Notes under the pieces: generated by a model
The model's database searches: none
What the model was told of the DNA's origin: nothing
Seen by the model: only the letters and a program-made list of their open reading frames with translations
Part shown: positions 1-64,000 of the stretch, piece after piece
Layout of the letters: each line of letters begins with the position of its first letter
Position numbering within the stretch: the stretch's first letter is position 1
Assembly (NCBI GenBank): GCA_951406725.2
Contig: OX597817.1
Span: 175,770,001 to 175,834,000 of the forward strand
Direction: 5' to 3'
Length of the DNA: 64,000 nt
Source: Octopus vulgaris
Taxonomy: Eukaryota
Position numbers and translations under genes: made by a program

Positions 1-105
1 TCCACAGCACAGCCCGCTTCTAGTGCAGCAGAGTGCATGCTAAAGTAGCTGCAATAAACGTAGGCTCCAAACATTACTTGTCATATGACAAGTAACCATG
101 AACAC

Positions 106-361
106 TGGTGGTTTTCAATCATTTTTTTTACACATGGAGCCCTTTCATCCCTATTTTAATCAGGTGGAACCTCATAGCTATTCAATGTTTTAAAATCCTA
201 TTGTATTTTTTATTATTAAACATTATTAGGAATTGTATTAAAAAATTGTTTAAATATTTTGTGTATTGCAGAAATACGAGCAATTTCTTGCAGATAAATT
301 CCAACAACAAAATCTTATATGGACCATCAAGGGTCATATGCCCACCAATTGAGAACTACTG
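106..361. mobile_element. hAT (Charlie-like) MITE, degenerate; same family as 37617-37936
   Basis: Ends tggtggttttcaa...ttgagaactactg; the interior (tattttgtttttta..., aaatcttatatggac) aligns by eye with the 37617-37936 copy. Confidence 0.6.
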
Positions 362-1190
362 CTCTACACAAGCAATAGTAACCAAGAGAGATAGCCAAGA
401 TATCACTGGTATTTATTGTTTAGGTTTCCCCACTCCCTTCTCATATCCTGATCAGGGAACTTCTGGACTCAGAACATAGAGCAATGGAATTAAATAATGT
501 AAAACATTTAACCAATCATTCTTATTGCATCTGAAAAGTTTTATGCCTTCCAGTTGCTTGTCATGCTAGCATTAGCAACCAAACCTCTTTCAAGGTATTC
601 TCTATCCTCTTAAAATGAGAAGCGGGTTAGATTTTCTTTGAAGAAATAGCCTTGCTGGAAACTTCAAATCTCACTTCTCAGGGAACAAGCTTTTATCTCA
701 TTTCAACGAATTATGAAGCTCTTCGTCGTTATCAACCCAGTAGAGCAAAACTAATCTCAGTGGTATTAAAATTTGAAATAACTCTGTGTGTGTGTGTGTG
801 CGCGCGCGTATTATACATACATATATAGAGAGAGGGAGAGAGAGAGATAACATCTCTCTCCTTGAAATAGTTCACATCTCCTTCTGTCTTTCCACCTCTC
901 TCTGAATGAGAGAAAGCAGTGTGGATATAAAATTATATGCTAGCATATCAAAATAACGAACAAAATACAATGTATCCGAGTGCATAGACTTCTGATTCAA
1001 CATTAAAAGATATCTTTGCAGGATTATTTTCATTGAAAAAGCAAGCTGTATCTTTTCCACAAAGCTCAAAACACCAACCAGCCAACTAGCTCCAGTTATC
1101 TTGACAGCAACTAAACAACTCTCAAAGCCAAGTAGCTAAATGGTCACTAACAAATTACGACAAGATAAATATGAATAATCAAACACTAAG

Positions 1191-1229
<39 letters not shown>

Positions 1230-3136
1230 AACGTGTTTAAAATCTCATAAATTATGTTTTATATCTTTAAAGTAGAAGCACAAAAAGAAACCCATTCCGG
1301 ATGAGTACGAGTCTACGCACATTCTTGAGAAACGTGGGTGAAAGAGTAAAGGACAGAGGCAAAAAAGAACGTGAGGGACGAGTCGGAGTTTATGAATCAT
1401 ACTAAACATCCTTGGTGTACTCAACGATTCAATCAATTTCTCCAAGCCATTTTCCTCAAATGCATTAGCTACTCACAGCCATTTCTTACTACTACTACTA
1501 CCCCCAGAAAAAAAAGAAAAAAGAGAAAAGAATAAAAATTAAAACCTTAATGATTTCTCGCAATGATCACAATCAGATTTCAAATTCAGACATTCTTTTG
1601 GCTTACGATCATAAAATTGATAGTGGAAAATTATACGAAGCAATTGACACTGAAATTTAGGAATGAGATAAAAATTACAGAATTGTAATTTCCATATTTT
1701 TAGGATCCATGGTCTTGTTTCCACATGAAAAAAAAAAGAGAAAAGGGGTCGAAAAGTTTGAAAAGCTGTTTATTATCATTATTATTATAAACAAAATTGA
1801 AAAACACACTTGAAAGACTAAAAAGAAACAAATAGTATCAACTAATCAATTTTCAATGTAATCAAAACCAAAAAAGGAACCTGCACCCCCACCCCACCAA
1901 AAAAAAAAAAAAAAACGTGCAAAGCTTTATCACAAAGAGTGGATTTCATGCTTCAGAGTCGGAAACAGCTGCTGTTTACAAATGCCCAGAACATAAACCC
2001 TTTATTTAAACAGTACAAACAATATTCTTTAAGTATTTTCATTTAATTTCTTTTTATAAACTGTAATGACACCATGGAACGACAAAATTATTGTTTTTAA
2101 CTTAAGCTTTTATTAATTATACTTTTTTTTATATATTTTAGATATTTACAGGATAGTGTTCGATAAACTATCAACAATTGCAAGAAGGATTTACCAAGCT
2201 AAACCCATGGTCTAGCTTGGTGAAGCCCATTTTCCACAAACTATAGGAACAGAGAGAATTCTAACTCATCGTCGAAAGATAACGAAAACGCTCGTAAATG
2301 GCAATAGAGATACATCGGAAAATCGAGAGCTGCTCCTACTTTACAAGTTATAAATGAAATAACATCGGAGATGCTTTCCCTATGCAGAAACTACAAGAAC
2401 TCCCCCCAGAGGTCCTGCAGGCTCTTTGGAATCCATCACAAAGTCGGAAACCTTTCCATATAATCAGCAGATATCTCAGCGTCACAAGCATTTCACCGCT
2501 TATCCTGTATGCTTCACCTGAGTGAGGCTGCAAGGACTGAATTGATCTTCGTCTGCAGAAGCGTTCAATTTACAGTATCCTGTCAACCACAGCCCACTAG
2601 AGCTGGTTTCAGCTGCCATAAAAAAAAAGTTTCCTTCTCGAGTCATACCGACTCATTAAGGGTGATTTCCCGGCTTACATGGCATATATATTCCCCACCT
2701 GGACGGGACATCAGTCCGTCGCTTCCATATCTATCTCCTGTCTAGCTTTCTTCAACTGTCTGGACTCTAGAACAATCTTAATGTACGCTTGAGTGTTAGC
2801 TCTTTGTCATGCCCACAATGCACTGTTTACGACACGCAACAAGCCGCCTACATTCTACATTCTAAAGTTTGTAAAAAGATATTGTTCATTGGCTTCTAAA
2901 GACATAAAAGGAAACTGCACAATGTCTGATTGTATAGTAAAATATGAAGATGCACTAAAAGTGGATTTCCAATTAAAACTATCATAACGAAATATGGAGC
3001 AGGTGAAGTAAGCAATATTTGTTGTTATAATATTGGAAGAAACGTTTATAAATTATTCATAAAAAAACCAGAAAAACATAGCACAGAATATATAACAATA
3101 TTCAGTAAACAACCAAAAGCAACCATTTATAAGCAA

Positions 3137-3530
3137 CTAGACTAACCGTGACCCAATGGGTCACTAATAGTTCAAGGTACCTGAAAAAACTGCGTATCTC
3201 GGAAATCCGTAGCTCGATTTACGCAAAAACTTCAATTATTCCGTGTGTATTCAAATTTCAATGGTACCTTACTTTCAAAGCATTTCCCCATTATATGCCG
3301 GTTTGGCAATTTATAAAGGTACCACCTCCACCCCACCCCCACCCCCAAAAATCTGTATATCTTGGTAATCCATGGTCTGATTTACGCAAAATTCATTTTA
3401 TTCCATTTGTATTCACATGAGTATCTGATTCATAGCGTCTCTTGCTTTTTTCTCTTTCCCTCTGTTCCGCCAGATGCTCAGCCCTTGCTTTATCAGTCTC
3501 ATTGATCCTTCTATTCGCATGCCTGTCCCA
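3137..3530 (-). mobile_element. Helitron fragment (3' end plus N-terminal repeat-coding remnant)
   Basis: On the minus strand a hairpin gtgaccca-t-tgggtcac is followed by CTAG|T at 3137. The adjacent minus ORF reads HANRRINETDKARAEHLAEQREREKSKRRYES, resembling the charged ET..QR..RL..QR repeats of Helitron Rep-Hel N-termini. Confidence 0.5.
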
Positions 3531-3536
3531 ATCTTG

Positions 3537-4020
3537 GGTAAATATTTCGTAAAGGACCCGTTCGTATTTCAGTGTGAAATTATTTTTTCCACGGGTTTTT
3601 TCGAGTGCATTCAACGTATCTCACCTCCAAACCCACTGCAAGCCACTTTCTTCCGGAAAAGAAAGTGGGGAAGGGTTGTTGGGACCTTAGAGATTCCCGG
3701 GAAACTGAATAACCCATTAATGGAGTTTTGTTTTGAGAGTTTCTTTTTCTTCTTTTCCAGGTTATTTCGCATACTGTGACATCGAAATCACACGTAAACG
3801 GCTCCTTTCCCCAGAAAAGGAAAGATTTGGCTGCTATTTCTTGCATGCCCTTCTACCACATAACAGCTATTTCGAGTCCTTTGTTGCAAATAGCTGTTAC
3901 GTGGTAGCAAGGCGTGCTAGAAATAGCAACCAAATCTTTGGATGAGATACATTGAATGCACTCAAAACCAAAACCTATGGAAAAAAAATCATTTCACACC
4001 GAGGTTACGAAATATTTACC
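3537..4020. mobile_element. Palindromic non-autonomous DNA element (MITE) with long imperfect TIRs
   Basis: ggtaaatatttcgtaa (3537) pairs with ttacgaaatatttacc (4020); gagtgcattcaacgtatctca pairs with tgagatacattgaatgcactc; an inner palindrome lies at about 3825-3935 (gctgctatttc...gaaatagcaacc). Confidence 0.65.
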
Positions 4021-4546
4021 GTATTTTTAAAGTCCTTTTCACTTTAAAATATTTTTTAAATATGCAAAAAAAAAAATTATAGTGGTATTCACTTGAAAAT
4101 AATTTTTAAAAAAACATTAAAATATTGTCTGTTTAAAGAAAGCTAAAATATAAATATTGCACAAACAACTTACATTTTTGAAATTACATTCACTTAAAAA
4201 TATTTCTAAATGATTAAAATATTGCATTTAACAAAAGCGAAAACACAACTCGTATCTTTTCGTTGGCAAGTTAAAGTCACTAATGTGTCTAATCGAAAGG
4301 TTAAAGTTTCTTCCCTTTCAGGGTTAAGTTACTTTCGGAGTATTTTCCCATTATGCACCGTTTTGGGTACTAATACCCCACAAATCCCCAATATCTCAAG
4401 AACCAGTTGTCCGATTTATAAACCTTCCTTCCAAGCCCTGCAGTAAACAGTGGAAGTGAGTCAGAACGTTAAAACTTAGTGTCCATGCACAGCAGAGTTC
4501 AAAATCAATTTGTGCTAAGCGTCTACACTCTGCGTGCTTTGGCTTC

Positions 4547-4560
4547 GTTACTATGGCAAC
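4547..4560. promoter_or_regulatory. RFX X-box-like palindrome GTTACTATGGCAAC
   Basis: Matches the X-box consensus GTTNCCATGGNAAC with one mismatch and lies in a CpG-containing stretch (about 4500-4760). Confidence 0.35.
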
Positions 4561-4764
4561 AGTCCGGATAATTATTGATCAGACCTCTAAGTGAGTGATT
4601 ACGAGTGAGAGTCTAGGAGAGACTGTGTGTCACTATGTGTGTGTGTGTTGGCAAACACAGCTGCTTGCATGTCTGTTGGTTGCGTACACTCAAACCCGAC
4701 AAAGTTAAAGCAAACGAAAAACAAAAGGAAATCCAGTATGGACGCCGGAAAGATCGAAAGCAGT

Positions 4765-5842
4765 GGTTTGCGCTTTGTTGGCATTGTTTGTTGACTCATC
4801 AATTTGTAATGCAAAATGTGAATACTAAAGTTTATTACTACAAACATTTTTCTCAATATTAAATGTCATTTCTACAATACATCTGTGAATATTTTCGTTG
4901 GACAGAGGGATCTTATTCATTTCTGTTTCTGCCTCATTTCCCAGCATTGTCTTCACAGTCTTCTTACACACAGGTAGAATGAGTGACTCGCCTAAAGTAT
5001 GAGCTTTCAAATTTTGTGTTATCAATTCTGAAACTTCGTAAGAAGCGATTTGAGCTTTTTCAGTTCCAGCTATCGTCTGGTGTTCTAACAATCGTTTGAA
5101 ATAACTCCTAGGTTTACTTTGTAGATGAGAGTGCTTAGTTTTAAAATGCTTGCTCGGTTTATTAGGAACCAATGATTCGTTTGATAATTTTACATCCACA
5201 TATTAAACATAGCGGCAAAGGATCACAATGTTTCCAGTCCAATAAAAACCAAATCCTAAATAACTTTCGTCGTATTTACGAGTAGACCGCGATTTGGCTC
5301 TCGTACAGAAACTGTTTCCGCTATGTTCACTTCTGCAATCATATTCACCTTTCTGTTTTAGTTATCTATCAATTTGTATGGGTGTATTATTGTATATTTA
5401 TCTGGAACTTTTATCTATCGTTTATTTTTAACAAATGTAACACTATAATAGTCTAAAATTCCATTAAGTGTTAAAGTTTTAGATGAGTGGATAGATATAT
5501 CAGTAATAGGAATATGAATCACGAGAAAACATTGCACTATTTATCATAACACTTCAACCTACAGAACCTATTACTGTTACCGCTACACTACAGCGTAGCC
5601 ATGTTAGAACAAGTTTACAACGTGCATAAAACCTTCTTCCGGACAACCGGCTGTTCCTTGCTGAATATCTTTCTGCTCTTAACATAATAATAATGATCTG
5701 CTGAACTGAGGATATAATGTACTATGAATTCATTTCTTTTTATCATCACAAATATCTACCGAGACCTTAAAATTTCGTGGACACACCTAAGTATGTCTCT
5801 CAGCGCATTGGTGCGCTCGGGCACACCCTCTGTGAACCACTG
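4765..5842 (-). pseudogene. hAT Charlie/Buster-type transposase pseudogene with left TIR
   Basis: The minus strand encodes RKYDESYLGFGF...PLPLCLICG (BED finger), KLSNESLVPNK..KHFKTKH, ASYEVS..HTLGESLILP, IPLSNE and, after a stop, FALQIDEST (catalytic D motif). Frameshifts and stops are present. The terminus cagtggttc at 5842 is flanked by an 8-mer with central TA (atctaaat). Confidence 0.85.
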
Positions 5843-5912
5843 ATCTAAATCAAAGTTGACTCCAGTGAGAGTTGGAACAACAAAACAAGAGTCAAACTGA
5901 AGAGTGCAGTCC

Positions 5913-5949
<37 letters not shown>

Positions 5950-5994
5950 GACAGATTTAATCATGGCTGAACTTCTTTGATAATAGTTGAACCC

Positions 5995-6210
5995 AAGCGA
6001 AGGTCGCGTGGTAGCAGAATTGTTAACACGTCGAACAAAATGTTTAACGGAATTTTTTTCCAGATCTTTACGTTCTGAGTTCAAATGCCGCCGAGGTCGA
6101 CTTTGCTTTGCTTTTCATCGTTTGGACACGATAAAATACCAAATGTGCATTGGAATCGATATAATCGACTCTCCTCGAAACTGCTGGCATTGTGCCAAAA
6201 TTAGAAGAAA
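5995..6210 (+). mobile_element. tRNA-derived SINE with Nin/Deu-like central domain, degenerate
   Basis: gcagaattgttaacacg...gagttcaaatgccgccgaggtcgactttgc...gataaaataccaa; same family as 7787-8005. Confidence 0.7.
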
Positions 6211-6803
6211 TATTTCAAGTTAACCAAAGCCATGCAAGAGCGAAACAACGACTATATTGATAGCTCGTTTAGTCTTGTTTTTTCCCTCTCTCTCCATAAG
6301 CTTCAGATCACGACACATTTGTAAATTTTATAAGATTAAAAAGAAAAAGTGATTTAAAATTTTCACCTCACCCTGCCTCTCCCACCCCACAAGTTTTCAC
6401 CTTCGCCATTTTCTTCTTTTCTTTTTTATATTTGAACCACCATGTTCAAAGCTTAAAGATGCAAAAATCACTTGTGTAATTTTAATGCAGGTGCTATTCG
6501 GTATTAAAAAGAAAAAAAGATTCGTTTTCAATTTTTTTTCTTTTCGCTATCCACCAACATGAAAAAGTTATATGTATTTGTAAGATGGAAGACAAATCAC
6601 AACACAACACACAATCCTCAAGATATTCAGAAAGATGGTGGAAAGCGGGAAAGAGAATCTGTAGGACAGTGGATACTTAACAGGAAACAACTAAACAGCT
6701 AAAGTTTCCACCTGCACCCTATTTTGCCTCCTTTCTTAACGGAAACAATAAGTTTTTTTTATTCATTTATCTATTTTTCTTGTGTGTGTGCGTGTGTGTA
6801 AGG

Positions 6804-6927
6804 AGATAGATAGATATAGATAGATAGAGATAGATATAGATAGAGATAGATATATATAGATATATAGATAGATAGATAAATAGATAGATAGATGGATAGA
6901 TAGATAAATAGATATATAAATAGATAG

Positions 6928-6959
<32 letters not shown>

Positions 6960-7042
6960 AGATATATAGATATAGATAGATAGATAGATAGATAGATATA
7001 GATAGATAGATAGATAGAGCTAGATAGACAGACAGACAGATA
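6804..7042 (+). repeat. (GATA)n-type compound microsatellite
   Basis: Directly visible tandem gata/gatata/gaca units. Confidence 0.95.
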
Positions 7043-7786
7043 GGGGAGGTTATAATTCTTTTCCGTTGTTGTACTATTTGTTTGATTGTTTGTATTTTTG
7101 CATTTTCAGTACAACAACGCCACCGACAGCGACTCAGAAGAATATTGACTCTTGAAGTGTTTACTCTCTCATCCCCGTATTTCATGACATCTGCTGAACG
7201 ACCTCGAGAACGATATTTCCGATTCATCGGGTTCGTTAGCAAACAAACCACCACAAAACATTAAGTGGCAAGCACCTCTGCTCTCCAAGGTTCCTTGTCC
7301 CATCACACCCTCGCAACATTCAAATTTCTAATTAGATTATGCCTAGCATTAGGGAATAGACACAGAAGAAACCCGACTACCATTAAAACAAGTGTTTCCT
7401 TACAGTTAAGAGAAAGATTTAAAAAAAAAAAAAGAATGAAAGAAAGTGAAATCGGAAGAAACAAACAACTCAGTTCATAGAAGTTGTGACTGCGTCTGGA
7501 GATTAAATATTAAATTAATGACGTACTTGATGGAAAGTAAAAATACACACACAGAACGTATGGTTCTGGAGTTCGTTGGCAAATTGCCTTGAGTCGACTT
7601 AGTAAATGAAGCTAGGACGGGGGAAACTGTATGGAAACCCAGCGTGTGGCTTATTTATTATTATTATTTTTTTTTATATACTTTTCAGCCACGTGGCAGT
7701 GGTCATGATAGAGCAGAAACATGAAAAACAAAGGTTATTTAAGGTTTCGGTGAGCTTCGGACTCACGACCATCTACGTGTTAAACC

Positions 7787-8005
7787 TATTTCTTTATTAC
7801 CCACAAGGGGCTAAACAAGGACAGACATAGGTATTAAGTCGATTACATCGACCCCAGTGCGTAACTGGTACTTAATTTATCGACCCCGAAAGGATGAAAG
7901 GCAAAGTCGACCTCGGCGGAATTTGAACTCAGAACATAACGGCAGACGAAATACCGCTAAGCATTTCGCCCAGCGTGCTAACGTTTCTGCCAGCTCGCCG
8001 CCTTG
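7787..8005 (-). mobile_element. Full-length tRNA-derived SINE (Nin/Deu-domain type) with 11-bp TSD
   Basis: Minus strand: ggcggcgagctggcagaaacgttagc (A box), gagttcaaattcc (B box), gcctttcatcctttcggggtcgataaattaagtaccag. TSD cgtgttaaacc at 7776-7786 and 8006-8016. Confidence 0.9.
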
Positions 8006-8364
8006 CGTGTTAAACCGATGTGATTACTAACTACACTATGAAACTTGTAAATCAAAAGCCAAACAGCCAAATCTCCTTCAGATCACTTTCTTCCGCCTAC
8101 CGTCAAAAAAGATAGAATAACGATGTAATAAATATACATTCCTATATATAGTAACCGAGCAAAAGATGGGATGGTCACTGTTGAAGCATTTAGTCGAAGA
8201 GGGGTAGTGTCGACCTGAACAATAAACGGATCTAGTTAAGTTCATTCACAAAATGAGCCCCCTTTATTTTTGCTCAGATTACTATCAGTTTTGGTGTATC
8301 AATGCAACTCTGAATTTTGATTACGATCAACCAATTACTTTATCTCGTAAATTAAAGAATCTGA

Positions 8365-8560
8365 CACAGTTCTATATTTAAGAGATGAAGAATTATTTAC
8401 ATTATTTACATTCGATGGATATTTGTTCTCATCTTGTTTGTTGTTAACCCAACTTTTCGGCTGATATACCCTCCAGCCTTCTTCTGGTATCTTGGGGAAA
8501 TTTCGAACCTGGGTTCCCATTCCTAAGGTATTTTCGATGTTATTATTATTATTGTTCAGG
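8365..8560 (-). mobile_element. Penelope-like pseudo-LTR remnant with decayed minimal hammerhead
   Basis: Minus 8491-8446 reads gatac CAGAAGA aggctg-gagggtatat-cagcc GAAA agtt gggtt: hammerhead layout with core mutations. Confidence 0.5.
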
Positions 8561-9903
8561 TCATACAATCAGTGAAGAGACAAAAGAAACAGTAAGATTT
8601 ATACATGTTGATTTTATTAGGTATTTCTGTTTATTCAGAAACCTACAATGAACAGGTAATTTCACAGACGCTAAACTATAAATTTCACAAGGTACAACCG
8701 TAAAGTTGACACCGCTTCACTAAATGCAGAAAATTTCTGTCTCGCTATTGGCTAAAAATATAGTTTTTTTGTTTTCGATTTTTAAACCTCTGTAACTTTT
8801 TCCTCCAATTTTTTTCTCCACAACACCATACCTTCATAGCAATAAGACTGGAAAACTACACTATTATAGCCGATTTTCAGATGTTTTACTTCCTTATAAA
8901 AAAAATGCATATTTTGCAAATCAGTTTGACTAAATCCCAATTAACAAGTACGGAAGATGGTGAGAGAGAGGGGAAACAGGAAGTCTTTCACTTTGGAATA
9001 ATTTCATTTACGTCATTCATATATACCATGCAGAAAGTCATGAGTATATGTAACCTCTGTTATATGCTCTATAGTGGACCAAACGATGAAGAAGTTCGTT
9101 TCGCAATCACGAGTTCTATTCCTCTCCATAACAAGTGTCTTTAGTCCACGTATTTACAATAAAGATTGGTAGTAACAGTATCATTTATTTTTTAATTGCA
9201 AGAATGCCGTCCACACACACACCCCACCAAACGGGAGAAAATCCTTGAAAAAAAGATCTAGGATTGTTCTAAGATTACTTTTGATTGGCATTTCCAATCC
9301 TATTTAAAAAGAAACTGGAAAATATTTCAGGAAGGCTGCATCCTATTTTGAAACAGAAATAAGGAAAATCTTACAAAATACCTTAAATCAATATATAGTA
9401 TTCAGACGTTATACACACACACACACACACACATCATTCGGTTTTAACAACTGAATTTGAAGTAAATAAAGATATAAAAAAAAACAGCACTTAAATATTG
9501 GCCTTAAAGATCTCAAGTGAAAAAAAAAGTCGAAACGACCATATATATATATTATGCGTGCGCGTACACACATACACCCACATAGATCGTATGCTTATAA
9601 GTCAAGTTACAAAAACAAACCTTAAACTCAAGGATTGCTCAACACTGTTTTGTATTCTTTGACTTTTACAAGGATGAAGTCCAGAGTGACTTCGAAGATT
9701 AGGCCTGCTCGCCACTATCATTATAAAGGCAAGCAACACGCCGAAACTTGGAGGGCGGGGCTCTAAGACTCTTTCTCATAAATGTCAATAAATGCGCGCA
9801 TGTGTCACGTGATCGACCTGACCATAGGATGTTGTCCCGCATCATTTTAGCTTTCGTTTAATGTTACCCGGCTGGCTGGGCAAGCAGAGGCCTGGAGGCT
9901 ATT

Positions 9904-11712
9904 CGGATCTTTTCTTTTTGAAAGCCAGATTTTTCAGATTTTTCTAGTTAACTAAGTAATTTGAAACTTCGTATACTGGTAGAATGTGTCAAAAGAAAAC
10001 AATAATTTCAACTAGTTTTTTTGACAAAAATGTATTTTATAAGTTTAAACATAGTTTAAATCTGCGAATTTTAACCAATCGTATTCTCTGTATTCAGTTG
10101 AAATTATTTGCTCCTTCTAAACATATTGTTACTGTGACGTAAACAGCACACACGTACTGTTTACTTTGGATGAATAATAAACACATATTCAGTGTTTTTG
10201 TATAGGCTTCGGGTGTTTTCTCTATACAATGTATATATTTACTATAAACTTGTGCACACACACACTTTGATTCTTCAGTTTGACACATGCCTTGAACCGG
10301 TTATTTGGCTTGTATGCACCCACATACACACACGTACCCATCCATACACATACTCGCACATAATCAGGGCCTCTCTGCGTTTTCGCTCGTCGATGTGCTA
10401 GGAATAACACCCAAATTCCCTTAAAACCATATACTACTGGGTTAAAGGAAGGGTACATTGGCTAATATAATCATAGAAGCTATATCTGAAAAAAGGAGGG
10501 GGGCGCAAAAATACGGGTTGGTCATAGTTGGAACCCTTTGATCCTCAACCGGGTTTATCAGGATGACCTGAGTTAAGTAGCAATAACAATATATTTGTAA
10601 TATTGATTATAGACACAAAGCATATATTTTGGGGTGAGTGGAGGGTATAATCATTTATATCGATCTCCAATACTTGATCGATGTATTTTCTCGACTGTGG
10701 AAGAACAGACGGCTTGTTTTGAATTCCGGTGAGGGTTGAAACCCGAACGTATAGGACCGTATCCCTAAACATTCTAACAGTCCTTTACCAAGCCCTTGTC
10801 AGCATGTAATATCATCTGATCCACATTATCTCTCTATTATTTGTCCATGCGTAAAAATATATCATCAAGGTGACATAGTTAAACTTCGACGAAAAATATA
10901 ATGTAAAGCTGGCAGAATCGGTAGTGCATCGGATAAAATGCCTAGCGTCATTTCTTACGAATCTTTATGTTCCGTGTTCGAATATTGCTGAGCTTTCCTT
11001 CTTTCGGGCAGCGCTTATAGAATAAGTACCAGTTGAATACAATTGACTAGTTCTTCCCATCAGCTTCAGGCCTTGTACTTACTGGGGAAAGAAATATTAT
11101 TAAGGAAGGGGGTGGGGCAAGCTGGCAGAATCGTTCGTGCGTCGGACAAAATACCTTGTGGCATTTCTTCCGACTCCTCACGTTACCATTGTCATTGACT
11201 TTACCTTTCATGATCAATTAAGTACCAGTCAATGTAATCAATTAACCCCTCCTCCCAAATTGTTGGTCTTGTGCCAAAATTTTGTGCAATTTTATTTTTT
11301 ATATCGAAACTAAATTACCGAAACCCTCCAAAAATTTACCATCGAAATTTCATTTTATTCTCGACAGCTATTTCGAAAGCCCGCCGTATTTTTATTATTA
11401 TTCTGTCTGTTTAGGACTTTGTTATATGGGACGGTGATGTTTACATTTTAGATACGTTAACTACGTCACAAAATAGCTGTTTACGTCCGTCACAGTAACA
11501 ATATTTTGAGAAGCAGTAAATAATATGAGGCCGAAAGAAAGAATATCATTGGTTAAAATTCGAATTTTTAAACAACTTTAAACTTAGAAATTACAATTCC
11601 GTTTTCATTTTGGTTTACAATTATGTTTTCTTTTGACACATTCTACGAGTATACGAAGTTTCAAATTGTTTAGTTAACTAGGAAAATCTGGCTTTCAAAA
11701 GGAAAAGATCCG
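9904..11712. mobile_element. Non-autonomous DNA transposon with ~240-bp imperfect TIRs and 6-bp TSD
   Basis: Arms 9904-10147 and 11477-11712 are reverse complements (cggatcttttc..gaaagccagattt). gctatt is duplicated at 9898-9903 and 11713-11718. Two decayed SINEs are nested inside. Confidence 0.8.
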
Positions 11713-11771
11713 GCTATTCTGTCACTGGTTTACTTATTTATAAAGCTGAGTGGACAGGAGCAACATGAGAA

Positions 11772-11812
<41 letters not shown>

Positions 11813-13449
11813 CATACACACATACATATAAACACAACAGGAGGGAGAGAGGCAGGGCATAGAGAAATGGGAGGAGAGAAAAAGACAGTAAGGACAAGGA
11901 AATGGTAAGAGAAGGTAAGGGGAAATGGAAGAAGAGAGAAAAACTACGGGGGGGGGAGAATAAAGAGAAAGTAAGTGGGGAAGGAAGAGGGAACGGGAGA
12001 TAAGATTATTGTTGCTGAGATCTGCTGAAAACCCAGGAATGGAATGCGAGTCGGACAGAAGACCAACAAGTCAATTATTTGGAATGTGCACCAGATATTT
12101 TATCTCATTTAAATGCCCTGCTCTTCGCCCCCCCCCCCCCCGTCCCCAGCACCCTTTGCCATAGGAATGCACAAATCACGTCCTACAAGCATATGAAAAT
12201 TTCTCGACTTCATTTGATATATATATAATAGGCAATGAAACCTTTTACGGGCAACAATGAATTCCAAATTAGTAAAGATATGGAAAGGAAAAAAAGTGGG
12301 ACATGACAAAACCCACTACATTTTGAAACATTTCTTTTTGTTTGTTTGTTTTAAAAATCTCTGCATTTATTGTTCATTATCGTTGGATAATTTTGTGATT
12401 TAGGCACAAAGTTAGCTTTTTTTTTAGTTTTGTTTTAATTACTTATTTGTAATGGTGGGAGAATAGTCAATTAAATCTATCCCAGTTATTTGATTGCTGC
12501 TTTATTTGGCGAACCTTCAGTATACGTACACACGTGACTTTGTTTACATTTCTGAAGATAACAGAAACCCTTTTCTCCCACCCCTAACCCTAACACAAAC
12601 CCCCCCTATATAAAAAAAACACTTTCTTGAAATGTATCCGGTACTTCCGGTACTTACACCGGTACATATACCGAAGTTACGCCCTTTATTTTATTAACAC
12701 TGGAAGGATAAAGAGCAAAGTCGACTCTGGGAAGGATTGGAAACCAGAACGTAAAAATAAAAAAAAAACAATCGTTTCTGATTTAAGTAAAGGACCAACA
12801 GTTTTTGAATGAAGGGAATTAATCGATTGTAACGACCCTAATACTTAATTAGTATTTTAATTTGTCCGCCCCATAAAGGATGAAAAGCAAATTTGACTCG
12901 TGAGATTTGAATTCAGAGCATAGACATGAATATAATGCTTCCTCATTTACGCACAAAATCAACAATTTTTGAGGAGAGGGAATGAGTGGACAACAAATGG
13001 TCCCCCAGTACATGATTGATACTTTGCTTTTCATCCTTCTGGAATCGATAAAATAAAGTTGACTCCGGCTACATTTGAACTCAGAGTGTATAAAAACCAA
13101 GACATATGATTCTGCCACACCACCGCCCTCAATGTGGTATAAATAGTGAGACGTTGAGTAGTATAATTTGTAACCTAGTTTTAATTCTCAATTTACTTCA
13201 TTATTAGTCAATCAGTCCACAGGATCTCGTTTCTCTCCCAATACGCTGACGGTTTCACATTAGCTAAAAAACATCAACGCCATCGACATCATAGCAGTAA
13301 TAGTAGCAGCGGCAGCAGCTAGTTCCAATGATTGGGTCGATGAAGAAATCAGAAACTGTCGTTTCTTATCTCCCTCGAGGGCAAACTGATTTTTGTAAAA
13401 ATACTGAAGCCCACCAGTTTGAAAAAACAATAACCTAATAAGCTGTGGT

Positions 13450-13482
<33 letters not shown>

Positions 13483-13483
<1 letters not shown>

Positions 13484-14052
13484 TTGATAGAGCTGCACAA
13501 TATATTCACTGAGTAATTTGCAAAAACCTGGATTTGCCCCATGAAAAAAACCAGTGGGAACACAAACCACCTCCAGTGCTTGAAAATGACCACATCTCAC
13601 TCCTCTGGAACTGACAGAAAGATAGATGCAAATAGGCCAGACATCATATTGAAAGACTTCAGACAAAGAACATGCCTCCTCATTGATATGACTGTCACAA
13701 TCGATATAAACGTATCTGTCAAGGCCTACCAAAAACTGAGCAAATATAAAGATCTTCAAATAGAAATCAGCAAAATGTGGAACCTGAAGACTAAAACAAT
13801 ACCTGTTGTCATAGGTGCCCTGAGAATGATAGCAAAAGGGGCTGATTGCTACCTAACTCAGATACCAGGAAACCCAAAAATGGCAGAAATTCAAAAGATA
13901 GTGCTCATGGGAACTGCCCATATCCTACGCAATATACTTTCTATGTAATCTCAATGTTTAAAACAAACATAATTTTCGGTTCTCTTGAGGTCTCTTGGTG
14001 AGACTTGGAGCCAACTTGTACAAATATAAAGCAAAAAATAATAATAATAATA
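13483..14052 (+). mobile_element. 5'-truncated R4/Dong-clade non-LTR retrotransposon (restriction-like endonuclease domain plus 3' UTR)
   Basis: ORF 13541-13948 has RPDIIL...LLIDMTV...KLSKYKDL...IPVVIGALR (REL motif). The upstream frame reads DRAAQYIH..ICK...WEHKPPPVLEND..LLW. The element is flanked on both sides by (TAA)n, the known Dong target. Confidence 0.88.
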
Positions 14053-14053
14053 A

Positions 14054-14418
14054 AGTGGAGGAGCATCATAGCCGTGTGTTGAAAGAAATTCTTGGAAGTT
14101 TGGATAACTCACCTTTGGAAACATGGGTGGTTCGTTCAAATCCTTAAATAACCTTTATTCAGGGACCTTTTAAGCAGGATGGGTTACTCGACCAGAAGAA
14201 AATTCTAATTGGGTCCCACCCGCAAGGTCATGTGCTGTTTATCTTGATATGAGATCACCATGTCGTGCACATATGGTTGTGATGCATGTGCCTGGTGTAC
14301 CCTTATCAGACGGGTAGTCATGATGGGTATACTGGGCTTCGTATATTTTATCCCAGTGTCACTTTGATGGCATGCACTGCTCTCTCACTCAATAATAATA
14401 ATAATAATAATAATAGTA
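14054..14418 (+). mobile_element. Second retroelement 3' end terminating in (TAA)n
   Basis: Non-repetitive 340-bp segment between two (TAA)n tracts, ending ctctctcactc(aat)n, directly after the Dong-like element. Confidence 0.5.
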
Positions 14419-15120
14419 ATGGAAGTTTCTCTCCATCTAATATATATGTGCCGTAGGTCTCTGTTTGAGACCCGGTTGGAAGATGAAATAAAAATGCGAA
14501 TCAATCGAAAATAATAATAATAATAATAATGCTTTTCTTAACTAGAAAGGGTTCGTTAAAAAAATACATTGAGGACAATATAGGACAATACTACATGGGA
14601 TTACATGAAAGAGCGTGTAGAAAGAATAAAAGTAATAAATTTCAAGCAATGAATGATTCTCTCACAAAAAAAAAATGAGGTTTCTGAAGCCTATTCATGG
14701 AAACAACCACAAAGCCAGATTGGATTTGATTGACTCAGTCAGCCATCTTGATACAACCTTCACACACACACACACACAAGGCTAAAAGGAGATGTCATCA
14801 ACAAACAAGCACGTTTTTTTCTTTATTATTCATAAAATACTACTCAAATATATTATCTGAATATATTACTGAAATGTAAGTACGTATTCACTTTTATAAA
14901 CGGAGAGCAACAGGGCAGAACAATAAATATTGAGTCAGTCAGGAACCTTGGAAGGTAGATAACGATCAACTATTATTATTTATAAGTACACACTGACGTA
15001 TGAACGTAACATCCGGCCGTCGTAGGAAAAGAAAATTCCATTTCAGATATATATCTTTCTCTTTTCGAAGAACGTGTGCTCAAATGACTGGCAATTCATA
15101 CATTTCCTCCTTGACGGCAT

Positions 15121-15327
15121 TACTCTTTTACTTGTTTCAGTCATTTGACCGTGGCCATGCTGGAGCACCGCCTTTAGTCGAGCAAATCGACACCAGGACT
15201 TATTCTTTGTAAGTCTAATACTTATTTTATCGGTCTCTTATGCTGAACCACTAAGTTACGGGGACGTAAACACCAACATCGGTTGTCAAGCGATGTTGGG
15301 GAGACACACACAGACACATAAACATTT

Positions 15328-15360
<33 letters not shown>

Positions 15361-15508
15361 CGACGGGCTTCTTTCAGTTTCCGTCTACCAAATCCACTCA
15401 CAAGGCTTTGGTCGGCCCGAGGCTATAGTAGAAGACACTAGCCCAAGGTGCCACATAGTGGAACTGAACCCGGAACCATGTGGTTGGTAAGCAAGCTACT
15501 TACCACAC
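15121..15508 (-). mobile_element. tRNA-derived CORE-like SINE (octopus OR-like) with internal microsatellite
   Basis: Minus strand: gtgtggtaagtagcttgc...ccgggttcagttcc...caccttgggc; internal (TA/CA)n; tail ctccagcatggccacggtcaaatgactgaaacaagtaaaaga. Confidence 0.85.
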
Positions 15509-16615
15509 CGAGTTTTGCTAATAAAGAATTTATCATGATTTAAAAAGAGTCTTATAATAATTAATGAATAAATAAATTCCTGTGGTTTTATTATAAAAGT
15601 AAATAGTTTCCTAGTTGTATTATTTAGTCTAGGACACCTTTCGTTCGTCCGTGTGTGTAAGACTAGTAGCTGCTGCTAAGCACAAGACTTCTCTCACCCC
15701 ACGGCACCGACGAATTTAAAAAGAAAAGCAAATCCTGAACAGTTTGGCACCAATGTTACCGCAGATATAGACGCGAGAAAGCAAAGAGCCGTAACCAGGT
15801 ATGGCAAAGTATCCCATCCAATGCTCTAACAGTTCCACCAATATACCAACCTAGGATGGTACTTCACCCCCACCCCCACCCCTTTTATCGACCCCTGAAA
15901 GGATGAAAGGCAAAGTTGACCTCCGAAAGAATAAAAATCAGATTGCACTTAGCATTCTACCCGACAATTCTATACAACTGTAGAATATAAAATGCATGTA
16001 TGCACACACACGGACACACAAAGAGAGACAGATAAAGAGATAGTAACAAAAATGGGATGATTGGACATTCTGCCTGCTTTAGTAAGAGTACTTTGAAGCG
16101 CATGATGGCAGAGAGAGAGAGACAGGCAGACAGACAGATAGTTATAGAGAGAGAGAGAGAGATTGTATTTTACACTTGGACACGATTAGCATAAACACTT
16201 TCTTTTTACTGATACACAGAGAAATAAGCTGGGAGAGAGATAGAAAGAGAGAGGAGAAAACGAGAGAAGCACCGAAAGGTCTAATGTCAAATAAGTAAGC
16301 GTCGAATCAGCAACGCCAAACCAGCTGTACCAAAACAACTCATACCCACACAGAAGCCAATATAATAAATTGGAGCAGTTCAGAGTCGGCCAGATTAACC
16401 ATTAAACCAAATATATCCAGGACTGAGGTAGCAAGGGAAAGACGAACCAATCAGATTTTTCCCAGTATTAAGATTAACCATGGAATAAATGATAAAATAG
16501 TAAAGAAAGGTATTGAAAATTTCCATTTTCTCTTTTTGCCCTAGTGTTAAGTAAATACTCGCTTACTGTTATTTAGTATTAGATAAAAAACAAGATTAAG
16601 AAAACAAACGGGTTG

Positions 16616-17137
16616 TACCATAAATCCTTGAGTATAATCTGCATTTTTTCCCCAAAATTTAATGGTCAAAATCCCTAGTGCGTACTATATACGAGGTTAA
16701 AATGAAAAATATTTTCTAAGCAATGTCCGAGTCTCTACTTGCTGTCCAGCAATGTTTATTCAGACGGATTTTGTGATGTCAGGCGCGAAAATACCTTAAG
16801 CTAAGCCTGAAAGCAATGAAGTCTTAAAAGAATCATCCATAACTTGCAGTAAGCAACATTTATTAAAATAAACATATTCAGAACACAGAATAACATGTAA
16901 CAAAAACAATTTGCAAACATATTTACATTCCCATATAACAGTTAAAAACATCAACATTATTGTATTACGCAAGCACGGAAGTGTTTGTTCGACTAGGTGC
17001 TGCTGGCTTAATTACACACGACTCAAGTTAGAGGAGTGCGTATTATACACAAGGATTAGGTTTTTCAGAGGTACAGCCCCCTAAAAATCCCCTGCATATT
17101 ATACTCAAGGGCGGACTATACTCGAAGATTTACAGTA
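16616..17137. mobile_element. pogo/Tigger-like MITE with TA TSD
   Basis: TA-ccataaatccttgagtataatctgc ... gcggactatactcgaagatttacag-TA imperfect TIRs. Confidence 0.75.
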
Positions 17138-17396
17138 TTTATTACAGTATCCGGATCTAGTGTGGTCTGGAAGAAAATTAAAATTAAAATCTATGATTTC
17201 ACACAAGTATTGAGGTTGATATAATCGAGCCTTACCCTCCACTCTAAATTTTTGGCTTTGTCTGCATAAGAAACAATTACAGCATCAATATCCTGACAAT
17301 CAGACGATAAAAAAAAAGTCAAAAGGGTACTGTCGTCGGGCTGCGTGCTAAGAATATCAGTTGGTTTCGACTATACACTCTAATGATCGGCTATGT

Positions 17397-17572
17397 CAGT
17401 AGTTCCCAAAGTGGATGTTACTGCCCTCCTCCCCTGGGGGGAGTGAAAAGATTCCGGAGGGGGGAGGGGGGCTGAACAAAAGTGAGGCGATAAGGTGGTC
17501 GTCATCGTAGGCGCTAGAAATATCACCTGGGTGCCAAGGGGACAGCAGCCCCAAAAAGTTCGCAAATTACTG
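17397..17572. mobile_element. hAT MITE with 8-bp TSD
   Basis: cagtagttcccaaa...aaaagttcgcaaattactg, flanked by ggctatgt and gactatgt. Confidence 0.75.
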
Positions 17573-17744
17573 GACTATGTCATAAGTTGGCTATGCTAAC
17601 TTCAAGTCCCCTTTGAGGGACATTCCGTTATGTGGTACCCTTATCGGACAACTCTGAAACTTTTTTACCAAGCAGGTCACTAAGCAGAAATGATTTTCTA
17701 TCACATATCTATGAGGGATAATGATACTTTTTTTTTTTTTTTCA

Positions 17745-17960
17745 GGCGGCGAGTTGGCACACTCGTTAGCATGCTGGGTAAAATGTCTTAACAGCATTTT
17801 TTGTCTGTCTTTACGTTCTCAGTTCAAGTTCTGCCGAGGTCGACTTTGCCTTTCATCCTTTCGTGGTCGATAAAATAAGTCCCAGCTGAACACTGGGGTC
17901 CATGATATTGACTTATACCACCTCTAGAATTGCTGGCCTTGTGCCAAAATGTGAAACCAC
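17745..17960 (+). mobile_element. Nin/Deu-type SINE
   Basis: ggcggcgagttggcac...gccgaggtcgactttgcctttcatcctttcgtggtcgataaaataagt. Confidence 0.85.
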
Positions 17961-19559
17961 TCTTGGTACTCGACTGAAGAAAGAAAACTCCGAATGACTC
18001 GTCCTTGTCTTCTTTGTATCGTCTATCTGGATGTTTTGTTGTCTCGTTTTTGTATCACCTAACTGTCCGGATGTTTTGCGTTCTTGTCCCATTTTGTATT
18101 TCATATATATATATAATTCTGAGTACACGCAATGTTGGCAGTTGCAATTAGCGTGTTAATGTTCTAGTTAACGAGAAATGGATGCTCTACCAAATGCTCA
18201 CGGACACATACTCGTGGAGATTGATTCTAGTCAGAATAAAAACAATGTTAATAGTTACAGATAGGTTAATGGTAACGCACCCAATGTTTTTAAATGTTCC
18301 CAGCATTAGCTAATTAGATATAATTAAACAATGAAGGAAAAGCAAACATCATCAGTCAATGATTAATATTAATTCATTTTCATACGTGTGCGATAAACAT
18401 CTCCGGAAACATTTCTGATTTCCTTCTGACCTCAGACACCCATTAACATAGTATAAACTATTATGTTTGGAAATGAGGCAAGATTTAATCTGTTAGTTTC
18501 ACACCACCTCTGGTTCTGTTGAAACCAAGCATTTGGATTAGGATACTAGTCTGAGAATACAGACCTTCACACCAGTCTCAAATACTGTGAAAAGGATCAT
18601 CGGCATTGACCTTTCCTCTCTAAATCAATCATTAAAAAGAAAAAGAGGGCAAGATGAACTAAATAACTTAGTTTCACACAGCGGTTTGGTTCCCATCCTG
18701 TGGGTCACAAAGATAAACTCTTCTTTTTGAAATAGTGAATAAAATGTAAAAATGTTCAAGTAAGTCAGAGAGTCGTAAGAGTTACAACATGGCCATTCAC
18801 TGTAAGCAAAATCTAGAATATCCTCCGGACAGAAAAAGGAAAAATTAATGGTTAAGTGCGCTCCGTTGGTATATACTTTTAAAAAAATGCGTAAGATTGG
18901 CGTAAACTCACCAACACCAAATCTCAAGAGGTGGTGGGGGGACAAACAGAGGCAGACACACACACATGCATACGTACATAAGCATGTCCAGACATGTAAC
19001 TATATGTATGAGAACACATACTTAAACGAAACACAAATCTGCACATATACATACATGTTGATATCATTGAATTTCCAATGAATTGGATCAAGGTTAGATC
19101 TTTATTGGCAAGAAATCTTGAGATAAAACTGAATAATGACAGACATACAGACATATGTATTATGTGAAAACCAGAAAAATACTAACAAGCACGCAATTTC
19201 CACATAAACAGTGACGTAGAATGCTTCTACCTAAAATGTAAACAAGGAGGCAGAGGCTTAACATCGATCCATATCCAATCTTGAGAAATTAGGCTTCCCA
19301 AAACCATAAAGGAGAAAGCTAATTCGAAAACTAGATCCAATCTGGCACTGGAACTGTAAAAATCTGTAAAACTTTCCAGGTGTTTATCATTTAAGTAACT
19401 CTATGCATGAGAATACATAAAACAAACAATTCTGCACATACACACAAGAATACCCTGTTGTTGATGTTGAAATTCCAGTGAAGGAACCTTGGATCTAGGT
19501 TAGAAACCGGTTCTTTCTCTATTGGCAAGAAATCTTGAAATAAACTGGATAATGACAGA

Positions 19560-19735
19560 CAGACAGACATACATACGACGGGGGCTCCTTTTGGATACCG
19601 TCTACCAAATCTACTCAAAAGGCTTTAAGTCAGGCCCGGACTATCGTAGAAGACACTTGCACAAGGTTTCACGCAGTGGGACTGAACCCAGAACCATGTG
19701 GTTAGGAAGCAAACTTCTTACCACACAGCCACGCA
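19560..19735 (-). mobile_element. CORE-like SINE, 5' half
   Basis: Minus strand gcgtggctgtgtggtaagaagtttgcttcc...gggttcagtcccactgcgtg; same head as the 35340 copy. Confidence 0.75.
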
Positions 19736-20869
19736 TTCAATTGCCTAAAAATGCTCAGCATTACTTAATGTAATTCCAATTGCTACAACAAAAACAAGTT
19801 GTGAAAAAGCATAGCTCATCAACAAAAATAAACTAAACAAAATAATCAGGAGGGGGAGCTGTACATGTTTACTCGACCTGCAGAAAACAGAAACCAATCT
19901 TCCCTTTAATCATATGCTTACCCTTCCCAATTGTAATAAAGGGAGTATGTTACATTAGCTAGCATTTAATCTATGATTACATTATGTCCTTATGAGATCA
20001 AACGTCGACCTGATCGTAACTGTCCTGTGCTTAAACAGCGTCCTAAATAAAAGATGGAATGCGCTCACATTTGAAACGTTTTTGAGCAAATCTCTGCTTG
20101 ATGAGAAGTGAATCAATGAAAAACAAGACGGTCGATTGCTCAAAGAGAACAAAACCTGTGTTTAAGCAACATAATAGCTCGATTGATGAGAGAAGCCGTG
20201 CCCTTAGCAAAAACGGAACACAGAGCTGTATGTAATAAGGAAGAGCGAACAAGAGAGAGAGGGAAAGAGAAAGGGAGAGAGAGAGAGAGAGTGTGTTTTG
20301 TTTATGTATTTTTCTAAGTAGTACAGAAAACAAAATATACAAAGAATAAATCAAACATAATGAAGCAGACAGACAGACAGAAAGAAAGAAAGAAAGAACG
20401 AGGGAGACAGAGATTGAAATATGGAGGTAAAACGACATTATGAATGTATTACTCATTGGATCAGGCAAATAATGATCACGTACAATAAAACCTGTACAAG
20501 GTAGAATTGAAGAGGTCATTTGGGTCAACTGAAAAAGTACACACAACCACTGTGTGCATGTGGTTTTTCTTCTTGAAAAAAAAAAACGTGGGGAAGGGAA
20601 TACTCAATATAGAGGGTTTGTTATTTTCATTTGAAACTGAAGTTTCTTGAACCACAAACAAGGTTGGTTTCACGCTACCAATTATTCAAACAATTTAAAG
20701 TTAGGTTTCTGCTCAAAGATGAGCAGAAATATTAGTTAATTCATCGGAATAAATTTCTTATCGATTGAAACATCACTAATGCGTCATACTTTTAGCTCTT
20801 GTCATAGGCGGTACACTTGATATGTTCATCCACGCTCACTATATTATTTTCTTTGACCTTTAGAGTATT

Positions 20870-21162
20870 CGGATCATGAACGTATGGTCGTGAGTTCGAT
20901 TCCCGGCGGCACATTGTGTCCTTAAGCAAGACACTTTATTTCACGTTGCTCCAAGTCACTCGGCAGGTAAAACTGAGTTGTATCTGTATTTCAAAGGGGA
21001 AGCCTTCTCACATTTTGTGTCACGCTGAAATCTCCCAGAGAACTATGTTACAGGTACGCGTGTCTGTGGAGTGCTCAGCCACTTGCACGTTAATTTCACG
21101 AGCAGGCTGTTCCGTTGATCGGATCAACTGGAACACTCGTCGTCATAACCGACGTAGTGCCA
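20870..21162 (+). mobile_element. Third tRNA-derived SINE family
   Basis: B box gtgagttcgattccc, then tgtgtccttaagcaagacactt and tail gtgctcagccacttgcacgttaatttcacgagcaggctgttccgttgatcgg. Other copies at 25575-25910 (-) and 30950-31115 (+). Confidence 0.75.
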
Positions 21163-21179
21163 GTTATTCAAGGTGAGAC

Positions 21180-21720
21180 CGAAGAAAAATAGAAAAGTGG
21201 GAATTCCATTAGGATCTCGAGAATGAAAAGTTCTAAGGATCCACAATTTGTGGAACATATCGACTTTATTGTTGATATATGCACCCGAGCTTAGTTTGTT
21301 GTCCAGAGTTACATGTAAGTCATCGACATTATTCAACAGCCACGAAAAGCTCTTCCGAGGGAAGGGTATGCAATTACTTGATCGCATCCTCTTTTCCCAA
21401 AAGATGAGCTCGAATTTTGTCCCGTTTAGCTGCATATTCTATTCTATTTTTTTCTTATTATTTACGCCTACGGAATTACAGGTGGATAGATCAGGGTGGA
21501 GTTCAGTCTAGTGACTCAATGCTTTGCTGACTTCCTGGAGCTGGGGTCATCTACGAAGATTTTTACTTTATCTTATTTGGTGACAAATGAAATAAGAAAA
21601 GGACTTGCACAGCACTCTGGGGAACCCACCAATAAATTCTGCTGGTCTTGAGTAAATTCCGCTGATCACATATGCTGGATTCTGATTACCAGAAAACATT
21701 TCATTTCCTGCTGTAGCGTT
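21180..21720 (-). pseudogene. CR1-type LINE reverse transcriptase relic
   Basis: Minus-strand motifs in order, with frameshifts: VPQSAV (GVPQGS-like), FVDD (21557-21546), MQLNGTKFEL, VDDLHVTLDNKLS, WILRTFHSRD. Confidence 0.75.
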
Positions 21721-21786
21721 GACGCAGTCAAAATATACGACTCTTCCAAAGTATTTTACACACACACACAGAGTATATATATATAT

Positions 21787-21980
21787 ATAACGGGAAGGTT
21801 TACGAAAATAAACAAAAGACGAAGGCAGGTGGAGTACAAACAAACAAATGTATTAGTATGGCGCTCAGGAATAGAAAAAGAACAAGTCTTTTACGTTTCG
21901 AGCCTACGCTCTTCGACAGAAAGATACACAGAAAAGAAACACAGAAAGAAACAAGGAGAGAAAAACATGCGTGTAAAATA
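21787..21980 (-). mobile_element. Penelope-like pseudo-LTR fragment in (TA)n with variant hammerhead-like core
   Basis: Minus strand tcttt CTGTCGA a gagc-gtag-gctc GAAA CGTA aaaga; the element abuts (TA)n. Related copies at about 24000-24140 (+) and 24310-24450 (-). Confidence 0.55.
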
Positions 21981-24892
21981 AAACGAAAAAAATGAAAACG
22001 AAAGGGACAGTTTATACGAACAAGTTCAAGGTTAAAAGTGTAGACGTGGTGTATTTCAAGGATTTCACATCAATAACAAAGTCACTTTGATCCGTGTAGG
22101 AGAGGTGCAGCCAGAGGGTGAGGCATATAATCATTCCATGCTCTTAGTTCTACAACAGCACCATATTACAATAACTGACTAACCTACGACACACCCATAT
22201 ATACATATACAAGCGTGTGCAGCGTATCTACTTATATATATCAAATGTTAAGTGTGTATCTATGTGTGTGTATGTGTAGTTTCAAATCAAACACAGACAC
22301 AAACTGTAAAACATAAGCACAGAACACCATTATAATAATTAGCATTATACGTACATTCATAGAGTGTACATTGTAAACGGAGAGGGCTGAACTCCTAATG
22401 GAGCCGTAAAGCCGTCATTGTAGTAATAGTACGGCGTGCTTTTGCCATTAATAATGTCTTAATGCATTGCCTGCCATGGGCCATAATTTGGGGATCTGCT
22501 AAAAACAGTCCCACTACCAGTTGTTCATCGTATCTAAAGGGAATTGCTTATGTACATTGCATTTGCAGAGGAGTGTTTAACAATATTTAGTAGTTAGAGT
22601 TTGCTATTAATTAGCACTGGCTAATTAATTCTAGAGGATATTTTACATCATAAATCGCAAATTTTGAACTACAAAAATATCGACTGTTTTGAAAACGTGT
22701 TTTTTTTTGGGGGGGGGTCATTTCCCATATATATCTTTCATTGATATTTCATACACATTCGCATTTGATACTATGTTTATTTTTGTAATTGGGTAAAAAA
22801 GGATAAATATGCTTTTTTTTTTATTTTCAGCGATCCCCATTTGGGACTTTTCGAAAAATTTATTATAATTTCCAAAATAATTCGCATATGAAAAAAATTT
22901 AAATACTACAAGTTTTGAATTTTCTTTTTTTTTTTTTCTTTATTTCTACAAGTATCTACTTCTTTTATATTAAGCTGTTCCGTACCTAATATCGGTTGAA
23001 CTTCTTTCTATTTTGAAGCTCACTTAAAATACTAAATTCTTGACTCAGCTGCAACCATGGTAGGGCTCTACCTTTAGTCAAACATTCCAAACCAATTTCT
23101 TTTTTCTTTTCAAGGTTTGGTACTTATTCCCTTGGTTTCTTTCGCTGAACTTATATGTTACAGGGACGTAAACAAACCAACACCAGTTGTCAAGAGGTGA
23201 GGAGGGTAACAAACATTAATAAATAAATATATACACATACATACATTACACACACACACACACGACGGGCTTCCGTTCATTTCCGTCAGCTAGATTCACT
23301 TACAAGACATTGGTCAGTCCAGATTTATAGTAGAAAACTCTTGCGCAAGGTGCTGTGTTATGGGACTGAACATGGAACCACAAGGTTGCAAAGCGAGTTA
23401 CTAACCTCACAACGATGTCATTGTAGAGAAATAGACTTTCTTGACACTTAAAACTATCATTCCACCTTGAATATATTCTAGAAAATATTTAAAAAAAGAA
23501 AGAAAGAAAAAATTCTAAGTTAAGAGTTAGTTTAAAGAAGGGGATTTATCAGACTAAACAGATGACGAAATGGTGCTTCAAAACCGTACAATTGTTTCTG
23601 GTTCAGTCCCACAGCGAAGCATTCGGGGCAAGTGTCTTTTACTATCACCACGGACGGACGAATACATTACAAGAGAATACAGAAGACGGAAACTGTGGGG
23701 AAGCCTATCATACGCGCGTGCTTCTGTGTGTATATAGTGTGTGCACGCGCACTTTTTTTGTTTTCTCCACACTCCTTGAAAACCGGTGTTAGTCTGTTTA
23801 CGCCCCATGCCAACAGCAAAAACACCAAATTTTGGGAAAATAATATAAATAATAGGGTTGACTAAATCCTTCAAGATGGGGTCCCAGCATGACCGCAGTT
23901 AAGTGGCTGAAACAATACATTACACACACACACACACATTATAAGTGTGTCTGTGTGTGTGTGTCAAACCGTTAATTTCGACACATTTTTTCACTCTTCG
24001 TTTTTTCTTTCTTTCTCCCTCCGTTTCTATCATCTCATCTCTTTCGGTCGAAGAGCGTAGGCTCGACACAGCAAAGACTTTTCCATACTTCCTGAGCATC
24101 AAACTAATGCACCTGCTTGTTCTTTTGTTTTCTGTACAATTGAAACACACACACACACATATACGCGTGGCTGTGTGGTAAGAAATTTGCTTCCCAACCA
24201 CATGGTTCCGGGTTCAGGTCACTGCGTAGCACCTTGGGCAAGTGTCTTCTACCAATAGACATGGAGACAGAAACTGAAAGGATCCTGTCGTGTGTGTATA
24301 CACACATGTCTAAGACAGGTGGTGTAGACAACAGTTATATTAGTATAAGGCTCGGGAAGTGAAAAAGTCTTTAACATTTCGAGATTACGCTCTTCCACAG
24401 AAAGAAACAAGGAGAGAAAATAAAGAATGTGTAGTGGCTAGTGATCTATCACGGAGAATGCCGGACGATCGACTTCCCTGTCTTTCGCAAGCCGATTTTT
24501 CACATGCGTTCAAACTAATTTTTCCACCGTCTAGGCCTAAAAAAGCCCTTTTTGTTGGTTCCCTGTCCTGTTATTCCTTATTTGTACTGTTTTTTCTACT
24601 GTTTTTTCTTCATTTGTATTGCTTTTACGTCCTGTTCTTGCCACTTGTTTTGCCCCTCTGCAAAAGAATTTTATTTAATTCCTTTTGCAGGAAGGACTGC
24701 TTCGGCCTGGCCGTGTTCTGCCCTTACCTTCAAAATACGCATTGAGTCGAACCAGGGGCAGCTGATGAAGGGGAATTTTCCTTGTATTGTTTGTCCTGTA
24801 CTCTGTTTTTTCGTTGTTAAAAAAAGTCCGTTTCCTTGTTTGATTTTATGTTTTCGTTTCTCGTGTTCTACGTTTATTTGTGGTGTCCTGTA

Positions 24893-24931
<39 letters not shown>

Positions 24932-25000
24932 GCTTGTATATATACATGTAGATGTAAGTATATATACATGTAGATGTATATGTATGTATATATGCATATA

Positions 25001-25035
<35 letters not shown>

Positions 25036-25138
25036 CATACATATCACTATTCTAGTACACTACATTAGAAACAAACAAAAAAAACATTCATATAATAAAC
25101 AAGCTCCTTCATGACCCAACACATTTTGTGTGTGTGTG

Positions 25139-25187
<49 letters not shown>

Positions 25188-25574
25188 TGGCAGACTGCTC
25201 TTTTCATAATGTCAGTGCAATTACAATTATCGACTACGCCGAAAAAAAAGGACGCCGCCAATGACAGAAGCTTATAAATGGGTCAAATAATTTTTTTTTA
25301 AATAACGAAAGGAAATAGCCACACCCTTTTCCATTTCACTTATAAGAGGTAAAAAGAGAACGGACTGATAATGAAGTCATGAACGCTGTTCCATCACAAA
25401 TACCTCCTTGAAAATGTCTCCGGCAACATTATATAAGATTGCAGCGTGAAAGACACATATTAGCCTTAACTTCACTTAAACATCACTTATTTGATGCTAA
25501 GGTTTCTGCCACATGAATTGCGACCTGGTTACTGACAAGATTACACTGCACATGTCGTGACACTGAGTCGGTTA

Positions 25575-25910
25575 CACCGCCGAAGGTTCCAGTTAATCCA
25601 ATCAACGGAACAGCCTGTTTGTGAAATTAACGTGCAAGTGGCTGAGCACTCCACAGACACGTGTACCCTTAACGTAGTTCTCTGAGAGATTCAGCGTCAC
25701 ACAGGGTGTGACAAGGCTGGCCATTGTAATACAGGCACAAGAGAAACAAGAAGAGAGAGTGAGAAAGCTGTAGTAAAAGAGTACAGCGGGGTTCGCTACC
25801 ACCCCTCGTGGAGCTTTAGGTGTTTTCGATCAATAAACACCCACAACGCCCGGTCTGGGAATCGAAACCGCGATCTTACGACTGCGAGTCCGCTGCCCTA
25901 AATACCGAGC
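25575..25910 (-). mobile_element. tRNA-derived SINE (chimeric: head shared with 45820-46095, tail shared with 20870-21162)
   Basis: Minus head ...tagggcagcggactcgcagtcgtaagatcgcggtttcgattcccagac; tail matches 21020-21140. Confidence 0.75.
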
Positions 25911-26259
25911 CAAAAATAAAATGCTTAAATCAGATATGCCATTTATATGCTAAAGACCAGCATGGAACATGGATGTTACATGATGATGATGTTTTTGTTG
26001 AGATCCGAGTATGAATGAACAGGAAAACTGTGTTATCAGTGAGCAGAAACATAACTGATGATGCACCAAGGAATAATATAATTTCATTGATTTTTGTGCT
26101 TCAACTAGTAAAACGACATTAGTAAAAAGATCTTGACGTCTTCCACTTCAGATACGTAGTTTCGTTTTATGACCCAGTAAGTGAAACTACCCCAAGCCAT
26201 CTGAGCTCGGTGACCGCTTGGGAAACCTAGGTGCTGAAAAACATCTTTCTCTCTTATAA

Positions 26260-26490
26260 GGCGGCGAGCTGGCAGAAACGTTAGCATGCCAGGCGAAATG
26301 CGTAGCCGTGTTTCGTCTGCCTTTACGTTCTGAGTTCAAATTCCGCCGAGGTCGACTTTGCCTTTCATCCTTTCGGGGTCGATAAATTAAGTACCAGTTA
26401 CGCACTGGGGTTGATGTAATCGACTTAATCTGTTTGTCTGTCCTTGTTTGTCCCCTCTATGTTAAGCCCCTTGTGGGTAATAAAGAAATA
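26260..26490 (+). mobile_element. Full-length Nin/Deu-type SINE
   Basis: Near-identical to the reverse complement of 7787-8005. Confidence 0.9.
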
Positions 26491-26889
26491 TATAATAAAA
26501 TGAAAGTAAAATGTTCAATAATACCCGACTACACTCGAATTTAGCAGAATTTTTTTTTTTTTATTCTAATCCTTTGAAACTGAAAATTTATTTCAAAATT
26601 GTTTACATAGAGAAAAAATGGTGGCTGACCTTGTTACAGGACAAGAGTCAGTGAAAATTGCAGACTGACAGGAATTATATTGTGCGGGATATTTGTAATT
26701 AATACGATGAGCATTGAAAGAACGATTACATTTCTGACTTCGTTGGGATTCAGTCATAATTCAGCATCATGGCTTGTAATGAACCAATGAGTTTAATAAA
26801 CAGCCATTTTACTGCCATGGCAGAGGTTATGGATTGGCACAGCTGGTATTTGTCTTCCATACAATTATTTTGTCGAATTCATATACCTT

Positions 26890-27609
26890 TTCTTTTGTTC
26901 TTGTACTTGTTTCAGTCTTCTGACCGCGGCCATGCTGGAACACCACCTTAAAGAGTTTTAGTCGAAGAAATCGACCCCAGGACTTATTCTTTGTAAACCT
27001 AGTACTTATTCTATCAGGCTCTCTTGCCGAACCGCTAAGTTACGATAACAAACATACCAGTATCAGCTGTCAAGCAATGGCGGGGGCACAAGTACAAAGA
27101 CACACACACACATGTATATATGTAAAATGTAACCACATGTAGATAGTTGGACATGTTTTTTTCTTCCATCTTCCTTTTCTCTTGGGCTATTCTCCATCTC
27201 CCGTTTCTCACAAACAGTTTTGCTTGAAACGTTAAACTACTTTTCATTCCTTCCCCGAGTACCTGCTAATACTTTGTGTGTACCACGTCTTCGCGTTGTT
27301 TTCTCTTGTGTTTTTCCTCGTTTTTTTTTTTTATTAACTATATATATAACAGAAAGAAGCCCTTTGTGTGTTTATATATATATGTGTGTGTGTGTGTGTG
27401 TTTGTCTGCCAACATCGGTTGTCAAGCGATGGTGGCGGACAAACACAGATGAACTTCTTTCAGTTTCTGTCTACCAAATCCACTCACAAAGATTTGGTCG
27501 GCCCAAGAAGTGTCGCAGAAGACACTTACCGAAAGTGCCAGGCAGAGGGACTGAACCCAGAACCATGTGGTTGGGAAGCAAGCTTCTTACCACACAGCCA
27601 CTCTTGCGC

Positions 27610-27610
<1 letters not shown>
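26890..27610 (-). mobile_element. CORE-like SINE interrupted at its internal microsatellite
   Basis: Tail at 26890-27110 and head at 27410-27610, separated by a ~250-bp pyrimidine-rich insert containing gcttgaaacgttaaac. Confidence 0.75.
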
Positions 27611-28409
<799 letters not shown>

Positions 28410-28829
28410 ACGTGACCGTAGCCAGTACCGCAACGACTGGCCTCCGTGCTGAGAGCACGTAACAAACACCATCCGAGCGTGGCCGTCCGCCAGCCTCGTC
28501 TGGCACCTGTGTCGGTGGCACATAAAAAACACCATCCGAGCATGGCCGTCTGCTAGCCTCGTCTGGCACCTGTGTCGGTGGCACATAAAAAACACCATCC
28601 GAGCATGGCCGTCTGCCAGCCTCGTCTGGCACCTGTGTCGGTGGCACATAAAATCACCCACTACACTCTCGGAGTGGTTGGCATTAGGAAGGGCATCCAG
28701 CTGTAGAAACACTGCCAGATCTGACTGGCCTGGTGCAGCCTTCGGGCTTGCCAGACCCCAGTTGAACCGTCCAACCCATGCTAGCATGGAAAGCGGACGT
28801 TAAACGATGATGATGATGATGATGATGAT
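28410..28829 (+). mobile_element. Non-autonomous RTE-like retroelement with 63-bp tandem 5' repeats and (GAT)n tail
   Basis: One divergent unit plus three near-identical 62-63-bp units, then ggagtggttggcattaggaagggcatccagc (RTE 5'-UTR-like) and tail gctagcatggaaagcggacgttaaac(gat)n. A nearly identical copy lies at 40926-41286. Confidence 0.8.
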
Positions 28830-29426
28830 ACATATACATATATATATACATATACATACATATACATATATATACATATACATATATATACATATACATA
28901 CATATACATACATATATATACATATACATATATATACATATACATATATATACATATACATACATATACATACATATATATACATATACATATATATACA
29001 TATATATACATATATATACATATACATATATATACATATATATACATATACATACATATACATACATATACATACATATACATATATATACATATACATA
29101 CATATACATATATATACATATACATATACATACATATATATACATATACATATATATACATATACATATACATACACATATATATACATATATATACATA
29201 TACATATATATACATATACATATATATACATATACATATATATACATATACATATATATACATATATATACATATACATATATATACATATACATATATA
29301 TACATATACATATATATACATATACATATATATACATATACATATATATACATATACATATATATACATATACATATATATACATACATATACATATATA
29401 TACATATACATATATATATATATATA
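28830..29426. repeat. (TACATA/TA)n compound microsatellite
   Basis: Directly visible. Confidence 0.97.
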
Positions 29427-29468
29427 TTTTAAAATTATAAGTATATGAAAGAATGGAGTTGAACGACT

Positions 29469-29788
29469 TCTATATTGGCGCAACCTCCTCTAAATTAGCC
29501 CAACGGATCTCCAACCATTATTCCACTTTCAGAGATAAGAGAAAGCAACACAACACGGGGCTAAGCAAATTACTCTGGCGTCTGAAGAACAATAACACTA
29601 CGTTCAAGCTCGAATGGTCCATTTTGTCGGTGTCCTTCCCGTTTGATAAAGGCAGAAAATGTTGTGGCATCTGTAATTCCGAACTTTTTCATATTTTGTT
29701 CGCCAAAGTCCCTTTAATAAATACAATCATCGAAAGATCCTACAGGTGTTTACACTGGGAAAGGCACACCTTTCACTCATATAAATAG
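29469..29788 (+). pseudogene. GIY-YIG endonuclease C-terminal fragment of a Penelope-like element
   Basis: [21 protein letters not shown]...TGLSKLLWRLK...LEWSIL...CGICNSE...INT..E...CLH: YIG, catalytic R and E, plus CxxC and CxH. The MELND start comes from the inverted repeat, so the ORF is truncated. Confidence 0.85.
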
Positions 29789-30342
29789 TGACTAATATAG
29801 ATAACCCCTCGATTTCCAAAAAAAATTTTTCCTATACTTCACCCCAATAATCAAAAAGATTTTCTTATATTCCCAATTACTATTATCCATTCTTGTGTTG
29901 CCTCTCACCTCGCCCGATTCTTTCTCCCTTTCGCTATCTACTTTCCTTTCTCTACAGTAAACATAATCGAACACACAGACACAGACCTTTCACCTCACAG
30001 CTGTCAGTTTTCTGACATCTACCCATCCACAAACACAATCACGCATTCAGACACACACATATACACATCAAGACAGTTATATACAGTCACACACACAGGC
30101 ACTCATTCACAAAAGAAATCATTTAAACCCACCATTCTTTTGACCTGCACTCTCTCACCTTACTATTCTTATGCCTCCCTCCTCCTACTTCGTTTGAACC
30201 CTTGAACCTTTAGAACCTTCTAGATTCTTTTACATTCAGCCACTCTGACGTCACTCCTTATAAAGAGACACTCATTATCGCCATGGGCTCCTTGAGAGCG
30301 GTCAGCTAAAAGTTTTTTGTGCATTTTGATGTCGACATAAGT

Positions 30343-30439
30343 TCCTTGATTTTCCTGATGAGATATCTGCATAATGTACTCCTTATTCCTTCAGAATTAG
30401 GAATATGCAGCCTTCGAAACATATGTCGAGAATAAAGGA
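30343..30439 (+). ncRNA. Type I hammerhead ribozyme (Penelope-associated, palindromic loop 3)
   Basis: Helix I tccttgattttc/gagaataaagga; CTGATGA at 30355-30361; stem II ctgcata/tatgcag; GAAA at 30416-30419; C-ATAT-G stem III; predicted GUC cleavage after 30427. Confidence 0.85.
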
Positions 30440-30640
30440 TATTTGTTAACTAGTCGTTCAACTCCATTCTTTCATATACTTATAATTTTAAAATAAACAT
30501 ACAAATTTCTGCATGAAGACATGTAGTCTATGCCCTATGGACGTAGCTTCAACCGTGTTCTTTCTGATGTGAATTTGCTACCCAGGTATCGGTTATCTTT
30601 CGAATTATCCTTAAGATAATTCATTTAATTACTCAAATAC

Positions 30641-30681
<41 letters not shown>

Positions 30682-30686
30682 TATAT

Positions 30687-30935
30687 AGGAAATTCTGTTT
30701 GTGGAGTTGTTAGCTAACGCCTCCTGCATCGTTTTAATCGATTTTGATGAAACTTGACACGTGAGTAGAACTCATGTCTGAAAGCGTCATGGCATACTCA
30801 TATTGTTGAAAAAAAATCCATAATAGGAACCCTGGAAGGGATCCTTATATATATCTAATATATTTCATTTTAGCGCCCAAGGAAAATAACCAATTCATTT
30901 TCCTAAAACATTTGATATAAATTGGCAAAAGTGTG
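30687..30935 (+). mobile_element. Non-autonomous Helitron-like repeat fragment (family shared with 46143-46850)
   Basis: Shares ataatagg..ccctggaag.gatccttatatat..ccaagg.aaataacc.attcattttcctaaa with 46170-46235 and carries a cgattttgatgaaacttg motif. Confidence 0.45.
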
Positions 30936-31169
30936 TTGTACCTGTAATTAAAAAAGTCAGCCTTATCACATTCTGTGCCACGCTGAATCTTCCTGAGAAC
31001 TCCATTAAGAGAATTACATGTCTGTGTAGTGCTCAGCCATTTGTACGTAATTTCACAAGGAAGCTGTTCCATTGATCGGGTCAACTGGAACCCTCGTCCG
31101 TGTAACCGATGGAGTACCACACCAGACTGGTAGAACTTATTTCGTTTAAAACACATATGTATGTATGTA

Positions 31170-31210
<41 letters not shown>

Positions 31211-32096
31211 GCGTGCGTGCATACATGTATGTATTCTTTTATTTTCGCTACCGAGTTTTCGGCAAATTACAATCTCTGCCGACTTCAGTAGTAACCCTAT
31301 CTGGATCATAAAATGAAACATCACCTACTTTCTTTCACGTATTGGGCATTTGTTATAATGGTGACCGCAGCCACATGTCAGTGCAGCTTAATTTCTATCG
31401 TTTTAACATTTTGGCATTTAAATTCTAATCACTACCTGTTAGTCTAACAACGGTCCTCAACCTTTTACTAATCCCACTATCTCACGTGCTTAACACATAA
31501 CATCAAAGGAAACTTTTGTATCTAAAGTCGGTTTTAAGAAACAATATCTATCACACTACACTCATCCTACTGAGCCTCCAAAACCCACAAGTTTCTTTCA
31601 CCTTGTTCTACCAGATCGCTTACAGTTACATAGATATATTGGTTTCAACTTTGTTACTAATTTCTTATGAAGAATGTATCTATCTATCAAGCGTGACGTC
31701 CCCTATGCCATGGAGTACAATTTCCCCCAAACTGTTTCCTCACTTAAGCTATTTCCGTAGCCTCATGAGCAATTTCAAATTTAAAGGAATTAAAAATTTT
31801 CTCAAACTTTCGGTCTTAACAGCTGGAATTTTTGCTATTTTCTTTCGCAATTTTCCGCAAGATTTCCATTTAATTCCAAAGTTTCCATTATATTACTATT
31901 CATTCATCCGTATTTATATCTCTGTATTGTTCACACGGTGTCATCTTTAAAATAAGACAGCAGCCTGCGATTTAGTATTTATACATTGATGACGTCCTAT
32001 ATAACACAGCCATAATAAATAGTTACCCATAAGGTTTACTATATCGAGCAGCCATCCTATGGTAACTCAAAGCAATGATTTTAATATCCAGTTTAA

Positions 32097-32312
32097 CCTT
32101 TTAGCATTCAAACCGGCCATATTAGGCCCAAATATTCTACCTGTTTTATGTTCAAATTGACCCGATCGGGCTTCTCATACCTACCCTACAATGTCATTCT
32201 AAAAAGAAACAATCACATCATTGAAATCTCAAGGCTATGAGATAATGTATGATAAATTCAAAACAATATGAATAAGTATTAAATTTGACAGAGAAGGCTA
32301 AACGCTAAAGGG
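32097..32312. mobile_element. piggyBac-like MITE
   Basis: TTAA-ccttttagcattca ... taaacgctaaaggg-(t)TTAA. Confidence 0.7.
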
Positions 32313-32390
32313 TTTAAGAAGCAACTAACTGGCACCCATTCAGTTTGGGGCAGAACAAAGCCCTTGGGCAATCTATATCTGTAGGACTAT

Positions 32391-32785
32391 TTTACTCTCT
32401 TACTTCTTTCAGTCATATGACTGTGGCCATGCTGGGGCATCGCCTTTAGTCGAGCAAATCGACCCCAGGACTTATTCCTTGGAAGCCTAGTACTTATTCT
32501 ATCGGTCTCTTTTGCCGAATCGCTAAGTTACAGAGACGTAAACACACCACCATTGCTGGGGGTACAAACACAGACACACAAACATATACACACACGTACG
32601 TATATATACATATACATATATACGACGGGCTTCTTTCAGTTTCCGTCTACCAAATCCACTCACAAGGCTTTGGTCGGCCAGAGACTATAGTAGAAGACAC
32701 TTGCCCAAGGTGCTACGCAGTGGGAATGAACCCGGAACCATGTGGTTGGTAAGCAAGCTACTTACCACACAGCCACTCCTGCGCC
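32391..32785 (-). mobile_element. Full-length CORE-like SINE
   Basis: Reverse complement of the 35340-35710 copy; head ggcgcaggagtggctgtgtggtaag. Confidence 0.9.
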
Positions 32786-33140
32786 TATAAAAAGGACTGA
32801 TAATAAAGCCAAAACAAATTGTGAAAATAAAGAACGAAACTTCAGTATTTTGAGTAAGCGAAACGAATATGCTTCTATAATTTGTCCCTTGATTGTATGT
32901 ATTAACTTTACACAAATCTTTAGTTTACAAACATATATTGTTACAGATTCTAGTAATTGCTATAAATTAACCATTGTTTTAGTTTGGGTGCAGCAAGAAA
33001 CCCGAGTAATATTCAGATGTTTCCAGAATATTAATTGAGGTTTGTCATTCATTGCGGTTTGAACACAACAGCTTTGTTTTGACTCACGCCTAGACTTAAT
33101 TCGTAAGAAAAGGAGTGGTAGGTATCTTTAACCGGTCTCC

Positions 33141-33221
33141 TATCAGTTTGGTAGGGTATATCATCATCATCATCATCATCATCGTTTAATGATGATGATG
33201 ATATACCCTACCAAACTGATA
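33141..33221. repeat. Inverted repeat centred on an RTE-type (GAT)n tail
   Basis: tatcagtttggtagggtata(tca)n tcgtttaa (tga)n tataccctaccaaactgata. Confidence 0.95.
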
Positions 33222-33669
33222 TATATATATATCTCAGCTTTTGAATCATGTAGTAATAATACATCGAGTGGCGAGAAACATATACATATCTGTTTCGCTT
33301 ACTCGGAATATCCAAGTCTATTTATGGAGTTTCCCTGGGGTGGGTTTCGTTATCAGATTCACGAGTCTATTTACTTAAACCCCAAGGATCACCAATTTTT
33401 GCAATATGATTGATGCAAGTTGCTTCATTTAGTAGGTGATGTGCTATATTTCTTTTGGTAGCCAAATATATTTTGGTAGGTTGCATTGTTCCTAGAATCA
33501 AATGTAATTGATTAAAATTTCAACGCTTTAAAAATACAAATAAACAAATACTTTGCTTTTATTTTATTTACAGTTTCTAAACTTTCCTTAAATTTCTTAA
33601 AAGTTTTCGACCGCTTTTTCTTATGCTAATGGAGATTGTTACTTTCTTCGGAAATGCAGAAAATTAAAA

Positions 33670-34041
33670 TCTCTATATATATAAACGGCAAAATGTGTGT
33701 GTGTGTGTGTGTGTGTCCTTTATACAAATCCACAATTTTTCAATTAGAGGGCTTGCACTTTCTATGGTCATTTAAAACCGTCCAAGGGTAGTCTTGCACA
33801 TCTTTACATTTCCCCAGTCCCCCCGCAAAGCCATTAAGAAGTCAATAGAAGTGACTTTTTTGTGAATTTTCTATCCAAAACCCAATTAAAATGACCGAAA
33901 CTTGGTACGCCAATTGAATGCCAGCTAGCTGTATGTGATTGGTCGGGGATTTGGACAGTACTTGCGTGTATGTGCGCACGCACGCAGCTGTATATGCATG
34001 CACTAGCACTAAGACCCGGCGTTGCCGGGTCATAGTGCTAG
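33670..34041 (+). mobile_element. Non-autonomous Helitron
   Basis: A|TC-tctatatatataaa 5' end; 3' hairpin gacccggc-gtt-gccgggtc followed by CTAG|T. Confidence 0.8.
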
Positions 34042-34344
34042 TATATTATAATTACTGAGAGATTAACTTTCATTAATGACATAAACCAGCAATCCCCAAC
34101 GTTTTTTTTATCTTTTTTAACCAGGAACCGATATCATGCAAGACGAGAAGACAATGCACTTAACAAAACACAACAAAATCATTACATATATAATGCAAAA
34201 AATATCTTGCAGACTACGGTAGTCAAGAACAGAAATAATTTCTTTTTTTAAGTTTATTTTCTATGCAAGCCATTGGTCAGGATTAGGGACCCTGATGCAA
34301 ACAACTGTCGTGGCTTCAGTATTTCAGTTGCATTTTCACAAACC

Positions 34345-34528
34345 AACTCGCCCGAGACCTAACATGGTCCTCTCATAGAAACTTCCCGTTTTAAATATGA
34401 TCTACCAAAATTACATACTAATTTATGTCCTAAGCACTAGCTTCATAAAGATAGAGTTATTTTACTAGGTTCTTCATTGTTCACAAAATTGGTGATACTT
34501 TTTAGCAGAAATATGGTAACAAAAGGGT
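34345..34528 (-). mobile_element. piggyBac-like MITE family copy (also 56804-57007 and 61640-61824)
   Basis: Three diverged copies share gaagaa(t/c)(t/c)tagtaaaataact and termini of the type aaccc(t/a)ttgttacc ... tatcaaaag(gg). Confidence 0.55.
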
Positions 34529-35339
34529 TGAGAGGTTTTCCCCCATTGCATATTAACTGGAAATAAGATTTTGAATCAATGATAAGTAAACAAATCGGCT
34601 TTAATTTCTTCGCAATATGAAACATCCGAGTTGAAAATCACAACAAAATGTAAATTAACATATTTCAGAATAGCTATCTTCGTCTTCTCTAAGAGAGTTA
34701 TTTCGTCTTTGAGATAGAGAGAGAAAGAGAGATTTCGTCTTCTCTGAGATACAGGAAAAGAGAGATTGACAAACAGTAATTAATATAAATTATTTACGAA
34801 GTCACTTCCACAAAAGGGTTAAGAGCAAATCAATGAAAAAAAAAACACGTTGCGTGTTTAAAAGAGGACTACCCAGAAAAACAGATGTTGCCGAAGTCGA
34901 ATGTCATAGAATCAATGTTATCTTAGAGACGGATCTATAGGAAAAAATTCACATGCATCACATGACAAGCTATACGATGACATATCAGATCCATAAACAA
35001 GAGCCATACACATAAAATAAAAATCATCCACATGCACAACGCTTTTTTAAGTTTGACATGTGTTAAGTTAAGCAAGAACATTATTATGAATGTTTATTTA
35101 TTGCAGTCCCACTCGTGTTTGTTTATCATGGGTGAGACTTCAATAAACACGTCTTGCAGCCTTTGAAACACAATGAAGGAGGAATAAGTAGTATATGTAG
35201 TTAAGCGGAGCTTAAGTAAACACCAAGTTGAACCAATTAGTTGATTCATTAGAAATATTTCTTTTTACATTTTTTAATCAACGTGTGTTTAAAGTACCGT
35301 GAAGAAAAAAAGCATTTAACGTTTTCCAAACGAAACATA

Positions 35340-35710
35340 GGCGCAGGAGTGGCTGTGTGGTAAGTAGCTTGCTTACCAACCACATGGTTCCGGGTTCAGC
35401 CCCACTGCGTGGCACCTTGGCCATGTTTCTTCTACTACAGCCTCGGGCTGACCAAAGCCTTGTGAGTGGATTTGGTAGACAGAAACTGAAAGAAGCCCGT
35501 CGTATATGTGTGTGTGTGTGTGTGTGTGTGTCCTCCCAACATCGCTTGACAACCAATACTGGTGTCTTTACCTCCCCGTAACTTAGCGGTTCAGCAAAAT
35601 AGACCGATAGAATAAGTACTAGGCTTACAGCGAATAAGTCCTGGGGCTGATTTGCTCAACTAAAGGCGGTGCTCCAGCATGGCCACAGTCAAAATGACAA
35701 ACAAATACAA
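35340..35710 (+). mobile_element. Full-length CORE-like SINE
   Basis: tRNA-like head with A box tggctgtgtgg and B box gggttcagcccc; internal (TG)n; tail ctccagcatggccacagtcaaaatgac. Confidence 0.9.
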
Positions 35711-37616
35711 GAAAAAATACCTCGTTTCTGTGCCCCTTGACACCCTAAACATAATTCTATTCATTAGTTTATGTATGTCTTCACTATTCATTGTCCAAGT
35801 GGGTTTCTTGCAAATGGTTAAAGCATCGGGAAATATCCTTCACGACGTTCGTTCCAGTTCTTTACGTTGCAATCCCGCAGACATCAACTTAGTCTTTCAT
35901 CTTGCCTCCGGGTTCAATAAAATAAAATGAAATAAAAATGCCATTCGTGTACCAAGACCCATCTCTTCAAAATTGTTAGCCTTGACCTAAATCAGAACTC
36001 TAATTCATATAATCATACAACCGTTATTAATTGCCATTATTTTTGCTGTATCTGATATTGTTTAGTCCTATGTTAGTCGTAACTAATGACTAAAGCCATT
36101 CCAATCTTGATCAGCTAGTCTTAAAAAAAAAAAACGCAAGATTAAAAAAAGAAAGGCATTCGATTTTTACTCCGAGTTGCCAAAACTCAAAACAATGTTC
36201 TGGTCCAAGCGAATATACAACTACAGACAGTGGAAGCCGTTTATTATAATCATGAATGATGCTGTTAACCAGTTATTATCAGCAGAATTGAAAGATGTGA
36301 AATTCTTTATTTGCTTAATATCATCAGCAAATGATTAATTACCATTGAAACACCATCATCACAGTGATCGCAATAAGCGGCTCCCCGCTGTTTCTTTAGC
36401 GAAATGTCACATGAGACAGAGAATGATTTGCTGTTGTTTAACCCTAGGTCAGCCCTCATCGAATAAACTTGTGAACAAATACATTCCAACCGTGACTGTG
36501 CATCCAGTACTACATTAATGTATCTTTTCATTAAGACACTAAGTGAGGGGAAAAGGTCGTCCAAAGGAAACTAAACTACTATTTCTAGCAAATTGAATGA
36601 CCACATAGGTCCCTTCATAAACTCAAAACCCTCCACGTAGTCGCCTCGCCCTAAATATTCCGATAATGAAAATCTCGTTTATTAGGGTTATGTATAAAAC
36701 TAAATTATCTAATATTCGCTTTATTTTATATGGTAGCGATTTGAAGGAGACTTGACTGATATTTCTAGGAGGTCGAGTGACTGCCAAAAAAAATAAATAA
36801 ATAAAAAGGAAAAAAAGAAAAGCTATTTTGCTAACATGTCAAATGGAACCCGTTTCTATATATGCCTCCCACTTAAATTCCCTAAGTTTTCAATTTAATT
36901 TTGTAACGGAAGTTTGACACAAAACTTCACATAACAAACAAAAAATAGTAATTTTTTTTCCGACATTGTCACTTCTCAAAAGAGAATGAGTTGAATAAAA
37001 AAAAATGTTTTTTTCTAATTCGTCAGCAGCAGCAACTCAATCGTTTTTTGTTTTGTTGTGTTCGGGTTTTTTCAGATTTCTTTTTAAATTTTTCCGAGCA
37101 ATGGATTTCAATCGAATTATTACTGAAAGCGGAAAGTCCGATCAATAAGGATCAATCAATAAATAGATTACTGATTGATTTCTTCTTTTCTAGCAACTGT
37201 TTTAGATAACATGTATCACGAGATCACTGAGGCCACCCTTCTCCCATTTCTTTGACTCATCACAAGTGAAGAGGTTGTTAAGAGAGTAAAAATTGCTAAG
37301 TCACATCGGTAGCTTTCCTTCAGTGATTCAAGTTCTTATTGAAGCGACATCATCGCAAGAAAATTTAGGAAGTAAATTTGTCAATGAAGCATTTTGTCAT
37401 CATCGGTAGTGTCATTAATCATCACCTGTAGCTCTGTTGGTCGGTGGGAGACGGATGAATAACCGGTTTAAATAATTTGAGAAGAGTAACTTGTACTGTT
37501 CGCCACTCCTTAGCTTTCTTCATGCCCACACAAAAAGTGGAACACAACACTGTAACCTTTATAGTTCTTCCACTGCACTGAACAGGTAACCTGCGATATC
37601 CGTTTACAGTTTATGT

Positions 37617-37936
37617 CAGGGGTTCTCAACTGTTTTTTATTTATGAACCCCTTTGACTATTTTATTCTAGGGGACCCCCATTGCCATTCGATGTTTAAAA
37701 ACTAGTTATAGAAATACTTGTTTCAAAATTCCTATTTTGCTTTTCACACATTAATTTGTGTAGGTTGAACTATGTAAAATGGTAGAGAAAAACAAAACCT
37801 AGCTGTTTCTTGCAGTACATATATCTAAAGCAAAATTGTTTCAGGGGCTCTTAAAATAGTATTTTGGATCCCTTATTTACTATTTTATTGCGTGGACCAC
37901 CAAAAATCTTATATGGACTCGGGTTGAGACCTGCTG
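37617..37936. mobile_element. hAT (Charlie-like) MITE with 8-bp TSD
   Basis: caggggttctcaac ... gggttgagacctgctg; TSD gtttatgt / gtttaggt. Confidence 0.8.
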
Positions 37937-38348
37937 GTTTAGGTGGACTGATCCAATGACAGTGAAGCGTCGTAGATACACGCATAAGGCAATATGGATG
38001 ACAGGGCCAAACCCAATAAACCTCAAAACTGATTAGCTGCTACACAATCCACAAGGACATCAACGGGTTCTAAAGGACAAAAACAAAAGCGTTTTCGGTC
38101 CTTGTGATAGGTAAAAGCAACAGCTTTCAGTCAAAGCATAAACTGACAAGAAGTATTAGAAAGGCAAATTTTAGCTGAGCGAACTTATAACAACGAGAAC
38201 TAAACTGTTTTACCCACAAAGGTATAATAAGCTTCCCAAAACGGAAAACAAACCAACGACTTAACGATCAAGATTCCTATGGTCTAACCACAAAGCTAGG
38301 CACCTACCAGAGCAAGTTAGGTTGTACAGTTTGACACAACATGGAGAG

Positions 38349-38643
38349 CGACAGCTGCGGGGTACGAGTGACTAACTATTGCAAAATGAACAAAAGTTAG
38401 TTAATAATGGAAGTAGTGGAATAAGATACAGTTTTGCAGACATAAACTAACATTCGCTCGAAATCATCATCATCATCATCATCATTTAGCGTGGAGAACG
38501 GACGCTAAATGATGATGATGATGATGATGATTTCGAGCGAATGTTAGTTTATGTCTGCAAAACTATCTTATTCCACTACTTCCATTATTAACTAACTTTT
38601 GTTCATTTTGCAATAGTTAGTCACTCGTACCCCGCAGCTGTCG
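38349..38643. repeat. Near-perfect 143-bp-arm palindrome with 9-nt loop centred on an RTE-type tail
   Basis: Arms 38349-38492 and 38502-38643 differ by a single 2-bp indel as read by eye; loop ggagaacgg. Confidence 0.97.
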
Positions 38644-38854
38644 GTGGGAAAAAAAAATAAAGAAAAGAAAAGTAAAAATGGCTGTAAGATAAGCAAGCAC
38701 ATATGTCAAATAGATCAGACAAGGAATAAATTGAGTTTAAGAAGAATTATTAACCTCATATTTCGTATTCCCGTCTCTTATTTTATACACTATGCTGCTT
38801 TTCAACCTAGTGAACCATGTATGTGTGGAAGTGAGTGTACAGACAAACATACAC

Positions 38855-39163
38855 AACCAACCACATGGTTCCGGGTTCAGTCCCACTGCGTGGCACCTTG
38901 GGCAAGTGTCTTCTAATATAGCCCCGGGCTGACCAATGCCTTGTGAGTGGATTTGGTAGACGGAAACTGAAAGAAGCCTGTTGTATATATGTATATATAT
39001 GCGTGTGTGTGTTTGTGTGCCTGTGTTTGTCCCCGATGCTGGTGTGTTTACGTCCCCGATAGAATAAGTACTGGGCTTACAAACAATAAGTCCCGGGGTC
39101 GATTTGCACGACTAAAGGTGGTGCTCCAGCATGGCCGCAGTCAAATGACTGAAACAAGTAAAG
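38855..39163 (+). mobile_element. CORE-like SINE, 5'-truncated
   Basis: accaaccacatggttccgggttcagtccc ... ctccagcatggccgcagtcaaatgactgaaacaagtaaa. Confidence 0.85.
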
Positions 39164-39339
39164 GATAATTTTCGGCAGTATTATTTGTGACTCATGCGGG
39201 AGAAATTCTGGAGGGAGATACGAATTCACTTGTCTATATAAATGTGGATATGCTGATTAGCTTCTGTATGTCCGATGTCGCCTGGTCGGAAATATGGAGA
39301 GTAAGATTTCCTAGCATTTCTAGATTTATTTATCGGAAT

Positions 39340-39399
39340 ATTATGTTGATGAAGGAAATGAATCCCAGATTCTAATCCAGAAACGTATGCGTCCATAAT
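39340..39399 (+). ncRNA. Type I hammerhead ribozyme, U3 variant, in a Penelope-like 3' end (about 39165-39598)
   Basis: Helix I attatg/cataat; TTGATGA at 39346-39352; stem II gga..gaatc-cca-gattc..tcc; GAAA at 39380-39383; quasi-palindromic CGTATGCG; GUC site ending at 39393; (TA)n about 200 nt downstream. Confidence 0.75.
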
Positions 39400-39595
39400 T
39401 GACCGGACACTGTTTGATTTCGTTGTTTTTCTTCGTTTTTTTGCCATAGTGAGTTACAAATACTGTTGTCTGTGGGACATATTTTTGTAGTAAAAGAAAT
39501 AACAGTCGTCTGGCTACTATTTCTAATACTTTCGGTATGTGGTCTAGCAACTTGTTGCAAAGACCCTCATTGTTATAATTATATATATATACCGC

Positions 39596-39635
<40 letters not shown>

Positions 39636-39779
39636 CACACACTGTTGAATTCAGTTTCAATAAACTATATACTCTTCAGTTCTCTTCATCAGCGGTGCGA
39701 CACACTCCGACTCCCAACATGTGTCTTCTATATGAGACAGACAGATGGATCGTATCATAAAATTGTGGGACTGCGGTTC

Positions 39780-39999
39780 CCACTGACAAGCTGCTGTCAA
39801 GTGTAAATAGTAGCTACTTAACGTTACGCTTTCAAATTTTTGGTGGTCAAAGTTGTGACGCCGCTATAGAGTAGGGGTTACCACAGCTATACAGTTTAAG
39901 ACATCAGACGAAGCCAGCAAGGCAAGGGGGCTGCTGCGAGTGTCGCTGGCCATTCTCCGCAGCAACGCCTTTGCAATCATATCTGCGAGACGCGGCTAA
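39780..39999 (+). pseudogene. Possible CRE-like non-LTR retrotransposon C-terminal relic
   Basis: LLRVSLAILRSNAFAIISARRG* resembles the FQRLS.A.QRGNA C-terminal motif; the upstream part is heavily decayed. Confidence 0.3.
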
Positions 40000-40506
40000 A
40001 TACATTTGTTCTGCGAGTGTACAACCAGTTACACTCTCCCATCCCATCTTCTGCTTAAACGCCTTCTTATTTTTTTCTTTGTTTCTTTGGTGAGGTAGTT
40101 ATGGGTTTTTTTATTCTCCCGATAATTTGATCTTTTATACTTTAAAATTATTTTTCTTCCTGTAAAAAAATTATGACTCAATATTGTAATCCAGATCCCA
40201 ACCCAAGTTCTTGTCTTTTATATATAGCTAGGTACACGTGTGTGTGTGTGTGTGTGTGTGTAAAGAGTCCTGCCGATTCATTTGATAAAACGGTACTTAA
40301 GAACCTACAGCAACTTCTCATGAATCTAACAAATTTACACGAACAATGCATGTGTGTATTTATCGTAGAATTGGTGGGGTTTTTTTTTAAGCTTTCGCTT
40401 TCATTTTTATCAAGCAGTATTTTTTACCCTTCTTTTATTCAAATATTTCATATTATACCTGTTTAGGTAGAAATCTTGCTAGCCACCCCATTGAGGCACA
40501 TGAAAT

Positions 40507-40760
40507 TGTTGTCGTGGCCGATGACAGTACCACCTGATTGGCACATAAAAAGCACCAATCGAGCATGATCGTTGCCAGTGCCGCCTAACTGGCTCCTGTG
40601 CTAGTGACACGTAAAAAGCATTGTCCGAGCGTGGTTGATACAAGTGCTGGGTGACAGGTCCTGTGCCGATGGCATGTAAAAAGCACCCACTACGCTCTCG
40701 GAGTGGTTGGCAATAGGAATGGCATCCACTGGTAGAAACTTTGCCAGATCAGATTGGAGG
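40507..40760 (+). mobile_element. Older variant of the RTE-like non-autonomous element with three diverged 5' repeat units
   Basis: Units ending gcac(g/a)taaaaagca(cc/tt), then cactacgctctcggagtggttggcaataggaatggcatcca. Confidence 0.7.
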
Positions 40761-40764
40761 CTGG

Positions 40765-40930
40765 TAGAGCTTCCATAGCCAAGCCAGTCACCAGATATGA
40801 ACACTATAGAATACATCTGGCGGGACAGGAAATTTCATAGACTAAATGAGAAAGCATCTGCAAAGCCAGATCTTTTAAGATTACAGCATGAAACTTGGCA
40901 AGAAATTCCTCAAAAGAATATTCGTCATCT
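40765..40930 (+). pseudogene. Tc1 transposase C-terminal fragment
   Basis: LP*PSQSPDMNTIEYIW...LQHETWQEIPQKNIRHL matches the WPxQSPDLNPIExxW motif. Confidence 0.75.
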
Positions 40931-41286
40931 GAGCGTGGCCGTCCGCCAGCCTCGTCTGGCACCTGTGTCGGTGACACATAAGAAAACACCATCCGAGCGT
41001 GGCCGTCTGCCAGCCTCGTCTGGCACCTGTGTCGGTGGCACATAAAAAACACCATCCGAGCGTGGCCGTCTGCCAGCCTCGTCTGGCACCTGTGTCGGTG
41101 GCACATAAAATCACCCACTACACTCTCGGAGTGGTTGGCGTTAGGAAGGGCATCCAGCTGTAGAAACACTGCCACATCTGACTGACCTGGTGCAGCCTTC
41201 GGGCTTCCCAGACCCCAGTTGAACCGTCCAACCCATGCTAGCATGGAAAGCGGACGTTAAACGATGATGATGATGATGATGATGAT
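40926..41286 (+). mobile_element. Non-autonomous RTE-like retroelement with three 63-bp repeats and (GAT)n tail
   Basis: Nearly identical to 28467-28829. Confidence 0.85.
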
Positions 41287-41818
41287 CAGTAAGATGCTTA
41301 ACAGGGTCCTTGCCTTGAAAAACGCAAAGGGCATGTCAACTAAATATTAAATATTCACATTATAATGACTAACAAATAATTTGAATCTATAATTTGAGAT
41401 TTAAATAAATTTTGATGATTATAAGTTTGTCTATTTACTTCTGTCATGTCTGTATATATGCATATATATACATATATTTATATATATATATGCACATATA
41501 TATACATATATGTATATATATGCATATATATACATATATGTATATATATATATGCATATATGGCACCTTGGGCAAATGTCTTTTACTACGTTTACAGTGA
41601 TCAAATGCTTGTGCATAGCATTACCTCACTGTCTCCATCAAATCGATGTTGTCAGAACATATGCACAATGTACCACGCATCAGGTGTCAAAGTGATCATA
41701 GAGCAACATGACATGAAGTGTTTGGCTCAAGAAAACAATACACCACCCAGTCTATGATTTGAAATCGCGATCACTAGATCACAAGTGCCACACCCTAACC
41801 ACTAGGCCAGGGGCCCTC

Positions 41819-41851
<33 letters not shown>

Positions 41852-42552
41852 GTGCTGGTGGCACGTAAACGCAACCATTATACTCTTAGAGTGGTTGGTG
41901 TCAGGAAGAGAATCCAGTCATAGAAAACCAGGCCAAATCAAACTGAAATCTGGTGCAGCTTTCCAGCCATGCCAGTATGGACAACAGATGTTAAATGATG
42001 ATGATGATGCGATACACATATATACATACACACACACACATCTGATTCCTTCTCTCCCTCTCTCTCTTGGTCACTGCTTCTTCTCTGATTCCTTCTCTCC
42101 CTCTCTCTCTCGGTCACTGCTTCTGTCCTCGCCTTCCACCCTCCTTGGCCCCTTCTCTCTCTTACCCTCTTGCGACTTGCTGCCTCAGCCATTCTGTTGC
42201 CATCGGCCGCTTGTTCAACATGTGTCTTATCACCAAAAAGGTAATTATTTTTCCACGCTTGCTGATATTGTTTTTGTGTCTCTCTTTTTGTCTCAAAGCC
42301 GTAGGGCGCCTGTGTCATCCTTGTTTTTAACCGTTATTGTCTCCAAAAAAGATTTTTCGTTTCATGTTCGTCTCTCTTGCGTTGCATTCTTTCCTTCTGT
42401 GGCTGGCTGCTTCAGAGCGGATCTCAGAATTAAACAGCCGAAATCTGCGATGAGGGATCAGTTTCTGACTGAAGAATGAAGGCTTTGAATGACCCATTTG
42501 TCTTTTTGTTCGTCCCTTCGTGTATTTCACGTTATTTATTTATGTAAAGGTT

Positions 42553-42595
<43 letters not shown>

Positions 42596-42712
42596 TATAA
42601 ATGCACATGTATACATATATACACACATATACAAGTATATTCATTCATATGGATCTTTATCTGTGAATATATACATACTAGTATATAAGCGTAAATAAGA
42701 ATATGTGTATAT

Positions 42713-42764
<52 letters not shown>

Positions 42765-43146
42765 CTGAGGATCTACAAAAATAGACAGGAGACAGATTGT
42801 GTGATGCAATTAGGTTGCAGCTACTTGAAAAATGTTTATGTGCTGTATGTATGATTATAGATGCAGGTGTGGCTGTGTGGTAGAAAGTTTGCTTCCCAAC
42901 CATATGGTTCCAAGTTCAATCCCATCGTGTGGCATCTTGAGGAAGGACCATCCCTTATAGCTGCAAGCAACCAAAAGCTTTCTGAAAGGATCTGGCAGAT
43001 GGAAATTGAAAGAAACTCATCATACATGGATGTGTGTACTTGTCATCATGTGTTAGTTGTAAATGACAGTCACTCGCACAGAAGCAGCGTCATTCATTTC
43101 CAATATTCAGCAAAGATCATATTTGGCCATAGGGAAACATTAGCTT

Positions 43147-43538
43147 ACTCTTTTACTTGTTTCATTCATTTGACTGCGGCCATGCTGGAGCACCACCTTT
43201 AGTCGAGCAAATCGACCCCCAGGACTTATTCTTTGTAAGCCTAGTACTTATTCTATCGGTCTCTTTTGCCAAACCACTAAATTACGGGGATGTAAACACA
43301 CCAGCATCAGTTGTTAAGTGATGTTGGGGGGGACAAACACACTCACATATATATATATATATATATATATATACACGAAGGGCTTCTTTCAGTTTCCATC
43401 TACCAAATCCACTCACAAGGCATTGGTCGGCCTGGGGCTATAGCAGAAGACACTTGCCCAAGGTGCCACGCAGTGGAACTGAACCTGGAACCATGTGGTT
43501 GGTAAGCAAGCTACTTACCACACAGCCACTCCTGTGCC
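43147..43538 (-). mobile_element. Full-length CORE-like SINE with TSD tagctt
   Basis: Same family as the 32391 copy; tagctt at 43141-43146 and 43539-43544; several CpG-to-TpG/CpA changes. Confidence 0.9.
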
Positions 43539-43879
43539 TAGCTTGCTTAGAAACAGGTGAGGGTTGTCAGCAGGAAGTGCACCTGACTAGAAAATCTGCT
43601 TCATATAAACTCAGTCCCACTAAACAAGCACAGAAAAGTGACCATTAAATGATTATCATGATGACTGTGTTTGTGTGTGTGCTCGTTTATATACACACAC
43701 ACACACAGACTAACCTATGGAAGGTTTTTAGCCACCTGTTGGTTTTTCAATTTTTTTTCTACTTGAATAGTTTTCTCTTCTTTGCAGGTACCTATATGAA
43801 TTTAACTGTGTTTTGGGATTAATTTTAACTATATCGATAAAGTCAGTGCCCCAGCATAGCAGCTGTTCAATGAAAATTT

Positions 43880-44741
43880 GTTACAGACATTACAAATTCT
43901 CTGGATATGTCACTGTTTCATATAAGGACAGTACTGAAAGTCTGTGGATATAAATGAAGAGTTGCAAGAAATAGACCAAGGATTCCAAAAGCTAATAAAA
44001 TCAAAAACATTCAACAGAACTAGAGAGTTCTGAAACAGAAAATGACAAGATTTAGTCATCAATAATATGGTCTGATGAAAGTAAACTCTACAAATTTTCT
44101 TATTTAAGTCAAAACTATGTGTGACAGAGTAAAACTGAAACATTTGAGTAAGACCATTTCCACAGAACTGTTAAACATAAAGGATATGGAATTATGGATT
44201 GAATGGAGAGGGATCTGCAAGGGTGGCAGGCTAATCAGAGCTCAATTTTGTTGAAAAATCATTTATATAACCCAAAATACTACCAAATACTTAAAGGGAA
44301 TCTAATAATCATTTATTCCAATGCAGGAATTTGCAAGAAGACCACTCTTTTTCATGAAGAGGAGTTTCATGCTGTACAAGCAAGAAAGAGATCTCATGTT
44401 TGGTAAATAACTCACAGAACCCAGTCTCTGAAACGGGTTACTCAAATCCCAGTTTTAATCCAACAGAACAGATATGAAAACATCGTGATAAAAGGGGGAG
44501 AGCAAAATCATTGCAAGTAACCGCAACTGAAGAGCTGGAAAAGTAGCTGAATATGGATTAGTCTGGCATTGATAATCTAATCAAATCCATGCTTAATCAT
44601 GTGGAACCATATTAAGTACAGGAGGGACAATAAAACACTGAGACAAACTCATATATTCAAGATAATTATTCATGAAGTTAATACAAGTTAAATTATCCTT
44701 GCATTTTATAATCCCAACTCTGAAGTTTTTGTAAGCCACTG
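43880..44741 (+). pseudogene. Decayed Tc1 element (transposase relic plus right terminus)
   Basis: IIWSDESK (44062-44085), TVKH, FNPTEQI and LIKSM in order; ends ...gccactg|TA. Confidence 0.7.
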
Positions 44742-45819
44742 TACATGTTGTATATACACACATTGATTCATCTGTTAAAACTGTTAGAAAAAAAAATCAA
44801 TGCTGTTTCTCAGGAGATTTTAATTAATATATGAATGTTTATAAACCTATATAACACACAAACCATCACTCCCACAGCCACTTAGGTAGTTTTACGGTTA
44901 ATAAAAGTTTCATATTCTCTATATCTGCATATGATTGTTTGTACAATCAAGCATGTGTATGTGTACGCATGCATGCATGCATGTGCATGCACACATGCAT
45001 GTGCATGCACACATACATACACAAACATGCAGATACATATACATAATTTATATTTATGTGTTCATGTTTGTGAATATTTGCACCTCTCTGAAAACTGTAA
45101 CATTGCTGTAACATTGCTGCCATTTCCAGTCTACAGATTATCTGCTGGCTCTGTGCATTCAAAGATCTGTAAAATAAGAGATCTCTTACTTCAAAAACAA
45201 GGTAGAATTAGTGATAGAGAGGACACCCATCTATAAAAGAGTACCTCCAAATATATGTTTCTAACTCATAACAGCATGGAAAAAAAACATGGAAAAACAA
45301 ACTATGTGTGTAGACATACAGAAAGATAGCTGTGTGTGTGTGTGTGTAGGTGTGCATGTATAAACATGTACATACATGCAATTATTTACATCTTTTATTT
45401 GTATGTATGTAAACCTCTCATCTCCTAGCATAAAGCTGTCTTTCACAAGGTTTGTAGTTTTGGAATCTGCATGGTAACTTCCCTGGTGCTGGTGGTACCA
45501 AGCACAGTTTAAGGTGACTGGGATTAGAAAGAGCATCCAATCATAGAAACCACATCAAAGAAGACTGTAGAATACAATGCAGTCTTCAGACCAGTTGGAT
45601 CTTGTCGAACCATCCAATCCATTACATGTATAGGTGAAGGCACGGCTGTGTGATAAAAAGTTTGTTTGCTAACCCCACATAGCACCTGCAGCTAATACCT
45701 TCTATCACTCAGGCTGACCAAATCCTTGTGAATATATGTGGTAGACAAAAACTGAAATAAGCTCATAGTATGCGCGCGTGTGTGTGTGTGTATATATATC
45801 ACGTGATCACATGACTGAC

Positions 45820-46095
45820 CAGGCTATCAGATGTTGCTACACATCACTGGTCACAATGCGCTTCACATTGTTTTAGCCTTCAACGACGCCACCCCGCTAG
45901 CTAAGCGAGAAGGCCAACAGAAGAAAGTGAGAGAAAGTTGTGGTGAAAGAGTACAGCAGGGATCACCCCCACCCCAGCCCTACTGGAGCCTCATGGAGGT
46001 TTAGGAGTTTTTACCCAATAAACACTCACAACACCCAGTCTGGGAATCAAAACCGCAATCCTACGACCACAAGTCTGCTGCCCTCACCACTGGGC
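45820..46095 (-). mobile_element. tRNA-derived SINE
   Basis: Minus head ggcccagtggtgagggcagcagacttgtggtcgtaggattgcggttttgattcccagac; the tail resembles 9805-9890. Confidence 0.75.
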
Positions 46096-46098
46096 CTC

Positions 46099-46142
<44 letters not shown>

Positions 46143-46146
<4 letters not shown>

Positions 46147-46850
46147 GTAGGGGGTAGCAATTTTCTTCGATAATAGGGCCCCTGGAAGTGATCCTTATAT
46201 ATAGCCAAGGGAAATAACCCATTCATTTTCCTAAATTATTTGGTAAAAATGAAATTGAGTATGCTTATTTCTTAGTATTTGAACTGTCAGAGTTATTTTC
46301 ACAATTTATCCAGTACAACACTTAAACAAGTAAATAGTATTCTCCTAAACAATAGATCCACTTATCTCAGTTAGTGACTTATTCATGAATATACCAACAC
46401 TAGTGTCACGAGGGTAATATTCTTTGGGAACGCACAAAAGCCCTTTTCAGAGTTATTTACTTTGAATTGTTATTATCTCATAGCCTGTTATTATGTAACA
46501 TGCTTCACTATTTTAGTATACATACCTTAATAATATTTCCTCCTATATTCTATATACTCTGGGACCTCATCAAAGCCCTTTCCAGGGCTACCCTATCTGA
46601 ATTCTTACTATCACGTAACTAATTTCATGTAATTACATAACTGACTTCACAATGTGAGTATTCATAACTCATTGGGAATTCTTAAAAACAAAATCCTGTG
46701 TAAGACAGTTTGGTTTACTCTGTAAATGCACGAAAACCGTTTTAAGGGCTACATACTTTGTATTGTTGTTATAGGATTAGCAAAACAATTATGAGAATGG
46801 AACCAAGGGATAAGCTTCAGTTTCGCAGGAATTACCGGGTATGTCAGCTG
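46143..46850 (+). mobile_element. Helitron-like non-autonomous repeat
   Basis: Shares a segment with 30820-30910 and ends cgcaggaattaccgggtatgtcagct, reminiscent of Helitron 3' ends. Confidence 0.4.
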
Positions 46851-47322
46851 CCACATACATATATACTTATGTGTGTGTCACAACTGGTTTAGTCTTTAGG
46901 TCCTTGTAACTTAGTAGCATGGCATAAGAGACCAACAGAATAAGTACCAGACTTCAAAAGAAATAAATATTGGGGCTGACTTTATTCAACTAAACCCTTC
47001 AAAGCAGTGTCCAACGACCAAAATAAGTAAAAGATAAAAGGTATATACACACACCATGGGTTTTCTATAGTTTCCATCAATGAAATTCCACTCACAAAAC
47101 AGCAGTCAGCCCATGAACTACAGTACAAGATACTTTACCAAGCTGGTGCACAGTAATACTGGATCCAAAATCATGTAGTGCCATGTTTTTAAGAAGTTTG
47201 CTAAAATTAAAATAGAGTACCAGTCAAGAACTGGAGGTTAATAGGATCCAGCCCTCAAAACTGTTGACCTTATGCCTAAATTAGAATCTATTATTATTAT
47301 TATTATCATCATTATTATTATT

Positions 47323-48945
47323 AAGGCAGTGAGCTGGAAGAATCATTAACACAATGGATGAAATGCTTAGTGCTATTTCACCTGTTGCTATGTTCTGAGT
47401 TAAAAATTCCGCCAAAGTCAATGCCTTTCATCCTTTCGGAGTCGGCAAATTAAGTACCAGTGACACACTGGGGTTGATTAATTGACTAGTCCCCCCACCC
47501 AACCCCAAATTTGAGGCCATGTGCCTCCAGTAGAAAGGATTATTACCTCCACCTTAGCGAAGGTGGAGGTATTGTTTTCAGTCGTGTTCGCCTATGGACA
47601 AGATATCTCAAGAATCGCTGGATGGATTTGGATGAAACTTTCAGGAATATCTGGCCTTGTGACTGGCACGGTCTCATTACATTTTGGGATTGATCTGGTA
47701 CCAGACAAGCATTCTGGATTATTTTTCCAATTCTTTCTAGTTTACAGGTATATGTAAAGTTACACATAGTTCTCTTGTACACGCACACACATACACTCAC
47801 CCATTTTCAGTGTTGAACATTACCATCCCATTTCCATTGTACACACACATGCATGCAAGCATACCTCTCTTTTACACACACATACAATCACACTTCAAAT
47901 GCCGTTTATCGGTGAGCTGGCAGAACCGTTAGCACGCCGGGTGAAATGCTTAGTGGTATTTCATCTGTCTTTACGTTCTTAGTTCATATTCCGCCAGGGC
48001 TGACTTTGCCTTTCATCCTTCTGGGGTCGATAAATTAAGTACCAGTTGCATACTGGGGTCAATATAATCGACTGAATCCCTCCCCCAAAATTTCAGGCCT
48101 TGTGCCTTGAGTAGAAAAGAATATATATATATATATTTGGATTATTTTTCTGTTTGAGAGCAGTCGGGTTCATTTTTAGTATTCTTGTCTGTCAGAGCAG
48201 TCAATTTTATTTCAGATGTTCTCATTTTAAAAATCATCTCCAGTTAATTGAGAGGACGTTGGTGTTGCATTAGCGGAGGTTTGTGCTGAGTGCTCTTCTT
48301 ATTGTTGTTGTTATTATTAAGGTGGCAAGATGGCAGAATTGCCAGCACACTGGATGAAATGCTTAGCGGCATTTTGCCAGTCACTATGTTCCGAGTTCAA
48401 ATTCTGTTGAGGTCGACTTTGCTTTCCATTTGGTTAGGGTTGATAAATTACCAGTGAAACACTGGGGAGGGGGAGGGGTTAATCGACTAGTCCCCTTCCC
48501 TCAAATTTTAGGCAATGTGCCTATAGCAGAAAGGATTATTATCATTATTATTATTATTACTCGGAATCCAAATTCAGCTGAGGTCAACTTTGCCTCAATC
48601 CATTCAGGGTCAGTAAAATAAGTACAGGTCAAATAAATACTGGGATAGATGTAATTAACTCCACACCTCCTCTCAAAAACCGCTGGCCCTGCACCAAAAT
48701 CTGAAACCATTGTCTCCAGTTAATTAAGGTGGTGAGCTGATTGAATCGTTATCACACCTGACAAACTGCTTAGTGACATTTCGTCCATCTTCACGTCCCG
48801 AGTTCAAATCCAGCCAAGGTTAACTTTACCTCTTGCCCTTTTTAGAGTCAATAAAATAAGTACCAGTAGAGCACTGGGGTCTATGAAATCAACTAGCCCT
48901 GTCTCCCAAAATTTCAGGCCTTGTGCCAATAGTAGAAAGGATATG

Positions 48946-48982
<37 letters not shown>

Positions 48983-49310
48983 GCTGGCTCAAGGAGGCAA
49001 GCTGACAGAATTGTTAGTATGCCAAGTATATATATATATATATATATATATTAGGTAGGGGGTAGCAATTTTCTTCGATAATAGGGCCCCTGGAAGTGAT
49101 CCTTATATATATATGCTTAATGGTATTTCATTTGTCACCACATTCTGAGTTCAAATTCAGCTGAGATCAAATTTGCCTTTCATCATTTTGGGGTTGGTGA
49201 AATAAATACCAGTTACACACTTGAGTTGATTTAACCAACTTTACCCCTCCCCCAAAATTTCAGGCCTTGAGCCTAGAGTAGAAAGGATTATTATTATTAT
49301 TATTATTACA
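47323..49310 (+). mobile_element. Head-to-tail cluster of at least six Nin/Deu-type SINEs
   Basis: Copies start near 47323, 47911, 48320, 48560 (truncated), 48727 and 48992; most end in gaaaggat(tat)n. Confidence 0.85.
47544..48303 (+). mobile_element. Helentron/DINE-like non-autonomous element with nested SINE
   Basis: 5' tacctccacc-ttagcgaa-ggtggaggta hairpin, ggatttggatgaaacttt motif, and 3' gcggaggtttgtgctgagtgctcttct subterminal inverted repeat. Confidence 0.65.
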
Positions 49311-49549
49311 ATCCAGGATCTTGTAATACTAGTTATTATCTAAAGTTAGCAACTATAATTGCGGCAACCACCAAACAGGAAAGCACACTTCTTAATCCGC
49401 CTTTGAAGAACTACCATGCTGTTACATATCTCACTTTATGAAACTGAACAGGCAAATAGAAGCACTTACATAGTTGAAACAGGACTGCAGAACAAGTAGG
49501 GTGTAAGATATCAAAAGAAACTATACAGCTTATTACAAAATTTAACATA

Positions 49550-50128
49550 TTCTTCTACTTGGCTGTGGCCATGCTGGAACACCACCTTAATGGGTTTTAG
49601 TTGAAGAAATCAACCCCAGGACTTATTCTTTGTTAGTCTCATACTTATTCCATGGGCCTCTTTTGCTGAACTGCCAAGTTACAAGGACATAAACACACCA
49701 GCATTGGTTATCAAGCGAGGGGGATGGAACACACACATACACATAAATATATACAAGTGTGTGTAAATATATATATAGAAAATGTGTACTTACATATAAG
49801 AGAACAAAGTGTAAGTATGCCGCTATACAAAATGGGACAAGAATGCAAAACATCCAGACAACTAGGTGATACAGCCGAAATACAAGGCTAGCAATATGAT
49901 GAACAAACCTGTGTCCATAAACCTTTGAACAGGTGAAATCATCAACTTCCCTTTGCTGGCATGGCATCAGGCTTCTTTCAGTTTCCTTCTATTAAATCCA
50001 CTCAAAAGACTTTGGTCAACTAAGACTATAATAAAAGGTATTTGCCCAAGGTGCCACGCAGTGGGACTGAACCCGGAACCATGTGGTTGGGAAGTAAGCT
50101 TCTTACCACACAGCTATACCTGTGCCTA
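49550..50128 (-). mobile_element. CORE-like SINE interrupted by a Penelope-like fragment
   Basis: Tail at 49550-49740 and head at 49968-50128; the insert atacaaaatgggacaagaatgcaaaacatccagac matches 18050-18100 (reverse complement) and 54345. Confidence 0.7.
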
Positions 50129-50320
50129 TATCTATAACAGTTGTAAATTATATTCCAACAATTCCTTGACTTTGGGGGTGTAGGGTTTGTCTGGGTTTTT
50201 TTTTTGGGGGGGGGGGGGTATGAAAGAGAGAAGTGTATATTCATAACTAGCTTAAAAGCTATAGGGTGGATTTTACACTAGTATTTATGTTTTAAGCAAC
50301 TGACCCTGAATGGGAAGATC

Positions 50321-50402
50321 TGCAAACAGATCTCTGACTTGCTTTGGAGAATTTGTTGCAGTTGCTTCCTCCAGAGTCATATCTCAATGATGATCAGATT
50401 CG
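50321..50402 (-). pseudogene. Helitron Rep-Hel coding fragment
   Basis: ESDHH*DMTLEEATATNSPKQVRDLFA resembles the conserved D.HW..TL.EA....SP.Q.R.LFA motif. Confidence 0.6.
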
Positions 50403-51249
50403 TTGTAAAAAATCATTAAAAAAAAAAATTTTTTTTAAATCACTGGAAACAATTTCAGTAATGAAAACATTACAGGATTGCAAGTCTGAATTTGGCCTGC
50501 AATGTTTTTAATTTACTCTCACAGCCTTTAGATTATAAAAATTGTTATCATACAAGAATATTAGTCACAAAAAGTTGTGTAAAAAAAAATCACCGAAAAC
50601 AATCACAGTAATGAAAACTTAGCGATTTGGCAAAAGAGACTGATAGAGTAAGTACTAGGCTTGCAAGGAATAAGACCTGGGGTCGATTTGCTTGACTAAA
50701 GGTGATGCTCCAGCATGGCCACAGTCAAATGGCTGAAACAAGTAAAAGAGTAAAAGCATAATGTAAAATATACTTCCAAGAAACTTTAGCAGAGTAATAT
50801 ATGTAAGCATGTTGTTGTTCTTTTTGTGGAAGTAAATATTAGCTATGCCTGATGGGATAACCTACCTCACAGGATGATATAATAGTTTGTTAGCCACCAC
50901 TAAAGATTATCTAGGAGATGAAAACTCTACTCATCATCACCAAGTGATCACACAAATTTTCTTCCTTTTAGTTACACAATTGACCACCTCTGTCAAGTTC
51001 AAAACTTCAGAACTGTTACAATCAATGCCAGCAAAATGAAAGGTAAATGAGGGCAAATGGTGAAGCTGTTGGATCAGACGTGAGTGGATGAGGGCTTCAG
51101 TAAGATTCCTCAAGAGCAAGGAACAGTGGGTTAAATTCTTCTGGGTGGATAACAGATAAATTGTGGGTTGAGTAGGTAGATCATTAGCAGTTAGACAAAT
51201 TAATTGAGATAAATAAGAGATAATAATTAATAATTAAGCTTAGGCTAGC

Positions 51250-52310
51250 TATGGAGGAAAATGAAAGCAACATTTATCTCTACATACACTTCACAATAAA
51301 AGATGGCAGGTGCACAGAAAGGCCACTTTTATGGGACCCTCTCGCTTCAAATGACCTCATTATCATAGCTGACAATTTTATGGAACTAGTGGGCAATGCC
51401 AAAGAGGCTATCTATATGGTACAAAAAAATGAGATCAACACTCCCGAAATTCTGCGATATGGATGACCTTAGCATTTGCAATGCTAACTTCAGGAAATAG
51501 GCTAGCCACCTGATTGGTTAATCAGGTGAAAACACACTTGATAGACTTTTTTCTCACCAGGAAATGATAGGCAGATAGTTATGAATGATAAGTCGGGTTT
51601 TTTTTTTAGTTTTTTTCTTGGTGAAGAATGTACCACTCAACAAACTCGTGATTAGTAACTTCAGAACAAGAGCTCAACAGACCCATACACAAGACAATCT
51701 GAAGGAAAAAATATGGATGCTGAAAAAAGCCTTCAATCTGTTATAGGTTCAGAGAAGTTCTGATTTATATGACAGGAATGAGGAGACAGAGACTTGTAAT
51801 ATAGAGGACAACTGAGTTTTTCTATATGACAACCTGTTGAGGACCACAGACCAGATCTTTCATTAGTGCAAAGTCACAACCACGTGGTAGTGGATTAGAA
51901 GAATGCTGTAAAAAGAGCCATAAAAGCTATGAGACAAGCTTGGAAACACTAGAAGAAAAGGGCCATCACTAGAAGAGAAGCTAGGCAGAAAAGGGATGAG
52001 CAAGAATTTTATAACATGTGTCCATTGCAAACTATAGATATCCAAGATATTTAGTGGGATTACTAACTAGCTGACAGGGAAGGTAGAAATATTCATAAAC
52101 TAAATTCCATTCATGATGTATTGATAAACCCAAGGCTAGAGTCGAGAATACATGCCCAAGATACTGGACAGTGGAATGTGGTTGTGATGCACTAAAATAA
52201 TGTAGCCTCATCAACACAATAAGAACAAACAAGTTGCACTTTGTTGTTTCTTGCAAGGAAAGTGAAAAAGAATAAGAACAGCCAATACCCACACTTCTAC
52301 ATAGTATTAA
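51250..52310 (+). pseudogene. Decayed RTE-clade LINE (APE endonuclease region onward)
   Basis: Broken motifs IIIADNF (GDFN-like), KFCDMDDLSICNANFRK, SHLI, IDFFLTR and GEECTTQ..LVISNFR. Confidence 0.65.
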
Positions 52311-52449
52311 TTAATGAAAGGTAGATTTGAAGGAGACACAAGTGTTCTATGCCATACTGTTATAAGGAAGTAACGCCTGGATTTCATAGAATGGTCTGGC
52401 TGTTGAGTTGATATCTTTGGCAAGCAGTATGGAATGGTTACATGAAAGA

Positions 52450-53620
52450 AGGGCATAAAATATGAAGGATTAGGGAATCCTGCAGAGCATAAGGATGGCA
52501 GTATTCTAGTAGAGGTGAGACATCATGGGCTACCAGCTAGATCCACTGTGTTGAACCCGGCTTGCACTAGACAAAAGAAGGAGAAAAGAGATGTGATTTG
52601 AACTCGAGAGGGAAGCATGAAATGCTTTATCACAGATATGGCAGACAGATGAGAGAAAATAGCCATAGCTGAGAGCAAATACATTATTAATGAGTAATAA
52701 AACAGAATAGGTACTGTACAGTAATAGTAGTTACAGCTGCATGCAGTATGTTGTGGAGGAGACATGGATCATGGAGGGAAGAGAGTATGCGACAGTGTGA
52801 GCCATAACCCTGACATTCCCTGGAGACCTCAATGCTACTTGAAGGGGCATGCCCTGGAATGCAAACTGCTCTAGTCAGAACTGACAGATGAGCAAAAGGA
52901 TTGTTTTTATGAGTCATTTTCACAGACCACCTCCAAAACAGATGTTATAAATAGTAGGTGACTTAAATAGACAGGCTGGACACAAAGGAACTGTCATTGG
53001 TACAAGAAGTAAAATGGTATCAAAACCCTTGGAGTTCTGAAATGCAGAAATAACCCAACCAGAAATTTCAGAATCACCAAACACTCAGACAAATATGCTG
53101 AGTAGACAGACATGATTCTCATAAGGAAACAAAGAAGACTGCTCCTTACAAACACTATTTCCTTGAAGAATGAACCACTTAAAATAGACTAGTAATTAGT
53201 GACTGCAAGATAAGAGCTAAGCTGAATCAGAGACAGAAAACTACTTGGAGAAATTGGAGAAAGAAGGTGTGGAAGCTAAAAATATCCTTCTTCTTTATGT
53301 AACTTTCAAAATGTACAACATGATGATGAGGATGAGGAGGAACTGGAGGACTACAATGTTTCAGTGAGACAACTGCATAGAGAAGCACCATAGTGGCAGA
53401 CAGATGGAGAGAATATGGTGAGGGAATAAACAGTTTAACAGATAGAGCCAAAAATTCTGAGACAGGTCATCTTGAAGGAATTGAGGGAAAGGAGGAGCAT
53501 GGAATACTACAAGGTGGATCAGGGGTGCCTGAGTAGCAAAGGTATGAGATTAGACAACACCAAGAAACAGAAGCCATTATAGTAGCAATAGAAAAGTAAA
53601 AAAAGGAGCCTGGCTCCTTG
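52450..53620 (+). pseudogene. Second decayed RTE-clade LINE copy
   Basis: RVCD, VGDLNR, LEF, DMILIRK, RLVISDCKIRAK and VWKLK remnants in the same order as the 51250 copy. Confidence 0.55.
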
Positions 53621-54239
53621 CTGGTCAAAGGCTGAAATGAATCTATTGGTGATTAAAGGCTAATCAGTCGTGGCCCTCCACTGGGTGAAGTCCAAAATGA
53701 CTGTGTGGACTCTTGGATTTTGATGAAAGAAAGTTCATCATCACCACTACCATCTCACCACAGACATAACTGTATAGTCAAGAAGTTTGGTTCAAAACCA
53801 TGTGTTTAGGATTTGGTCCCACTGTGGTGACATCTTTTACAACAAGCTACAGGTTGACCTATACTTTGTGAGTGAAATTGGCAGATGGAAACTGAAAGAA
53901 GCTTATCATGTATATATTAGTGCATTTATATTTCTCCTCATCGTGTGTGTTCATTGACGGTAAACAAAGGCTTCATTACCATACAAACGGTTTCCTTTCC
54001 TTACAGTCCAGGTTTCCTGATATGTCACGCAATCTTTGTAAACAACAGGCTCATTCATACAACATCATTTATTTCCAGTTATTTGTATAAACATGTCCAG
54101 GTTGTTCATCGTGCAATACACTGGGGGCTTATTACTCTGTATGAACACAGATGAGGTCTGGCATCAGAGAGAGCACCTCATCACAGAAATCTCTGCTTCA
54201 ATGTATTATCATCTGCCCAAGGAAAAATTAATATTAAAA

Positions 54240-54275
<36 letters not shown>

Positions 54276-54321
54276 AGAAATATGTACTTACATATCAGAC
54301 CAAAAGGGTACGGGCGCCGCT

Positions 54322-54950
54322 ATATATATGTATATGTAAAAAAATACAAACTGGGACAAGAACACAAAACATTTAGAAGACGATACAAAAAACTTGGACG
54401 GGACATTCAAATCCTTCAATCTTCAGTCAAGAACCGGATCATCCTCGCAATTTCGGCTGATTAATCTTGAGATCGCTCTGATCTGGCCAGCCCCAAGGAA
54501 AAACTAAGCTACGAGCATTAGATTTCTTGGAAAAAGGATCGAATGAATACGAAACAAGGACAGAAAAACGGACAATGCCGAAAAAGGCATTTTTTTTCCA
54601 AATACGCCAGCTAAACTAAGTTGTACTGTCTATAGTCGTAAGACACCCGCTGTTTTTGTCCTGTTATTACTATTATTGCTTTTTGTATTTATATTCGTGT
54701 GGCATCGTCCGTTTTTCTGTCCCTGTTTTGTATACAGTCGATCCTTTTAACAAGAAATCTAATGCTCGTAGCTCAGTTTTTCCTTGGGGCTGGCCGGATC
54801 GGAACAATCTCAAGATTAATGAGCTGAAATTGCGAGGATGATCTGGTTCTTGACTGAAGATTGAAGGCTTCGAACGTCCCATCCGTATTTTTTGTATCGT
54901 CTTCTAAATGTTTTGCGTTCTTGTCCCAGTTTGTATCTTTTTACATATAC

Positions 54951-54960
<10 letters not shown>
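54322..54960. mobile_element. Inverted pair of ~260-bp Penelope-like pseudo-LTRs within (TA)n
   Basis: 54322-54580 and 54700-54960 are diverged reverse complements; each has ctgaagattgaagg.tt.gaa.gtccc; TA tracts lie on both sides. Confidence 0.75.
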
Positions 54961-54992
<32 letters not shown>

Positions 54993-55860
54993 AAAAAATG
55001 AAGTATATATATATATATACATACATATACAGGTTTCACTCACTGGATTCTGGTTATGCTGGGTCACTAGTTTTAAGGGTGTTAGTTCACCATGTCAAAC
55101 CTAGTACTAATTTCAGTCAGTATTCATTTCATTATTCCTAGTCATAGAGAAAGATAAAAAGAATGAGAGACAGACAAATTCTTTACGAAAAACCATTGTT
55201 TAGACAGGCCAGCTAATCCAAAAAGTGTCTGCTCGATTGTCTTCCAGGTCTCTGGTGTTTACAGTAAAGTGAGAACAATAGCGAACACATGCACACACAC
55301 ATATGTAGTGCAACAAAGCTAGTTATTTGACCCATCCTGATCCGAGTCCATATCTTTGGATAGAATTAGCCAGCCCTTCTGACTTTTCCCTTCTAACAGT
55401 CAAGTGAACGAAGTCTCCTGTCTAGAAATAAATACCACAAAACTCTAACAGAGCACTGCAATTCATGACCCACAAGCAGACGAAGCAAAACTGTCTCTAC
55501 CCCAAACAAAGGCAAGCCAATGACAGAGTATCTATCTGGTCCCACAACTTGCTAGAAATAGCAGCAACTACAATACAAAGGGAAAAACATATTGATAATG
55601 TAGTATAGAGCACAGTAGAAAAAAACCCTGGTATGGTCATGAATGGAATACCTTCAATCATCATAAGTCTACACTAACAGAGCTGATTTGGGACTAAAAC
55701 ATTGGGGGAAAGCAGTTAATCTGATACTGCCTCGATGCTGGTATGGGTTGGAGAAGTAAAATAAAGCTCATAAATATTGTCTTGAATGTAGTTTAATGTT
55801 GGTTAGAGAACATTAATAGGCAATAATGTATGTAAGAGGTAGACACTTGATTCTCTATAC

Positions 55861-56061
55861 CAGTGGTTTTCAACCAGGGTTCCGCCAGTATAGTCCAGGG
55901 TTTCCGCAAGAAGTTACAAAACTGATAAAATCGGCAGTAGTTTTTAATTCTCCTGTGCAGATATGTGTGCATAAGACTATTAAATTATTGCGCAGGGCTT
56001 CCTCGAGCCAGTGGAATGTTTCCTTGGGGTTCCGCTCCAGCAAAAAGTTTGAAAAACACTG
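55861..56061. mobile_element. hAT (Charlie-like) MITE with perfect 8-bp TSD
   Basis: ctctatac|cagtggttttcaa ... ttgaaaaacactg|ctctatac. Confidence 0.92.
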
Positions 56062-57618
56062 CTCTATACTAAAACTAAAATTTAAAGATTTCTGAAGCCC
56101 AGAATGTCAATACCTTGCTCCATTAAGTGTAAGCCCAACTCATGTTCTAGTACCCTTAGTTCCAACCACATCCGAATTATCCCATTTTTTGAGACTAAAA
56201 GGTGTTATATGATAATGATAATTCAAGATAAAAACTACTGCTATATTATTAATAATTTTTGTACGACTAAATCTTCACAACACACTTGTTTACTAGGATG
56301 GCAGAAACAGTTTCCATTTCAATCAGTTGTAATATGAAGGCATGAATTTTTAAAACTAAATCTAATGCCAAGCACTATTCTCTTGATTTCTGTACACACA
56401 TCCTAGGACCTTCTCTTGCAGTATAATAATGAAAGGCATATATTTACTTTCCCTCTTTCATAAATGTCATCATGCTCTTCATAGACATAATCTGAGAGAG
56501 GGTCCTTGGGTGGTGGTTACTACAGAATATAAAGATTTAATTTTAAACAGCTGCACCTCTTTATCATAATAGCAGAATTGTAGGGAAAGTGTTTCAGCTT
56601 TCACAATACATTGCCAATGAATAAATTGAGGTGTGCCATGTCAAAGTTTGGTAATAAAAAAATGTTAAAAATAATGAATGAACAAGTTTGGCATGTTGCA
56701 GGAAATCCAAGCCTCTGTTCATAAACATTTCCAAACAAGAAGAGAAACTGGACCCTTAGTAACTGGAAAATCGGTTCTCTTTCAGTAAAAGTAAAATTAT
56801 AATTTAACCCATTTGTTACCGTATTTTCAATTGAAATACACTGCCTTTGTTTTATTTCATTTTGAATCTGAGGAAGAATTTAGTAAAATAACTTTGTCAT
56901 ATTAAGCTTGTGTTTGGACACATCAAATTTTAATTGAGATTAACCTTAAAACAGGAAGTTTGTATCATAGAATCTGGGGTGATCTCAAACAGGTTGGTAT
57001 CAAAAGTCCAGTGTGGCAGTGCTTAGCTCTGTTAAGAGCATAAACTCTGGGTCCGGAAGACTGCCAGATACAACTAACATGCTATGATGATCTGATCCCT
57101 ACTTCCAAACAAATTAGAGAATTTAACTCAGCTATATAGGGAAAGTATCTGGTCAATGGAAATTATTGATGTTCTTATTTAACAAGGATTTGTCCACAGC
57201 AGAGTTCCATAAGTTAACTGACATGAAGAATTAAGAGTCTAATGATTCGAGATGTTACCATTTGACTGCAAGAGAAGAAAGAGACAAAGTGGTGGCTTCA
57301 TTTTTGTTGTGGATAAGCATATAGGAAGGAATTTAAAGAATGATGTGGGAGTAAGAAGGAGAGTTATGTAGGAGAAGGGAGAGAGGTTGAGGCTAAGAGA
57401 TATGGAGGTAAGGAGTAGGTAAGAAGACCAGAGACTTATATGATTATGTGAGAGTCAAGTGAAAGGCAGCGATGAGCAAGTTACATGAGGGAGAGAGGGG
57501 AAAGATTTGGAGAGTTATGTTAGAGAGAGGAGAAAGGAAAACTGAAGGAGTAGTGTAGGAAGAAAGGCCAAAAGACATGTGTGGGGGAGTAGAAGAAAGC
57601 CAAGACTTGTGTGGGAGA

Positions 57619-57780
57619 CAGGGCTGGCCTTAGGGTTGCTAGCACCCCGGGCAAGCTGAACTTCAGTGCCCTTACAAGTATAAATTTTTTAAAACTTTTC
57701 ACAAGAAGAAAAATTGAAAATGTAAACTAAAAAGTATATGGTGCCTTGGGCAACTGCCCAGGAACCTTGAACCAGCCCTG
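57619..57780. mobile_element. hAT MITE with perfect 8-bp TSD
   Basis: gtgggaga|cagggctgg ... ccagccctg|gtgggaga. Confidence 0.9.
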
Positions 57781-57844
57781 GTGGGAGAGCAAGGGGAAGG
57801 CTGAGAGAGTTATGTAGGAAACAGGGGAAGAGGAAGATCAAGAG

Positions 57845-57978
57845 AGTTCAAATTCCTCCGAGATCAACTTTGCCTTTCATCCTTTCGGTATCGATTAAAT
57901 AAGTACCAGTTATGCACTGAGGTCGGTATAATTGACTTAATCCCTTTGTCTGTCCTTGTGGGCAGTAAAGAAATAAGA
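57845..57978 (+). mobile_element. 5'-truncated Nin/Deu-type SINE
   Basis: gagttcaaattcc...gcctttcatcctttcggtatcgattaaataagtaccag...aaagaaataa. Confidence 0.8.
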
Positions 57979-58639
57979 ATTGTGTGGCAGGGATTGGGGA
58001 ATAAAATTTAACCAAGTGTGAGAGGAATGTGGTGTGTATGTGGGGGGGTCAGAACAATGGTGGAGAGGAAGCTACAACTGAGTCATGTAGAACTGGAGTG
58101 TAATTGTCCAAAATATACTACACTAAAATACCTGCAGAAGCTGTGAATGCAAGACCGCTTGAGTCAAATATCACACTTAGCAGCCCATTTCCTCTTTGCC
58201 TTCCTCAGTTCGGCCAGTATGACTCAGCTTCTCCACAATTTTAAAAATCCACTTACTGTTTTCCTATAACAAGAGGAATTCTTTGTCAACACAAGCACAT
58301 GTTGTTAGCTGCCTTATAAACACTGCTATTATTGATCCTGTCTGTATCTATGTCTTCTTCCAAGCTATCTAGTTGGTATAGCTCACAAACATCTTTTACA
58401 GAAGATTAAGAATTCGATGCATATTGTCATACAATTCACATTACAAACATAAATAAAAGCAGCATTAGTATCCGTTGTGCATATGGCTAGTCAAGCTACT
58501 AATACTGAAATAAAGCTTTTAAAAAATTACAGCAGAAAGCCTAAAAAAATTTTAATTATTTTGTGCCCGATGCAGACTGTAAGGTCCTAAGCTTGTTTGG
58601 CTTATCCTTAAATCTGACACTGATTGCTTTTATTTTAAT

Positions 58640-58975
58640 TCTTTTGCTAGTTTCAGTCACTGGTCTGCAGCCATGCTGGAGCACCCACTTTTAAATAATT
58701 TAGCCAATCATACAAACCATTTACTTGACCATACTGATAGAACTTATCCTTATTTTAACAAGCACTATTTATTGTACTGCTAAGTTACAAAACACAAACA
58801 AACCTAAACACTCATGCACACACACACACACACACTGGGCTTCTGCAGAGTTTCTGCCTACCAAATTAAACTTACAACGCTACATAGAAAACATTTGCCC
58901 AAGGTACTATGCTGTGGGACTGAACCTGAAACCACATGGTAGAGAAGCAACCTTCTTAACCATACCTGTGCCTAA
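58640..58975 (-). mobile_element. Degenerate CORE-like SINE
   Basis: tttcagtca...gccatgctggagcac tail and gggactgaacctgaaaccacatggt head. Confidence 0.7.
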
Positions 58976-60515
58976 ACTAAACAAAGATATTTAGATAGTA
59001 ACTTTTGTTATTTAGGTATAAGTCAACCTCACCAGAGCAAACATACAATAAAAGATATTCCATGCAGTGGGACTGAACCTGGAACCATATGGTTGGAAAG
59101 CAAACTTCTTACCACACAGACACACGACCACACAGACACACGACCACATCCTTCAACACAAGACATATTAATCCCCTTCAACAGCACCTAGACACAATAG
59201 CGATATATGTTCAATCTAGACTTCTGTTGGTTGACACCTGTTGAAAACACTTGGTCAAAGAGACAATTCAAAGATGCTTCATTCTTGGGACAAGTAGTGA
59301 TTAACATAAAGTGATTCACACAAGGATTGGTGAAGGGAAAGCAGAAAACAAGGCAAAGAGAAGAAGCAGCCAATCTATGACCTGGTCACAAGTGACCTTC
59401 AGGATTTGATGTGGAATGCATGTTTAATAGTCACTCTGTCCCATATACATGAGCAATACTCACATGTAAGACATATTTCATTTTTTGTAGAAGCAGCATC
59501 TTAATGAAAGCTAAGATACTTTCTTGCCCAAGACAGAGAAATAGATAGCCTAGACTTTGGAATATTTTTTTCCACAAGTAATTCTTGTGTATGTGAACTC
59601 ACAGTGATGGATCCTTAGAGACTGAGATAGCTAGCATTAGTCACAAAGGGTTTTAATTTCATAGTTCATGTATTGAAAGTATATGGATTTGTTTGTCACC
59701 AGTTAAGACGGTCTGCCAAGGTCAAGATTGGTGCCCTATTAAAATATTTTAAATGAAATCTTGAGATGAATTCACAGCATGGAGTAATCGTCCCCCCCCC
59801 CCCGCCATCTCCATATATAGCTATAACTGTGAATATATCTAAATTATAATAGCCAGCAGGCTTTCAACAATAAATACCGTATACTAAACAGTACATACAA
59901 GAAACCCACCAATTCCCCTGTATTTGAAAGTAAAACCTCTCTCCATTAATCTCACACAATTATATAGGTTGACCTTTTCTAGCTGTCAAAAGCAACTATG
60001 ACCTACCTTCATCCCAATCCCATCTCGTTAGAAATTCTGATTGTTAAAACTTACAATCTCGGCTGTTATCTACAAAACTATAAAGTATAATTTACTCGAC
60101 CACATAGAAATACTGAGAGAAAGAGTGTGTGTGTGTGTACACGCGCGCGCGCATGATTAAAATGAAAATGTTGCCGGAGGTCAATTGTCTCAAACTGAAG
60201 AGAATCTACAAAAGTTTCAATAAGTAATTTAATTATTTAATTAAATATAAACAGTGATTACTTTCGAAAATATTTTTTAGACAAATGTATGTAATCCGTG
60301 TGTTCAGGATTAACGGATTATAAAGAAAATAAAAGCTCGTATACTGAGTCATACAATATTGTTAGTAAAAGGAGGGGTAGGAATTAATAATTCAGCTCAA
60401 ATGAATAAGTAGGGAAGCCCGACGAAAGTTGGGACTTGATTTGAAGGGAAGTAAATTTAACAAACAAGAACAAAAACGCAAAATATGATTGTAACCTATT
60501 TTCTTCATATCTATT

Positions 60516-60554
<39 letters not shown>

Positions 60555-60621
60555 TATATTCATAAATGAGGGTGAAAAATTAGATATTAATTAAATAATA
60601 CTATCAGTTTAACACCAAGTG

Positions 60622-60675
<54 letters not shown>

Positions 60676-60724
60676 CGTGTGTGTGTGTATGTATGTATAA
60701 AGAATAAAGAATACACACACACAC

Positions 60725-60940
60725 GAGTGGCTGTGTAGTAAGAAGCTTGCTTCCTAACCACATGGTTCCAGGTTCAGTCCCACTACATGGCACCTTGGGT
60801 AAGTGTACTGGGCAAAGCCTTGTGAGTGAATTTGAAAGAAGCTGCACTACCACCATCACCATCGTCGCTTGACGACCGATGTTTACGTCCTGGTCACTTG
60901 GCCGTTCGGCAATAAGTTCTGGGGTCGATGGCCGCAGTCA
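60725..60940 (+). mobile_element. CORE-like SINE with internal deletions
   Basis: gagtggctgtgtagtaagaagcttgc...ggttcagtcccact...caccttggg. Confidence 0.75.
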
Positions 60941-63900
60941 GATACACTTTATTGATTGATTGCTTTTATGTCAAGTTCGATATGAAAGCAGTTTAACATT
61001 AAACTGAAAGATTACTCGCTACTTTTTAGTTGTGTTTAAATCTTTTAAAAGGAAACGGTCCTGTGACTTCGAAGTCTCGCTTATATTACTAAAATATGTC
61101 TTAAACATACATAGAAATATACATCTTGATTATAGGAATGTTTATGTATGGCTGGACAATGCAATGAACAGATTTAAAATAGATGATTATTTTTTTAGAG
61201 CGCAAAAAGTAATCAAATGAATTTAAAATTCTGGGAATAATCTTTTTTTAAATATATATCAAAATATTCTCGGTTTATTAATAAGGACCATAAAAACACA
61301 CGTGTTATTATAAACGTTGTAAAACAATTATCTATGGGTGTGCAACAAAACACAATTAGTGTTGGAGAAAGTACCTTGCGGTATTTAGTTGCGGCCCTTT
61401 ATGTTCCGAGTTCAATTCCTGTCAAGGTCAACTTTACCTTTTATCCATCCGGAAGTCGATTGAATATAATACCAGACAAGAACTAGGGTCGATATATTTG
61501 TAAACTAAATTCAACTGTTCATTTCCTTAAAATGAGAGGCCTTTTGCTTAGGTTAGAAATCGATGTAATTTTGCTCTTTTTGAAACTCCATTTTCTTATT
61601 AATATTTACGAGAATTACAAAATAATTTTTACATACAGTTAGCATATTCCTCTTGAAATACACTTCCTTTGTTTCAGATAATTTTCTAAGTGAAGAATTT
61701 AGTAAAATAACTTCATAATTATTGATCTAATATTTGGAACTTAAATTAACAATAAATTTTAGTGGAAGCTGGAGCTTGTTCGGAGCTTAGGACGGTCTCA
61801 GGTTCGATGATATCAAAAGGGTTAGGAATAATAAAACACAGAATAAGCATAGAAACTTGGTCTTAGAAGAAGAAGAATAAGAAGACATCAACAGCCTGAC
61901 AAAGGTTGTTTAATATAGATGAGTCATAAAAATAGCTATAACAAACAATCACAGAAAAATGTTCACAGTATGGCAAAAACATTGAGATTTAACAAGCCTC
62001 AGCGTGATGCTCGATCTGTTAGAAATAGCAGCTAAGTTGAAAATTAAAATCAACGTATTCCGAGATGACCCTAATACACGGAATGTTTAATGCCTTTCAT
62101 CACAGGTTACTTACTCAATCAGGGCCGACCTAGGGTTAAACAACAACAACACTGACATTTAAGGTTGAGGGGAACAATTCGCAATCCTACATTTAGACAC
62201 CAAAATACAAAACAAGAACAATAATAATCAGAATAAAAACAAACCAAGTACAAATAGTTAAACTAGGAAAATTATGGACGTTTCTATTTCGACAGAATAA
62301 AAAGGTGAAAACATAAATAAAAACGTAAAGCAATTTTGTTTTTCGTTTGCTGTTAAATTGTCTTCTTTTCTGGTGTCCGCGAAATGGAATTGTTTACAAA
62401 CCATGGAAACGGCGAGAACATTTATTACTCTTAACTACCAGACACACACACTTTGCAGTTTTAGGCCAAAATAAAATCGCCAGAAAACAAAACCACCCCA
62501 CAATGATCTTTACATATTAATCCTAATGTAGATGCTAAACAATGTAGGTTATTTCAATCAAACTATACATATATACACATATATACATTGATATACACAC
62601 ACACGATTCTGAGTTCCTATTTCAGTTTAATTCCCAAAGAGACTTCCATTTCTGGTTCGTTATTTATTGCATGGACTTTGATTTATATTATGAATAATTA
62701 CCGAGATGAGATGAAGCAGGTTTAATTATGAATGATCATTGATTCATTACCACCAACATCCTATTTTATACATGTGTCTCTTCTCTCTCTCTCTCTAAAC
62801 ACACTAATTACTTCTGTCTGCATCGAAACTAAATCTTGACAGTGAAAGAAACAGAGATATTTTCCGATCTGTTTTGAAATATTCAGTAAACGGACGAACA
62901 GAAATACAAGATATCCATAATAGTGTGTTTGAAGCTTTACAACATTTAATGAACAAACACGAAATTCCATAACAGATGTGGAAGCTAGGCTTGGAACGTA
63001 GGGTATGCATACATACATATACACACACACACACACTCACGGAATAGAAAACACTCAAGCTTAAATGCAGATCCCATATTTCTCCAATAAACAACATGAC
63101 ACGGGGTCACACATCGAACATACAATACATAAATATAAGTCCCTAGGCATATGTATGTATATATGTGTGTGTGTGTGTGTATAAATATACACACATGTAT
63201 ATGTCATATATTCATACATACTTTGTGTTTAATATATATATACATATATATATATATACCGGAGTAAACACATAAATGTGAAACAAGGTGGAAAAAAGAG
63301 TACTCAAATACCAGTGGTAGAGTATATATATATATATATATATTAGGGTGAGGGTTAATACAGTTTCGCACATCTTGAAAAATACATATTTTTTTAAAAA
63401 ATCTTTTCGGATTCCTACGTTTTAGATGTCGGAGATTACGAATATACAAAAATTACTCTTATTTTTTAATTTCACTCCATACCTCTCAAGCATCTGCAAA
63501 CCAAAATTAAATACATTAAAGTGAAAAGAATTTGCGTTTTACATGTTTTTGCCTTAAATAATCGTAAATAATAATTTAATGTCAATTAAATAAATATACA
63601 CCATTTTAAGAGAAACAAGCAATGTTTAATAATTTATGTTATAAAGTTAAATAAGGGGCTCAAATTTCACTCCCTCCCTAAATTTTAATTTTGAACTTTT
63701 TCATCCATTTATTTATATATCTATCTATCTATTTAACCCTGTTCGTTTATTTATAAAATATATTTTGTCAACTAAATGTGGAGGTCCTATACAAGACGGT
63801 GTTGTTTTGAGCCCCAGGAAGACATTCGTATCTCTTGATACACAATATCTATTTGCTTTTGAATGAACAATTTTGAAAATGTGGTTTGTTGCATATTCGG

Positions 63901-64000
63901 AATCTCTCTCATCTAAAACATTGGGAAAGGAAAATTTCGAAAAAGTTCTAAATTTTAAAGGGGCGTTGAAATAAATGGGGTTTTTTTTTCCCCTCTTGCA

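Follow-up and report, generated by a model that had tools for sequence, protein, structure and literature searches.

A 69-bp insertion that forms a perfect hairpin in the octopus genome: likely the remains of a retrotransposon insertion that aborted and was completed through snap-back DNA synthesis

How does a stretch of unique host DNA come to be mirrored around the last few bases of a retrotransposon? The question is raised by 81 bases (33141–33221) of a 64,000-nt stretch of the Octopus vulgaris genome (contig OX597817.1, positions 175,770,001 to 175,834,000; hereafter the window), which is repeat-rich and non-coding with a GC content of ∼37% and whose repeats we take to resemble octopus elements. 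We propose that this hairpin is a 69-bp insertion into a short TA tract, likely left behind when insertion of a retrotransposon was aborted and then completed by snap-back DNA synthesis.

Positions 33141–33173 form a perfect 33-bp stem with 33189–33221 around a loop of 15 nt, and 20 bp of the stem are unique (table 1). An earlier reading, made from the sequence only, had described a 20-bp flank plus a CAT tract mirrored around an element end. The mirrored flank is confirmed in both coordinates and sequence, but the tract is mirrored for four units and not in full, since the tail comprises eight units in the left tract and four in the right (ATG) tract. Folding of the hairpin has a z of −14.5, with 0/200 shuffled sequences equally stable. 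Allowing up to three mismatches, the 20-nt arm occurs at two places in 64 kb, 33141–33160 on the plus strand and 33202–33221 on the minus strand (shuffle mean 0.01), and it has no further copy in the window. The 81-bp scar bears no sign of function and none is implied for the hairpin. The best match to a microRNA family in Rfam, mir-5365, reaches 51 bits where the gathering score is 70 and reflects the hairpin shape, and all 44 Rfam matches fall under the gathering score.

Table 1. Parts of the hairpin, reference copies of the element and the second hairpin, in coordinates of the window
Feature	Position	Strand	Basis or remark
Last 256 nt of a young copy with an ATG tail, taken as reference for the element end	28574–28829	+	tail at 28806–28829
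Flank native to the target, on the 3′ side of the minus-strand insertion; putative snap-back template	33141–33159	+	33141–33153 on the bridging contig of organism C; 33154–33156 from coordinates
What is left of the TA target tract on the left side, overlapping the tail repeat at its end; likely priming site	33157–33161	+	sequence; priming conditional on the proposed mechanism
(GAT)8 retroelement tail, 24 nt	33160–33183	-	same length as the tails at 28806–28829 and 41263–41286
Sole remaining element-specific bases, TTAAAC on the minus strand; predicted fold-back point at 33189	33184–33189	-	identical to the young copies
Four tail units in inverted copy; predicted start of snap-back synthesis	33189–33201	+	sequence
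Inverted copy of the 20-nt flank; final ATA (33219–33221) common with the TA tract	33202–33221	-	joined to the right flank in X1, X3 and X19; absent from X13
Segment directly right of the inverted flank copy	33222–33232	+	sequence; 7 nt of the segment on the contig of organism C
Second hairpin	38349–38643	+	arms of 143 bp that differ by one 2-bp indel, around a 9-nt loop; 7.7 units in either tail; plus-strand element end
Last 256 nt of the second young copy with an ATG tail	41031–41286	+	tail at 41263–41286

The centre of the hairpin had been read as the reverse complement of a retroelement end, and this holds to the base. Read on the plus strand, 33160–33183 is (ATC)8, followed by GTTTAA at 33184–33189, and this added sequence matches the last 30 nt of the two young ATG-tailed copies, which end at 28829 and 41286, at 30/30 positions. 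The element 3′ end and its tail are attached to the native left flank at 33141–33189. Over their last 350 nt the two young copies differ from each other in 10 of 351 columns. As a caveat, the connection between insert and element depends on just six element-specific bases; the background rate of this 6-mer is 0.05% of window positions. The 3′ end of the tailed element at 41200–41262 is predicted to form a nested stem-loop around a 14-nt palindrome, with a z of only −0.5.

Truncated copies in the window bear (GAT)n 3′ tails, a feature not unique to RTE elements; lepidopteran RTEs are reported to bear (TGA)n tails (PMC2887409), and active RTE families have been described in octopus (PMC9115989, PMC13282606). 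Among the 106 of 126 open reading frames that were scanned (at least 75 aa, complexity-filtered), none gave a reverse-transcriptase, endonuclease or other Pfam match at the cut-off. Words from the element end were not found by full-text search or in the readable supplements; the RTE-2_OV sequence of the octopus paper may bear on the clade. The element of the 33141 insertion works like one inserted by snap-back TPRT, with RTE as the candidate label.

Which arm is new can be told from relatives. The site was compared over 32800–35300 with contigs of four runs (X1, X3, X13 and X19) out of 24; the comparison masked 33154–33202, so that the hairpin centre is visible in no contig and none spans the whole structure. 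In three of the four runs, which come from three studies and carry three organism labels, contigs run from the right arm into the right flank: with 13 nt of arm in X1 (organism A, which may be the window's own source sample), 19 nt in X3 (organism B) and 15 nt in X19 (organism D). Divergence from the window is low in organisms B and D (14/2121 and 13/1917 aligned bases), while X13 (organism C) differs at 59/787 bases, or 7.5%. A single contig of organism C carries the pieces 32811–33153 (343 letters) and 33226–33669 (444 letters) with 3 letters between them, versus 72 in the window; both the joint and the bridging letters are read from coordinates, the letters not being printed, and come from one outgroup contig of one run. 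Three letters is the length needed by 33154–33156 followed by a 7-nt TA tract, again as judged from coordinates. TA bases flank the insert on both sides, and the length of the tract differs between organisms.

The insert is absent from the orthologous site in this one outgroup, and the empty site that the sequence-only reading had proposed to look for is therefore available. Because the contig of organism C bridges the site with 3 letters instead of 72, the left arm is native and the tail, the centre and the right arm were added, in agreement with the earlier proposal of a minus-strand element whose cDNA folded back and copied the flank. We interpret the difference as a gain of 69 bp at a short TA tract. 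Loss in organism C is less likely: had an older palindrome been lost there, the chance of a perfect 33/33 stem at 7.5% divergence would be 0.08, and that of a 20/20 stem 0.21. If organism C is ancestral, the event predates the split of A, B and D and postdates their split from C. The hairpin is inherited, common to close relatives and oriented by the empty site. The opposite orientation, with the element on the plus strand and the right arm native, is permitted by the sequence with one mismatch; it was rejected, as it predicts a piece starting at about 33201–33203 and none is seen in the contig of organism C.

From the observed anatomy and the observed empty site we infer nicking, reverse transcription, a fold and synthesis by a polymerase. 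The element endonuclease would nick the TA tract, and the freed 3′ end would prime reverse transcription on the ATG tail, which would halt ∼6 nt beyond it. The free cDNA end would then pair over 1–2 bp with a tail unit of its own strand (A:T, or AT:AT after one untemplated T), from where a DNA polymerase, likely polymerase theta, would copy back via four tail units into 20 nt of flank. The copy would detach at ATA and anneal to the TA overhang over the break, and fill-in would fix both strands in the germline. The element would be almost absent from the product because the copy runs back through the tail into the 3′ flank after ∼30 nt of cDNA. A copy that ends where ATA matches the TA tract is a signature of snap-back SD-MMEJ as described in PMC5728401.

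Simulation of every cDNA stop point between 0 and 20 nt beyond the tail, in all priming registers and both with and without one untemplated base, gave exact products of the right length (81 bases) only from a cDNA ending in GTTTAA with A:T (1 bp) or AT:AT (2 bp) priming. The sequence-only reading had instead invoked CG/CG priming followed by CpG decay. Its fold-back of the cDNA and copying of the flank stand, but its priming step needs a C-to-T change and the loss of four units, given that in simulation the CG/CG route (2–3 bp pairing) yields a product with one mismatch and four ATG units too many; under a weaker CG variant the length is correct and one mismatch remains. One-base priming is itself weak, which is a caveat on the A:T model. 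Since CG pairing is stronger and CpG decay is plausible (3/21 CpG sites differ between the two young copies), we only slightly favour A:T over CG priming.

A second hairpin of the same layout, also described in the earlier reading, does exist at 38349–38643. It carries a different element-end variant, on the plus strand, and is therefore a separate event, as had been suggested. GAGCGA stands at its outer left junction (38346–38351) and again at 38535–38540, 3 nt past the tail, and overlaps the arm by CGA at 38349–38351 (a 3-nt junction match). A junction match of this kind was found at 0.28% of 200,000 random junctions, and GAGCGA is a candidate 6-bp target duplication. The cDNA of this event appears to stop at the centre of the 14-nt palindrome known from 41200–41262. 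In both events the fold-back lies at most 30 nt from the tail, the far side is without element sequence and the copy passes from tail to flank without a seam. Pairing at the fold (1–2 bp) and microhomology at the far junction (ATA at 33219–33221, CGA at 38349–38351) are all very short.

Several other histories could leave such a stretch. A short tailed insertion may have come first, and a later double-strand break just inside it may have been repaired by snap-back end joining that took out what remained of the element. This would lead to an identical product; according to PMC5728401, such repair can proceed without retrotransposition, and tailed ends are dense in the window (6 in 64 kb). We nevertheless consider this two-step origin improbable, as the repair must delete the element exactly to the 5′ target boundary yet spare the TA tract, the right flank is intact relative to organism C from 33226 on, and both events fold close to the tail with no element on the far side. 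The synthesis might instead have begun from the other end of the break, the upstream 3′ end copying the flank in trans and then the RNA tail (in a manner resembling twin priming), after which the antisense copies anneal by A:T. This predicts the same sequence, accounts for the unequal tails of eight and four units, and recalls L1 inverted duplications, which are reported mostly on the reciprocal end (bioRxiv 2024.12.14.628481). It requires that priming took place twice and that the template jump fell exactly on the nick, yet the tail–flank copy is seamless in both events, and we regard it as quite unlikely.

Nor does it seem credible, except with very low probability, that no retroelement took part and that a triplet tract underwent template switching to give a quasi-palindrome, its 6-nt element match being due to chance. 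A scan of metagenomes did return one locus with the same centre, L001:391–435 (CAT/TTAAAC/GAT), with an 8-bp mirrored flank. It is not octopus-like and lies in a 274-aa open frame with a Ser-run and an Asp-run, apparently bacterial and without a Pfam match, and forms a hairpin of independent origin within coding DNA; the centre can therefore arise without the octopus element, which counts against our main reading. The tract at 33141–33221 was, however, inserted, because the 3 letters of organism C leave no room for a CAT tract, and its tail length and end agree throughout with the young copies against the low 6-mer background. In addition, 0/7 viral head-to-head CAT/ATG loci examined as a control had a mirrored flank of more than 3 bp, so that the head-to-head arrangement alone does not entail mirrored flanks. 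The element-end pattern gave 0 loci in the viral contigs and 0 in the prokaryote contigs scanned. A MITE with 20–33-bp terminal repeats inserted at TA would explain the TA at both ends, one of which adjoins the TA tract, but this idea is largely refuted: one “terminal repeat” belongs to the native DNA and occurs in organism C without its partner, which argues against Tc1-mariner elements as well, and the arm has no other copy in the 64-kb window. An assembly or long-read fold-back artefact is barely conceivable. Although no contig spans the whole structure, the join between right arm and right flank recurs in contigs of three runs with three organism labels, and an artefact would add no element tail. 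Snap-back synthesis from an aborted retrotransposon insertion accordingly remains our preferred explanation.

The proposal that this mechanism is recurrent gains from the second independent event of the same layout, but its frequency comes from 2/6 tailed ends in one selected window. There are 11 ATG/CAT tracts of at least three units, comprising four in the two events, four plain element ends and three without an element end. A mirrored flank is found at 2/6 tailed ends in the window (95% interval 4–78%) versus 562/104,254 background positions; the six exclude four older copies whose tail has decayed or been lost, and the fraction becomes 2/10 if these are included. If the rate were 0.3%, as in L1, the probability of one more event among five ends would be 1.5%, yet about 5 in 40,000 windows would hold two. 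A high snap-back rate is suggested by these counts.

Other repeats of the window also have inverted or TA-bounded structures. A 5′-truncated Penelope-like fragment (29428–30640) lies between TA tracts, with a weak GIY-YIG match and an 82% match to an Octopus-named protein from 29468 on; within it, what we take to be a hammerhead-core-like motif at 30355–30420 has no Rfam match. Its first 41 bp (29428–29468) are a perfect inverted copy of 30452–30492, with TAT common at the TA junction. This 41-bp repeat was considered as a third flank-copying event, as the homolog aligns only from the inner edge of the arm, and was rejected: because TA tracts bound 29428–30640, the mirror is probably internal to the element, a product of cDNA snap-back within it, and mirrors of this type are known in Penelope elements (PMC3846280).

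Inverted repeats of 259 bp (91%) between TA tracts at 54321–54959 may be a MITE or inverted Penelope terminal repeats, and have partial copies at 42390–42599, 17964–18115 and 49825–49853. The segment 33724–34059 is a very high-copy repeat, found in thousands of contigs of organisms A, B and D and including a 41-bp hairpin at 34002–34042; it is likely a second lineage-specific insertion near the hairpin studied here, since the contig of organism C joins 33669 to 34042. Near-identical copies of ∼70 bp, each between TA tracts, occur at 46126–46200 and 49034–49110, and partial matches to the right end of the hairpin at 46126 and 49034 were dismissed as copies of the arm because they belong to this different short repeat. 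The arms of 52 bp (88%) around a 15-nt loop at 3821–3939 have partial matches elsewhere that suggest a small repeat family and not snap-back. Open-frame fragments at 13517–13948 and 4825–5202, which presumably resemble the C-terminus of a LINE with restriction-like endonuclease and a hAT-type transposase, have no Pfam match.

For insertions made by R2 protein (PRINT; PMC11371274, PMC11331408), cDNA snap-back ahead of 5′ junction formation has been given a category of its own: the 3′ end of the cDNA primes further synthesis either on the cDNA or on target DNA close by. Similarly, the 33141 hairpin has an antisense copy of cDNA and nearby target at its 5′ junction, as a 33-bp perfect stem. The R2-protein insertions in those reports are engineered, made in cultured human cells and often of full-length cDNA, whereas the octopus event is natural, inherited and would have involved ∼30 nt of cDNA. 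Somatic L1 insertions are reported to include short foldback duplications upstream of the target at 0.3% (3 events, plus 1 combined case; PMC10191854), and experimental and cancer L1 sites to have inverted duplications on the reciprocal end, primed by 2 bp (TA/AT), as well as large foldbacks at the primary one (bioRxiv 2024.12.14.628481). Like the L1 foldbacks, the octopus structure combines a short inverted target duplication, putative small-hairpin priming over ∼2 bp (TA/AT) and a candidate target duplication. As described in these sources, L1 foldbacks are somatic or experimental, rare and, where small, on the upstream side, in contrast to a putative primer-side fold that mirrors the tail, entered the germline and is common to relatives.

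Snap-back SD-MMEJ, which has been linked to polymerase theta and is often TA/AT-primed, likewise proceeds by a short primer repeat, limited synthesis, release and annealing at a new microhomology to give a new inverted repeat (PMC5728401). Motifs in that assay lie within tens of bases of the break, whereas the octopus break end would have a reverse-transcribed tail and the copies are long (33 and 143 nt). Inverted repeats of Penelope-like elements have also been attributed to self-priming of a retroelement (PMC3846280), but these mirror their own terminal sequence routinely, while the 33141 event mirrors host flank next to an ATG-tailed element. In its very short 3′ end, its TGA/ATG tail and its candidate target duplication, the insert resembles the 5′-truncated RTE ends reported to seed (TGA)n microsatellites (PMC2887409), an article whose main text does not contain the words “inverted”, “palindrome” or “hairpin”. 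Twin priming or switching, as presented in bioRxiv 2024.08.27.596794, inverts the element body, unlike the octopus event, in which the tail and flank are inverted. In the literature outside subscription papers and Repbase, we found tail-centred mirrors of a flank described neither for octopus nor for RTE elements.

The snap-back mechanism is known in kind; what is new is an ultra-short, primer-side variant that mirrors the tail together with host flank and is inherited. The self-priming free cDNA end, an intermediate known from laboratory and cancer non-LTR insertions, would here be fixed in a natural germline, with the empty site orienting the event. Such events can be harvested by pattern; a single genome scan would show, for many natural intermediates, where the cDNA stopped, what homology primed the fold and how long the copy is, which bears on how the 5′ junction of a LINE insertion forms. 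The potentially surprising part is the rate of snap-back. It is conceivable, though doubtful, that ATG-tailed retrotransposition in the octopus germline commonly ends in snap-back (several percent of insertions versus ∼0.3% in human L1) and that snap-back has left thousands of near-element-free, locus-specific perfect hairpins of 60–300 bp that repeat annotation misses and that could be raw material for microRNA precursors or RNA-editing substrates. Any link of such hairpins to the microRNA gains and A-to-I editing of cephalopods is speculative. If the rate is high, snap-back would be an unannotated, steady source of unique-sequence hairpins in octopus genomes.

What the first reader, a model, noticed from the sequence alone, without database searches (positions are those of the whole stretch)
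38349..38643. Long palindrome whose loop is the 3' stem-loop of an RTE retroelement: candidate snap-back retrotransposition product
Seen: about 112 bp of unique flank plus the (GAT)n tail is duplicated in inverted orientation (one 2-bp indel between arms) around ...tttagcgt-ggagaacgg-acgctaaat(gat)n. The centre matches the 3' terminus of the RTE-like elements in this window (tagcat-ggaaagcgg-acgttaaac(gat)n at 28782 and 41239), and the 9-nt loop corresponds to the loop of that element's own terminal stem-loop. Established: non-LTR elements insert by target-primed reverse transcription from a 3' tail, and twin priming inverts the element rather than the flank. Inference: the cDNA stalled after the first few tens of nucleotides, folded back on the stem-loop, self-primed, and was extended back through the tail into flanking DNA. 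That would make this family a generator of host-sequence hairpins (potential dsRNA, ADAR/siRNA substrates, cruciforms). I do not know of this being described for cephalopod RTEs.
Basis: partly seen in the sequence, partly recalled or inferred. Interest (0 to 1): 0.85.

Follow-up and report, generated by a model that had tools for sequence, protein, structure and literature searches.

The report
Aborted retrotransposon insertions mirror host DNA
This mirror-image stretch is real, inherited DNA and one of an estimated several hundred like it in an octopus genome; each holds only the last few letters of a jumping gene between two inverted copies of the neighbouring host DNA, most likely because the freshly made DNA copy folded back on itself and was extended before the break was sealed.

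Summary
The palindrome is real: arms of 144 and 142 nt, identical but for a 2-nt indel, around a 9-nt loop, and unique in the genome. Both outer junctions occur in 5 of 5 close public runs. Two runs of a relative about 6% diverged hold the empty site, so the tail-side arm is original and the other is a copy. The centre is the last 19-24 nt plus (GAT)n tail of an endonuclease/RT-encoding, RTE-like LINE. It is one of a class: 43 loci share this centre, an estimated 370 or more have shorter ones (about 1% of at least 30,075 element ends), and a second lies 5 kb away in the window. Non-repetitive flank is mirrored at 18 of 43 loci (cross-paired null 5 of 1806). Best reading: reverse transcription aborted, the cDNA snapped back, was extended through tail and flank, and was end-joined. 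Snap-back is published for engineered R2 and somatic L1 insertions. I found no report of a natural germline class. Earlier scan notes show only Penelope palindromes.

The parts
38349..38462 (-). Inverted copy of the downstream host flank (114 nt); absent from the empty site
38463..38483 (-). Inverted copy of the (GAT)7 tail
38484..38492 (-). Inverted copy of the last 9 nt of the element; overlaps the inferred fold-back priming point
38487..38510 (+). All that was reverse transcribed of the LINE body: last 19 nt (38492-38510), or 24 nt if one base was changed later; includes the 9-nt loop 38493-38501
38511..38531 (+). Original (GAT)7 tail of the LINE
38532..38643 (+). Original host flank (112 nt); continuous with upstream DNA in the empty site; lacks 2 nt near 38563 that the copy and the relative both have
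33141..33221 (-). Second member of the class: 19-nt flank arms, tails of 8 and 4 units, 7-nt centre holding about 6 nt of the element end (minus strand); empty site not checked
40926..41286 (+). Ordinary 5'-truncated copy of the same LINE (3' UTR with 63-bp tandem repeats, terminal hairpin, (GAT)8)
28455..28829 (+). Ordinary 5'-truncated copy of the same LINE, 97% identical to the copy at 40926

Best explanation
The palindrome holds the last 19-24 nt and the (GAT)n tail of an RTE-like LINE between the original downstream flank and an inverted copy of it, and most likely arose in one aborted insertion in which the new cDNA folded back, was extended through tail and flank, and was then joined to the upstream end. 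Shown: the element's identity, the empty site, which arm is original, and recurrence across the genome. Inferred steps: (1) the LINE endonuclease nicks the bottom strand and the RT copies the tail and about 20 nt, stopping in the 3' strand of the RNA's predicted terminal hairpin; (2) the freed cDNA 3' end pairs with itself by 1-6 nt; (3) a polymerase extends it back over the tail and 112 nt of flank, which needs the top strand resected or displaced; (4) the new strand is released and end-joined to the upstream end, here with loss of about 20 bp; (5) fill-in makes both arms double-stranded. I judge a host end-joining polymerase (Pol theta type) slightly more likely than the LINE RT for step 3, about 55:45; this is untested.
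For: Empty site in 2 of 2 runs of organism E (two studies): upstream flank to 38348 runs, after 28 letters, into the right-arm flank at 38540, with no tail and no inverted copy. Both window arms agree where E differs (38413/38579), which fits copying after the split. 43 loci carry the same centre, reversed-pattern control 0. A shorter-centre pattern gives 156 matches on the strand that counts each locus about once, control 0. Mirrored non-repetitive flank of at least 15 nt: 18 of 43, against 5 of 1806 cross-paired flanks; 33 of 90 over all three sets, 19-221 nt, median 68. At those loci both arms begin at or within a few bases of the same point after the tail, as expected if the tail-flank joint was copied as DNA. 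Where the target is a multicopy repeat, paralogues run across the tail-side outer junction, not the other: L008 31 vs 0, L010 15 vs 0, L012 4 vs 0, L051 43 vs 1, L037 40 vs 7. L012's empty site shows a 2-bp overlap in 5 of 6 joins. The copied tail is shorter than the original in 46 loci and longer in 19, p=0.001, as slipped priming would give. L045 has a second fold-back on the copied side. The same 3' end lies behind RT and APE-endonuclease frames. Snap-back 5' junctions are documented for R2 in human cells (PMC11371274, PMC11204384; passages read).
Against: No contig spans the whole palindrome. Arm depth is about doubled in only 1 of 5 holders (X4 48.9 vs 17.9/20.2; X2, X3, X5, X6 not). 57 of 90 loci fail the complex-arm test, having only simple-repeat arms, short arms or none, so they may have other origins. 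Tails are unequal at 65 of 90 loci, which independent priming would also give. Tail-to-tail neighbours are far commoner (4075 multi-counted matches vs 451), so chance adjacency of copies is frequent here. Ordinary copies show no clear excess of inverted sequence at their 5' ends (7 of 72 vs 33 of 708). At simple-repeat loci the paralogue test often points the other way (L004 0 vs 7, L033 1 vs 8, L049 1 vs 12). The 28 letters at the empty site were not displayed. No step of the mechanism was observed directly.
Confidence: 0.8

Rival explanations
1. Replication-coupled version: the short cDNA was made at a nick, and the inverted copy was templated from the opposite strand or the sister chromatid when a fork met the site, not by an intramolecular hairpin.
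For: L1 foldbacks at the primary RT end are explained by replication/fusion (10.1101/2024.12.14.628481, passages). Eight of 24 short-centre loci have a nominal 1-nt loop at maximal pairing, too tight for a hairpin unless fewer bases pair.
Against: Those loci can also prime with 2 bp and a 3-nt loop (inference from the sequence). The published route gives large foldbacks, whereas these copies have a median of 68 nt and return to the upstream flank.
Confidence: 0.09
2. Two-ended priming: both ends of a break, or of a cut in a pre-existing hairpin, primed on the RNA tail, and the two short cDNAs annealed head to head.
For: Unequal tails at 65 of 90 loci. Loci with no mirrored flank, such as L003, L022, L031, L040, L061. 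Other short hairpins are common in this genome (18 in 452 kb).
Against: The empty site in organism E has no inverted copy. Paralogues of L012, L051 and L008 targets have none either. It may still explain the arm-less subset.
Confidence: 0.05
3. A normal, longer insertion came first; a later template switch or break repair replaced its 5' body with an inverted copy of tail and flank.
For: With at least 30,075 element ends, secondary rearrangements are expected. Foldback priming at breaks near short inverted repeats is established in yeast (PMC10622511, abstract).
Against: The upstream junction sits at the insertion point (about 20 bp lost here, 2-bp overlap at L012), so the second event would have to remove the whole body almost exactly, repeatedly.
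Confidence: 0.04
4. Assembly or library fold-back artefact, or a MITE.
For: No contig spans the whole structure; arm depth doubled in only 1 of 5 holders.
Against: The upstream-flank/left-arm junction, which exists only in the palindrome allele, is in contigs of 5 samples from 4 studies. The arms differ by an indel and the relative sides with the copy. The arm is unique and the arms listed for the 43 loci differ from locus to locus.
Confidence: 0.02

Closest known systems
Snap-back 5' junctions of R2-mediated (PRINT) insertions in human cells (PMC11371274, PMC11204384; passages read)
   Same: The cDNA 3' end primes synthesis on itself or on nearby target DNA, then joins upstream target DNA; opposite-strand sequence sits 5' of the insert.
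   Different: Engineered, somatic, site-specific R2 with long cDNAs, where the copied part is mostly cDNA. Here it is natural, inherited and genome-wide, the cDNA is about 25-50 nt with its tail, and copying runs past the tail into host DNA.
L1 insertions with local inverted duplication or foldback (10.1101/2024.12.14.628481; section 9 and passages read)
   Same: Self-annealing with about 2 bp at a TPRT break primes an inverted duplication of host DNA.
   Different: The two inverted-duplication examples there are on the reciprocal (upstream) end; primary-end foldbacks are large replication/fusion events in cancer or cultured cells. Here the primary RT end is duplicated locally and the chromosome stays intact.
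5' extra nucleotides of LINE inserts copied from flanks (PMC4245944; parts 2-3 of 5 read)
   Same: Flank-derived sequence at the 5' junction of truncated LINEs.
   Different: Explained there by annealing to the upstream end; the parts read describe no long inverted copy of tail plus downstream flank.
Twin priming of L1 (recalled; cited in PMC11371274's reference list)
   Same: An inverted segment at the 5' side of an insertion.
   Different: The inverted part is element RNA sequence; host flank is not duplicated.
Foldback priming at DNA breaks by Pol delta (PMC10622511, abstract) and Pol theta snap-back synthesis (title seen in a reference list; mechanism recalled)
   Same: A 3' end folds on a short inverted match and is extended.
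   Different: No retrotransposon involved; the yeast outcome is a dicentric chromosome.

Membership tests
RTE-clade LINE (donor element) | Reverse transcriptase upstream of the same 3' end | tested here: met
   RVT_1, E 2.5e-23 and 2.8e-15, above cut-off; frames end about 490 nt before the tail
RTE-clade LINE (donor element) | APE endonuclease N-terminal to the RT | tested here: met
   PF14529 E 2.2e-5, below cut-off; top homologues carry PF03372 and names such as 'craniofacial development protein 2-like'; that this name marks RTE-derived endonucleases is recalled
RTE-clade LINE (donor element) | Single ORF, no ORF1 | tested here: inconclusive
   The four copies extended are frameshifted or truncated; homologue P0130 has endonuclease, RT and PHD in one frame
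RTE-clade LINE (donor element) | Short tandem-repeat 3' tail | tested here: met
   (GAT)n after the terminal motif at 30,075 exact matches
RTE-clade LINE (donor element) | RT groups with named RTE elements in a tree | not tested
   No named RTE reference proteins were fetched; hence 'RTE-like'
Snap-back junction (PRINT definition) | [quoted passage not shown] | tested here: met
Snap-back junction (PRINT definition) | The antisense stretch is joined to upstream target DNA | tested here: met
   Empty sites: this locus; L012
Snap-back junction (PRINT definition) | Synthesis is primed by the cDNA 3' end in cis | not testable with these tools
   Inferred from anatomy only
Twin-priming inversion | Inverted part is element sequence only | tested here: not met
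   114 of 144 nt of the inverted arm are host flank
MITE | Multicopy terminal inverted repeats | tested here: not met
   Arm unique in G000; different arms at other loci
MITE | Whole element inserted between target-site duplications | tested here: not met
   One arm is part of the empty site; no duplication outside the arms
L1-type inverted duplication on the reciprocal end | Upstream flank is the duplicated part | tested here: not met
   The downstream, tail-side flank is duplicated

The most novel reading that the evidence does not exclude
The RTE reverse transcriptase itself routinely self-primes on its nascent cDNA and copies host DNA by strand displacement in the germline, making this family a standing source of new, heritable host-sequence hairpins, some of which are transcribed and feed the siRNA, miRNA or ADAR pathways of octopus.
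Probability: 0.2. Interest if true: 0.85.

Novelty: new variant of a known kind. Interest (0 to 1): 0.62.

Why it matters
How a non-LTR cDNA is joined at its 5' end is still open, and snap-back is a known by-product of retrotransposon-based gene insertion. This genome holds an estimated several hundred natural, inherited snap-back junctions from one family. Turn point, pairing length, copied length and rejoin point can be read at each, and many have empty orthologues, so RT versus host-polymerase models can be tested statistically and then in cells. It is also a concrete route to new perfect hairpins of unique host sequence, about 135 with clear arms by extrapolation (370 x 33/90). That contribution should not be oversold: other short hairpins occur at about 40 per Mb in my biased sample, so this class is likely well under 1% of them, and no function is shown.

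Tried and rejected
The (TAG)n-(CTA)n control with 534 matches is not a second family: the listed centres are mostly plain microsatellite inversions, and 1 of 7 fetched had a borderline arm, as did 0 of 1 (GAT)n-(ATC)n locus. Prediction that fold-back on the element's real hairpin would be commonest: failed, with 10 matches (two of them near-identical duplicates). One (L161) has a 34-nt mirrored flank, one has both tails but no arm, and 8 could not be parsed for a tail on both sides. Excess of snap-back at 5' ends of ordinary copies: not found. The first paralogue test without a low-complexity filter was swamped by microsatellites and was redone. The pairing-length statistic is unreliable where the copy primes in slipped register or has since mutated (negative values). 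No Rfam match in 32000-43000. No stop-free frame of 100 or more codons spans either palindrome, but exons were not sought. Identity with the published RTE-2_OV was not tested; its 3' UTR is described as mostly microsatellite (PMC9115989, passages), unlike this one. Earlier-finding look-ups by words and by sequence returned nothing.

Full report
Observation. The structure is as described. Arms 38349-38492 and 38502-38643 are complementary without mismatch apart from one 2-nt gap, around a 9-nt loop. Each arm has 112/114 nt of flank, (GAT)7 and 9 nt of element end. The fold has z -36.9. The arm has no other match in G000, 2.8 Gb in 227 contigs. A second, smaller example lies at 33141-33221.

It is germline, and its polarity is known. 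I laid 7 distinct runs of the 24 listed. In X2, X3, X4, X5 and X6 (5 samples, 4 studies, four organism labels) one contig runs from the upstream flank 30 nt into the left arm and another from the downstream flank 30 nt into the right arm. This is the break pattern expected when inverted arms collapse in a graph assembly, and the left junction exists only in the palindrome allele. No contig spans the whole structure, and arm depth is about doubled only in X4. In X16 and X17 (organism E, about 6% diverged, two studies) a single contig goes from 38348 through 28 undisplayed letters to 38540 and onward, with no tail and no inverted copy. Eight of the 28 letters are expected from 38532-38539, so about 20 bp were lost at insertion or gained in E. 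The right arm is therefore original. Both arms agree where E differs at 38413/38579. E has the 2 nt that the right arm lacks, so that loss followed the copying.

The element. The window copies at 28455-28829 and 40926-41286 are 3' UTR fragments with 63-bp repeats. Longer copies end in the same terminus behind an RT frame with a weak PHD-like match and an APE endonuclease frame. Homologues carry the same domains and octopus and 'craniofacial development protein 2-like' labels. No tree was built, so I call it RTE-like. The last 35 nt match exactly at 30,075 places. Among 72 ordinary copies with a usable boundary, estimated lengths run from 33 to about 2040 nt.

The class. A pattern for this centre finds 43 loci, control 0; all 43 were fetched. 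Mirrored non-repetitive flank of at least 15 nt occurs at 18 of 43, against 5 of 1806 cross-paired flanks; a second parser gave 17. Shorter centres give 451 multi-counted matches and 312/156 matches. Of 34 distinct loci listed by my hand count, 23 went to set B, 3 to set C, 1 was dropped as related to L029, and 7 were left out because the centre was not element-like; the window's second palindrome was added to B. Set C adds 20 distinct loci. Clear arms: B 10 of 24, C 6 of 23, in all 33 of 90, 19-221 nt, median 68. Many of the others sit in (AT)n-type sequence, where arms cannot be told from chance. The two largest contigs hold 59 distinct loci, which scales to about 370, some 1.2% of exact ends; the patterns are exact, so this is likely low. 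Loci cluster mildly (2 pairs within 20 kb, p 0.01). Where the target is a multicopy repeat, paralogues again show the tail-side arm as original (L008, L010, L012, L037, L051), and L012 has a 2-bp overlap; simple-repeat loci are uninformative or point the other way.

Where it turns. Fold z-scores are modest, -1.0 to -1.8. The 9-nt loop is the 3' half of that hairpin. The retained element length ranges from 3 to 24 nt. Elsewhere apparent pairing is 0-4 nt. Only 10 matches are centred on the true hairpin and 1 of them has a mirrored flank. For this locus, either 19 nt were copied and primed by 1 nt, or 24 nt were copied and one base was changed later.

Mechanism. One aborted insertion with cDNA snap-back, extension through tail and flank, and end-joining explains the polarity, the shared tail-flank joint on both arms, the junction at the insertion point, the shorter copied tails (46 vs 19, p 0.001) and the double fold-back at L045. 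All enzymatic steps are inferred. Against it, or left open: unequal tails at 65 of 90 loci, loci without arms, abundant tail-to-tail neighbours, and no excess of inverted 5' sequence at ordinary copies. A replication-coupled copy cannot be excluded from sequence alone.

Comparison with print. Snap-back junctions are defined for engineered R2 insertions (PMC11371274 and PMC11204384, passages). L1 gives inverted duplications on the reciprocal end and large foldbacks on the primary end (10.1101/2024.12.14.628481, section 9 and passages). Flank-derived 5' extra nucleotides are known (PMC4245944, parts 2-3 of 5). The R1/R2 junction survey has no occurrence of 'inverted' or 'snap' (PMC2718515, passages). 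The octopus papers seen do not describe the class in the parts read (PMC9115989, passages, 'palindrom' 0 hits; PMC13282606, part 1 of 3). PMC10622511 was seen as abstract only. Ten library searches found no natural germline class of this form. The library lacks most subscription papers and I opened no supplements, which might hold such cases. Earlier scan notes from this genome list Penelope and ribozyme-element palindromes in which the element, not the flank, is inverted.

Verdict. A real feature and a new variant of a known kind: a natural, inherited, genome-wide record of snap-back at the priming end of an RTE-like LINE. Function is not shown, and other hairpins are far commoner in the sample (18 in 452 kb). 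Interest 0.62.

Noticed in passing
window:33141-33221: Second palindrome of the same class 5 kb from the first; under a uniform spread a neighbour this close has a probability of about 0.001, so loci cluster or the class is larger than counted.
   Followed up: partly
L111:907-1089: Inverted repeat of RT-coding sequence (49-nt exact arm, palindrome continuing inward) at the 5' end of a longer truncated copy: looks like a classical cDNA snap-back deeper in the element.
   Followed up: partly
L070:1740-1930: Two head-to-head element ends with diverged arms of about 75 nt, turning upstream of the terminal hairpin.
   Followed up: no
L045:1398-1496: The copied arm folds back a second time, giving serial inverted copies.
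   Followed up: partly
L029 and L030 (G000:C1:68196885-68205350): Two class members 5.4 kb apart share about 1.06 kb at 89% in inverted orientation; L029's arms extend about 1.1 kb through simple repeats. Possibly a larger inverted duplication.
   Followed up: no
G000 genome-wide: (GAT)n directly followed by (ATC)n is very common (4075 multi-counted matches), suggesting insertion of copies tail-to-tail beside existing tails.
   Followed up: no
L010:2793-2848, L043:1591-1761, L058:424-479, L063:1596-1767, L143:593-841: Near-perfect short-spacer hairpins without the LINE tail; 18 such in 452 kb. Origin unexplained.
   Followed up: no
L093, L113 (RT frame residues 139-182): A PHD-like Cys/His finger follows the RT core of this LINE and of many marine homologues.
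   Followed up: no
window:29441-29785: Stop-free frame of 115 codons with a motif that looks like a GIY-YIG endonuclease (by eye, recalled), possibly a Penelope fragment.
   Followed up: no
L156 and L157 (G000:C2:40977007 and 41012421): 3-kb stretches 99.8% identical, 35 kb apart: recent duplication or uncollapsed haplotype.
   Followed up: no
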